A stretch of 62,145 nucleotides of DNA, the filler included, from Porpidia crustulata (Eukaryota), in the NCBI GenBank assembly GCA_964255105.1. It is 12 parts of 12 records of this genome, joined end to end, with 100 filler letters (N's around TTAATTAATTAA, not from the genome) between each part and the next. Parts side by side here need not be neighbours in the genome. Positions count along the whole stretch, not along the records: positions 15,600 to 20,697 come from CAXUWE010001909.1; 11 more parts are not named here. One strand, given 5' to 3'. Positions 1-62,145 of the stretch are shown in pieces. Within the stretch, counting starts at the first letter, position 1. The number at the start of each line of letters is the position of its first letter. The notes below the pieces were generated by a model. The model was not told the origin of the DNA and made no database searches. It was given only the letters and a program-made list of their open reading frames with translations. The position numbers and the translations under genes were made by a program.

Positions 1-1
1 C

Positions 2-406
2 CGGCACCCATCCCCGGGAGGCTCCACGTCTTCCCTTAACGACCGGCACCTCGAACTTCCCAAAACACATGACCAACTGCTGCAAGAAAATGCAACCCTC
101 AAGATCCGTGTCTCCGAGCTCGAAGTCATCAATGACCTCTTCCGCGGCACCGTCTCGCAGCTGGAACAGAGCGAAGCCCATGCCAGGCGAACGGAAAACA
201 TGCAGCAAGACTCGCACAACCAGCTGCGGCAGCTCCTGGACGATTCGCGACGCCGCGAAGACGAGCTGAAGCGCAGGGTCGAAGATCTCGATCGCGAGGT
301 CGGCGAGCTGAGGGATAGCCCCGAGCCCGCGGCCAAGCGAGCGAGACTTTCGAGTGGGGGCGCGAACGAGTACCCGGAGCCGCCGCAGTCGCTTTCCGGG
401 CATTGA
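2..406 (+). CDS. areB: GATA factor AreB/Asd-4, C-terminal leucine-zipper part (5' truncated)
   Basis: Frame is open from base 2: ...ENATLKIRVSELEVINDLFRGTVSQLEQSE...RREDELKRRVEDLDRE...PAAKRARLS; this resembles the AreB/Asd-4 coiled-coil tail. The zinc finger lies outside the window. Confidence 0.75.
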   Translation, partial: RHPSPGGSTSSLNDRHLELPKTHDQLLQENATLKIRVSELEVINDLFRGTVSQLEQSEAHARRTENMQQDSHNQLRQLLDDSRRREDELKRRVEDLDREVGELRDSPEPAAKRARLSSGGANEYPEPPQSLSGH

Positions 407-1162
407 GAGAGACTTGTTGCTGCTTGCTTCTTTCCTTTCACCTAAGTCCTTGGCTGCGTGTGCGAGAGAGAGTGAGAGGGATATGATACCACACCGTTGA
501 CGCATTTCCTTGTTATCCCACCCAATCAAACATGTAATACTAATGTTATTCACCTATTGCTCCATTATCATGGCTTTGGAAAAAAAAGAAAGAAACGCCG
601 AGGGATTGCGATTGCCCAAAAAAAAGTCCCGCAGGCATTTTTGTATCTGTACTATTATTTCTACCGCGACGATTTTCCTTTGATGTGTTTTAAAGACGGC
701 GGCGGGAAAATTGGGGGTGGGGGAGTTGGAGCAGAATTCAAGTTTTTCGCATTTAATGATTCGCGGTTGTGTGAGGCGAAGAGGAGATGTGGCTCTGCAA
801 CGAATTAAACTTGATATCTCGACGCCTCCCTTTTCACCGGACGAGCAATCTACAGCGAGTAGGGAGACGATCTTCGGCGTGGATGGATCACAGCGTAGAT
901 TTTCGGTTTTGATTGCCATGATGGTTGTGGTAATAATCACATTAATACAAAGCGAGAGCTCGACGTATGCGTATTCGCAACTTTGACGGACTGGCAGCCG
1001 CCTAGTCTTACCATTCCCCTCTTCCGTGACCAAGAAATTCCTGGTCCGCCAAAAATGTCCCTTAACAAAACGCCCCTTACCCAAATTCCGCGGAGCCAGT
1101 CCAAACCCGTTCACACCCTTGATAACCTAGACCTTTCTGAAATTCTCTCCCAGTACCACCTG

Positions 1163-2707
1163 TTAATGCCCAAATCTCTCTGGCATAATCACCGGCGCGC
1201 CCAGGCTCCAGCTGTAAATGCCGTAGCATACCCACGCGCTGACTATCTTGACCCAACTCGCCCAGTATGTCCTGCCCACCGGGGCGAAATCCCCGGCGAT
1301 CTCGTAATCGATGTTTTGAGTCAGTAGCGTTGCGACCCACGTCGTCGCGAGTAGGAAGATGACGTGGAAGAGGCTATAGTTGTACTGGGTGCCGGCACGC
1401 TCGTCGTCTTTGCCGCCGCGGCCGTCGTCTTCCTCTTCCGAGTCGCTGTCGGAGTCCAGGGCGTTTGCCGGCAGGGATCCGGCTTCGACAGCGGCACGAA
1501 GGGCTTCGGCACGCATAGCACGGCGAGAGCTGTCGGGCTGGGTGTCGACGAGGCCGTGCTCGCCATCTTCATCGGGGATTTTGGCGTAGGGACTGGCGGT
1601 GTGGGCACCGAGGGCTATGCCCTGGGTTGCGGCGCGGGTGGTGGTGTAGGCGATTGTGAGCATGGTGACGATAGCACCGATAACAATGGAGGCGGTGCGG
1701 GTACCTTTGGCGCGTATGAGGGGGTTGCAGTGGTTGTCGTCGGGCTCCATACTGACAGCGGACATGGTGAGATAGGTGCAGTAAATTGCAACCATGGCTG
1801 ATTGGGCAAGGCCAGCTTGAGGGTTGTATTCTTGGACAGTGGGGTGGACGGAGATGGCAGAGATGATGAGGATAAGGAGGAGGTTAATGGTGATGGCAGC
1901 TTGGTTCATGGAACAGCCACTTCGGGCGAAGAAGATGTACATGACGATGGTCATGGCGAAGGAGGCAGTAAACATGCTGAGGGTCGAGCCGATGAGAAGG
2001 GTCCGCCAGGCTTTGGAATCGTACTTCTCAATCTTTTCAAGGCAGTACTCAGCGTAGGTATGCGCGAGATCGACCAAGAGGATCAGACCAAGGAGGACGA
2101 AAAGCATGGCTCCGGCGAGAGCAAAGTACTGGCCCCAGACTTGAAAGAAGCCTTCCGGTATGAAGAAGCTCATAACGACGAAGGCGAGCCAGACTATGAT
2201 TTTAGGACCCCAGTAGCCATTTTGTAGCGCAGCTCGGCCGTCTCTTGAAGATTTAACACCCAGGAGTAGTATGGCAAGAAAAAAGTGGAAGAGCCCCAGG
2301 GCAAAATTCATTCGTTGCACAGCGACGTAACCGTAACATTGCTTTCCTTGGCATAGAGTCATGTAGTCCGTGGTGAGGTATTGTAGCTTTCTCAACGCCC
2401 ACGGTGTGAGCATCAACCAGGAGATGATGGAATTCACTAGGAGTATAAGAGCGTAGGCTATTCGGGCCGCCATGCTACGTTTCCATCAGCACATACGCCT
2501 CACAAAGTTCTCATGACTACAGACCTGCTTTGAAACTTGCCGCAAGCACTGCATACCGCTGAACAGGTCGCAGCTCCGCAGCATGAGGCTCCAAAGGTGA
2601 CAAGCTATTCACGACAATCAGAATGGGTATTGTAGACAAAGAGGGGGATCCCATACAGTACCCATACTCGGGATAGCGAGCAGCGGTAAAGAGAGTAGAG
2701 CCCCCAT
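1163..2707 (-). CDS. TMS1: Serinc/TMS1 (TDE family) membrane protein, 3 exons
   Basis: Spliced N-terminus MGALLSLPLLAIPSMGT|LVTFGASCCGAATCSAVCSACGKFQS|SMAARIAY; motifs LQNGYWGPK, GLAQSAMVAIYCTYLT, YNYSLFHVIF, WVKIVSAWVCYGIYSWSLGAPVIMPERF; canonical GT-AG introns. Confidence 0.95.
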
Positions 2708-3178
2708 GGTTGATGGTTGCTCGAGTTTTGAAGGGTTGTGGGGTGATTGTGCGTCGAGGTTGATTGATGAACGACCAACAGGACGATGAGGTGGAGGCGA
2801 CAACAAGCGCTAGTGCCTTGTAGGGCACTCAGGGATCTTGCCTCTTAACCGCCGATGTCCGTGATATCATTGCGAGCCTCCAAGTTCCCACCTAAACAGC
2901 TTGACGCTTCGACCAATCGATTCCTTCCCTCGAGTCGTAGATATCTACAACCATTTGCTATCCAAAGGAACTATCACTATCATACTGTCTTTCAACATAC
3001 CCCATTGAATTCCAGATCAGGAGCACATGTGCACAGAAAGAGTCTATACGACAGCACATCCGGAACCGCCGAGCTACCTCGATCCCCCATCCAGCACTTC
3101 AACAACAGCAAGAGCTACCTCGATGTGGTGCCGATAGCCCTCTACTCGACCTTGGGTACACGAAGTGGAGGCGCCGCG

Positions 3179-5101
3179 ATGTCCGACAAGACTCTGAGAG
3201 CCGCACGAATTGTGTCTGTTGTTGCAGCGACAGTAATTTCTCTCTCATGCGGAACCAATGTTTGTCATATATTACTTCGGTAGCTTCGAACATAAGGTTC
3301 ATTGTGTCTTTAGTATGCCTACTCAGCATGGGCGCCTCAATTTGCAACAAGGATGAAACTCTCAAAGACTGAGAGTAATCTGATAGTGAGTTGCGCTTGT
3401 CAGCTTGCAGATGTTCAGATGATAAGAAGCTGAGAATTGAAAGGGTGTATTTGGCAACCTGGGCATGTACGCAGCAGGTATTCCCGTTGGTCTACTTGTG
3501 GACTCGAGAGGGCCAAGGCCTGGAGTCATGCTTGGTGCAATCCTGCTTGGCTTTGGTTACTTCATGATGCACCAAGGTTGGAGAAAATTATCAATTCTGC
3601 AATAGCTTCTCTGACATTACGAAAGCATATGATGCCGGACCGGGTTCCATGAGAGTACCATGGTTGTGCTTTTTCCAGTGTCTGACTGGTATTGGCGGCG
3701 CTGCCGCCTTTTCTGGTTCAATAAAGACATGTATGGTCTCTACCAAACCCAGAAGTCGATTTTGCGGGAATCTTACATTTTATCAGCTGCTATCAATTGG
3801 CCTAGTCATCGCGGGACTGCTACGGGATTCCCCTTGGCTGCCTTTGGACTCAGTGCATTCTTCTTTGTCACCATTTCCACATTCGCATTTCCCGACAACA
3901 CTACTGACTTCCTCCTCATGCTGGCCATTGGTACTTTTGCCATGTGCTTCGTCTCCTTCTTCTTCCTCCGCGTCGTTCCGCCTTCTCTGGCCTATTCTGC
4001 TATACCGACCACTGATAGTAGACGGGATTCAAGCCCTTTAGTACGTACCAAGTCAGAAGACCGAAAGTACAATGTGGGCCATGTGCCCGAAGAGCCAGGT
4101 ACGCAAACGTCCGCCATTCATCACGATTCTGCCCCTTTGCATAAGGATGCAACCAAAAACCGAGCATCTTCAGATAGGGAGGTCTTGGCCAACAATGAGG
4201 ATATAGATGAGACTTCCTCCCTGATATCTAAATCTTCTTCCTCGGGCCCCGGGGATATTCCCTATGGACATGACGATGGCAAATCTACTTCGGGTCATAC
4301 TAATCATGATCGACATCGCCCAGATATACGAGGCCTTGCTCTGCTCTACAAGGTTGAATTCTGGCAACTGTTTTCGATGCTGGGCTTGTTGACCGGTATC
4401 GGTCTAATGACGATAAAGTGAGACCCCCAGACCCTTTACCATAGTACTATTGACACCTTCCAGCAACATCGGTAACGACACCATAGCCCTCTGGGCTCAC
4501 TACGACGATAGCGCATCCCCCCAGTTTGTCCAAGAGCGGCAACTCATGCACGTTTCCATACTCTCAGTCCTTAGCTTCATTGGCCGTCTTTGTAGCGGTA
4601 AGTCATCCCTTTCTCAAGACGCCAAACCAACTCTTCCCTTCACCTAAAGACCTGGAGGTTAAACACCCCACCCCCAGGCGTTGGCTCCGACCTCATCGTC
4701 AAAAAACTCCACATGTCCCGCTTCTGGTGCCTCTTCACCTCCTCCCTCATCTTCTGCGCTGCCCAGATCTGCGGCGCCCGCATCCAAACCCCGCACCTCC
4801 TCGGCCTCGTCTCCGGCCTCACCGGCCTCGCCTACGGCTTCCTCTTCGGCGTCTACCCCTCCCTCGTCGCCGAAACCTTCGGTATCGCCGGCCTCTCCCA
4901 GAACTGGGGCTGCATGACGCTCGCGCCCGTGCTGTCCGGCAACATCTTCAACCTGGTCTACGGTAAGATTTACGATCGACACAGCATCGTCTTGCCCGGC
5001 GGGAAGCGCGAGTGTCCGGGTGGGAGGGAGTGCTACAGCGCGGCGTATTGGGTCACGTTCTGCGCTAGCGTCGTCGGCGTGGGGATTAGCCTGTGGAGTA
5101 T
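3179..5101 (+). CDS. MFS transporter, Mch1/nodulin-like (multi-exon, 3' truncated)
   Basis: Spliced SLSCGTN|YAYSAWAPQF, GNLGMYAAGIPVG, AAINWPSHRGTATGFPLAAFGLSAFF, GIGLMTIN|NIGN, ETFGIAGLSQNWG; runs into the linker. Confidence 0.88.
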
Positions 5102-5201
5102 NNNNNNNNNNNNNNNNNNNNNNNNNNNNNNNNNNNNNNNNNNNNTTAATTAATTAANNNNNNNNNNNNNNNNNNNNNNNNNNNNNNNNNNNNNNNNNNN
5201 N
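5102..5201. other. Artificial contig linker N44-TTAATTAATTAA-N44 (first of 11)
   Basis: Identical 100-nt spacer with stops in all six frames, also at 10301-10400, 15500-15599, 20698-20797, 25894-25993, 31087-31186, 36270-36369, 41452-41551, 46630-46729, 51803-51902 and 56975-57074. Confidence 0.99.
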
Positions 5202-6052
5202 GTTCTGGATCTGTAGAGGTAAGGGGGAGGCCGGCGAAGGCGAGAGGGGCGGAGATCTTGGAGATTAGGGTTTCGAAGGCTGTGTAGAAACGTTGAAAGG
5301 GCTCGTCGGTGCGGAAGGGTAAGAGGTCGGGATTTGGGGTGGTAAATGGAGGTTCGGTATGAGTCATTGGGACTAGTGGTGATGGGGATGGCTGAACAGG
5401 TCGCTGAGGATTTTTTGGCATAGGTTTCGGCGGTGGATCTGGTCTTGGCCGTCTTGGCGGCGTGGAAAGTTTCCCTTCACCATTCGAAGGCAAGATTGGC
5501 GAGGATGTTTGCCTGTCTCTGCGCTGTTTGTTTGATGGTATTCCACGGGCGGATGCAAGATTACTGGCAATTGAAGAGCTGACATCACGGCTAGGTATAT
5601 GTGCTGGTAGCGGGTTATGCTGTTGAGAAAGGAAAGGAGGGCTTTCGCGAGGCTTGGAGGTGTTCGGCGAAGCAGGCAGTTGTGGGCCGGGCTTTTGATC
5701 CGGCAGAAACTCGGAGACCTGAGGTGGAGGCTGCGAGTTTTGGAGCTTAATAAGTTGGGCTAACTTTGCATGATGTTGCTCAAGCAGCTTTAAAGTGCGT
5801 AGAGCCTGACCATATTCATCAGTATTTTGAGGGCAGATGATAGGTGCCACGCAAGACTGACTTCCGAGTTTGCGGTATCCTTGGCAGCCGTTGCAAACTG
5901 CGCAGCTGCAAGATCATGCTCCTCGACCGCGACGGCTGGAGTTGCTGCATTCTGGGCGTTGCGGGCATGGGATTGTGCCTTCAACGATTGACATCAACCA
6001 AGCATTCATACGCTGCCTGAGAGCTTACCAAGGTAAGAGGAGACGATTCCAT
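5202..6052 (-). CDS. MIT-domain protein, Atg38/NRBF2-like (3' truncated)
   Basis: Spliced N-terminus MESSPLTL|AQSHARNAQ...EEHDLAAAQFATAAKDTANSE|ALRTLKLLEQHHAKLAQLIK, then a Pro/Ser-rich linker and FQRFYTAFETLISKISAPLAFAGLPL. Confidence 0.6.
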
Positions 6053-6494
6053 CGGCGTATACGAACCCAAACAGTCTATCTCTTAGAGTAGTTCTCAAGT
6101 TTGGCTATTCCAAGCTACGAAGTAAAGCTGAATGCGATGTTTGCTGTTAAGAGTCATCTGAGCGCAGCTAGGTAGCTCGTCGTCATCGGACTTAATCTCG
6201 GGCTTTAGACGGGCGACGATCATCGAACGGAGAAGCCGCAACCTTAAGCGCATCACTTTATGTGGGTAGCCGAGGGTGCCCTTGTCAGTCGTCATCCTCG
6301 TCAACAATATCTAGCGCGTTCCCTAATCTACCTTACCTTACCTGCTTTACGCCTAGAATCACTTATCCAATAATCTTACCCCCAATTTGACACAGCTTCC
6401 CAGTGGTTCGTTTGGACTATGCCAAGCTTGCGTCAAAACCGAAGCAACATGGTCCATGATGTACAATTCTAGCGATTTCTAGCTAGAGAAACTT

Positions 6495-9400
6495 ATGATG
6501 GAGCAGCCACCATCCAAGGATGTGTCGCCGGCACCCTCTGAGCGTGGACTGAAAGGCGTGTTTGCCAAAGCCAGACGTTCGCGCAAGGATCATTCCTCTA
6601 CCACATCTGTCAACGCCAACGACAATCACAGTGAAGGTCGAAGTGTTAGGAACTCAGTCGATTCCCTTCTGGACAAGGCCCTCTCCAGTCGACATTCTAG
6701 CCTTGATGATGGAAAGTTTACCGCAGGCGATAAATTGTCAAAGCTTGTACCAGCTCGCATCAAGATGAAGAGGAAGGAGCGGAAAGAGGCCGAGGAGCAG
6801 CAACAAGACGAAGAACGCGGTCGGAAGATGGGTGATGAAAAAGGATCGTTAGCAGATCATGATCCTCAATCAGGTCAACAGAGTCCTGGCGACGACGGCG
6901 GAAGCAGTTTGATAACGATGGATTCGGATTTAGAGTCGTGAGTCGTGTCTCCCTTGATCCTTGCAGAGGCTCTCCAGAATCTGGCGCTTATAAGCGAGGG
7001 CGGATCAGCCGCAAGCATTGCCCTTCCAAGGCTCAGATCCCAGTAACAAGGCAGAAGGATTATCAGCAGGACCACCACTGAATTACTCTATATTGCACTG
7101 CAATTGCCATCACTTAGCTGTCATCTTTGTCTTCCCGTTCATCAAGATCAGCCAGTTGCTCTCCTGACTAATGCTGACTGATTGTCCCATATAGACCGGT
7201 AATCTCACCACCGCCACTTGTAAGTCGCCAATCGCACATTGGCTACCTAACCTCTACATCCCCGTTGATTAAATCCACCACGGTCACCGCACCCAGTATT
7301 CCGCATACAAATTCTCCTACATTTCAGCCACCCGAATACCACAAGTCTACCACGTTGCCCGCCTCCGGTCATTTCTCTTCAGCAACGAATCTGGCTCCTC
7401 GACATGCCGCTACCTTGGACGCTGGTCAAGCCGAGAAAGATGCCTCCAGAAACAGTCGCGGAATATCTCCAGGTACCAAGATTAGGGATGCTTTCACGCC
7501 CGGAACTCGGAAGAAACGTATCAGCCCGTCGAGAAGTCCGGACCGCACGTCCGTAAAATCTTCGGAGAGTGCAAACACATTGGGAGGGTTCTTTGGTACA
7601 GCGGATAGAAGGAAAAGTGCTACATCGGACCATGCCCCCAACGTTCTAGAGGATCGCCCGATAATGCCTCAATCCATGGACACGGACACGAAGATCAAAA
7701 CGGTCAAGAAGCCGGAACTTCCTTCTATATCTACGACTCCTCGAACACCACCCAGCGCGTCGCTAGGTACCCCTCATACCACTGTCACACCTCCTACTCC
7801 AACGGATCAACGCACCGATTCTCCTGGAAGCCCATCAGCTAAACGCTCACAATCATCACAAGCAGGCACGAACGACAATACTGTGACGTCAGCCTCAGGC
7901 AACATGATCTCTCACCGAAGAGCTAGGTCAGACTCTGCAACGCACCCACCTAGCAAATTATCTAATGCCATGTCTGCCCCATTAACGCCGACAATTGAAG
8001 AATCCATGACGCCCGGGATTCGTTCTTCTGGGGGTTCAGGCTCACCCGGTGGCCCAGCTGGCTTCTTCTCGTCTGTCTTCTCGGCTGCTCAAAATGCCGC
8101 AAATACACTAACGAACACAATTGCCAATAATCCACCAAGGTCCAGGAGCTCATCACAACTCTTGGAGGAGGAAAATGACAAGACCGTTGAGACGATCTCA
8201 ACTACCGTTCAAGGAGATGATAGTATACCACCAGATCCGAGAAAAGAGCTTGCTGTCGATACGCTAGGGTCGGGCGACTTAAGTCTATACCATCTCGGTA
8301 TTTCCATAGAACCTCCTTTGACTAGTAATTCCACCACCGGCACCTTTCCAACCCTTCAAAATGGCTCCCCTCGGACCAAATCTGGTACTATGATACAGCG
8401 AGATGAGGCTACAGCGCGCGTTGAGGATGCATCGGCTGCTCGTGCGGTATCCGCAGCGTATAGCGACTTGACTTTGAACGAACAGGTTTCCACACCCGTT
8501 GCTGAAGATCCTGCACCTATATTTAAAACTAGGTCAATGTACGAAGGTAGCCTCGTAGGCGATAAAACACCGCCCAATGGGAGTATCTTTGAGGGTGACA
8601 ACGGATTCAAAAGGAGTGGGAGTGTTCGTAGCCGAGTTGGTGCTGTTGCACGGCGGCATCGGAACAGCTCAGGTGCTACAGGCAGTACGATCGCTGCTGC
8701 AATTGGAGCAGGTCATTCTGCTCTCGCCAATCCCGCATCTGGTAGTACTCCGAAATTGACAGGTTTTGCCGTTGCTAGTAAAAAGCGCAATCGTGACTTC
8801 CATCAGCTGTTTCGCAGTGTTCCGGAGGACGATTATCTTATAGAAGACTATAGCTGCGCTCTTCAGAGAGATATCATACTGGCTGGGAGAATCTATGTAT
8901 CCGAAGGCCATATCTGCTTCTCCAGTAATATATTAGGATGGGTTACGACCCTGATTATCAGTTTCGACGAAGTCGTCTCCATTGAAAAGGAGAACACTGC
9001 CATGGTCTTTCCAAACGCCATCGCCATTCAAACTCTTCACGCAAGACATACATTCCGCAGTCTCCTTAGTCGGGAAGCTACGTACGAGCTGTTAGTCGGT
9101 ATTTGGAAGCTAAGCCATCCGCAGCTGAAAAGCTCGCTGAACGGAGTGACACTGGATTCTGGCGGTACTGGGGACAAAACCGAGAAGGCTGAGCCCAGCA
9201 GCGAAGATGCTAGTGATATTTCAGATGAAGAGGAGGAAGTTTATGACGAGGATGAGGGAGGAGATGATGGTGTAGGTAGCTTGACAGAGGCTGGTGAGGG
9301 TAGTATTGCAGGTAGTGATGTTGTCGAGCCCGTCAGCAAGCCGGCCCTTCGGAAAGCATCTTCCATGGGTAATGCTATCGGCTCTGCGGCAGGGAGTGTG

Positions 9401-10300
9401 CCAACGAACGGCGAAGTAAGAAATGGCGAGAAAGCCGTCGCTGCCAGTGCTGCAAGTGTGGACTTCCCGGGTCCATCAACGCATGCACCGACGGAGTGTA
9501 CTGATGGCGATACCCACTATGACAAGCTCCTCAAAGACGAGGTTATTCCAGCCCCATTGGGTAAAGTCTATTCGATGATATTCGGTCCTGCGTCTGGTGG
9601 ATTCATGACGAAGTGGCTTCTCGATGATATTAAAGTCACTGATCTGCAAATGGAAGACGATAAGAAGGGTCTCGATGCCGAGACGAGAAGTCGGTCATAC
9701 TCATACATCAAGCCACTCTATGCCTCAATTGGGCCGAAACAAACGAAATGCATGATAATTGAAAACATGGATTCCTTTGACCTGGAAAAGGCCATCTCCG
9801 TCACTGTGTCGACGCAAACTCCTGATGTGCCTAGTGGCAACGTTTTCACTACAAAGACTAAATTCTGCCTTATGTGGGCGCCTGGCAATGCAACAAGATT
9901 ACTGATGAATTTCACCATTGAATGGTCGGGTAAGAGCTGGCTGAAAGGTGAAAATCAATGTCCCACCTTGCATAAATGATATTAACAAGTACTTCACAGG
10001 ACCGATCGAGAAGGGTGCAAGCGACGGCCAAGGGACCTACGCCAACGACCTAGTAAAGGCTCTCAGACTAGGCCTCACATCACGATCCCGAACGAACACT
10101 CTCGGCTCCAAGATCAAATCCAAAGGCAAACGCAGAAAAGGCGACGTCGACGCCTCGAAAACATCACTAGCAAACACAAGCTCTAAACCCACCCTCGCCC
10201 AGAAACAAGACACCACCTGGGGTCTTCTAGAGCCCCTCCACCCCCTCCTCGGCCCCGTCGTCGATCCCATCATGACCCTGATAACCTCCCAAGTCATCAT
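6495..10300 (+). CDS. GRAM + VASt (StART-like) sterol-transfer protein, Lam/Ysp2 family (3' truncated)
   Basis: GRAM: KRNRDFHQLFRSVPEDDYLIEDYSCALQRDIILAGRIYVSEGHICFSSNILGW. VASt: TQTPDVPSGNVFTTKTK...EWSGKSWLK|GPIEKGA. Introns near 6938-7194 and 9948-9999. Confidence 0.92.
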
Positions 10301-10400
10301 NNNNNNNNNNNNNNNNNNNNNNNNNNNNNNNNNNNNNNNNNNNNTTAATTAATTAANNNNNNNNNNNNNNNNNNNNNNNNNNNNNNNNNNNNNNNNNNNN

Positions 10401-10502
10401 ATGAAGAGAAGCACAAATGACGACGGAATCCCCGGTCCGGAGATCTGGCTGTGCGAGACAGCGAGGAGTTTGGTCGGCAAGGAGAAGGGGCGGAGAGGCT
10501 GA
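10401..10502 (+). CDS. 3' end of an unidentified gene, convergent with RNR2
   Basis: Open frame from the contig start (...DDGIPGPEIWLCETARSLVGKEKGRRG*) followed by 3'UTR-like sequence; family not recognised. Confidence 0.3.
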   Translation: MKRSTNDDGIPGPEIWLCETARSLVGKEKGRRG

Positions 10503-10838
10503 GGTGTCCTGGTGTCGTAGACGTCGGCTCTGGAGGAGGAATGTCCTTAAATACATACATACACGCTGCAGAGCCAACGGGCGAATTGCAGAGGAATTTT
10601 AATGCAACAGACGCAAGGAACATTAAGGTCGCAGGTAGGATGCAATAGCAAGCACACATGCTCGGTACGGAATTAATGTCCAAGCTTCGAATTCATATCC
10701 TATGCTATCCCTATGCTATTTACCCGAATCCTAATCCTAACAAGCCCCCATACCCAAACGCCGCTTGTGCCATGAGCCCTCAATGCATATCAGAACCACG
10801 TGAAAATAATGTACAAATGGCCGACTTCCTCGTTCAGC

Positions 10839-12290
10839 TTAAAAGTCCTCGTCGAAATTAAAGTCACCCCCGTTCCCGTTGTTCTTCTCCACCGCCTCGC
10901 CGTCGGCGCCCGTCTCCTTCTCCTTTGTGCTCGCCATGACGCCGGCCTTCTGGTAGTCGCCGACGCGTTTCTCGAAGAAATTCGTCTTGCCGGCCAGCGA
11001 GATGCTCTCCATGAAGTCGAAGGGGTTCGCCGAGTTGTAGTATTTTGCGTTGCCAAGGGCGAGGAGGAGGCGGTCGGCGACGAACTCGATGTATTGTTTC
11101 ATCAGGGTCGCGTTCATGCCGAGCAGCGCACAGGGCAGGGAATCGGTGAGGAATTCCTGCTCGATGGTGACGGCTTCGGTGATGACGTCCTGGACGGCCT
11201 GCTTCGACGGGCGGTTGTTTAGGTGCGTGAAGAGGAGGCAGGCGAAGTCCGTGTGTAGACCCTCGTCCCGGGAGATGAGTTCGTTGGAGAAGGTGAGGCC
11301 GGGCATAAGGCCGCGTTTCTTGAGCCAGAAGATCGAGGCGAAGGAGCCAGAGAAGAAGATGCCCTCGACGGCGGCAAAGGCAACGAGGCGTTGGGCGAAA
11401 GTGGAGGATTTGTCTTGGATCCATTTGATGGCCCAATCGGCTTTCTTGCGGATGCATGGTACTAGTGCAGTGTCAATTTGAGGTAATTGTTGTGCGGAGA
11501 CGCGTACGTCGAAGGCGGCTTACTGTTGTCAATGGCATTGAAGAGGTACGTGCGTTGCTTTTGCTCTTTTATGTACGTGTCGATGAGTAGAGAGTAGGTC
11601 TCGGAATGGATGTTCTCCATCATGATTTGAAATCCGTAGAAGCAACGTGCTTCAGGGACTTGAACTTCGCCGCTAAAGCGCTCAACTAGGTTCTCATTCA
11701 CAATGCCGTCGGAGGCAGCGAAAAAGGCAAGGACGTGGGAGATGAAGTAGCGCTCGTCATCGTTGAGGCGGTTGTTCCAGTCATGGAGATCTTTGGAGAG
11801 ATCGATTTCTTCGGCGGTCCAGAACGAGGCTTCAGCCTTTTTATACATCCGCCAGATCTATGCAGTAGATTGTGTCAGCTTTAGTATGATGGAGGCACTC
11901 TACGCGTAACGCGTCAAGGGTCACCTACCTCGTGGTACCTAATTGGAAAGAGCACGAAGCGTTGAGGGTTCTCTTGTAGCAGTGGCTCATTCGCTTCCTC
12001 TGGCTTTATGGTAGGTGCTACTACTGGCTTTTTCTCATTTTTGACAAGGTCGAGGGTGGGCTTCTTCAAGTCGTCGATGTCGTTGACGATGATAGTGTCG
12101 TGCTTGAGATTTTCTTTCCCCATGGCTTCGAAATCAATCTTCTTGATTGGAGAATCGGCCATTTTGAAGTTGTCGAGTCCAGTAGCAGCCTATATAAGAC
12201 GTAGATCAGCACTGATATCAGACTGAATGAGGATAGCGCGGTGTGGCGTTGGGAGCATACCTGCTTTGACGGCGTGATCTGGGTAGCCAT
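10839..12290 (-). CDS. RNR2: Ribonucleotide reductase small (R2) subunit, 4 exons
   Basis: [88 protein letters not shown]-terminal FDEDF. Introns 12260-12190, 11928-11858 and 11523-11462. Confidence 0.98.
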
Positions 12291-13156
12291 TGTTAATGAT
12301 GAGGGAAGAGGAAGATGTAAAGCTGGTATATACAGAGGCCCAGAAGAAAATTCGGGGGTGGTAGAAGTGATTGGGTGGTGGTGGACAAAGCCCCGAGAAG
12401 TGGAGGGTAAAGTACTTTATGAAATTCTGGCGCGTTGTTTTCGTCACGAGAGAACGTGACGAGCTATCACCCCTGAGGTTAGTGTAGGGCTGGTTGACGC
12501 AATCGAGTGAACAGCCCCTTATAACTAACAGTAGTCAATTCCATACAACAGTTTGAGAACTCGAGCCATGTTTTCATGAGCACGATGATTCCCTGAAACA
12601 CTTGTGTCGAGTCGCTCGAGCAGTCCATGTCACTGCCAGTGTCACGGAGACGGTAGCAGTAGTACCGCCCTCACAAATCTTCATTGAGTTTGAAAGACTC
12701 GACATGGATCAGACCTATCCATACTAATTTCAATACATCTGATACGCAGGCTATGTGCAATGACAAGCCTCAGCAATCTAGAGCCTGCTAGTGCAATCCA
12801 ATGAGATTTTGGTCGAAATAATGGGCAGTCCAAACTGTGGACATCTATTCAGGGGTGTGGAAGTAGCAGCGGTAGATATTGAGGTGATCCGGGTTCCCTA
12901 GATCTTCAACCATGATCCAGCCCTCGTCGCAATAAGCTGTCGAGTCATCTATACTTATAGACTTTATTAGATATGGTGAATGTTAAATTCGGAGAGGATG
13001 CAACCGTCTCTTTCCCACCTCGCTATAACAAGTCTTATAAGACACGACACCGAGCTATGCATACACGACGATCTTGAAAGGCTCTATTTCTTATGCTAAA
13101 CACCTGACGCCGAGATACCCAATATTCTAGAGTGTCTACCAGATCTAGGGCCGGGT

Positions 13157-14314
13157 TCATATATTTTCCTTTACAATTGTCGGTAGAAGTCTATCTTCAA
13201 ATCGCCGCATCAGCTTGTTTGTTTGCTCCGCCAAGCTCAGAGTCAAGATCGTGTGTGGCAATATCCGCGCAAGGTGTGCGAAGTAGCCCTTATATATGGC
13301 AAGGATTCCTTCTTTCCTGACTGTTTTGACAAGACAGTCGAATGCTCCACTGTACAGGTTTCCAGTCTGATTGTACATCCGCGACATTATGGTGTCTGAC
13401 ATCAATGAGGTCAGCGAATCGAATCATGTTGTAACCTCGGGACTGCTTACCAGGTGGGTGCATCACACAGCAGACAACGAAACCACTGGCGGCACTACTC
13501 GCCAAGTGCAACGCAGGCCCTTCGCTCATTCCGAGATGTCGGACTAGCCTTCGTTTTGCAAAGAAGTATGTCGGCAGCTGCACACTGCTTCCGAACCCCG
13601 TCCGGACCATGGCTGCCCCGACACCTCGATAAAGGCCTTTGATACCTTCGCTACCACTAATTTTCCGTAATCCGTCGTAGGCATTCTTGTACCCATGCTG
13701 AGTGCCCACTGGCAGGAAAGGAGAATATGATTGCAAGCGTGTCTTAACCAGGAAGAAAGGCGATCCAGCTGCAGCGCCAAGAACGCCAGAGCTAGCACCT
13801 GAGAAAATATTTACACCCAGAGACTGAACATTTGCATCTTTAAAAACGGCGGTAGTTGCGGTCTTTCGCAAGGGCTCATAGAAACCTAAACGACATCCAT
13901 TGAGGATCATCTGGTATATATACTAGCCAGATCATCAGCTATGCGTGATCGTAGCAGTTTATTGAGAAGATCTTACTGCTGCTCCGATACCGCGGAATAA
14001 TCCTTTCGGCCCCTCGTTCTTGATTATAACGCTCACTCCATGGACGACGCCTCGATATAACCGTGGCGCATCTTTCTTCGATTGCATCTCGCCTTGAAGT
14101 TGCAATCTAGATGAGCCAAGCATTAATGTCCATTTGCCCATAGAATATGACATTTTACTGTACATACCGAATCTTGACCGTCTCGAAGGGATGCGTGACT
14201 GTGACTGCTCCGCAAGCAGCGATACCACCCGCTATGAAAGCCCTGTAGGAGCATTTATTAGTAGTCTATTGCCATATCGGGCGAGAATTTGAGCTACCCG
14301 AGCGTTGTTGACAT
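13157..14314 (-). CDS. OAC1: Mitochondrial oxaloacetate/sulfate carrier
   Basis: MSTTLG|AFIAGGIAACGAVTVTHPFETVKIR|LQLQGE; LNGCRLGFYEP, GSPFFLVKTRLQS, GSSVQLPTY, RILPHTILTL; three carrier PxD/E-type repeats. Confidence 0.93.
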
Positions 14315-14814
14315 ATTTATCGATATTATCAGAAGATACCGAGCAGCCGAAAATGAGGTCGCAGATTATCGTTCAGTCGTCAGACCCAGAATGATTGAGG
14401 CAGAGGCTTCGTGAAGCATGGTGATCGCTTTGATGAGACCTGACTGCTAGGAAGACTTGCGGTCGACGTTAGCAGTTGCGCAACTTGACGTGCTGACAGC
14501 TCAGTACATCTGTCAGTCTCAGAAAGTTCGTCGGAGCGTCGGAAGCTGAGAAATACGCCGAGAGAAAGCGGCCGGCTAATCTCTGCCCTGCATTAGCTGT
14601 CGATCGGCTCCAATTCCCGTTGATCCAAATCTGCGATGACGGGAAATCTATGTATTAAAACATCAGAAACGAAGAGCTTCATCATTCAGACAGCTTTGGT
14701 ACGAGGCATCTATGCTTGACAGCCCCCAGCGAAGTTCCACTTCATGCGAGCGATGAAGATATATTCACCTGCAGGATAACACCTGGAAGAGGAGGCTTAA
14801 AACTGCCTGCGCAG

Positions 14815-15499
14815 ATGGCTGGACCACTCGTTGTACCCCCGCCCCGTAAGCACCAACCATGGATAGAGCTTTCAGGATTGGGTCTCTAACCATTCGATCA
14901 GCCCCTGGAGGCCCTCAGCCTACACAGAAAACATCAGAGGTAGTTGGCACTCTGAGACCCACAAAGGTAGTCTCTTTTCCCCGGTACTTTCAATTAATAC
15001 TGACCGTCCCCAGCTCTTCAAACTCTCGAAACCAGAAACAACAGTCACATCCCTCGATTTCGATGACACGGGCGAATTTCTTCTCGCTGCCTGCTCTGAT
15101 GACTCCCTTCAGCTCTACAATGCCAAAGAAGGCAAACACATCAAAACCCTCCTTTCCCAAAAATATGGCTGCCACCTCGCCCGCTTTACCCATCACTCTC
15201 AATCCATCCTCTACGCCTCCACCAAACTCGATGACACCATCCGCTATCTCTCCACCCACGATAACCAATTCCTTCGCTACTTCAAAGGTCACTCCGCGCC
15301 TGTCACCACTATCACTCTCTGCCCCTCCAATGACACATTCCTCTCCTGCTCCCTCGACAACACTGTCCGCCTCTGGGACATCTCCACCTCGAACGCGACG
15401 GCGCGCCTAAACCTCAGCACCCCCTACCTCGCCGCTTACGACCCCTCGGCAACCGTCATCGCCATCGCCTCCGCCTCTACCGCCTCCATCCTCCTCTAC
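14815..15499 (+). CDS. SWD2: WD40 protein Swd2/WDR82 (COMPASS/CPF subunit), 3' truncated
   Basis: After splicing: VTSLDFDDTGEFLL, LLSQKYGCHLARFTH, IRYLSTHDNQFLRYFKGH, SCSLDNTVRLWD. The start is inferred from a phase-compatible gtaag..ctaac..cag intron. Confidence 0.9.
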
Positions 15500-15599
15500 N
15501 NNNNNNNNNNNNNNNNNNNNNNNNNNNNNNNNNNNNNNNNNNNTTAATTAATTAANNNNNNNNNNNNNNNNNNNNNNNNNNNNNNNNNNNNNNNNNNNN

Positions 15600-16325
15600 C
15601 TCAACAACCACACCTCCCTTCTCAGCCTTTGCAATATCCTCCTCACCAGCAAGCCTCCTCTCACCCGTCAGCGGATCCCACACCCACCCAATCCTCAACC
15701 ACCGCCAGCGCAAATACGCCCTCAATTCCTTATCGCCGGGGAGGACTCTCGCCCATTCACCCTTCATTTCCTCGGCTTTCTGATCGTCGGTCATGGTTGC
15801 GAAAGGGGGTGAAGTAGTGGGGAAGCCACGCAGATGATCGCGGCAGAAGATGCGCCAGCTGTCAATGGCGTAGGCGCCTATGCCTGGGAGATGGCCGACT
15901 TCCCATGCTACGCGCTCGTCGTCTTCGGGAATGGGTTCGTGGTCGGCGGGGATGTTTTTGCCGTTGTTGCGGCTGGGGTAGTGTAGGCGGCGGTATCTTT
16001 TCCCGATTGTGGGCGGGTCAGTAAGCCACGCTTTAGCAAGGGCGATACATTTTCTCGCCCTCTGATTTTGTAGCCCTAGGTGCTGGAAAAACTCAACGAT
16101 ATCCTCGAGCTCTGCTGAAGCGAGGGCTTGGGGAGTGGGGTAACGGGTCATGAGGGCGTGGTAGACGGGCATTGCCACGGCACCGCGGGTTTTGTTGAGG
16201 AATATAACGGCGATGAAGAGAGCGAATGGGGTATGTTGGAGGGATTCTTGGACAAGGCCAAAGGTTGGGGATGAGAGTGGGGGGAAAGGAATGAAGGAGA
16301 CTGGGTCTTTACGACGTTTTGTGGG
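15600..16325 (-). CDS. MBD4-like HhH-GPD (G/T mismatch) DNA glycosylase domain
   Basis: IPFPPLSSPTFGLVQESL...FIAVIFLNKTRG...YPTPQAL...LGLQNQRA...GHLPGIGAYAIDSWRIFC...VLPGDKELRAYLRW (HhH motif and catalytic-Asp motif); 3' truncated. Confidence 0.9.
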
Positions 16326-16414
16326 CTATTTGGAGAAGGAGGGGGAGATNNNNNNNNNNGGTCCCAGGCCTCGCGCACACCAACGCCCCGCGCCCCCGGG
16401 TTCGCGGGCGCTTG

Positions 16415-18508
16415 TCAGCCGGCGGGCCAGATTGTTGGATGTTTGGATTTGGATTTGGAGGATCGCTTGCTCTCTTTCTGTGACGGGACTTCAGACTTTG
16501 ATTCTATTTCATCCTTAATGCCTGGCGTTGGTGTTGTTGGGAAGGCTGGACTCGAAGGTGCACTGGATAGAGGACTTGAACCTAGACTCTGATGGTGGTT
16601 TTCGTATGACGGTGTGTCCTGTCTAACTTCTGGCGGCAATATTGGGAAAACAGGACTCGAGGGAGCACTAGACAATGGACTGCTCAGATTGCTGGATGTC
16701 ATACTTGTTTCACGGGAGTCTGGCGTCAGAATTGCCAATCCTTGTCTAGGTGATCTTGGCTCCAAATTTTGAAGTGCTGGCATGGAGTCATTTATCGACG
16801 TCCCCTCATCAGCGGCGGTCACACTTGCTGAATCATCGGAGACTGAAAATCCCGCTCTCTTGAGCGTGGAAGATCCGCTGACGGTACGGGCGGTTTTGAC
16901 TTCCGCTTTCTCTTGCTAACGGCTACTCCCTCCGTAATTTCTTCCCCTCCAGAGGTTTTCTTTTTTGTTTTCTTTATCGAGGGGCCGTCCGATTTTATGT
17001 CGTTTTGCTCGTCGATTTCCATCTCTTTACGTGCTCTTACCATCTCCTTTAAATCATCCCTCATCTCCTTGCTCGCTCCCTTGACTTTCCCTTGACTGTA
17101 CAGGTCAAGTCGATTCTCGTTAGTGATGTCCCTCAAAGTCCTCACGTCTGCGTCAAACGCAGCAGATTTTTGGGCTACTTCTTCTTTTTCTTCGCCACTC
17201 TTATTGACATCTTGACCGTGTTCATGAGGATCTTGCTCAATAGATTTCAAGAAATTTTCATGCGCCTCTGCTTCGGTTTTAGGGTCGTTTGGTCCTACTG
17301 TTGATGGCGATATTATGTTCTCGGCAGCATTGTCTTCTACATTCTGGTCAATATCTTTTGCTAACTCTTCGTGCTTGATTGAGCTATCCTGTGCTACGGA
17401 GCCGCCCTTAGCTGCTAATGCGTGGTTTGGTGCTGTGTCGCCCTTTGCTTCTGAATCAGTCATTGCTGCACGCTTTCTCAACTTCTTCTGCTTTCTTATG
17501 GCTCTTCTTTCCTCCTTGCTTTTCTCTTCGTCTACTGAAAGATGCTGCACAGTAGGAGAATCCTGTGCTTCCGGCCTGAACTCTTTACCAACGTTATCCA
17601 TTCTCACATTCAATTGCTCTACTTTGGCCGTTTTGCCGGAGTCTTTGGTGGGGCTTCTTTTCCGCTTTTGAGATTTCTTCTTGGGCTCACTAAAATTGGT
17701 ATCGGAGGGGCCGGCTTGAACTTGTTCAGCTGATCTCATATTTACAACGTCCGTTGTCCCAGTTGAAGGCGCGTCCTTGATCCACGTGGACGAAGTGGTG
17801 TTTGTTGCAGATAAGCTTTGCATGACCGTGTTTGCGTCGTCAACTTCGTCCCCTAGAGCAGAATTCTCGCTATCATATTCCTCTTCGCCACACATCCCTC
17901 GAGCCCTGATTATCTGCACATTTGCTTGCGCCTTCGTGAGATCTTGAGCCCGCGCAAAGTCGTAGATATCTCGCTCAAACTTCCTGCGCTCTGACGAGGT
18001 GTACTGAGAGAGAGATTGCTGAGTGAAGAAGGAGTGACGCCGGACAAAATGGTTTATTAATTGGCTCAATCGGGTGGATATGGTAGTGGGTTTAGATGCG
18101 CCCATGGCTGCTGTGTAGAGTATCAATTTGGTTTTCAGTCTGGTTCTAAATTACCATCGGAAGGCTCAACGAACCTTGTCCCTGATTCGCAGTAGGCAGT
18201 AATTCTACAGGTGTTGAATCAACATCCGTAAGCTTCTGGCCAGCAGGAGCAAGTTGCGACCAGAAAAGAAGCTCCTCCTGACTAACGTCCTTGACATCAA
18301 AGTCATCATACAGATTTGACTCGTCTTCATCGTCCGGCACGCAAGTCCCATGTGCCTTCGATAGAAAATCGATTCGCCGGCCTGGCTTCAACTCGGCTCT
18401 TAATCTCTGCACTGATCCGTTCTGATTGCTTACGGAGCGACTAAGTTGACTTGGCTTGCTAAGTGGAGGCGGTTTAGTAGGCGCAGCTTTGACTGGGTCG
18501 CCTACCAT
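16415..18508 (-). CDS. Long N-terminal region, probably of the same MBD4-like gene (frame change near 16850)
   Basis: ORF 18508-18146 can join ORF 18126-16819 through a phase-1 intron (caag|gttcgt..tacacag). That frame ends DFQSPMIQQV*, and the -1 frame continues as a Ser/Pro-rich ORF to the 10-N gap (16350-16359) just upstream of the glycosylase domain. Confidence 0.6.
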
Positions 18509-19758
18509 GTTTTCTCCAAGGTATGCTTAGTCCAGTCACGGGAGATGATAAATTGATCATGAACACAGTGGAAATTAAGGGTCTAACGAAAGAAAATTAC
18601 ACGATATTTTATAGGAAATGTTCTCGTCTAGATTCGTAGGGTTCATATTGCTGGCGCGACGAAGACACGCGACAGACGCGCGGGAGACGCGGATAGAGGA
18701 ATATTCAACTTGATACCATGGTCTCGATACGGATTTGGAAATCCAAAAGGGAGCTGATGTCATTGGGCGGTCGCAAGCCCACTGAAGATGGCTGCCAGAG
18801 TCGGCTGTGGTATTACTCTATGAAGGAACATCACATACAGAATTGCGACATTGCGACATGGCGATGTGACTACATATTAAAGCACTTGATGATTTATCTC
18901 ACCTCTTCACACGGACTCTTTATCCCCGTCCTCGTTCTTGCTGTGTTGGCATACCAGCACCCCATGGTGCTGATTTCCTTGGGTTGGTAATTTCCGGCCC
19001 TACCAGGCTAGCCTTACCCAGCTAGCCCTATCACATTCGCTTATTTAGCGCTAGTGGGACTGCAGAGTTTTACCTCTCCAGACCCCCTTTCGTACATACC
19101 ATCTGCATCAATATAAACCACATGTATGATCACCATAATAAATGCTTCATGTTGGCCAATTGCCTAATTGCTGCCACCTGATTCGCCAACATGCTGAACA
19201 AGGTTGTCTCAATCGAGGACAAGGATAAGAACCCCCTCTGCCTGCTAGGGTCTACATCTCGCGCGTCTGCTTCTGAATAAGAACCTTGATATCTTCGTTT
19301 CAATTCGAAAGAAACGGAATGAGACTATTTTAGAAGAGGAGATAGGAGAACCAAAAGCGCCGCAAGAGCTGATCTAAGATCAATGAATTATCATAGCAAG
19401 TAAGGTCTTCAGGATAACTGTGAGCCTAGAGTCCATCGAGAAGCCCTTAATCACACAAGAGACTGTAGTCTCTTTTGCGCATCCTTGGTAGTTAGTCAAA
19501 GAAACAATTTGTTCTTCTAGATTCTAGGCCATCAGACTTGGGATCCTTTACGCATCATCGACTCCACTCCCCTCAAATCAATATGTATCAAGCGACGTCT
19601 TAGAAGGGAACATTATTTGTGCCTTCCCTACTCTTATGTTATATATTTTTGTAGAGGGGCAAATTTCTCGCAAAGATAGCACATGTCGTTATACGCACTG
19701 CTCAGAAGCTTGTCAGCAACAATTCAAATCACTTGTACTCGACCGAGAATACTAACGT

Positions 19759-20480
19759 CTATCGCGTAATCTCCCCCGGGTATCCGCCCGAGTAATTGAG
19801 GTTATATTTCAAGCAATTGCGATCATCCCATTCCTGTATCGGCTCCGCGGCTTCATAGTTTTCCATGTAACTTCGTGAGTACACCTCTGCCTGAAAGATT
19901 TGACCCCATTGACATCTCCAGATACCGTGTTCCATTTCGTTGTGAGCATAGTATGATTCAGCATCGTAAAGAACCACGTCACCCGCCTCAAGCAGAGTGC
20001 CGAAATTACCTAGAAGTACAAGATCAGTACCCATGATAACGCAAGAGACTTTTAGCGACTGACCTTCCCAGCAGTCTCCATGGATCAAGCTAGGTTTTAG
20101 TTTGCGGCCATCGGCCTGTAGAATACCCAGCAGCCGCGGGAAAACACCAACAACGACCTGACCAGCTGCAGCCTCTAGCTTGAGTCATACCCCATTTACT
20201 TCTGTGTCGGGCTTGAGAACGCCGCGAAGAAGCTTGCCAAAGAAAGTCGCCCAACTCTTTTGCCAAGCTACAGTGTGCGGTGACTTGCCATCGCACGCCG
20301 TTACTTCGAACCCAAACATACCGTTCCACGAGCTGCTCAATCGAAGCAACTCGGCGACCCGCGCAGTGAACTTTGCTGGCTCAGGCGTCGACACATGTTG
20401 AGGAAATCAGACAAGAATAAGTACGTGTCTGGAGAACCAACTTTGTATTTTCCTCACCCATCCGGCACAGGTACCTGTCC
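19759..20480 (-). pseudogene. Fructosamine/ribulosamine 3-kinase pseudogene
   Basis: G*GKYKVGSPDTYLFLSDFL, FGFEVTACDG, WQKSWATFF, NGV*LKLE, LKPSLIHGDCWEG|N, YDAESYYAHNEME, EWDDRN. In-frame TGA at 20454-20456 and 20185-20187, plus a frameshift near 20395. Confidence 0.85.
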
Positions 20481-20797
20481 AGGTAGGAGGGAATGAATAT
20501 TTGTCATTGACGTGAGCTCTGCGAGCATCCTTATCTTGCTATGATCCTCGCTCGCACACTGGATGTCGAATTATTCTCAGATATGATCACCGATGTTAAG
20601 AATAAGGTTCGAGGATCACAGACCTTAAGGAAATATAGTTGAAGTTTGTTGAAAACAGAGCATCTAGGTCCTACGACTAGGTGTTCGGGGTGCTTACNNN
20701 NNNNNNNNNNNNNNNNNNNNNNNNNNNNNNNNNNNNNNNNNTTAATTAATTAANNNNNNNNNNNNNNNNNNNNNNNNNNNNNNNNNNNNNNNNNNNN

Positions 20798-22501
20798 CCT
20801 CCCACTCGGCTGCACGCTCGCCGGCGACGGCCTCAACCCGCCGCCGAAAATATCCTCCGCGATCCCCATCCCCAGCGGCACCCCGCCGACCGGGAACAGC
20901 TGGCCCGGGCGATCGCCGCGGGGGCCTAGGGTTTTGTAGCGGATGCTTTCGGGCATCTGGTAGGCGGTGGTGCCGTCGGCGTTGACGGTGGCGGAAGCGA
21001 GCACGTCCTTGGAGGCGAAGGCGTCGAAGCGCCAGTGGACGCCGAGGAAGACGCGGGAGAGGGCGGCGTCGAACATGGCGGCCCAGAGGGAGGAGAAGTG
21101 GCGGACGACGCGCGTGCGCACGGTGCCGAGTTGGGAGGTGATGGGGAGGGCTGGGTCGTAGGGCTGGCGGAGGTCGCGGTTGATGCCGTTGAGCTCGTCG
21201 GAGACGAAGTCGAAACCGATGCTGTCGGGTTCGTCGGGGGCGAAGGTGAGGTTGTCGCGTTTTTGGTAGTGGAGCCTGGCGGCCTGGAAGCCGGCGCCGG
21301 CGAAGGTGGCGTGGCCGGAGGGGTAGGAGGGAAAGGGCGGTTTGAAGGAGATTTGGTTGGTGTTTGTTTCTGGGGCCCCCAAGGAGAGCCAGAAAGGGTC
21401 GGCGATGGTGGAGCCGTCTTCGCGGACTCCGGAGAGGGGGCGCCAGAATTCGAAGCAGTACTTCTCTTGCCAGGCGAAGATGCCGGCATCGGCGAGGGCG
21501 ACGTTGAAGATGGCGAAGAGGCGGGCGAAGTCGGCGTTGGTGGAGTCGCTGGTTGCGTCGGCGGGCTTTTTGTCCCAGGCAATTTTGCGCAGGATCTGGT
21601 TGAAGAGACGGGGAGGGGTGCCCATCAGGTTGGAGCCGTCATACGCCCAGAAGAAGCCTGAGGTGGTCTGGTTGGGGGTTCGTTTGGTCGAAGGGAGAGT
21701 GGACGCACCACCTTCGCGGTAGACGTCGCTAAAAGCTGAGGCATACTCGTTTATGTCGTTGGTACCAAAGCCTACGGGAGGATCTGCAATGATATGCTCG
21801 GTAGGAACACCGTTTACGGTTCCCTGGACAGCCAAACGCTTCGCGGTCATTCCATAGAAAGGCGCATTGTATACCTTGACTGCCCTCTTGGGTCCATTTG
21901 GATTGTTCACATCCACAGGTACGATACGGACAGGGTTAGTAGGGTCATCATCGAACCTATATTTACCTGGACGGGGTTGGTAAGAGTCTTGGCTAAAGCC
22001 AATCTCTCCCGGCTTGATGTCCAGCAAGTTCAACATGGCATTGCCAACATCAACGCCAAATCTATAGCTTGAGGAAAGCGTGTCTGGTCTGAAAGTATTA
22101 ACCGCTTGCTGGATAAATTGGCTGAGCTGGTCAGTGGTAGTATTGGCGATGCTCGGGTTACGCGTGGTGTAAAGCTGAAGCAGGACGGTATTGGCTGCTC
22201 CTGCTACTGCCATTCGCGCATCCTTTGCACCAAGCACACTTGGCAGACGCGATACTGGGTCGGGATTGTTTGGTGTAAGATAAGTACTCACCACCCCATT
22301 CGGGTCGGGCTTGACAGAAAAGTAAGCGTCATGGATGGCAAGATGTAGTATCCCAAGGGCCCTGGCAGCCGAAGGTGGGCCGTTTTGCGGCCCTGACAAT
22401 GTAGTCACGAGTCTGTTCAAGTCCAAAGCAACGTTATTCCAGTAAAGGATATAGTTGGTATTATATTCAGTAGGTTCTTCTGTTGGTGGAAGGAAAACCA
22501 T
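20798..22501 (-). CDS. Vanadium-dependent chloroperoxidase (3' end slightly truncated)
   Basis: [93 protein letters not shown]; the vanadate-binding motifs are all present; no intron seen. Confidence 0.95.
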
Positions 22502-24079
22502 GATGAAGATTATCACGTAAAGTTCTTCGAAAACGAGATAGCTTTTCTTCGGCTTTTAGATAGTGTAAATTCAAATAATTCCAATGACTGTTGTGGTAGA
22601 TGGCCAAAATGAAGAGACTGAAATATCAGAGAATCGATGAATCCTTTATACGTTTGTCCCCTCGAGAGCATCGGATCATGCGACAGAAACATTTGAAGGA
22701 ATGTAAGATCAGATACGACTACAGTCCTAATGTATGCCTCGTATCTTTCAGCCAGAATCGTAAGACAGCCAGTAGGAGTGTCCAGGAGCAATTCTGTGTA
22801 CCCAATAACTTTGGCATTTCCGTCTAAAGGAACGTTGTAGGATGGAGGGTGGGGAGCAGCTGAGCGGTGGGTATGGAGATGTACTTCGCTCTCCGCCAGG
22901 AAGGTTGATTATAAAAGGAAGTGATCTTTCAAGCAGTTTTCTCCGCAAATTGCCACCAACTCACTGCTTTATCTGAATGTCGTCCTGATCTCTTTTTTCG
23001 TTGTATTAGTCAACCGTACAGTGACCAGATCTTCCTCTGCATAATCAATAGAAGTCAATTTGAACAACAAAGACCAAGTGAACACACGATACTTCACCAG
23101 CAGGACGTAGAACTAAGCGCGCATCTTCCTGCCAGTCACATTCTTGATAAGATGTCCAATGGCAAACAGAATACTCAAAGAACTTTGACGCCATGGTCTT
23201 TTGAGCATTGTTCAGAGATGGTGGGACCGAATGTAGCTACAAGCTGACATCGAAGAACGGTTCGCTGCCTAGAAAGCCCAGAATACCGTGAGAGAACAGA
23301 GGAGTAGAGTGTGCGAAAGCAAAAGATAATTGGTCGATTCCAACAATAGCTTCGCTTGGCAGGGAGATAAACATAGCGAGTACGAGAGGTGAGAAAGGTC
23401 GGAGCATAAGTCAATAAGGCTCTGCTGAGCATACGATTTATAGATAAGACCATCGTCGGCTACTCATCGTACGAGTCGGGCTATCTAAGCTGTAATGCCT
23501 TCGACCAATGCCTATCGTACATCACATCATGTGACTTGATCAGGAATTCCACATAGTATCCCGCAGGCTCAGCGGAAGGCTTCTAATATTCGAGAGTGGT
23601 ACTGCACTGAGGCTGCCTCAGCTGTAAGCCGGGTATTGCCGCAGGATGATATGAAGGGTGGGGGAATACGACTGCGTGAGCCGTGTTGACTAAATCTTTC
23701 GAAAATATGCCTCTCTTTGGACAACTCATGATGTGGAAAGCATGGCAAGACGGTTGATACTGTATCAAATCCCCAAGTCGAGTTGGTGTTCTCTCTTGAT
23801 AGTAGACAGCCGTGAAGCGTCAAATGCGGACAGATTTCCGGCGATATCCTCGCTTGAGACCGCTGGGTCCCTGCATTCAGCCCTATCAAAGATACCCCAG
23901 TGAGGGAAAGTTGATGACGTCAAACATTACAGATTTCATTCCCGCACACATGCACATTAAAGTACAATAAATAATCTTTTAATTCAACTTCAAAAGATTT
24001 CTGTTAATTATAAAGACAAGTACTGAGGTCCATTGCAATTTGCTATTGACTCTTCGTGCAACCTAATCCACCTTTTCAA

Positions 24080-24560
24080 ATGGCCGGCATTTTCAAGGTT
24101 CACCGCCGAAAGATAATCGCTGGCGGCGTGTTGGTTGGTTCGTGTCTGTCCATTCTTTTCCTATAGACCCTAACTTCCTCTCCTTTTAATAGACAGAAAC
24201 GAGCGCAAATTGACAGAATCTAACAGTGGGTGTCTACGCGCTTCCATCCCTCGGGCTAAACATATTTCACACTCCCGGTGTCGCAAATATTGAGAACCGA
24301 TACTCCTCAGGCGGAGGCTCGAAGCACCACACTCCCGGCGTAGCCACTAAAAGAGGAGATAGCGAACATGTAGTCGGAAGGACGATGAAAGACCAGGGGC
24401 CAAATAGTCCACAATGGCAAGGTCAGTAGGAAGTGCCTGCTCCGCCTGTGATTTCACATGCTAATGCGATCTAGAGAATATTGGAGGGCAGAAGCCTGAT
24501 CCGAGCGCGTTTGATAAACAGTGGAACAAGTCGCATTATGGATCGGAGAAGGGTAAATAA
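24080..24560 (+). CDS. Small 3-exon protein of unknown function with one N-terminal hydrophobic segment
   Basis: Phase-compatible introns give MAGIFKVHRRKIIAGGVLV|VGVYALPSLGLNIFHTPGVANIENRYSSGGGSKHHTPGVATKRGD...WQ|ENIGGQKPDPSAFDKQWNKSHYGSEKGK*. Confidence 0.75.
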
Positions 24561-24996
24561 TGGCAGTAATACACGAACTAGACTCTTATTGCTAGCATTA
24601 CGGTGCAAATAGCTGCATACATTGGCGCCGAAGGCTTGCTTTTCAAATTCTGGGTTAGAAGACATTGGGAAAATGGCAAGGCGCTAGATTGGGTGACGTG
24701 GGTCATACCAGCAGCATTGAACGGAAATCCGATATAGAAAAATTCCTCGACCTACCGTTTGTCGTGGGCAAGGTATCAACAGTATTGTCAAAATAGCAAG
24801 CTCGAGAGGCCTTGGACCGCTGAATTTCAATTGTGTCCACAATGGTTAAACGGCAAATCACCCAAGTGAAGCCTCCAGTTGTCAGACAAATTTGTATTGC
24901 GGTATCGTCCCCTTAAAGGAGATCAGCCTATTGCTAGTGAGAGCAGAGCCATCTAACTCGATGCTGAGTAATGGGCCAATGTCATGATGGCACTGA

Positions 24997-25725
24997 CTAG
25001 CTTCGGTCGCCTCGCACGATTCCCTCAAATCTGTTTTTGAACCACTTGATAGTTTCCTGCTGATTTATACGGTGTGACGCACCAACTTTAGTCTGGCATC
25101 TTCGTCGCTTCGCAACACGTTCTCCGGGCCGGGTCCTACACAACTTGTCAACGTCTCTTTACCTATCATGTAGCAGGCAGCATGACCCACATGCAGCAGT
25201 AGAAGTCCATTCCGTAGATTCCAATTGCAGGGTCATATTTAATACCCAGATCAATATGTTCGCTGATGCCGAAGCCAAAATTCCCGGTTTCCGAAAAGTT
25301 CTTTTTCTTTAACTCGTATTCCTTGACCTTCAGTCCACGCTCAAGGATTTCCTCGGCTTTTGGGCCCCGGACTGTGACATGGACGGCGATCTTTTCGTTA
25401 CGACGGATACCGAATGTTCGGACAGTGTAGCGAGCTTTGCCTATAGGCGATATTGAGATCAGCGGGGATAATAGTCAAACTTGCTCTTTACGATTTAGAA
25501 ACATACTGTAAACAGGCGTTTGGCCACTCAGTTGTTCTAACACTTTGGCAGCACGAGTGAGTCTATCACCAGATTCGCCGACGGAGATATTGAGGACCAA
25601 TTTCTCGATGCGGAGCTCACGCATAGGATTTGCGCTTCTGTCTTTTCCGGATTCTGCCTGCAGAACGAGCACAAGTCAGCTAGAAGGCCATTTTATCAGA
25701 TTGATGATTGTATTCATCATACCAT
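24997..25725 (-). CDS. RPL11: 60S ribosomal protein L11 (uL5)
   Basis: [92 protein letters not shown]...FEGIVR; three introns. Confidence 0.97.
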
Positions 25726-25811
25726 GATCGTGGAAGATGTTAAGTCTTGAGGCTCTTGAGGTGTCGTTGGCGATACTACTATTTAAAGTGGAGGTTGTGG
25801 GCGATCTTAGC

Positions 25812-25893
25812 GAAAACCCTTAGCGTAAGTTTATAGCTGTAGGAGTATTCCCGGGCCCGTGCACGTTCCGGTCCCGTGCACACCCCAAACCCG
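25812..25893. promoter_or_regulatory. Putative RPL11 promoter motifs: two copies of CCCGTGCAC and AAACCC(T) boxes
   Basis: A direct repeat (gcccgtgcac/tcccgtgcac) and AAAACCCT lie about 90-170 bp upstream of the ATG; function is inferred only. Confidence 0.3.
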
Positions 25894-25993
25894 NNNNNNN
25901 NNNNNNNNNNNNNNNNNNNNNNNNNNNNNNNNNNNNNTTAATTAATTAANNNNNNNNNNNNNNNNNNNNNNNNNNNNNNNNNNNNNNNNNNNN

Positions 25994-26260
25994 GTCTACA
26001 TCTCTTTCTTTTTCTTTTTCTTTTTCTTTTTTTTCATGTCATTCTTTTCTTTCCATCTTTGCATCCTCATCCTCATCTTTCCCATCACATCGCTTCCGCT
26101 CCTTTCTCTCCCTTTCCCTATCTTCCCTTCTCTTCCCATTCCTTTCCTCTCATCTCATCCTTACACATTCCCTCCTGCCTCCCTCTCCGCATCATTCCCA
26201 ACTCACTCCCATCATTCCCATCTTCGCTTCCTCTCTTCCCCCTTTCTTTCTTCAATCTCT
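25994..26260 (+). repeat. Polypyrimidine (CT-rich) low-complexity tract
   Basis: Mostly C/T for about 270 bp at the contig end, downstream of medA. Confidence 0.7.
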
Positions 26261-27042
26261 CACGGCTCCCTATGTTCGAATTCCTGAAAGTTGCGGGATC
26301 GTGACATTTTGTAACAGAAGCGACAGCCGGATGGGGAAGGGACGAGAAGAGGAAGATATTGAAGTGCGAATTGAGGTATGCCATGTAGGAAAATCGCGCG
26401 CGAGTGAGAGAGTCCGAGAGTTGAGAGATTGATGAAAGAAGGGAAAAGAATTGACGAGGGAAAGTTCAGATCAACGAATGTGGTCTAAAAATATCGTACT
26501 CCTAAATCCTCTCCCAAAAGGTCTTCTAACGAAAAGAAGCAATGCCAAGGCTGTATTTCCCACCCCATCTATCACAAGGTCCATCTCCCTCCATGCCATT
26601 GGCTCCCTTATAAACAGCCGTCGAAGCTGCGCCACAACCCCCATACAACACCAATCGCTGATGCAATGCTGCCCGGGTGAAACAAGAACGGTACGCCAAC
26701 ACAATAATGTAAAGAAGCCAAGGGGGTATGCCGTAACGCAAAGCTAGCTCCATCTCCATGCAGCGCTGATGCTAAATATAAGAAAAGGTAATGAGACAAG
26801 ATGATAGAAGTTTAGGTTATGCGCTGACGAATGAAAGACGCGAAATGTTCGAGGCGAAGTTGTCCGGGACGCGCGTAGGAATTACGCTAGGGGTGTCCTG
26901 AGGGGGTGGAAAAGGATCTGTGGGCTGGAAATGGTATAGTGCGTGTCGAGCCCGGATGCGGTCTAGCGTTGAAACATTGCATAAGCTGAACATCTGATGC
27001 GCCCCGGCACTCCATCATGAAAACGCCATGTGATCGAGCGAA

Positions 27043-29353
27043 TCATCTGATATCATTCTTCCTGGGTGATTGTGTCGGTGGAGGTGTGTTGTGATACTGA
27101 TGAGACATCTGCTGCGTACCGGCACTGCTGGTTGTCGGACTGGTGTCGAAAAGAGTTGAAAAGTCCCAGGAACCACGACCAGGCGCGCCAGTCAAGGGAA
27201 CATGACCGGAAGTGATGGTTGAAGCAATTGGTCCCTGGATCGCGTACTGAGACTGCAGCGACGGGACTGTATAGGCGTGGGGGAGAGTCGACCCGGAGAC
27301 TTGCAGTGGGGGTGCTTCGGAAAAATGCACGGGTGCGGCTAATCTATGGGCTGCAGGCGACACGGTGTTGGAAGTTAGGGTCGCGCTATAGGCGCTCGAA
27401 ATGGTCGAGTTGGACGTCGAGGGCGGTGAGGCAGAAAGACGATGATCCACGCCCGCTTCGGCCTGCGGTTGGCCTGGTCCATACCCGGAGCTCCTGGGCG
27501 TGGGCAGCGCGCCGGCAGTCGATGAGTAGCTTGCAGACTGCCACATGTCAGCATCATAGACCGGTCGCAGAGATTATGCACCTTGCCATGACTCACATAT
27601 TTGCCGATGATCTTCTTCAGTGCATGAACCAATATCTTCCACTGAAACACCTTGACATCCTTTTCGATGTTCCGCGGCTTTGGGTTGGGGAATCCCATGA
27701 TGATTTTGAAAAATTCCTCACTATCGGGCTTGGCCTTTGAGACAGTCATCGGCCGGAATCCTTCGAGGTTGCGTCTTATCCGATTCTTCTCTTCCACCCC
27801 GAACCGTAGCGCAACCAATGACTCCAGCAGATAGATGGTATCAACGCTCGTCACGAAACGCTCCTGGCGCTCTTCCCACCAGATGCAGCTAATGCAAATG
27901 CTGTTTGGCTGTCGGTTCTCGGGTGTAACTGGCGCAAAGTTGGTATGGATCGTGCTTCCACTCTGAGACCTCCAGAATTGAACCAGTCTCCGTTTCGAGC
28001 TCCATTCGTCCGCGGTCCACTTATCTGCCATCGAATCCAGGTTCCCCTTTATTTTTAGAACAGCTTTGTGTGGGTACATCGCATAGGGATTGATTAGATT
28101 ACTCAAAGAGCTCGCAGCTGGAGTAGCTGCAGGACTGGGAGATTGCTGCAGTGTCGAGGTACGGATCAGGGGTGGATTCGCAGAAACTGTTGGTGATGAT
28201 ATCGACATTCCCCCTGCTGTGGAAGCTGCTGTAAGCGCGAGGCCTCTGTCACACTGGCTAACTGCTGAAAGGGACGATTTCCATGACGAGGTATGTGGTG
28301 ATGAAACTTTGAAATTCTGAGAGGTAATCAAGCCCACCGAGTGTTCTTGTGTTCGCTGCCTCAATAGATCACTGTCTGGGAGACTTCGGGAACTAGGGGA
28401 TCTGCCATAAGCCGCATGTGGGATTTGAGCACTGCTCGTTGCCGGAGGCTGCGAGTATGCTGAGATCTCACCCTGCGCAAAGGGATATGAGGTGTAGCTG
28501 TCTATACTCTTTGACTGAAGCTGTTGGTTCGATGATCTTTTCGAAGGGAATCTCAGGGCTCCAGTGTGTTCAATGGAAAGTCTCCTCTTGCGTGATATGT
28601 CGTCAGGTGATTCTCGATACTGGCGCTGTATACTATCGGTGTAGAAGTATGAACCCACGTCAATCATGCCAATCTCTAGTCCAGATTCTTCCTGTACGTG
28701 CAAACGCAGTGGGACCTGGGGACTGCTACATCCCGTATCCGAGAATGGGGGTACATTTGATGTGAGCACGTACTCATACGATGAGCCTTGAGCCTCAATC
28801 TGGTTTAAGTCGGACATGCATCGTCGTGTGGCGAACATCAAGCTGATGAGCAACGACGAAGGGTTGTTCAGATCGTACGCGGAGCGCAAATACACATACA
28901 CTTGAGATCCTTGAGAGCCTTGCTGGGGAGCGTGCGAAGTAATTTCGGGGAGCTCCCGTGAACCGTAACTGACAATCGACGACGGCGCTGGCTCATTGTA
29001 AGTAGCACGCGGCTCGTAGTATGAGCTAGCCGGGTAGGGCATCTGATCTGCATTGTGGTCATATGTCACTGAAAGTTGTGCCTGGGCTTCGCTAAACCTA
29101 GGTCGAGCATATTCGAGGTACATTTGATCTTGTACAGGTCGAGTGGCATGGTAGTCGCCAGGGCTGACGCTGGTGGGTGATGGTCGGCTGGTGTCGTAAT
29201 CTACAAGGCGGACCGTTAGCCCCCACCCTTTCCAAAATTGAATCGATCACGAGGCCAAGCATAGTAACTATTTATATGGCATATAGACTGGAGAGCCCCA
29301 TTATGATACTCACCGTTGAGATTGGGTGTATGAGACTTCCCGTAGCCTGACAT
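27043..29353 (-). CDS. medA: Developmental regulator MedA/Medusa (Acon-3/Ren1/Acr1 family)
   Basis: MSGYGK...; NPPLIRTSTLQ; KAVLKIKGNLDSMADKWT; ICISCIWW...VTSVDTIYLLESLV..RFGVEEKNRIRRNLEGFRPMTVSKAKPDSEEFFKIIMGFPNPKPRNIEKDVKVFQWKIL..ALKKIIGKY|SASYSS. May extend upstream to 29702 (see findings). Confidence 0.93.
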
Positions 29354-31186
29354 AGACAGCAGAGCTGTCCCCAATTCGCCCTTGGAGAGCAGTGCTTCGT
29401 GTTGCTCTGCTCCAAACCCCAGCGAAGCTACCACAGCCAGATCGTAACCGTCGTCCAATATTATCGGAGTACGACCTTCCTGTGGCTGCGACAGTTAGAA
29501 TCGGACTTGACAAGGCGTTGCTGCGCCGCGAATCCAACCAAAAGAACAGGCAACAGCTCTGTATATTATAGGCAGCAGAGAGATGTGGCAAGGCTTCGCT
29601 TCGCACATTCCTCATGAGAACAGGCTTGTATTTTCAGATGCCAAGGATCAAAGATACAAAAGATTCTCTTACCCGGAAGGTCTGATAAGTATTGAGAGCC
29701 AGATTGACGAATCTCGACAATTTTGAATGCGGTGGAAGAAGACAAGTGGTGGACAGCTGGCGATACAGGAGCTCAGCAACGAAGATTGAGGATGTAAGGG
29801 CGCTGTGCACCTGATGCGACGTAGCAGCTTGTCGCCTCGGTCAGCGTGCGCCAAAGACCAAACTTGTTGGATGGTGCTCGTAGTCGAATGTATTTTTATT
29901 TCAATCATGAATGAAGCTGCGGATCATGAAATACTAATGCAAGATATCCGGTCTTTGATGGCACGTTCTTCAAAAATCGATGCGTACGCGCTAGGAGCCT
30001 GTCTTGCCTAGTCCAGTCGAAGTCTCGGCAAGTGAAATTAATTCAAACAACCAGAATAGAAGAGAAGGTATAGAATCTGAGTCACCGATGAGTACCAATA
30101 TTACAACCAGCACATTCCCGCGTGAGACCGACCAACTTACCGAAGAGTATAAAGAATCAAGTGTGGAAAATTTGCATTGAGAATCTTGTTCGGATTTTGA
30201 AGGGGTACAAATAATGGAAAATATCCTCGTTGGTGGTGATTCTCGGTAGCGGAGGAAATGCCGGCTTCTTGGAGGAAGGCAAGGGATGGATGAGGGATCG
30301 CAGTGATCCCTTGATATAAGCCACCCCGTCTTGTCTCCGTCAACCGTATCTGTATCTTATTATAAAGCGAAACGTGGTAAGGCTGATCATGCACGCCTCG
30401 CAAGCTTCAAGGTCTACTTCCTGGACGGGCTCGGAGAATTCTCAACTTAGGATCTAAACGCGACTACGCGCACAGTAGGGCCATTCGAGTCAAGCAAGTG
30501 TAACAGATGCGCTTGTAGAGAGATTAGATGTAAGAGCTTGATCCCACGATGCCCGCACGGCAACGTTGATCAGGGTAGCCAGTCCATGTCTGGCCCTGCA
30601 CTGGCGTCAAACGTAAAACGGGAACAAACGAGGGAACGAGGACGGGGGGTATAGATAGTTATAGCCTTGGGATCAACCTTGATTCGGAATTTCCATGCTG
30701 CGATATAATGAGTTGGACTGGGGACAACACCAGTAGCAGTGACGGGTGTGGGCTGGACTTGTCGCCGTGGGTGAGGAGAGCGTCCAGAGTAATAGGATCA
30801 AGAGTCGTCGACCATCTGAATCGAGCAGATGTTCCCACAAGGGCCAGAGATATTGGTGACGACATGCCTGAACACGGGAGGGCAATTTGTATGGTACGTC
30901 AAGTTTGATGGGACCTTCGGCCGCTGGTCTCCCTTTTCCTTGCTTTGTGACCAGCTCCGCCACATGATCGGATCGACCTCGAAGGCACCATGTTGGATTA
31001 GGAATCCATTTCAGCGTGCGTTGTGGCTTGTTCCAGTAGTCTGGGTTTGACGGGGGGAAAAGGTTAATACAGAGAGGGGGGGGTGGNNNNNNNNNNNNNN
31101 NNNNNNNNNNNNNNNNNNNNNNNNNNNNNNTTAATTAATTAANNNNNNNNNNNNNNNNNNNNNNNNNNNNNNNNNNNNNNNNNNNN

Positions 31187-33101
31187 CCCCCACGCATCCC
31201 GCAATGCTCTCCCCGGCAGCTTGGCCTTCAAAATACGCCCCATGCAAAAACCCAAAATACTCCGCGCTCGTCGCCTCGCCCGCGAACCACAGCCGCCCCA
31301 CGTTCGCGCGCAGATTCTCGTGCATCGCCAGCGTCGTGCCGGGCGGCCAATTTGAATAGCTGCCGTACGCCCACGGCTCCAGACTCCAGCGCGGATACAA
31401 AAACGCCGTGGGTTCGGGCACGTTTGCGGCGCCGAACATGTTCCTGAGGACGGCGAGGGCTTGGGATTTCGTGGTGGCGTCGTCCTGGGCTTCGACGCGG
31501 TAGCTCTGCTCCGCGACGACGGTGACGAAGAGGATTCCGGAGCCGACGAGGAAGCCGGGGGTGTCGAGGGATTGAAAGACGGGGTAGTGGCCGCGCTCGA
31601 GGGGGTCGGCGTACAGGAAGAATTGGGTGTCGGGCGGCCAGAAGGCTTTGGGGAATTGGAGAAAGATCTTTGTGTAGGTTGCCATGGTGAAGGTTTCTAT
31701 TCCGTTTTGTTTCCAAGATGGTAAGGCTGGGCTGAAAGCGACGGCGTCGTTCTGGAGTACTCCGAGCCTTGTGGGTATTAGCTAGCTAGTATCGATATAC
31801 TTCTGGAGGACATACGAAAAGGTGCAGATCGCGTAATCTGCATCAATGCAGCTTCCGTCGCTATTGTAGATAGTGACACCGTCCTCACTGTAGCTTATAT
31901 TGGTCACAATTGTATTAAGTAGTAATCTCGAATCGTTCTTCTTCAAGTAAGTGGAACCTAAGCCCTTGATGAAGGTATTGAAGCCGCGCTGGTCGTAGAC
32001 ATAGTTATTTTCGGCTGAGTATTGGTAAAAAGTGGTATTCTAGATCACGTCAGCTTCTAAGTGTGCGTGCAAGCTTTCTGAGCGTACATAATTGACTACA
32101 GCGAATTCCTCGGAGCTTTGTTCCTACACATCATCAGGAGAGTAATCCTTATCATTTTCGAGTAATACGGACTGGAGTATTCGCATATTCCCAGTCGAAC
32201 CTGATTTTTCTCAGTACGTATTCAGAATCACACTTACTTCCTACTTACTGCCACCACTCTGCAGCTTGAGCTTCCTTATTTTTCTTGGGCTTCCAACCTG
32301 CGAGACTCAACCCAGAGCGAACACTCCGATCTTGCAAATTTTGGGTCAAGATATAGCCAGCATCCTGCTCCATAATCGCATACGCAGTCTGATAGTCGGC
32401 CAATAGAGAAGTAAAGTCACTGGCACCATTCTGGTTATATGTCGCAATAGAAGAATAATTGGAATATCTCGACGTAGTTAGCTACTGAAAGAAGATAAAG
32501 TTTTGTAGCACCTACGTGTTTGTCAGATTATATCGCTTGGCCTGTGTCAAGTCTCAGCATCTCTCGACCAACGCTCGGAATACTTCAGTGACTCACCAGC
32601 GTCCAAATCGGATTTTCGGGACCTGGAGGCGTACCCAAGCCTTGAACCTGTCAGTAAGTAGAATTAACACATGTTTCACGACAAGGCGAATTCTAGTCGT
32701 ACCCAGTTGGCACCTAGCTCCACCACGTAGGGTGTCCCGTCCGGCCTCGCTCCAAAGCTGGTATGGGCAACTCTTCCACCAACATCATTATTGTACTCGA
32801 CGATCAGAAAATCAGTCACCGAGGCGTTCGATAAAGCTTGCTGGTGACGGTCAGTATTATCGGGCATTCCTAGATTGATATTCTTTAAAGGGAACCCACG
32901 CCGGCCGTGATGCCTGCAGTTCCAGCACCTCTACACACGAAGGTCAAATTTAAAATTTTCAGCCGGAAGAATAATTGGAGTTTCTAACAGTATTGCCACC
33001 TTTGTCTTCTTACATGATGCAACACGCCGTTCAACTGGGGAGGCAGCGATAAGAAAGAACCCTTCTACCACAACCAATAAACGCAAGATTGACAACTGCA
33101 T
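31187..33101 (-). CDS. Secreted flavin-dependent polyamine oxidase (many short exons, 3' truncated)
   Basis: Signal-peptide-like MQLSILRLLVVVEGFFLIAASP; KVAIL|GAGTAGIT FAD motif; VELGANW; YTKIFLQF; GSYSNWP; LWFAGEATSAEYFGFLHGAYFEG. Confidence 0.92.
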
Positions 33102-35776
33102 AGATAGTGATCTTGGACTTCCCGACTGAATTGATCTTGTGTGACCTTCAAGGAGAAAGTGACGAGAGTGTGACAATTGTAGATTTCGAGGTCATTCGCT
33201 TACGTGAAAAGCCACGAGATATCACCTTCCGAATGGGGAAGGTTGTCACGACCCTGCATCCTTATGTAGAGCGCCACCAGCGACGTTTCGCAGCATTAAT
33301 TTCCCGAGTCCGTGGGAGCCAGTCCGATAAGACTCCACGGTAGCATTTTGATCGACGCAGTATATTAATATGAGAGACACAAGCTATAGACGACGAAAGT
33401 ACTTTCCCTTGACCATCGCTGATGGAGATAGTCTTGAGATATGCTAAATTGAAAGACTAGATAGAGCGATGCTGGAGCAAATATGAGACCTGCACCATTA
33501 ACTTGGCCAAAGACCCAAGAACAGTACATTACCCCCATTGCAGAATTCCGTCGCACCACCAAATCTGTCTGCTGGAAGCGTTATTAACCATTCTGGCTGG
33601 GATCTCAATTGGGACGCTTCAAAGAATCATTGCATATCCATTAGAGAGAGTATCTAGGACAAAATTGGCGAAGAAAGATTGGCTTCAGCGTTGTTATGAT
33701 TGATGCATGAGACGTTCGGTCTATAGGTTCGCTTTTACAGACACAAAACTAATGATAGTAGCAAAACGAAGCAGATGATCTTTGAGACTGCAGACAGAGC
33801 AGCAATTGCTTGGAGAATATAGCAACGACTTGAAAGCCACCTTGCAGCTCCGATATGCAGTTGAATGGTGCGCACAGAGGCCATCCAGCGGGCTCGTACC
33901 TGCCAGAAATCAGAAAATTATCTCGTACTTAAAGATACTTAATGTTATGCGCTTAGCTCTAATGACCACATTCGAGCAACACTTAAGCGCCTTCTGAAAG
34001 GATAGACTGCCTCAATGCGTGTTCGCTGGTGGCACAAGAATCTCCACATGAAACCAGCCAGTCTCTCTGATTGTCTTCCTGATATCTTATTCTCAACCGT
34101 CAAATTTTATACCACAGCGTCTTCCTAAGGTGTGCATGGCCTGCGAACAGTCGTTTAATGACCACGCCCCATATCTTATCGAGTACGAGTATCTCTCACT
34201 TTGGAGACTGAAGATGAAATCCTCCACGCTAACAACAAAACCTAACGATATTCAGAGTGATGCGAGCAGTTATATAGGGAATCGCGTCCTTGACCAGATA
34301 AGGAGGGCTTTAGAGCTTTGTTAATCGGCTGAAACAGTGCTGTTTCGCTTGTACTACCAGGTCAGGGAAGGCTGGGATCGTTGTTGACCGCTTTCTGATG
34401 GTGTATGGGCTTTGCACATCGAACGGTGAGATCTCAGCGGCATCTGTAATTCTCTTTCGCAGTCTATAGCTAGATACCGATGCCGATAATCAGCAGTCCC
34501 AGCCTCTATCATACTCTGCCTCTTGCATGATGGACATTCTTCCTAATGAAATTTGGTATGCGATCCTCTTCCTGGAAAGCCACATCTCTTCCCACTGCGA
34601 TGATCGGCATTCTAATCCCTTTGTTGCATTTACCAAGTTTTAGGCAAGATGTCGACGGTTTGCCCTCCTCGCTGAGCCAAATATCAGACCATAGCGCGAA
34701 CTGGTAGATTACGATATATCGACCTCGCCAATTTCCCTCAAGTCTCTTGAAAATCGATTCGTATCACTGCCTCCGATGTCGACGATTACTGCTGGCCACT
34801 GATGCAGATCACAAGGTTCTTCAAGGGGCGGATGGCCAGTCCGTTCACGTTGGGGTGTATGCAAATCGGCCGGATAATGCAATCCGTAGAGCTGGCTAAT
34901 GATCGTTTATTTCAACTATACAACGTTTGCGTCGTTAGCATCCATCCATCGTATTTTATCTTTTGATCGTCTGCGCTTCATAGACAGGACAGGATGGCAA
35001 AACAAGGATGAGTGCTATGATAGGTCGCGGAATGAATGCCAGCGTGTCATCTTCGAAGGATCAGACATTGATAAAATTAGTAGAGTGAGAAACACCGAGA
35101 TCATGCATTCGATCTGTGAAGATCTCGAGATTGAATTTAAGTGAGGAATGATGCTTTTCGTAATGCATTTCGAGGTCCTCTAGCTGTCAACCCAGTTTTG
35201 AGGCGAGGTGGCGAGGCAGTAATTTTTGCGAAAAGGCTGTCGGGACAACCCTAATCCGCTGCCATTTTTGATGCCCGCCCCAATACTCTATTAGCAGCGG
35301 TATTTTAAAGCCTCCGAGCGATGCATCAGGCTTGGATCACAGTCCCTGCTCTCGTGTGGTTTCCTGTAGAGCCTCATCTCCTTCGTATGATGCATCTTAC
35401 TATCCTTAATGTTAGCCAAGAACAATGATTAGCCGAATGCAAGAGATTCTTTTCGTGCATTGGGCGTCACTCAAATTTCCCACCAACCTTCGTTATCGGT
35501 GGCATCTGCATCTGCAAGACTATGCAGGGTGTCCAAGAGTGCGAAGGATCACCAATCTGGTGATCCTAACGATAAGAAGATGGGGAACCGTGCAGAGTTT
35601 TATAACCAACCTCGCATTCCCTCTCCCCATTCCAACAATGGGAACTTTCTGACCATTCTTTGTGGTGCACAATTGAAATTTTCTAATTTTCATCTATCGC
35701 CTTGTGCAAAATGATGGATCATGAAAACGAAAATCAAAAAAAAATCAAAAAAAAAATCAAAAGATTGGCGGGAAAG

Positions 35777-36163
35777 TGTTAGCCCCAGGCGGGAACCCAG
35801 CCCAGTATGTAGGCTACGCCCGGCAGGTGTAGACCCAAGACTGCTCACCGTGCTCATGGCACTGAGCATGCTGAGCAGAGTTGCTCACCTTGCTCACCAA
35901 GGTGAGCGCACTGAGCAAGACCAGTTGCTCAGTGGGCTCACACCACTGAGCGTACTGAGCACAGGCTCTTAGCACGATTCTCCTTTGTCTATATATTGGT
36001 CATTCCCTTAGATAGGAGCTTCGTGCTCAACTCATGTAATAGTCAATACCATTAGTTCTATTGTCTAAGCTATTCCCAGACCTTAGTCTATAGTAGCATA
36101 AGAGTTCGTTATTCTAGTCTATCTCTGTTTATATCTTGTGTTGTTATTAGAACAACCGTTACA
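35777..36163. mobile_element. Solo LTR of an LTR retrotransposon (387 bp) with a 5-bp target-site duplication
   Basis: Starts TGTTAG and ends GTTACA; flanked by GAAAG at 35772-35776 and 36164-36168; internal TATATA near 35990; TpA-rich 3' half. Confidence 0.85.
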
Positions 36164-36215
36164 GAAAGCCCCCAAAGATCAAAAACACTGTTTTTAATAC
36201 TGCAGTCATTATCTG

Positions 36216-36269
36216 TGTTACGGCCATACCCACCATATCTAGTAGTATTGGACCAAGTCTTCCAACTTG
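36216..36269. mobile_element. Possible start of a second LTR at the contig end
   Basis: TGTTACGG is an LTR-like terminus, 52 bp after the solo LTR; the contig breaks immediately after, as expected at a repeat. Confidence 0.3.
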
Positions 36270-36537
36270 NNNNNNNNNNNNNNNNNNNNNNNNNNNNNNN
36301 NNNNNNNNNNNNNTTAATTAATTAANNNNNNNNNNNNNNNNNNNNNNNNNNNNNNNNNNNNNNNNNNNNGGTCATCACGTTGATTCTTGGATCCGCAGAT
36401 CTGATCAGATCCTAATCCAGCGATACACGTACCTCAGGTAGGCGTCGCAAGCTGGTCGTATTACGTAAATCCTTGCTTTCTATAAGATGGGACAGCTTGG
36501 AGGTCTAGGCTTCGTACCGCGCGGTGAGCAGCTGGAC

Positions 36538-36674
36538 AGCCACCAGGATGTTCGGCCACCTTACCTGAATCAGTATAGTTTTAAAAGTTTTGGTGGAGCT
36601 TAGTCATAGCCTGTAGCCTGTATTGGTATCAACCGTATCTTTGTTGGGTAAGGTGGCCGAACATCCTGGGGGCT
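36538..36674. repeat. Inverted repeat / MITE-like element
   Basis: Perfect 23-bp arms CCAGGATGTTCGGCCACCTTACC (36543-36565) and GGTAAGGTGGCCGAACATCCTGG (36647-36669), extendable to 28 bp with one mismatch; 81-bp spacer. Confidence 0.7.
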
Positions 36675-37199
36675 ACTTCATAGCCAGCTGAAGGGATAGT
36701 TCCCTTAGGTGCCTGGTCTAAATGGCTACCCGGGACTAAGATATCGGCTGGCGATAGGCGTCCGGTAGCCTAAAATCTGGGGCGCATTGTTGCCTATGGT
36801 GCCTATTTACCCCCCCAGTGCTTCGATCCTCACCTACGTTACCGTCAAATGTTCAATTCAAGCTTCCATTTAGCAATTGTGTTGACTCAGATATTATTCA
36901 CAGTATTTCAAATGGACGTTTGGTTATCATGACACTCAGCAACATGTACGTCTAAAATCATTGATATTGACAGACGTTTCATTGATTCATATTACAAGTA
37001 TTCCTTGAAGTGGTGAGGTAGCTTTGATGCCTTGGACAGCCTTCTGGTACCCTCCGTAAGACAAGGCTACTTTGTGTTATATCTATTTGCTTCTTCCTTC
37101 GAAGGTTTCCAGCTCAGGCACCTTCTTTCTCACACCCAACCATTGCTACCTACTAGAACATCCTTCGCACACAACAGCACTGTTTAGCCACCCGTAGCC

Positions 37200-40100
37200 A
37201 TGCCTCGCAAGGCATTCATTGCCGATTTGCAGGAGGCGAAATCGCAATTTAGCAATCCCAATATCTTTGATCTCAAGGCTGGAGGTGAAGATGGTTCTGT
37301 CACTTTCAAATATAAAGTGCCTGCCGAAACTGGTCAATATGTTACGTTGCAAGCCTTTGTACCAGGTACGTACCCACCCTAACTGATCTATTACTATCAT
37401 GGAGAGGGCCTGAGCTTGCTGACATCTCTTCCAGACCTTGGAGAATATCCATCGTCTCACGAATACTACCTTTACACCGATTCGACAAATGTTCCCGCTG
37501 CTATAAGCCTAGCCCTGCAAGAGCCAGGATCGCTGCGAGGACTGGAGCTGATGCAGATGCTTTCAAAGGTCGTGAGGGTGCTGGACAAAGTTACAAAGGG
37601 TTCGCAACATAACCCGGTCGATCTTGAGGATCCGATGGACCTTGATGAGCTGGAATCGGAGCAAGAGCCTGAATTTTCCGACGACGATAACGGTGAAGAT
37701 TCACCTGGTGAGTGGTCGCCAAGATCACCTCAGCGCGACACTCAAGCCGCTGTTGGGACTATTCGTAAGCGATCGAACGATTGTCAAATGCCTCTAGAGG
37801 ATATTGAAAGAATCAGACTTGATCTGCGAAAAGCAAAAGAAGCTGGGTTCCGCGTCGGACACCTTGGAGGGCTGCTCAACAAAGGTGACGATTGCTTTGT
37901 AACCATCTCTTGCCGCGTTGCGAAGCTCGGCATTTCAGACGAAGCGCTGCAGGCCTGGCATCTTGAAGCCGATCAATACTTCATACTTGTCATTCGCTAC
38001 AAATCTGGGTATCGCCCGCTAGAACGCCTTCTGGCGAAAGAGATACCTGCCGGGGAGAGGACGGTTGAGATGCAGGTAGGAGTGAGCCAGGGGTACAAGA
38101 TTAAATTTGACAACGCCCTGGACGCCTTTATCCAAGCCAAAGATAAGCGCGAGGACAAGCATTATGAAGCAATTGAGCAGCCTGAATGCTCCAAGACTGG
38201 CTTGGGTCCACTTTTCATTGGTCGACCTCTCAATGAGTTAATGAATGGACGACTTTTGGAGTTGATTAGATATAGGATATCCGAAGGATTTCCCTGGGAC
38301 GGAGCAGAAAATTTCTACAACGATCATCAAGGCAGAAATCTCGCCGAGAGTGACGTTGTGGGGCCACAGTACTGGGCCGACGATGCGTCGAAAATTGAAA
38401 AAGCCATGCCGGATATTGTCACTGCAGACCATCTGATCTCGCCCCCCAAGGCACCGTCGTTTCCATTAGTGGCAATGCAGTTTGCCCTCCGCCATCTGGT
38501 CCGCTGTACAGAGTTCTGTTTGGTATGCCATTGCAAGGTCGAAACGGAATTTGAGGCTTTGAAGCCATTTGTTTGCTCTAAACCACTCTGTCTCTACCAG
38601 TATATGACTCTGGGTTTCGGTCCCAGTATCGAACATGAAATCCTGTCGCAACCTCACGTTGTTGATCTGCTAGTAAGTTTTTGCTACTGCAGCGCGGCCA
38701 ATCGTAGGTTGACAGCCCTTCCTATTGGTATGGGCTTGATTGTTCCTCATCCGTCTTTTGTATCCTCGAAGAATGCTTACGCTGGTAAACCCTATGTGTC
38801 TCGGGCACAGTCATATATGCCGGCCCATCTGAGTAAACCAGATGGTATAGCTTCTCCATCGATCGCGGCCCCTTTGGCTCAGAAAGTTCCGGACCCGCAG
38901 AAATACAAGGCCAGGTTTGATCGACAGCGCATGGAGCTCATTTTTCTTCCTGGAGTACACTCAGGGCTTCTCCGCCCAGGCCATTGGATTTACCTCACAG
39001 CTCCTGGACTGCCTGAACAAAGTCTACATTGCAGAGTTATTGAAGCATTATACCCTACTATTCGCTTAGCGCAGCCAGTTGTGCGTACCTTCATGCCAAT
39101 GGAAACGGTAAGGCAAGGGAACGCCCTCACCTTCCCGCAGTCAAATCAGCTGTATCTCAGATCTCTACAAGCTCCTACTCCCGTGGCTACACCGCCTCCT
39201 CGTCTCGACATTTCTACATATCCCGAGGTCGAGTTTGCTGTCTATGACCAGAATTTTGACGACCTCGATGATGACGAGAAACAGAGATCCTTGTGTGTAC
39301 TCCTCAATACTCTTCCCAGCATCAAACAGATGAAGGAGTTCCTGGAATCTAAAGGTGGCAAGGACATGTCTCTTCGGGCCTGGGCAGATCGTGTTTCGAC
39401 TCCAGCAGCCGGTTTGCTACGATGGATTATTGCTTCTAATAGATCTTGCATTGTACAGGTCGACAACATTGACGGCGAAGCTCGGAAAGCCGAGGAAAGG
39501 GTAACGGGAATGTCGGAATGGATGCAATTCAGATTTGCGCAAGGAGCACCTGATAAAGAACAAAGATTTGTCACTGCTGTAAGTAACACAACTAGACACT
39601 CGGCTTGGCCGACGCTATTCGCCTGGCACGGTAGCCCCCTACCCAATTGGCATAGCATTGTCAGAGAAGGACTCCACTTTGAACAGACTGCCAACGGTAG
39701 AGCATATGGTCATGGTGTGTACCACTCTTTGCAACTAGCTACAAGCCTTGGCTATACTTTTGGACAAGGTAGTTACTCAGCAAACCAAGACGGAACGGCT
39801 ACATTTGCAACATGGCCTCATAGCGAGTTGAAGATATCACAAGCCATTACGTTGAACGAGATCGTCAATGCGCCAGCTCAATTCGTCAGCAGCAATCCGC
39901 ATCTTGTGGTTGCTCAACTCGATTGGATCCAATCACGCTATCTCTTTGTCAAATGCAATGTGGAAGGGCAACAGTTGGGGGATAAATGCCCGTCTCAAGT
40001 ATATGAGCAGGATCCTAAATACATCCCGACAGGAGCAAATGGCGGGAAAGTTGCCATTCCAATCACCGCGATTAGTAAATCTAGGAGGCCCGTGGCGAAA

Positions 40101-41040
40101 GCCGTCAAGAGCGGGAATAAGAAAGCAAAAATCGGTGGCCCTGTACTGGCGCGATTGGATGACGTTGTTCTTCTCAGTGATGATACCGACGCAGAAGATC
40201 TTGAAATATTCTTCTCGGACGTTGAAGAGGCGCCAACCGAAGCACAGCAGCTTCCGGCAAGTCAAAAAAAAGGAAAGATGAAGTCAGTGGTTAGTCTGTT
40301 CAAGAAGACGCCAGAAGTCCCAAAGACCGATTTTGTACCTGGAACTCTTGACCACAGCACACTGCAAATACTAGAGCCCCCTATCTACGCAACGTCATCA
40401 GCGACCAAGCAACTCCAACGAGAACTGACCAGCACCCTGAAAGTCCAAGACACCCACCCCGCTCACGAATTAGGCTGGTACATCGACTCCAATCTCATCA
40501 CCAACGTCTACCAATGGATCATCGAACTCCATTCCTTTGAACCCCACCTCCCTCTCGCCAAAGACATGAAAGCCAAAGACCTGAAAAGAATCGTCATGGA
40601 AATGCGCTTCGGCAAGGATTACCCCATGAGCCCGCCCTTTGTCCGCATCATCCGCCCTCGCTTCCTCAGCTTCATGCAAGGCGGAGGCGGCCACGTCACC
40701 GCCGGCGGCGCTCTCTGCATGGAGCTCCTGACCAACTCCGGTTGGAGTGCCGTGTCGAACATCGAGTCGGTGCTGCTGCAGGTGCGGCTGGCCATTTCCG
40801 CGACGGAACCGAAACCGGCACGGCTCGAGCAGGGATTCGTGCGTGATTATGGGGTCGGAGAGGCTGTGGAGGCGTATATTCGAGCTTGTAATACGCATGG
40901 GGTGAGCTTTTTGACTCTTCTTGTTGGCAGTGATAACTGGGTTTGAGCTAATAAGATTGCAGTGGGAAATACCCAAGGACTTCGCGACGACTTATTCCGC
41001 ACCGACGCAGGGTTCGAATGGTGGGTGTATCCAGTACTAG
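37200..41040 (+). CDS. Fungal PARP-like ADP-ribosyltransferase fused to a UBE2Q-like E2 ubiquitin-conjugating domain, 3 exons
   Basis: Cys cluster CTEFCLVCH..KPFVCSKPLCLYQY; ART motifs LFAWHGSPLPNWHSIVREGL and GRAYGHGVYHS; UBC motifs YPMSPPFVRIIRPRF and GGHVTAGGALCMELLTNSGWS; last exon WEIPKDF...QY*. Confidence 0.92.
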
Positions 41041-41551
41041 AGTCGTGGAGGATATCGGACGCTTGGAGTTGATGGAAGATGCATGGGAATGAATGTGCTT
41101 TTTTAGATACCCCCCGGACGGCGTTTTAGGCTGTGGCTGCGGCTGAGCAGTCGAGGTGTGCTACCTGATGTAGCAGTAACGGAGATTTAAAACCACGAGT
41201 TCTTTGACCTTAGATCTATCTTGCATCTCACATCCTCCCTCTATTCTAACAAATGTTCGCTCCACACCACAAGCTTCAATCTTTTCCATCCCGCCATCCC
41301 GCCACCGCAAACACATCCATATCTATATCTATATCCCCATCGAGATCCCAATCGAGATCCACGTCGAGCTTCGCAACAACCCCCTCCCTCTCAACCTTAT
41401 GCCAACCTTACCTCACTATCCCATCCTACCTTCTTCCACTCAACACATCTCNNNNNNNNNNNNNNNNNNNNNNNNNNNNNNNNNNNNNNNNNNNNTTAAT
41501 TAATTAANNNNNNNNNNNNNNNNNNNNNNNNNNNNNNNNNNNNNNNNNNNN

Positions 41552-42520
41552 GTGGTAGTGGGGGAAGTCGTGGGCGTGGTGGTGGGAGCTGGAGCGCCGG
41601 ATTTGGGGTTGTAAGTGATGCCGGATGCGGGGCAGCTGTTCTTGGAGCCGTCGGGGTTTGTGGGGACGAAGGTGCCGGTGACGACGGAGCCCTTGACGTC
41701 GTAAAAGTACCAGATTTCATCTAGGGCGCCGTTTTTGCATTGGATCGAGGGTGTGACACCTCTAGGTTTTGTGAGGGCGGCGAGGATGGCGGCGGAGGTG
41801 TAAGTTTTGGTGCTGGAGGGGAGGATGCCGGCTTGAGCGAGCCATTGATAGGAGGGAAGGGTTTTGAAAAGGTTGACGGCGGTTTGAAAGTAGTCAACGA
41901 CTTCTTCTTGCGGTGTGTAGCCGGTGTAGCATTTTGGATTTAGGGTGCTAATGCAGGTACCGTGTTTCTCCCATTCGTGCTCCCAGAAGGATTCATCGTT
42001 CCCCCTATGATCATGTGAGTCTCTATTGTGGCCACCAAAATCTAGAGCAGGCATCACATACTGGTAGTCTTTCCAATAGGTGTTCATGTAGTTGAGCAGG
42101 TCAGTCTTTCCGGCTGCGGAGATAATGGCGGAAATGTTGGTGTATGCGCGAGCAGGATCGCAATTTGCGTCGTAGGTCCCATCGCAATGATCTGGCCATA
42201 AGCCGTGCACAGTCCAGCTATTACTGGGCCCAGTCGGAGGAGAATAGTCCCAGAATTGCGTCTGGACCATCTGACCGCCTGGTCGACCTTGAATCAGCAT
42301 TTACTTTCCAGATTAGACTCGTGCGCAGTGGGATCATACCTGGAGCATTGAAGCAGCAGAGATCGGCAACAATCGTTGTGTTCTTGCAGCTCTGCTGCGG
42401 GTTGGTGCATACAGCAGGGGAGCCTCCCTCGACAGCAGTGCCTGCAGACAGGAGAGCTACCTGGGAGTAGGTGAGAGCAAGTCTCGACAGCGAGCCGAAC
42501 GAGGACAAGAAAGAAGGCAT
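41552..42520 (-). CDS. Ribonuclease T2 family (Rny1-like), secreted, 3' truncated
   Basis: CAS I WTVHGLWPD and CAS II FWEHEWEKHGTC; DLCCFNAP|GG..QTQFWD; signal-like N-terminus; Thr/Pro linker before the gap. Confidence 0.95.
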
Positions 42521-44949
42521 GCTTTTGGATAATTGACTGCTGATACTCTCCCAGGACTGGCCGAGGGAAGAGGTGACATTATTATAGAGGCCATGTCGGA
42601 GCACAGCTTGGAGTTGCAGCAACGACGGAGGCATAGGGAGCTGCTAAGATGGGACGCGGACCTGCGCGAACCTGCGGTAGAAGGAATGTTGATCTTCTCG
42701 AAGTCTTCGGCAAATCGTCCGTGGTTGGCTTAGGATAGTAAATTAGTTATTCGGATAGAAGAGACGGATAGCGAATGGGAGGTATGAAGTTGATCTATGG
42801 CGATTGGGCGATTAAGCAGTTGGCACGTCAAGGCGAGAGGCGACAGACACCCAACAAGCGGATTCAGGGGAGAAGTCTGGTTCCTTCATTTGATGCGCCT
42901 GATCATGGCAGCAGCACCTTCCTGAAAGACATATGGCTCCTGACGAGAGAAGGCCAGACAGGTTGGAAGTAGTGCGACTCGAAATCGGAAGACGATTGAC
43001 AGCTGGGGCGGAACAAAGACTTCGGCTTGGCGAGTCACCCAAGAGCCAACCAGCTATCAGGGTTGGGTTGTGCCACTCGACGATGCTCAATGTCTCGTCC
43101 ATCAACAACATACTTGAAGCTTGAGGAGAGACACAGTACACACATGGTGCTGCGATGATTGGCAGACACGCCTCATAGGGGATGTCACATGATTGGCTGT
43201 GAGATTGACGACCTGACTCGGGCTTAGCGTCCTTGATCATGTGCAGTAGCTCGCTTAGCTCCGGCTTTCTTGCTCGGCCGCCATCCTGTTCCGTCTTAGC
43301 GTCCGCGTTTGGCCCCAAACTGATAATGGAAGTTTCCAATCGCAGTAGAACTTGATCCGAACTCTATCAAGTCTCGATCTCATTTAATTAGAATAAGAGC
43401 TTTTAGAATCACAACTCCAGGCATGACATTGCCACTATGACACAATCATCGGGCTCTAAATTTCTCCAAAGGAATCCCTATCTCCGACATTGTTTCGAGT
43501 GGCCTTGCTTACCTTACAAAGGGGCCAGTATCCGCTTGCGTCCATGATCCAACCCCAAGGCCATCATGGCACGCTCTGGCTCTCGGTGGATATTGATTGA
43601 CGCGGCGTTGGCAACGTCTTGTTCAAACTTCTGGCTCACAAAATTCCGAATCACATGTAAAATGTTGAATCCACTCTTTGGGCTTTTCGTAGACGCTTAA
43701 ATCGAATTGGAAGATTCATGATCCGAAACTTATGGTCAACGTTCACAACAGCATGGCAAAACCATCACCTGGCTCGACAGCTGGCAGCTCGACGGTCGAT
43801 ACTATCATTTTATCCCATGCTGGCCGTGATGAAGGGCAACCTCGACCTTCATTGTTGGGCTTTTTGTTTGTCAACGCCATACATCCATCCCAGGAATACG
43901 ACGCAATGCTGCGTATCTAATTTGGACCAATCGTGATGAGAATTCCCGGATTATGCAGGTCTTGATGTTAAGTATTTCTTTCAAGATGTCTATTTGAACA
44001 TCGAGCTCATCTACTTCAACACTTGTGAGCTTTCTCTGTTAGCAATTCAAGAGATTATTCCCACTTCCTTGCGATAATTGAGCCTACCAAGACTAAACGC
44101 CAGGTAAGCCTTGGATAATAAACATTTTCAAAACTAGAGAAAATATATCACTGCGTATTCAACAAGGTGGCTTACATGTATCTGGTAGGCACCGATGAAA
44201 TATCAAACCATAATGAGTAATCACCACGCCTATGTATTCGCTTGCTAGAAAAGCGTTCTCTTGCTACAAGAAGTCTTACTGACAGGCAGGTCATTAATCT
44301 TTGCTAGACCGCTAGGCTTAATTTTTATGACAGATGAAAGCTACCCTCGCAACATAGGAGATATTCATGTAGAAAAGATAAGCACCTATCTTTACCTATC
44401 TCATCTCAAGTTTTGACCTAATTTTTCAAGACACCATTATTCTACTTCAAGCACCACCAGCGTAAAACCCTACGCCAATCATTAAACCCAGGAAACTCAA
44501 CAGCAGAGCACATACAACTAGAACACAGTCAATGAGTTCTCGAGCTGCTGTTGCAAAGAGATTTTGAACAAAGGAACCTGCAGATCAGTATCATTAAACC
44601 ATCGAGAAATGGGTTTAGACGGAAGAATCGTCACAAAGACAATGGCAAAGACAATCAAAATCGTACATCAACTCCTGATGAGACGGAGCCAAGGAATATG
44701 CACAATGACACTGACCGAAATCAAAGCTTCCCGTCTTTTGCTTTCACCTAGGCTAACAAACCATTTGTGAAGGTGACAATAGGATTATTCAGGCACGGAC
44801 TGCGCTTTGTGGCAGAATTTACGAGCATCTCTATTAAATACTTCTTACTTACCTTACGCCCAGCTCATTCGCAACCCACCTCACAGACGACTTCTTATTC
44901 AAACCCCTTCAAAAATTCGATCCAAACAACCTTCACTCGATCTATCACC

Positions 44950-46332
44950 ATGAACTCTCCCTGCAGATCCTGCCGGATCAACCTTCCTTGCACTGATGCA
45001 CGAGTCCACAGTACTGTTTGCAGTGGGGGCTATTCTGGAACGATTTCATTTGGCTCAACGGGTGACGATATCGACGTTGGAGAATATACCTTTGCAATGA
45101 TTGTACTTGGCAAAGCTGAAGCAACGCCATTCGATTGAAGGCGACTAGAAGATCTAGGAGATCTCTGCATTATAAGTCCAGGACTGCGCGATGAACACTC
45201 TCCTTGCACGGCGGATGCCCTGCCTCACCACATTTCTACCGCTCCAAACCACTCACCACAAGGAGCTGGTTCAGGAGACTGTGAAGACCGTTGTACATGT
45301 AAATTTGGGACAGAACATACATGCCAAAACGCAATCCCGAGTAATGATGCACAAGCTGACCGCGAAGAATTCCCAAGTCGTCCTCGAGAAACTGATAGCA
45401 GTAACGGGAGAGAGCGATCCCAATCCCCCGCCACTCGAAACACCTACGAGCGTCAAAGATCGAAGCTTCCGTATCTCGTAGACCCCGAAGATCGCACATC
45501 CCCTCTTCCAAACAAGGAAACCACCGATGGCAGCAGCTACGAGCACATGCGCCCAATTCCTTGTTTCTTCACAGGTCCTCAACATCTTCCCACGTCTCGA
45601 CGGATGTGGGCGGACCTCGAGCCCAACCTCACCCACCAAGTCCAGGACTGTTCCGATCCACGCGCTCAGGCTATCGACTACGAGTGCGAGCGGCCTGAGG
45701 CTCCGGCTGCTCCTTCAAGCCCTGAACCCACCTTTTCCCAATATCCACGCTTTGGTCAGTATCGCGTTGATTCTGAAAGCAACCTCACAGACGACGGTTT
45801 CTTCCACACGCTTACTCAATCTCCAAACAGCTACACCAACGATACTAATCTCACAGACAACGGTTTATGTCACACGCTCGTTGGATATTCGGAAAGCAAT
45901 GCCAACAACAGTAACCTCACAGATGCCGATTTCTTGCGTACCCTCCTTGAATCTTCAAACAGCGAGGCCAACGACAGTAAGAAGCGCAAACGCACGGTTG
46001 CGGAACCCGAACTCATCCGGATCAAAACCCAACGCGGCAACTCCAGAATGCTTTTCACCTTCCAGCAGCTTCTCCAAATCAACACCTTCCCTTATTTGGA
46101 AAGCAAGGGCAAGAGCGAGGGTTGTGAAAATGAGACAACAGCCGAAAGCGACGACGAAAACGAAAGCGAAAACGATGAGGCGGACGGTTTGTCGTGTCAG
46201 ACTGGGCCGAAAACGTTCGAGCACCTGGAGTGGATGAACAGCCGGCCTTTTCTGCGATTGCGGACGTGTTTCGCGGATGATGGGGAGGGAGAGGCGCTCG
46301 AAGACGTGGACGGAGAATCGGTGTGTGAGTAG
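44950..46332 (+). CDS. Orphan protein with three 22-aa tandem repeats, interrupted by one in-frame TGA (45136-45138)
   Basis: ORFs 44767-45138 and 45547-46332 share a frame that is open between them; repeats SNLTDDGFFHTL/TNLTDNGLCHTL/SNLTDADFLRTL; basic KKRKR; acidic tail. Confidence 0.5.
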
Positions 46333-46729
46333 ATATCCACGATGATGGAGACTAGATATTGCACGACAAGTATACATTGGGAAGGAATATGAAGATGGAC
46401 GCGAGCGAGCGAGTAGGAAGCTTAGATAATAGGGCATAGATGGGTTTTTGTCTAAATCGCTTAAATCCCTACAAATAAAATTTTCAGAGCTTTTGCGAGG
46501 TTTAATATTCAGATAGACAGATCGGATGAGCTTATGAGGTTGTGATATCGTGAAATTCGAAGCTTTGAACATCCCATCTCATCTTATCATTAATTCTTCT
46601 TTTTTGACTTGACCTTTTCCGTTCTAATCNNNNNNNNNNNNNNNNNNNNNNNNNNNNNNNNNNNNNNNNNNNNTTAATTAATTAANNNNNNNNNNNNNNN
46701 NNNNNNNNNNNNNNNNNNNNNNNNNNNNN

Positions 46730-47357
46730 ATTCTCGAGTCACAGCTTTTGCGGTCACGATCGTTTCGCCTCGGGGCGCTAGTCCCCAAGCCCCGGGTCCA
46801 AATGACCTATTCAGTATCCTTCTGTATTTGATTTCTGGGAGGTAAACGATGCCGTCGGGCTTGACTTCGATATCGTCGGGCTCGATGGGCGCAAGAAGGA
46901 TGTTGGCAGTCTCTTTTGAAAAGGCTTCGCTGGAGAGTCCGTGGAAGGAGTTCGTCCAGTCTACTTGGCGGGCTCCTTCATCGAGGATGAGAGGCTGGTC
47001 GTTCAGGCCGCTTGTGAGATCTGACATTTCGGGTAATGGAGGTTGTGGATCAGAGGTAGGAGGAGATGCTGTGGTTATGGAATTGTACGATGGACGTGAT
47101 GGCGCGGGAGTACTCGTGACATATTGTGCTTGCTGTGCGCGATAGAATTTGGTGGTTGTGAACGCTTCTCGAGCACTGGCATCTCGACTATGTCTGTCAG
47201 AGGCGTGATGCCTGCTCGACTTTCGAGAAGAGACGTCAGGCGATAGCCGCGGTTTCTGTCTTCGAGGCAGCGCGGTAGTGAATGACACAGCGAACGTTCG
47301 TGATGTCCTAGATATTTGTAAGGACCACGTAGCTCGCTGGAAAATGAGTGTGGCCAT
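46730..47357 (-). CDS. MGM101: Mitochondrial genome maintenance protein Mgm101 (3' truncated)
   Basis: Arg/Ser-rich presequence; [15 protein letters not shown]...[36 protein letters not shown]. Confidence 0.96.
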
Positions 47358-48152
47358 GCTGGTGGTGACTTGACTGCTTGACTGAGATTTTGTTGCGAGA
47401 GAGCTTGAACCCTGAATGCCATTTGCGGCATGGTCACGTGATTTAACATTGAGCCCCCATTGCCCTCATTTCTTACCAGGCATGACTTTTACTGCAATTT
47501 GACGGTACTCGGCTTGCAAGAGTGTCTATGGTTGTTACTGTACATTTTCAACATTCAAGCTATCTCATCTAAGTTGCCAGAAGCTCTAGACATCCTTCGT
47601 TGCCACTCTTTGGTCGTTACCCTGCCTTTTCCAACATTCGCGAAAGCTCTCCATCTGGAAACAAATCGAGCATATCAGTCCTCACAGATCGAATGTTATT
47701 GTTGGGAGGTGAAGGGGAGCGGCCGGCAAGATCCGTCTCAACAAGTCTATAAGGCACTTACTTCTTGCCTGCAGACCCTCCAGTCCTTCTTGTCAAAATA
47801 GCAATCGTTCATCTTCGTTTGTTCAACTTCCGAGGGTTAGTAACCTCCGATGATACCAACAGAATAGTTATGAAAATGCATTCTATATACCTGAGCAACC
47901 GGTACTGAAAATCCTCTTATCCCTATAAAGATCAGCTAGATTTGTAGTCCTACTCCGGACCAAGCAAGTACCAGTCATCCGGCTCATCATTTTCATCTCG
48001 TGTCTCTTCTAGTTTTGTTTGATTTGAATTCGGCATCGCTCGAGACTTTCTCGTCGTGACTTCTCGACTGCGGTGGCTTGCTTATTGGGAAGGCGACAAT
48101 CTTATCCCTCGGCCCGACGTGAAAGTTGAAATCCAAACTCAAATCCAGATTC

Positions 48153-50376
48153 ATGGCAGCCAAGCGTGTGAACGTGCTCGTTTACTCAGGTATGCTCATC
48201 ATAATTTATCAAAACCAGCCCTTCTGAACGATACCTTCAGGCAACGGGAGCACAATCGAGTCTGTTCGCCATTGTCTCTACAGCCTTCGTCGTCTTCTCT
48301 CCCCAAATTATGCAGTAATCACTGTTACTGGTGAGGCAATCATCAAAGAACCATGGTCAGCCTCATGTGCTATGCTTGTGATGCCAGGTGGCGCGGATCT
48401 AGGCTATTGCCGAACTCTGAACGGAGTGGGTAATCGAAGGATCTCTCAGTTTGTAGAAAGAGGGGGCTTTTACCTAGGTTTCTGCGCAGGGGGCTACTAC
48501 GGTTCAAAGAGGTGTGAGTTCGAGGTGGGTAACAAAAAGCTCGAAGTGATAGGAGACCGTGAGCTCGCATTCTACCCTGGCACTTGTCGTGGATGCGCGT
48601 TCTCTGGGTTCGTCTACCATAGCGAGCAAGGTGCAAGAACGGTAGAGCTCAAAGTTTCGAAAACTGCGCTGACAAAAGGATCTATCCCCGATGTCTTCCG
48701 GTCATATTACAACGGTGGAGGTGTCTTTGTAGACGCTCGGAAATACAAGAATAATGGTGTCGAGATTCTGGCAAGTTTCGACAAGGAACTTGATGTTGAT
48801 GCGGGAGAGGGCGCCGCTGCAGTGGTATATTGTAAAGTTGGCGCAGGAGCTGCAATCTTGACAAGTCCACATCCAGAGTAAGATTGCATCCAAGTGTTGT
48901 ATGAAAACTCAACGCTGAGCCTGTGCAGATTTGCCCCTGCGAATCTCGACAAGAGCGCTGACGTCCCAGGATTCTCCGAGCTCGTGGAGAAGCTGAAAGA
49001 AGATGATAAGCAAAGGACAGATTTCCTAAAAGCTTGTCTATTGAAACTCGGCTTGCAAGTTAGTGAAGATCAGAACGCGGTACCTTCCCTTTCCCGACTT
49101 CACATCTCGTCCGTACTGCCGACCGGAGCATCCGAGCTGATGGTATCCCTCCACGATATTATCTCAATAGAGGACGGCGAGGAGTATATAAAAGATGAGA
49201 ACGATACATTCCATCTAGAAAAACCATCAGCTTGGTCCCTTGGCTCTGTGACTAGTGCTCTTCTAGCTTCAAATGACGAGAACGCTGATAAAAGTAGCGT
49301 CGAAGATGGGATAATCGACTATAATACTTTACTGAAGCGGGTCATTGTGCATGAGGACGATCTGCCTACTAGTAAAGATACTCCTTACTTTAACCATCAT
49401 GCATTCTTTGCAAACTTAAAGCACTATCGATCAAAGTCGCCTGATAATGAAGATCCATTTGGAGAACACGTATTGTACGGAGAAGTAGTGACTAGCACGA
49501 ATACCATGTTGGAAAAGTACTCCATCTCAACTGCCGTGCATGTAATGCCAATTGCGCTGACATCGCTAGAAACACGCAATTACTTCGACGTCTTCCAAGC
49601 GGGTTTACTGCGACTGCGACAGTCCAAGTGTCTGGACGTGGCCGTGGTTCCAATGTTTGGGTTTCCCCGCCTGGGTCCTTGATGTTCTCAACTGTGATCC
49701 GCCATTCGATCAGTCTGACTCCGCAAGCACCAGTGGTCTTCCTCCAATATTTGGCCGCCCTTGCGATAGTGGAAGGTATCAAGAATTACGATGTGGGATT
49801 TGAACACATCCCTGTGAGACTAAAATGGCCTAATGATATATGTAAATGGTCTCCTTTCCATTGGCGACTGCCTCATACTCACTGAAAGAAACAGATGCTC
49901 TCGACCCATCCGACACAGCATCTATAAGATACGTCAAGATAGGTGGTATACTCGTAAACTCCCACTATTCTACGTCAGAGTACTTATCCGTCGTCGGTAT
50001 CGGGCTTAATACTACCAACGCTATGCCTACTACTTCGCTGAATGCCCTCAAGCCACCTTATCCATTTACGTTGGAGAAACTCCTTGCTAGTATCCTCACT
50101 TGCTACTCCAATCTTTACGCGAAGTTCAAGATTGCAGGGTTCGACCGATTCTTTGAAGAAATGTACTATCGATACTGGCTACATAACGAACAGATTGTGA
50201 CTTTAGAAGCTGAAGGTGGGGTGAGGGCAAAGATTAAGGGCATCACGAGGGATTGGGGCCTGTTGATCGCAGAGGAGCTTGGCTGGGAAGATCGAGGTAC
50301 AGGTAAAATTTGGACTCTGCAGAGTGACAGCAATAGCTTTGATTTCTTCAAGGGTCTGGTAAAAAGAAAGGTTTGA
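48153..50376 (+). CDS. BPL1: Biotin-protein ligase (holocarboxylase synthetase)
   Basis: BPL_N: NVLVYS|GNGST, PGGADLGYC, YLGFCAGGYYG, YYNGGG. Catalytic domain: VVTSTNT, GRGRGSNVWVSP, LKWPNDI, KIGGILVN, DSNSFDFFKGL. Confidence 0.96.
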
Positions 50377-50685
50377 AAAAGCTACAAGAATGCCAAGGTA
50401 TTGATTGACATAGAATTCTAGCCTATCGAGTGTTCGGATTAGATTCGGATGAGTATCATGCTGACGAGGCTGCAGTGCGCTCTTTCCTTTATCATTTTGC
50501 GCTTGCCTCTGGGCCCTCTCGCCATGAGTATTCGATTGTGCGAGACGGATAACCTGTCATCTCGTAATACTTACCCATGATCTGTGGTAGTAGTTTCATG
50601 GACACCTTCCTTTAACTCCGTATCTATATTTTCAACATTCTTTAACCAGAATTAGATTCACTACCTCTTTTGACGCAATTTCATC

Positions 50686-51609
50686 ATGACATCAAATGCC
50701 ACGGAAGAGAAATATACTCAAGCAAGCGAGCTCACCAACGATACTGTTGACCGACTCGAGTCTGGTCTCCGTTCGCGTGGATTCGAGTGCTTGGCTGATA
50801 GAGATAGAAGCCACCGCAATACCAAATCCCCTCTGTTGAAACTTCCCAACGAACTCAGGACCATGATCTACAAATACGTCTGCGGCGGCGAGGTTGTCCA
50901 CGTATCCTCCGTGCGCCGCAAAGAATCAGCATCCAGCGTTCTCTTGTACATCTGTCGCAACCCAAAGCCCCTGACCCCTAGCCAAGAATACGTCAAACAC
51001 GGCCACGGCGCTGAGTCATGCGAATGTATGTTCCTGGACGTGGACGCCGAGCATCGGATGTGCTTTTCAAAACGGCACGAGACCGGCTCGCCTTATACCC
51101 GCGGCAAGGGATTGATCCTCGCCTGTTCGCAGACCTTCAGAGAGGTTGTCTTTATCCCGTTTACCGCAAACACATTCTGCTTCATGAAACCGCAGGATAT
51201 CGATCGGTTCTGGGGCACCTTGTCGTGCGAAGGCAAGCGCGCCCTGCGCAGCGTTCACTTGTACGTCAACATCGGCCGCGTCTACGCCCAACACCGCTGG
51301 AACCGGCTTTTCACCACCGGCGTCCTGGCCGAGTTCAACGGCCTGCGCCGTCTGAGCATCTCGATCTGCCGCAAGCATTACCACTGGACCGAAAGGATAG
51401 TGATGAGCCCGGGCCCTTATCATCTCTTCGGGTTTCTTGACTGGTATACGAGTCGCTTGCCAGTCGTCCAGTTTGCGCGCGTGGAGATTTTGGCGGTGGA
51501 GCGGGAGCGGCTGGCTCGGGTGGGCTTCGAGGATACGGAGCTGGAGGTGAAGTTGGCGCGGCTGTGGTGCGATATTTTGGAGAAGAAGTTGATGGGATTG
51601 GACTTTTGA
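50686..51609 (+). CDS. Fungal hypothetical protein with an F-box-like N-terminal motif
   Basis: 307-aa ORF; SPLLKLPNELRTMIYKYVCGG; ILACSQTFRE...FTANTFCF; ALRSVHL. Confidence 0.7.
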   Translation: MTSNATEEKYTQASELTNDTVDRLESGLRSRGFECLADRDRSHRNTKSPLLKLPNELRTMIYKYVCGGEVVHVSSVRRKESASSVLLYICRNPKPLTPSQEYVKHGHGAESCECMFLDVDAEHRMCFSKRHETGSPYTRGKGLILACSQTFREVVFIPFTANTFCFMKPQDIDRFWGTLSCEGKRALRSVHLYVNIGRVYAQHRWNRLFTTGVLAEFNGLRRLSISICRKHYHWTERIVMSPGPYHLFGFLDWYTSRLPVVQFARVEILAVERERLARVGFEDTELEVKLARLWCDILEKKLMGLDF

Positions 51610-52485
51610 ATGGTGACTGTATTGGCGTAGGGTATGAGGAGGCCCCTGGGGTGGTCGGAACAGTGATAGTTGGGGCGTGATGAGAAGGTATTTCCGGCGT
51701 TCGTTATTCGATACAAGTCGAATAGAGATTTTCATTCACACGTACGCTCATACAAAGTTCCTCCCTCGCCCCTCGCTCCTCAACCAACGACACAAATTCC
51801 ACNNNNNNNNNNNNNNNNNNNNNNNNNNNNNNNNNNNNNNNNNNNNTTAATTAATTAANNNNNNNNNNNNNNNNNNNNNNNNNNNNNNNNNNNNNNNNNN
51901 NNTTCCCCAACCATCACCACCAGCAGCACCAAGCAACCCCTCCCGCTTCCAAACCCCAACGCCCTCTCAAAAATCCTCTATCCCGATCTTCTCAAAGGCA
52001 AAAATCAGAAATTAGGAAGCGCAATTAGAAAGCGAGATGAGATGAGATGAACGTGAGATGGGATGAGGGTTGGGATGAGGTGGCGAGGTCCAGGTTGAGA
52101 TGGGAGATTTACTGGAAGAGAAGTCGTAGGCATGGCAGGGGATGACCAGGTTCGAAAGTGAGAAAGTTTATCGGTAATCGAGGGTTTTTGAGACGGGATG
52201 GAGGAAAGGGATTGGGGTTTTGGGCGAGGACGTCGGCCTGCCTGCTTGCTTGTATTGGCTGGCTGTTGGAATTCCATTATCGAAGCCTTAGGCTTTTAGT
52301 TTTTTTGAAAAAATGGGATGATGGGATGATGGAGGTGAGTTTTGGGTGGGATGGGATTTTATTCGTCAACGGAAAATGATGGTATGGAGAGTGTATTATG
52401 AAAGTGCTAATATTTACATTGTATTTGGTATTAAGTCTTTATACGTACGTCTACAACGCCAACGCTATGCGCAATACCAGCCATC

Positions 52486-55400
52486 TCAACCATTTTGACC
52501 CTTGCCCCTGCCTCCGAACTTCTCCCTCCACGCCCATCGCGTCCTCTTCGCTTTCAGCAACAGATACGCCAACGCCCGATACACGACCACGCATACGCCC
52601 AGCGCCACGAGGTTCAGCCCCGCGTCCGCGTCTAGATTATACAACCGTAGCGCTTCCTCGCCCGTATTTATGGGGCACGCTCCGCTCGGCAGCTTCTGAA
52701 ATTCCGTGCACGTAAACACGACGCCGCGGAGCGTGTATGGCGCAAGGTTGCCGAGACTCCACTTGATCGGGCTGAGGTGGTTGAAGGCCTGGAGGAAGGC
52801 GGGGATGTTGAGGGACATGATGCCGCCCATGACGGTGGCGATGGATAGGAGGACCGAGGTCAGGTTGACGGCGAAGCCGGTGTGGGCGACGAGGGTGTTG
52901 AAGATGATGCCGAGGCTTTCGCCGCAGGAGACAACAGCGAAGATGTTGAAAGCGACGATGAAGAAGAGGCTGGCCGAGCGGTGGAGGCCGCCGGCGAAGA
53001 CGGTGAGCACGGCGGAGAGCAGGGAGGTGAGGATCTCAAAGGGGATTTCGGCAGTGGTGTACTGCAGGAAGAAGGCTTCGACGCTGTAAGCGCCGTCGTC
53101 GTGTTCGCGGTAGAAGACCTGCTTTTCATCCGGGTAGACGGCGACGTTTTGGAGCATGCCGACAAAATACAAAGCAGCGAATTCTTGGATGAAGCCGAAG
53201 CGGGTTTGCACACTGTAGTAGTCGCGTTTGAGGGGGGCGAAGAATAATGTAAGGATGATGGTGAAGCCGAGGACCTGGGTGGTTCGTGCGACGATGGAAG
53301 GGGGGTTACGGCGGAAATTGATAAAGCTGCGGTGGAGGAGGATGGGGAAGGCAACGCGGAAGGGTGTCATGGCGCGAGCAAGACTACCGAGTTGAGCTGG
53401 CGTGTCAATGTGTGAGGTTGAGCGCTGTATATTCGGCTGGGTTTTATCCCAGTCCAAGATCAGCGAGCGGACTTTTTCTCTAGTGGCGGCTTCTTTGGTC
53501 GAGTGTTGGAGGTCCACGGTAATTAGATCTAAGGCAAAATCAGCCGGATTAGTCGCAGTGGGGCAGTCGTACCCCAAGGAGGCGAAATAGGGGAGCATGA
53601 GAGATCCTTTTCCGGCATATGCAGGGGAGCCGCCTCTAGCTAAAAGGAGAACATTGCCGAAGTGTTTGAAAAGATCGGAGCGCGATTGATGGATAGTGAG
53701 AATCAGTGTTCGGCCTTCTTCTGCGAGTCCTTTCAAAACATCGATGATAGATGATGCAGTAAAGGCGTCAAGACCCGAGGTAGGTTCATCCAACAGAAGA
53801 ACCCGCGGATCGGTCAAAATTTGCGTCGCTATAGTGACACGACGCTTTTCACCACCACTTATACCCTTGACCAAGTCGCTACCGACGAGGTTATCAGCAC
53901 AATCGCGGAGCCCTAGCTTTAGCAACACAGATTCTGCCCGCTGCATCTTCTCACTTCTGGACATATGAGTGGGTAAGCGGAGTCCAGCAGCAAAGCGAAG
54001 GTTCTCTCTAACAGTGAGGTACGGAAGGAGGGAATCGTCGTCTTGGCACACATAAGAACAGATCGAGCCAACAACGGTTTCGGAAGGGAGAGCCCCATTG
54101 AAAAACATGTCCCCGTCTGCCTCATATTTTGTCGATATAGAGTTGTTGAGACGTCGAGCCATAAGATTGAGTAGCGAGGTTTTTCCACTCTACTGCTTGT
54201 CAGTATTCGACGGGGAACCTATGAGACCAAAGAGTGGGAGCATACCCCGGAAGGACCCATTATGATGTTCAGCAAGCCAGGTTCGAATCTGGTATTAATA
54301 GGCTTTAAAATCGAAAGTCTCGTTGTTTTCCTGAATAGCAGGCTGCGTTTCTGAATGTCAAGACTGTAATTCTGCAGCACGATATCTACCGTTCGCACTT
54401 CTTTCAATGAGCGAGCTTTCAAACTCTCCTTTCCGGCCGATTGGTCTACCTCGTTCTTCTGAGCTCTCGAAATGCTCATTTCAACCTTCCAAAATTGTAA
54501 GATAAGGGCTGCACCAAGGTAAAACGCAATCACGAACGCTAGAAGTATGATGATTGGGCGAATAATCCAGTCAGAAGGGAAGCCAAGGGACTCCATTATA
54601 TATGCCCCAGTATACTGCTTACAAGCCGGATTCGCAGTACCACTAGACGCTGGACAGTCGTAAAGCTGGCCAGCGGGATCTGCAGTATGACCGACGAACT
54701 CATTGGCTGCCAGCGCCCCAAAAGCATAGAATACGTAGGCAGTCCACTACCAGGCGTAGTCGTCAGCATATCACTTGTTCGTCTAAGACAGTATAGCTTA
54801 CTTTAAACCATCGAACATAGACTGGTATCTGATTTGACTGCACAAAATATCCACAAGCCAAGCTCTGAATGGTATACGCCATGTTTGCAATCAAAGATGC
54901 TCCAGCAAAATTTCTGGAAACGGCCACGCACAATGTAGCGAGTGTGACAGCTATGTATTGGCTTACAAGCGTAACGGCAAAAAACGTGAAGAATTGGCTT
55001 GCGAGTGGTCTAAAGCCCGCCATAAAGTAATATATGATAGAGAATAGAAGTGGAACAGGAACGTCTTCGATAAAAACACGAGCCAGCCGGCGGCTGATCA
55101 AGAATGCAGGCACACTCACAACGGCCTCAGCGTTCTCTCGATCAAAGAGTTGAATATCAATAGTAAGTCGGTAGGTTTCAAAGAGAAGAATTAGATATCC
55201 TTGAAATGATGCAGCAGTGTAGAGTGCTCCTTCTTTGCTACGTATACCTTGCAGACTACCGTCTAGACGAAGGAATATCCAGCCCGTTATAATGGCCATG
55301 CTAGTGGCTTCTAATAAAGAGCCTGCCATCCCCATAGGATCTCTATATGTGGTTTTTATCGTCCGTGCTGTAAGGACCTTTATCTGGCGCATCAATGTTG

Positions 55401-56514
55401 ACCTCTGACTCTTCGATTGGTTAACAGGTTCATACACGCTGTTTTGGTCTTTCTCGTCAATTAGACGAGACACTCGAGCTTCCGAGGCTCGCCATGCTTG
55501 TTTCAGGCTATCAACGCGCTCAATTGACGCTGCCTCAAGCTCGGTAGAGCGATTGTCAACAGCTGCCAGATCAATCAAATGTTCTGCCGGATTAACAAAA
55601 GCAGGAAGACTATAGCCCAGATTGTCAAAGTAGGGTAGACAGTCACTCAATGGTCCACTGTATATTGGCGAACCTCCTGTCAGTAGTATGAGATTGTCGA
55701 ATAGTCCCCATATCTCAGATCTTGGTTGATGTATTGTGACAATTATTGTCCGACCCTTTGCTGCTAATGCTTTGAGGGTCCGTATCAGTTGGAAGGCGCT
55801 GGTAGCGTCAAGGCCCGTTGTCACCTCATCAAGGAACAAAACCGAAGGGTTCGACAGCATTTGTACCCCTAAACTTGTTCGTCGCTTCTCGCCGCCAGAA
55901 CAACCCTTATGGATGTGGCTTCCAATCCTAGTATTTGCACACTCCTTTAAACCAAGTTCTAGTATCACGTCTTCCACTACGCGATGTCTCTCTTCAGAAG
56001 AAGTGGGCGGTGGAAGTCGTAATTCTGCAGCATAAAGCAGTGTCTCCCGGACCGTCAGCGTAGGTAGCAAGACATCCTGCTGCATAACATAGGCACTTCG
56101 GATGGCTGATATCCTCGGTGTTCCATTGAATAGAATATCTCCAGCGGTTACCAATCTGCCTCCACCAATCCAATGGGCTAACGTATTTAACATTGTAGTC
56201 TTTCCACTTCCACTGCTACCAAGTATGGCGGTCAAGCTCCCACTTGGCATGACTGTGCTGACATTGTCAAGAATGGTTTTGAATTCCTTTTCTTGCCGAC
56301 TGGTCTTCTTCCGGAAGGAGTCTTTGAAAGCTAGAAATCCGCTTGGAGAAACATCAATTCGGACGGACAGACTTGTGATGCGGACACTGACGGCATCGAC
56401 AGCCCGGAAAGAGAGATTATTAACATCATTTTCAGGACCGAGAGTTCTCGAGGGTAAATCATGCTCCGGAGGCGAGGATGTTGATTCGACCTCTGGTTCA
56501 ACCTCTTTACTCAT
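52486..56514 (-). CDS. Full-size ABCG transporter (NBD-TMD)x2, YOL075C-like
   Basis: Walker A GSSGSGKTT and GPSG|SGKTS; signatures CSGGEKRR and ISGGEKRR; Walker B LFLDEVTTGLD and LLLDEPTSGLD; two membrane domains; two introns. Confidence 0.95.
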
Positions 56515-56817
56515 TATGTGAAATGGGTGATAGATACAGCTGAGGGAAGAATCCGCTGTGCAAGAGCGAGAGAAAAAGAGAGTGGAGCTGCACACTGGAA
56601 GCCTTCCATTGCAGTCATTGGGCGTAAGCAGCGCGCACGCTGTAGAGCTTACCTCTGCATTTTGCTGGACAATTGACCATGGTCGGGATCTTTAATATCC
56701 GAGGTAGAGGTCCGCCTTCATAGATAGCCTATACTTGCCAAATCTTAGAAGCTTAATCTAGAGCTTCGAATTGAAAGATGGAGCAAGGGAAACATTCATT
56801 TCCAGCGGATTCAGAAT

Positions 56818-56974
56818 ATGCCTTCCTTACGAGTCTCTCCTCCTCCGAGTCCATTTGCTCCGTCAGGCTTGACGCCACAGCAACTAGACACCTACAACAA
56901 GGACGGCTACCTTATCCTCCCCTCCGCCCACTCCCCCGCAACCACCCCCGCTCTTCTTGCAGAAACAAATAAGA
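56818..56974 (+). CDS. Phytanoyl-CoA dioxygenase (PhyH)-like N-terminus (truncated)
   Basis: GLTPQQLDTYNKDGYLILP resembles the typical PhyH-family N-terminal motif LT.EQ...F...GYL. Confidence 0.55.
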
Positions 56975-57428
56975 NNNNNNNNNNNNNNNNNNNNNNNNNN
57001 NNNNNNNNNNNNNNNNNNTTAATTAATTAANNNNNNNNNNNNNNNNNNNNNNNNNNNNNNNNNNNNNNNNNNNNCCCTATCCCCTTACCCGAGTCCCTAC
57101 CTAGCTTCTTCCCCCAATTCAATTGACCTAAACAATGCAAGATAAAGTCTAGGTAAGGTACCCTCGAAAACCCTCGCTTAGCCCCCGGATGATAGGGAGC
57201 GCGTTTACCCGCTTGCGAGGACGAGGAAGATTTGGAAAAGAAGGAGGAAAAATATGAAGACAGCGGGCATGCTGCAGAAGGTTTCCGAACCCAAAAGGCT
57301 TTGCCCATGACTCTTTGAGACCCGGAATGTATGAAAGTCGTGGTTCCCTTATATTGGAAAGAAGGAGAAGGTATGTTTTATTGATAGCCCACAATCCGCG
57401 TCCCCAACATGTTACAAGTACTTTTTTA

Positions 57429-60115
57429 TTATCCGGCGCGTGGGACGTTTGGGTTGGAGTTGTGGCGGGACATTATAGGGGGCGTTGCAATGCCACTGCC
57501 GCCGCCGGATCCGTTTCGTTCGGGGCGGGGTTGGCCGGAGGCTATTCGGGGGTCTTCTGATGATTGGGGGTACTTCAAGTTGACATTTAGCATTTCGTGA
57601 TGGTGAAATAGATGTGGGAGGGTGATAAGTCACTGCCAGCGAGCACTTACCGAGTTCTGCCTGTCAGGTTCGCGTGGTCTTCTTTGATCTCTTCCCATGC
57701 CGCCCTCATCCTGAATCTTCAACACTTCGAGCTTGCCCTGTGTCGTCGGGTCCACTTCGTCTATCCGCATTGGCGCATTGACTTTCGGACCTCTATGGGG
57801 ATTGTACGATAACGGTATTGCGCCCGATTGGCTGTCCCTCCTTCGATTGGCTTGCTCAGCAAGCTGATCCCATTTATCTTGTCGAGCTTGTTGTCGTTGG
57901 TCGGCGGTATTCTGTAGCTCTGTATAATCATGGGAGCAGTCATCGAATAGTTGAGGATTGATTTCCATGAAAAGTTTCATTGCGTTGTAGACCATGCCGT
58001 GTATAGTTCTGTGCAGTCAGTCATATTGGCCTGGATTGGAAAGAAAGTATAAGCAAACCTATTCCAATGCCCTTTTGAATTCTCGTACAACGGGGCAAAC
58101 ATGATAGGCAGGATGACCTCGACATTGTCGCTGATGAGATTACAGAAATACTCGTTGTTCCAAAAGTACAGAGCCCTTTCTGCTACCTATGGTATACGCG
58201 TTAGCAAATGGGACCCCGACCTGAGGTATGGCAAATGTACCTGAAAATGAGGGCTTGCAACAGATTTGGCCAGTTGATTAAACAGAGGCTCCTGTACTTT
58301 TGCGAATTCCGCCGGATCCATCACTTCGAAAATGTCTTCAACTTCATTGAGAAACATGACTTCTTTGGTACTGTTGACCTTCGGCCAATACCTCAGTAGG
58401 CCAAGGACGACCTAGCGACGGTTATCAGCTAGGATTAGTTTAATTGGATGACTTCCTCACCTCCTCTGTCAGAACAGCATCTTTTTCTAAAAATTGGACT
58501 ATACAATACGCCAGCTGTGGGTGATACATGCTCAGACTTTTTACCTTGTGTAGGGGAATCAGAACTCTTGTGAGAAACAACTTGTGCTCTTCCTTTAGTG
58601 GAAGCGCGAATCCATTGATGATTGACCCTAGAATTTCTAAAAGCTCGGCGATACCGTTGAATCGTTCCGTCTCGTAGGTGAATTGAAAGAAGACATTGTT
58701 TATCGACCGACGTATGTACGAACGTAAGTTCAAGAATTTGCCATATATTCGATGAAGAGTGGTTTTGAGAAAATCTCGTTCTCGAGGATCTTCTGAATCA
58801 AAGAGTTCAAGGAGCTGATATGGAATTAACAGAGTACGGAGAGGATTCGATATCATTAAATTACCTGAAGCACAAATTTATGATCTATAAAGCCTTTTGC
58901 TATGTTCGTATTGAAGTCTTGGCTTTCAATAAACCGTAGAAAGAATTCGTATACAACCTGTATGTGAGGCCATGCAACTTCCAGTACCGGTTCATCCTCT
59001 TCGGGATCAAAGGCTTCTCCTTGAGGATTCATAGGTGGCGGTATTGGACGGAAAAGATTTTTGCTAAACATGTCAACAACCCGTGGATACATTGGCTCGG
59101 TAATGACCTGTCGATTATTCGCAACGTAATCAAGCAATTCGTGGAGCGCTAGCCGCTTTATCTCCTTCGACTTCATATCTCCACTAGTGTCATTGAAGTC
59201 GAAAATTATATTGCATTGATCAATCTTCTGCATGAATAGCTCTTGCCTTCGATTTGGAGGTACTTCGTGGAAACCAGGAAGCTTCTCCAGTTCTCTCTGA
59301 CGCTGATCTGAAATGTCAAATCTTGACGAGTGTTGCCGTTTTGGCGTCCTGATCCCCTCGGGCACATCTTTGGGGGTAGACGATAGTCGATCGAATCCAA
59401 TCGATTTTGTCCCGGCCCTAGGAGGAGCTAAATCGCCAGGCATAGTCTCCGCAGAACCAGGGGGTGGAATATGCTAAAGCCTCACATTAGCTCAAGTATC
59501 TAATGTAACAGAGTGATGTCTCGGAAATCAAAGAAAAAACTTGAATTCCTTGCTTTTACGTTCAACAGAGAAAGAGGGGCACCTACAGGCGCACTGCTAG
59601 GACTGATGACAACGCTTGGTGCCAGACCATGACCCGATCTTGTAGGTGTACCTGGGCCTCCAGCACTACCGTGAGAGCCCGTTCCTCCCATGATCCCCAG
59701 CTGAGAAGGTATGAAAGGCTGCCCAGACGGCAATGTGTTGGGGGTACCTTGCTGGGATCCATGATGGGGATTGCCAACGGTTGAGCTCAGTGGGCCATTC
59801 TCTCCAGGGGGTAATGGCTTGTTTCTCAAATCGTTCAACGCCGTTGAAGACCCTGTTGGTGTGCCATGATTCGAGGATCCAGGAGATTGTGCATTGCCGG
59901 TAGGCGCCGAACTTGAGCTTTGAGAGGGCGAGGCAGTACCCGAATTTGAGTCCTTTTTGTTCTTTGATGTCTTATTTGAATCTTTGGCACGCGAAAGCTG
60001 CTCGTGCTGACTGCGTTAGCAAAGACTCGATCATGATAGCTCGTTTGATGCCCGGCGGCCAAAGGGTGTAAAGCTTGACAGGGTCTCATACTACTCTTTG
60101 CCTGAAGCCCTTCAT
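57429..60115 (-). CDS. RTS1: PP2A regulatory subunit B56/B' (Rts1/Par1/ParA)
   Basis: [96 protein letters not shown]. The last exon is inferred. Confidence 0.96.
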
Positions 60116-60944
60116 GTCTATCGGCATCTGGTGGAATATTCCTTGAGTGGGTGCCTTGCGTGAATGTGCTCAATTGTGAAGTGGCAACCTCTGCGCTTGT
60201 TGTTTATCGAGCAACCGCCGTTGCTTTCGCGGTCCTGAGTCGTGCCAGCTTGCAGGCAATCGATCGAACGTACTTCTATATCTCTGCTACTGCAACTGCC
60301 AGCGGTCCGTCGTTAAAACATGTCGGACGAGATAGCCACTTGAGTAGCGTGTTGATTGGTCTATGTCAACAGAGCCCCTCTCTTAGACCTGTCAGAACCG
60401 CCGAGGTCTCGAAGAGACGTGTATCTACAAGGCGCAGCGACAGAACAATGTAGACGACTGATCTGGGATTCGTAGGCTGGTTTGAATCCGATTATATCTC
60501 TAATATAAATGTTCAAGTCGATGGAGGTTGGAGTCCAATGCGACTTGGCGGTTAAGCTAAGTTGATGCCAAGCAAATGCGGGAAGAGGCTGCGGGGCGTT
60601 TGTCGAAAGTCGTGAAACATCTTCCACCAACACTCGCCGAATACACTGGAGTCACACTTGTGTTAGATGCGAGGGCATGAAGATTGAGGACAACTACAAG
60701 GGCTGGGAAGAAGAACAGATGCGAATTTTTGACTCTTGGCCATCTTCTTCAGAATCTCAAGCGCTGATATTCCAGTCTCCTCGCTTAGCCAACACCCTTG
60801 TCACCTTTAGTGGTTTATATCGCGCTACCGGTCGCCGTAGGGTGCTTAGCGCAGCCTAAAGTCCTTGATTCAAGTCAATGTCCTACAAATACGGATCCTC
60901 AATATATCGACTCTTTCGAAATCTTGACAGTATCTCTACTCGAA

Positions 60945-62145
60945 ATGGCCGGAGGATTGAATGATGGGTCTACGAGACTACATACTTCACGCTTTGCACG
61001 GTCATATAATGTGCCTGATCGGCTCATCGTAAATGTCGAGCATCCTTGCATAATCAAAAACATTGAAAAAGGGGTTGAATCCCTTGGAGGCGAAAGTAAA
61101 ATTCAGAAAGTAAGTACATCGCTACAGAGATATTGGTACGTAATTAATCTGTGTTTTTAGTTGGTTCAAGACGATACCTCAAGTAGGATCGCGAGTCTTT
61201 ATTTACACCCAGGAGATAGGAACAGTAAACCAACGACTTCCAACATCGTGGAAACAAACAACATTGTCCTAAAGATCACTGTGCCCAAACGGACTGGTCG
61301 CAAACGGAAGAGAGGATCCTCTGACTCCTATCATGAGGTTACCGGAGAATCCCAAGGACAGCCCCCGCTAACATCAAGAGACACACGCTCATTACTTCGG
61401 AGTCTCCAAGATAATGTGGGCAAGTATGACATCCAGCCCGTGGGCTATATTCATGAGACTCATCGCTTTCGTAGTGAGTGAAGTGTATACAGTCATGCCT
61501 AAATAACTTGTCTGCTAATAAAATTTGTAGTTATGCCTGATTTTGTCACATCAACGGCTGGTCCGAACAACGTGTTCATGCAGAAAATGAGAGATAACAT
61601 CTTGCCATTCGAATGTACGCTCAATCTCAAGTCTAGTCCTCTACCTCAACTAACCACTTCTAGACGAGAAACTCAAGAATTTTAAATTCGACATGAGTAA
61701 AGGAGTGAAACCCAACACCGAGCTAATCGCCCCACCTAGCTGGTCCCATTTGTCCATCCCCTTTAATTACATGTACAAGCAAAACCCCCTTGTGCAGCAA
61801 CTCCTCGACCCCCAAGGCAAAGCCACAATGGTCAACGTCTCCGCTAATCTTAAATTCTCCAACCATCCTGTCCCTTACGACATCGCCGTAGTCCCTACGG
61901 GCCCAACCACCGATCACCCTCCCTTCGAATCTCTGGAAAAAGCACTACAGGGTCTCATCGAAGAAGCTCGGGCTCTTTTCGAGAAGAGACCCGCATGGAC
62001 CCGCCGGGCTCTGCGCAATAACCTCTCGGCCGAAGCCTGGAACAAAGTCGGCCCGAACAGCGCCCGATACATCTACCAGTACGTGGGCTACATGTTCATC
62101 TCTGGCCCCTGGCGCGACGCCATCATCAAATTCGGCCTCGACCCC
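60945..62145 (+). CDS. TFC1: RNA polymerase III factor TFIIIC subunit Tfc1/Sfc1 (tau95), 3' truncated
   Basis: VEHPCIIKNIEKGVESLGG; NNIVLKITVPKRTGRKRKRGS; THRFR|..MPDF; RPAWTRRAL; GYMFISGPWRDAIIKFGLDP. Confidence 0.9.

Follow-up and report, generated by a model that had tools for sequence, protein, structure and literature searches.

A conserved reading-frame break in a fungal MBD4-like DNA glycosylase gene, probably bridged by programmed -1 ribosomal frameshifting

Results

Layout of the MBD4-like gene

The window, i.e. the whole stretch of 62,145 nucleotides of Porpidia crustulata DNA that was analyzed, carries the gene on its minus strand, on which all features described here lie. The zero-frame open reading frame extends from 18150 to 16819 (443 codons from stop to stop; 428 amino acids counted from the ATG at 18105). 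Another ORF, at 18146..18526, showed homology to the N-terminus of protein P0122, and frame arithmetic suggests that a putative intron of 64 nt (18111..18174, GTTCGT...CACAG) links a first exon at 18175..18508 in phase with the zero-frame ORF. This putative exon 1 of ORF1 starts with ATG 18508-18506 and ends in phase 1 before GTTCGT, the boundary having been read from the sequence. Exon 2 of ORF1 (16819..18110) encodes, in order, an N-terminal domain that is helical and conserved, a charged linker predicted to be disordered, a helical segment and the terminal RDFQSPMIQQV, which is closed by TGA 16821-16819, exactly as described in the earlier note on this DNA. In the AlphaFold model of ORF1 two helical regions were confident (residues 10-105 and 300-370, pLDDT about 90). 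Fold matches for ORF1 were unconvincing (best VIA-align Z 5.7, Foldseek E 0.7, and no usable match in the ESM Atlas). At E ≤ 0.1, neither ORF1 nor the exon upstream of it matched any Pfam family, and no methyl-CpG-binding domain was detected; judged by these searches, the MBD4 likeness of the gene is confined to the glycosylase domain.

The candidate slip heptamer G_GAU_UUU (16852-16846) lies in phase with the zero frame (G_GAT_TTT), 10 codons before the zero-frame stop. The earlier note had phased it as X_XXY_YYZ; the phase was correct, and the pattern is not strictly matched. In the -1 frame no stop occurs between 16915 and TGA 16417-16415, 145 codons beyond the heptamer. From the heptamer on, this frame (ORF2, 16429..16852) begins with GFSVSDDSASVTAADEG, followed by a Ser/Pro-rich linker, and is colinear with orthologous glycosylase proteins as far as ...KHPTI. 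The glycosylase domain itself (15600..16325, 242 codons, its 3' end entering masked N runs) matched the HhH-GPD family in Pfam (PF00730, E 1.3e-08, above the family cut-off) and 15 distinct MBD4 chains in the PDB (E 6e-18 to 5e-17). Its segment LPGIGAYAIDSWRIFC aligns with LHGIGKYGNDSYRIFC of 4dk9, the helix-hairpin-helix segment of MBD4, and we take the Asp following the helix-hairpin-helix to be the catalytic residue. Within the domain, proteins P0001 and P0002 are 78% and 76% identical to the window, respectively, and both begin at M(SM)TAADEG. No Rfam family was found at E ≤ 1 across 16600-17000.

The extent of the -1 frame claimed in the earlier note, about 145 codons towards the glycosylase, was thus confirmed in length; as for its destination, the frame ends in a GC-rich stretch before a gap and a TAG. 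The GC-rich stretch (16428-16360), which contains the TGA closing the -1 frame, and the adjoining 10-N scaffold gap (16359-16350) have no counterpart in orthologues, whose proteins cross this position uninterrupted, and together (16350..16428) they are probably an assembly artefact. Between the gap and the domain, the segment 16326..16349 encodes ISPSFSK and then, at a position occupied by Ser or Pro in orthologues, an in-frame TAG (16328-16326); this TAG, a base-call error or a real nonsense codon, is unverified. The scaffold is a draft of low depth (about 7-10). A second contig set, assembled from the only run that contains the window DNA and that is probably the source sample, matched 16428-18600 and 15614-16246 without any difference and left 16247-16427 uncovered, with a contig end falling exactly at 16428. 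The link between ORF2 and the glycosylase in the window therefore spans an unsupported gap and an unverified TAG, and the local copy could be damaged. Of two further runs, one yielded no matching fragment and the other two short fragments of less than 90% identity within the glycosylase domain.

Conservation of the frame break

With ORF1 as query, 157 homologues were found at E ≤ 0.001, and the named species among the homologues fall in two subclasses of Lecanoromycetes. In 79 of 262 proteins (cluster representatives) the C-terminus follows the pattern x-[D47/G27/H2/R/C/S]-F-x-x-P-M-[I/K] plus 0-4 residues. On the glycosylase side, 62 of 88 proteins shorter than 700 aa start, by pattern, at or up to 7 residues upstream of M-T-A-A-[DV]-E, and 13 further proteins among the 88 start at close variants of it. 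At the DNA level, the junction was present in 15 of 17 metagenome loci (L001-L017), and the frame was broken in 10 of these 15, corresponding to 7 distinct sequences and about 6-7 lineages, with the switch always being -1. In the broken loci, an in-phase heptamer is preceded by 204-812 open codons of ORF1, whose stop follows it by 2-10 codons. The -1 frame, open from 2-43 codons before the heptamer, extends over 260-443 codons into the MBD4-type HhH-GPD glycosylase.

The comparison of orthologues proposed in the earlier note thus showed the PMI ending, the -1 relation and the in-phase heptamer (with variants) to recur in the 79 representatives and about 6-7 DNA lineages. With break, heptamer and hairpin all returning in other species, the pattern exceeds chance. 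Since the break is found in 79 homologues and independent lineages, as well as identically in the second assembly, it is not an assembly error; the indel admitted as a caveat in that note did not hold up.

Over the 58 nt from the heptamer onward, nucleotide identity between lineages was 72%, compared with 28% upstream and 34% downstream. This island also encodes a conserved peptide, so the nucleotide conservation is partly protein-driven. Differences between L008 and L017 downstream were biased to the third codon position (31/31/86 by position); such counts were limited to this pair, as L014/L015 differed too little and the upstream linkers had diverged beyond alignment. The zero-frame PMI motif is a by-product of the -1 frame, because L012 and L016 keep CCGATGAT behind the zero-frame stop. 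The GT following the PMI motif is the Val codon (GTA/GTG/GTC) of the -1 frame.

The candidate slip heptamer and the position of the proposed shift

The in-phase heptamer was G_GGU_UUU in L007, L008-11, L016 and L017, G_GAU_UUC in L012 and G_CAU_UUU in L014/15. The class found in broken lineages can be written G_GNU_UUY, with G_CAU_UUU also present. The base before the second heptamer position was G in 7/7 broken DNA sequences and in the window, in codons for R, P, Q, E, T or S. The protein collection showed the same constraint: among the 79 ORF1 homologues, the residue before Phe was never one that lacks an NNT codon (0 observed, 24.9 expected), and the residue two before Phe was never one that lacks an NNG codon (0 observed, 14.8 expected). 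G_GGU_UUU is counted among the most shift-prone heptamers (PMC5009743). As the earlier note had stated for diantho- and umbraviruses, G_GAU_UUU serves as a viral slip site, namely in pea enation mosaic virus (PMC5009743) and in the yeast virus L-BC (PMC8780742). Strictly, G_GAU_UUU is not an X_XXY_YYZ sequence, yet it is a documented slip site. The G_CAU_UUU of L014/15 allows almost no re-pairing in the P site, which counts against the slip reading.

Zero-frame stops lie at +7 and +10 nt from the heptamer start in L012 and L016, respectively, and in L012 the TGA directly follows the Phe codon. Two stops confine the shift to an interval that begins two codons ahead of the heptamer, as given by L016, and ends with the Phe codon, as given by L012.

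The reading frame is fused into one continuous ORF in at least two clades (L001/L002/L013, L005/L006, P0061 and the P0101 group). L001/L013 carry one extra base directly after an intact GGGTTTT, whereas L005/L006 have lost the T run and are 100% identical to P0061 in one frame. In the L001/L013 and L005/L006 proteins the spacing equals that of the -1 product. Continuous orthologues had been named as evidence that would speak against frameshifting; the fused forms are a minority and colinear with the -1 product, and so they locate the shift and do not refute it. Their existence also shows that some fungi, at least, can do without the short product.

A conserved hairpin downstream of the heptamer

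Both stems named in the earlier note were recovered in the predicted MFE and centroid folds as parts of a two-tier hairpin (16800..16843), which also appeared in the RNAalifold consensus. It is predicted to consist of an outer stem (16843-16838 with 16805-16800), of which only the CC/GG pairs and one more are conserved, an inner stem (16831-16823 with 16816-16809; 16831-16827 with 16813-16809 in the earlier note) and the loop GUGACC (16822-17). The predicted MFE of the 51-nt core was -16.6 kcal/mol. In the alignment, 94% of cells were paired, compared with 87.9% in shuffles (0/500 reached 94%) and 22-65% when the structure was slid along the alignment. Compensatory pairs were observed (AU5/UA4/GC1, GC9/CG1 and CG8/UA1/UG1), based on about 6 independent DNA lineages. 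These changes arise through non-synonymous substitutions, with Ser/Asp, Thr or Ile/Val, and Ala/Ala giving U-A, A-U and G-C, respectively. In 18 proteins with the junction motif F..[DN]D...E, Ser was paired with Asp in 17 and with Glu in 1.

The stability of the fold is ordinary (z-score about 0 in windows of 93 nt, -0.3 to -1.4 in the 51-nt core); in L017 the MFE structure is a different fold, and in L016 the inner stem alone forms. The outer stem of the window begins 2 nt after the heptamer, as the earlier note had cautioned; the conserved CC/GG pairs follow after 5 nt, and the inner stem, which is well supported, after 14 nt. Measured against the 5-9 nt at which a stimulatory structure is expected downstream, this spacing is atypical.

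We additionally propose that the loop UGAC (16821-16818) may pair with a 3' arm GUCG (16796..16799). In this helix 90% of cells were paired, 2 of 4 pairs were invariant and no covariation was seen; the G before UCA/UCG occupies the wobble position of differing codons. The predicted pseudoknot is weakly supported.

Discussion

Programmed -1 frameshifting as the probable bridge between the frames

To our knowledge, very few cellular genes of eukaryotes use -1 frameshifting that is conserved, and several of the claimed examples are contested. Here, conservation extends to the heptamer, to the hairpin downstream of it and to the short zero-frame tail, as expected of a programmed -1 frameshifting cassette, and on this comparative support, which favours the proposal of the earlier note, the frame break is probably bridged by programmed -1 ribosomal frameshifting. 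The alignments show a conserved frame break, a shift position within about 4 codons, an in-phase heptamer, a structured island and fused versions of the gene. We infer from them that the ribosome, rather than splicing, editing or a second initiation, bridges the frames; any efficiency of the shift and any role of the short product would likewise be matters of inference.

According to the proposed mechanism, one mRNA would contain two overlapping frames, of which ribosomes would first translate ORF1. At G_GAU_UUU a fraction of them may slip back by one base, aided by the conserved two-tier hairpin, or possibly pseudoknot, located 2-5 nt further on. Slipped ribosomes would join the zero-frame ...RDF to SVSDDS... 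and continue via the linker into the MBD4-type glycosylase domain. Those that do not slip would terminate after 10 more codons, giving an ORF1 protein without catalytic function.

An alternative is that two proteins are made without any fusion, with ORF1 terminating and the glycosylase starting at the AUG, GUG or UUG in the hairpin loop ((M/V/L)TAADEG). Termination-reinitiation or an internal transcript would be the route to a separate protein. The ORF1 stop does lie 0-25 nt upstream of the loop start codon or overlaps it (AUGA in window-type sequences and L007), the loop codon is ATG in 5 of 7 broken DNA sequences (L007, L008, L012, L014 and L017), and gene callers begin the downstream protein there in most species. 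However, the window has GTG and L016 has TTG as the loop codon, and P0203, P0214, P0219 and P0235 have Val there. This alternative also leaves unexplained why an in-phase heptamer with conserved G and T at wobble positions is present, the openness of the -1 frame from the heptamer on in every lineage, and the presence of the same residues between Phe and the loop codon in fused lineages. Eukaryotic ribosomes, as far as we know, would need a special element to reinitiate after an ORF of 400-800 codons, and we regard two separate proteins as unlikely.

Restoration of the frame in the mRNA, through an unrecognised lineage-specific intron, RNA editing or transcriptional slippage, is a slightly poorer candidate still, and we consider it quite unlikely. 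The window does contain a GC-AG intron candidate of 137 nt, which has its donor GCAAGT at 16828 and includes a branch-like site; the window, L008 and L017 have GT[AG]AG[CT]-like hexamers at +24; and annotation pipelines place introns here (P0039, P0054 and P0113). None of these candidates is positionally conserved, however: the stops of L012 and L016 at +7 and +10 precede the +24 site, L007 has no GT there, and the gene models are mutually discordant. An intron would, moreover, remove the conserved SDDS..TAADEG block, which is translated in fused lineages. The earlier note had found no short intron with a consensus branch point that fixes the frame, and across the lineages, too, there was no positionally conserved 3n+2 intron, the stops of two lineages preceding any shared GT. 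A splice donor after PMIQ, with the Q/R/L + stop endings read as xxG|GTRAGT, was ruled out by GTC/GCT at this position and by the upstream zero-frame stops. Polymerase slippage would have to act on a T run of only 3-4 bases (3 in L012), which is too short for any such slippage known to us.

That the window copy is a decaying pseudogene or a mis-assembled locus in which the break has no function is very improbable: the low-depth draft scaffold with its GC-rich insert, 10-N gap, in-frame TAG and the stretch missing from the second assembly would fit, but the break lies at the ancestral conserved position with heptamer and hairpin intact, both ORF1, with 443 codons, and the 242-codon glycosylase domain, 78% identical to P0001, are otherwise open, and the junction sequence is identical in the second assembly.

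Relation to known recoding systems

The closest precedent for the proposed -1 frameshifting is PaYIP3, encoding a Rab-GDI displacement factor, in Podospora anserina and other Pezizomycotina (PMC3777964; PMC5009743). Both are ordinary nuclear genes of filamentous ascomycetes that are not transposon-derived; from one mRNA both yield two products, a short one in the zero frame and a longer fusion through the -1 frame (here predicted); both are conserved over long evolutionary distances, with an altered frame relationship in some clades; and the structured element of PaYIP3 follows the shift site by 2 nt, as does the predicted hairpin in the window. They differ in that the PaYIP3 site is the non-canonical U_UUU_UCC and its extension a poorly conserved tail, whereas the heptamers of the MBD4-like gene are canonical or virus-proven and its -1 frame encodes a catalytic domain. 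The genes are also different ones, and the shift in YIP3 was proven experimentally, whereas the MBD4-like case is predicted from sequence comparison.

The viral cassettes of pea enation mosaic virus 2 and the L-BC totivirus share identical heptamers and phase as well as a downstream RNA structure, here a predicted one (PMC5009743, PMC8780742). A zero-frame stop near the site, as in PEMV2, is adjacent or 3 nt off in L012/L016. As GGAUUUU is the slip site of L-BC (PMC8780742), fungal ribosomes do use this heptamer. In contrast to these cassettes, the MBD4-like gene is cellular and chromosomal, without viral or transposon protein similarity in Pfam, and its hairpin is moderately stable. Mammalian PEG10 and PNMA (Ma3) are nuclear genes with conserved -1 frameshifting and a short and a fused product; they descend from retrotransposon gag-pol and inherited the frameshift. 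No gag-pol ancestry is visible in the MBD4-like gene. Both mammalian cases are named in PMC3777964.

Compared with MBD4 itself, the fungal gene shares the C-terminal HhH-GPD domain (E 6e-18) and a long disordered linker after an N-terminal module. It differs in this module, a small helical bundle without a Pfam family in place of a detectable MBD domain, and in having its two parts in different reading frames. Literature searches, which did not extend to the Podospora candidate list (PMC2441463), found no paper tying an MBD4-like glycosylase to frameshifting; that genome paper reports 14 frameshift or read-through candidates in its Additional file 2 (PMC2441463).

We lean towards the broader view that the -1 frameshift is ancient and maintained by selection, setting the ratio of ORF1 protein to full-length glycosylase across Lecanoromycetes and probably other Pezizomycotina, with canonical viral-type heptamers, a covarying hairpin or pseudoknot accompanied by coordinated residue changes, and several independent hard-wired fusions through an indel at or near the site. 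If true, this would be the second conserved programmed -1 frameshift in a fungal nuclear gene that is not transposon-derived, and the first in any eukaryote to make the catalytic domain of a DNA-repair enzyme conditional on recoding. Translational recoding would then be coupled to the dosage of a glycosylase of the DNA-repair or demethylation type. Natural controls are at hand, since the break occurs in dozens of species, the fused ORF in sister lineages and the whole cassette within a compact 60 nt. Annotation pipelines either split the gene or bridge it with inconsistent introns (P0039, P0054 and P0113 versus P0069 and P0071), and many fungal annotations of the MBD4-like gene are therefore probably wrong.

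Layout of the gene and its junction

The gene is encoded by the minus strand, where a putative first exon runs from an ATG at 18508-18506 to 18175, as read from the sequence, and a putative 64-nt intron (18174-18111) leads into the long zero-frame ORF (ORF1). No Pfam family was found for ORF1; its structure model contains a confident helical bundle at ~10-105 and long helices at ~300-370 with disordered segments between them, and structure searches gave no convincing relatives. The ORF ending in RDFQSPMIQQV (TGA at 16821-16819), the in-phase GGATTTT (G_GAT_TTT, 16852-16846) and the -1 frame of about 145 codons described in an earlier note were all present on reading the sequence and its frames. 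The -1 frame (ORF2) opens at 16915 and remains open for 145 codons past the heptamer. It runs toward the glycosylase, as had been proposed, but closes in a GC-rich 69-nt stretch (16428-16360), ahead of a 10-N gap (16359-16350) and an in-frame TAG (16328-16326). The GC-rich stretch has no orthologous counterpart and is flanked by repeated ATCT. Colinearity with orthologues resumes directly past the gap with ISPSFSK, and orthologues have Ser or Pro at the TAG. The HhH-GPD glycosylase ORF of 242 codons (16325-15600) matched Pfam PF00730 and solved MBD4 glycosylase domains (E 6e-18).

Within the lysine-rich section of ORF1, a second in-phase slippery heptamer, A_AAA_AAG, occurs at 16960-16966 (minus strand); a TAG at 16918-16916 closes its -1 frame, so that a slip would give only a short dead-end tail. 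A WD40 open frame on the plus strand (14867-15499; PF00400, E 2e-16) converges on the glycosylase gene's 3' end, which is hidden by one pair of 44-N runs. The window holds 22 such runs, paired at a spacing of ~5.19 kb (e.g., 15500-15543 and 15556-15599), and they look like masking, not assembly gaps.

The frame break recurs in orthologues

A second contig set, from the one public run containing this stretch, which may be the source sample, matched 16428-18600 and 15614-16246 with zero differences; the junction sequence is thus reproducible. One contig stopped exactly at 16428, where the GC-rich stretch starts, and no contig of this set covered 16247-16427, which includes the insert, gap and TAG and through which the window's link from ORF2 to the glycosylase passes. 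As both the second contigs and the homologues keep the break, the assembly indel allowed for in the earlier note is not supported.

We rank the comparative argument above contig reproduction. A protein search returned 157 homologues of the 428-aa ORF1, and 79 of 262 collected proteins end in x-x-F-x-x-P-M-[I/K] plus 0-4 residues. On the glycosylase side, 62 of the 88 matches below 700 aa start at, or at most 7 residues upstream of, M-T-A-A-[DV]-E, and 13 more start with close variants. Those matches that are named belong to two subclasses of Lecanoromycetes. One metagenome scan with full-length alignment yielded 17 orthologous loci (L001-L017), two of which (L003, L004) were without the upstream region. 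Ten loci were broken, with ORF1 and glycosylase in different frames (L007, the mutually identical L008-L011, L012 and L014-L017), and five were continuous (L001, L002, L005, L006, L013). In every broken locus, a zero-frame ORF of 204-812 codons stops 2-10 codons past an in-phase heptamer, while the -1 frame starts 2-43 codons upstream of it and extends for 260-443 codons into the glycosylase. Of the features that the earlier note wished to see compared, an in-phase heptamer and the -1 relation recur across the broken loci, and the PMI ending recurs in 79 proteins. The break is an inherited feature of the gene.

When continuous relatives were aligned to broken loci by tblastn, the frame changed by -1 at the heptamer; along the 778-aa protein P0061, frame 2 gave way to frame 1 at 5947-5995 of L008, and frame 3 to frame 2 at 965-983 of L017. 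In L016 the -1 frame opens just 2 codons before the heptamer, and in L012 the zero-frame stop immediately follows the Phe codon, which together confine the shift to ~4 codons centred on the heptamer. Four loci (L007, L008, L016 and L017) carry G_GGT_TTT, whereas the window has G_GAT_TTT; L012 has G_GAT_TTC, and L014 and L015 both have G_CAT_TTT. Without exception, the codon before the heptamer's second base has G in third position, whichever residue it specifies (R, P, Q, E, T or S). Among 79 homologues, none had a residue before Phe without an NNT codon (24.9 expected from local composition), and none a residue two before Phe without an NNG codon (14.8 expected), although the sequences are related and nominal probabilities overstate significance.

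In L012 and L016, CCGATGAT persists past the point where the zero frame stops, and a GAT-to-GAA change in L007 is radical in the zero frame and conservative in the -1 frame. The zero-frame PMIQ motif is a side effect of the -1 frame.

Fused lineages

L001 and L013 have an intact GGGTTTT with one extra base before AATGAT, and L002 is similar; L005 and L006, 100% identical to P0061 in a single frame, have lost one T of the run. Proteins P0101, P0104, P0111, P0116, P0117 and P0204 carry an unbroken ...GFP(N/H)PNDSVG(M/V)TAADEG. Continuous orthologues had been named as evidence against recoding; five such loci exist, but their residue spacing is exactly that of the -1 product of the broken genes, of which there are ten. 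The equal spacing marks the fusion protein as the conserved functional unit, and indel solutions adjacent to the site arose at least two times.

Cassette retention varies among fused lineages (L001:7302, L002:6977, L005:5717). L001 and L002 keep the hairpin and T run; in L005 the T run is gone, the stem has a C-U mismatch and the hairpin fold is lost, a decay in one lineage that would fit relaxed constraint after fusion.

RNA structure downstream of the heptamer

Identity between lineages was 72% over 58 nt from the heptamer on, compared with 28% upstream and 34% downstream. RNAalifold predicted the hairpin proposed earlier, with an inner stem (16831-16823 with 16816-16809) and an outer stem (16843-16838 with 16805-16800) in which conservation is limited to CC/GG and one further pair. 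Across 10 sequences, 94% of hairpin cells were paired versus 87.9% in shuffles (0/500 reached 94%), and sliding the partners lowered pairing to 22-65%. Two-sided changes occurred at three inner-stem pairs (AU5/UA4/GC1, GC9/CG1 and CG8/UA1/UG1). The first is brought about by matched residue substitutions, in which Ser goes with Asp, Thr or Ile goes with Val, and Ala goes with Ala; in 18 proteins with the junction motif, Ser-Asp pairing occurred 17 times and Ser-Glu once. Folding energies of the hairpin were ordinary, which counts against the structure, and no Rfam family matched. The loop UGAC is complementary to a downstream GUCR, the G of which is a wobble base of different codons; this suggests a possible pseudoknot whose pairing lacks covariation.

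Probable programmed frameshifting and its alternatives

The break is probably due to programmed -1 ribosomal frameshifting at the heptamer, which explains it best, all of the evidence being comparative. G_GGU_UUU is listed with the heptamers most prone to shifting, and pea enation mosaic virus has G_GAU_UUU as its slip site (PMC5009743); yeast L-BC virus uses GGAUUUU (PMC8780742). The closest cellular precedent is PaYIP3, the Podospora anserina Rab-GDI displacement factor gene, whose -1 frameshift is reported as conserved in Pezizomycotina with a pseudoknot 2 nt past the site (PMC3777964, PMC5009743). The 2-nt spacer in the window, already flagged as a caveat, is atypical and likewise counts against the structure; the spacer of PaYIP3 is 2 nt too. 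The literature searched, which excluded the candidate list of the Podospora genome paper, contained nothing tying this glycosylase to recoding.

It is unlikely that the glycosylase ORF instead starts separately, by independent initiation or by reinitiation at an AUG/GUG in the loop. Restoration of the mRNA frame by lineage-specific splicing, editing or transcriptional slippage is slightly less likely still. The window does retain a 137-nt GC-AG candidate intron (donor 16828), but its removal would delete a conserved block that fused lineages translate. In agreement with the earlier failure to find a short frame-fixing intron, a 3n+2 scan for GT/GC-AG introns gave no candidate at a conserved position, and in L012 and L016 the zero frame has already stopped ahead of the common +24 site. 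That the window copy is a local pseudogene or mis-assembly is highly improbable.

A GT once read as a splice donor belongs to a variable Val codon (GTA, GTG or GTC) that L007 lacks. Public gene models conflict at the junction (P0039, P0054, P0113 and P0118 versus P0069, P0071 and P0081), showing a zero-frame PMIQ with the TAADEG block skipped, an upstream jump to the -1 frame or a split gene; it looks as if pipelines invented introns to span the frameshift.
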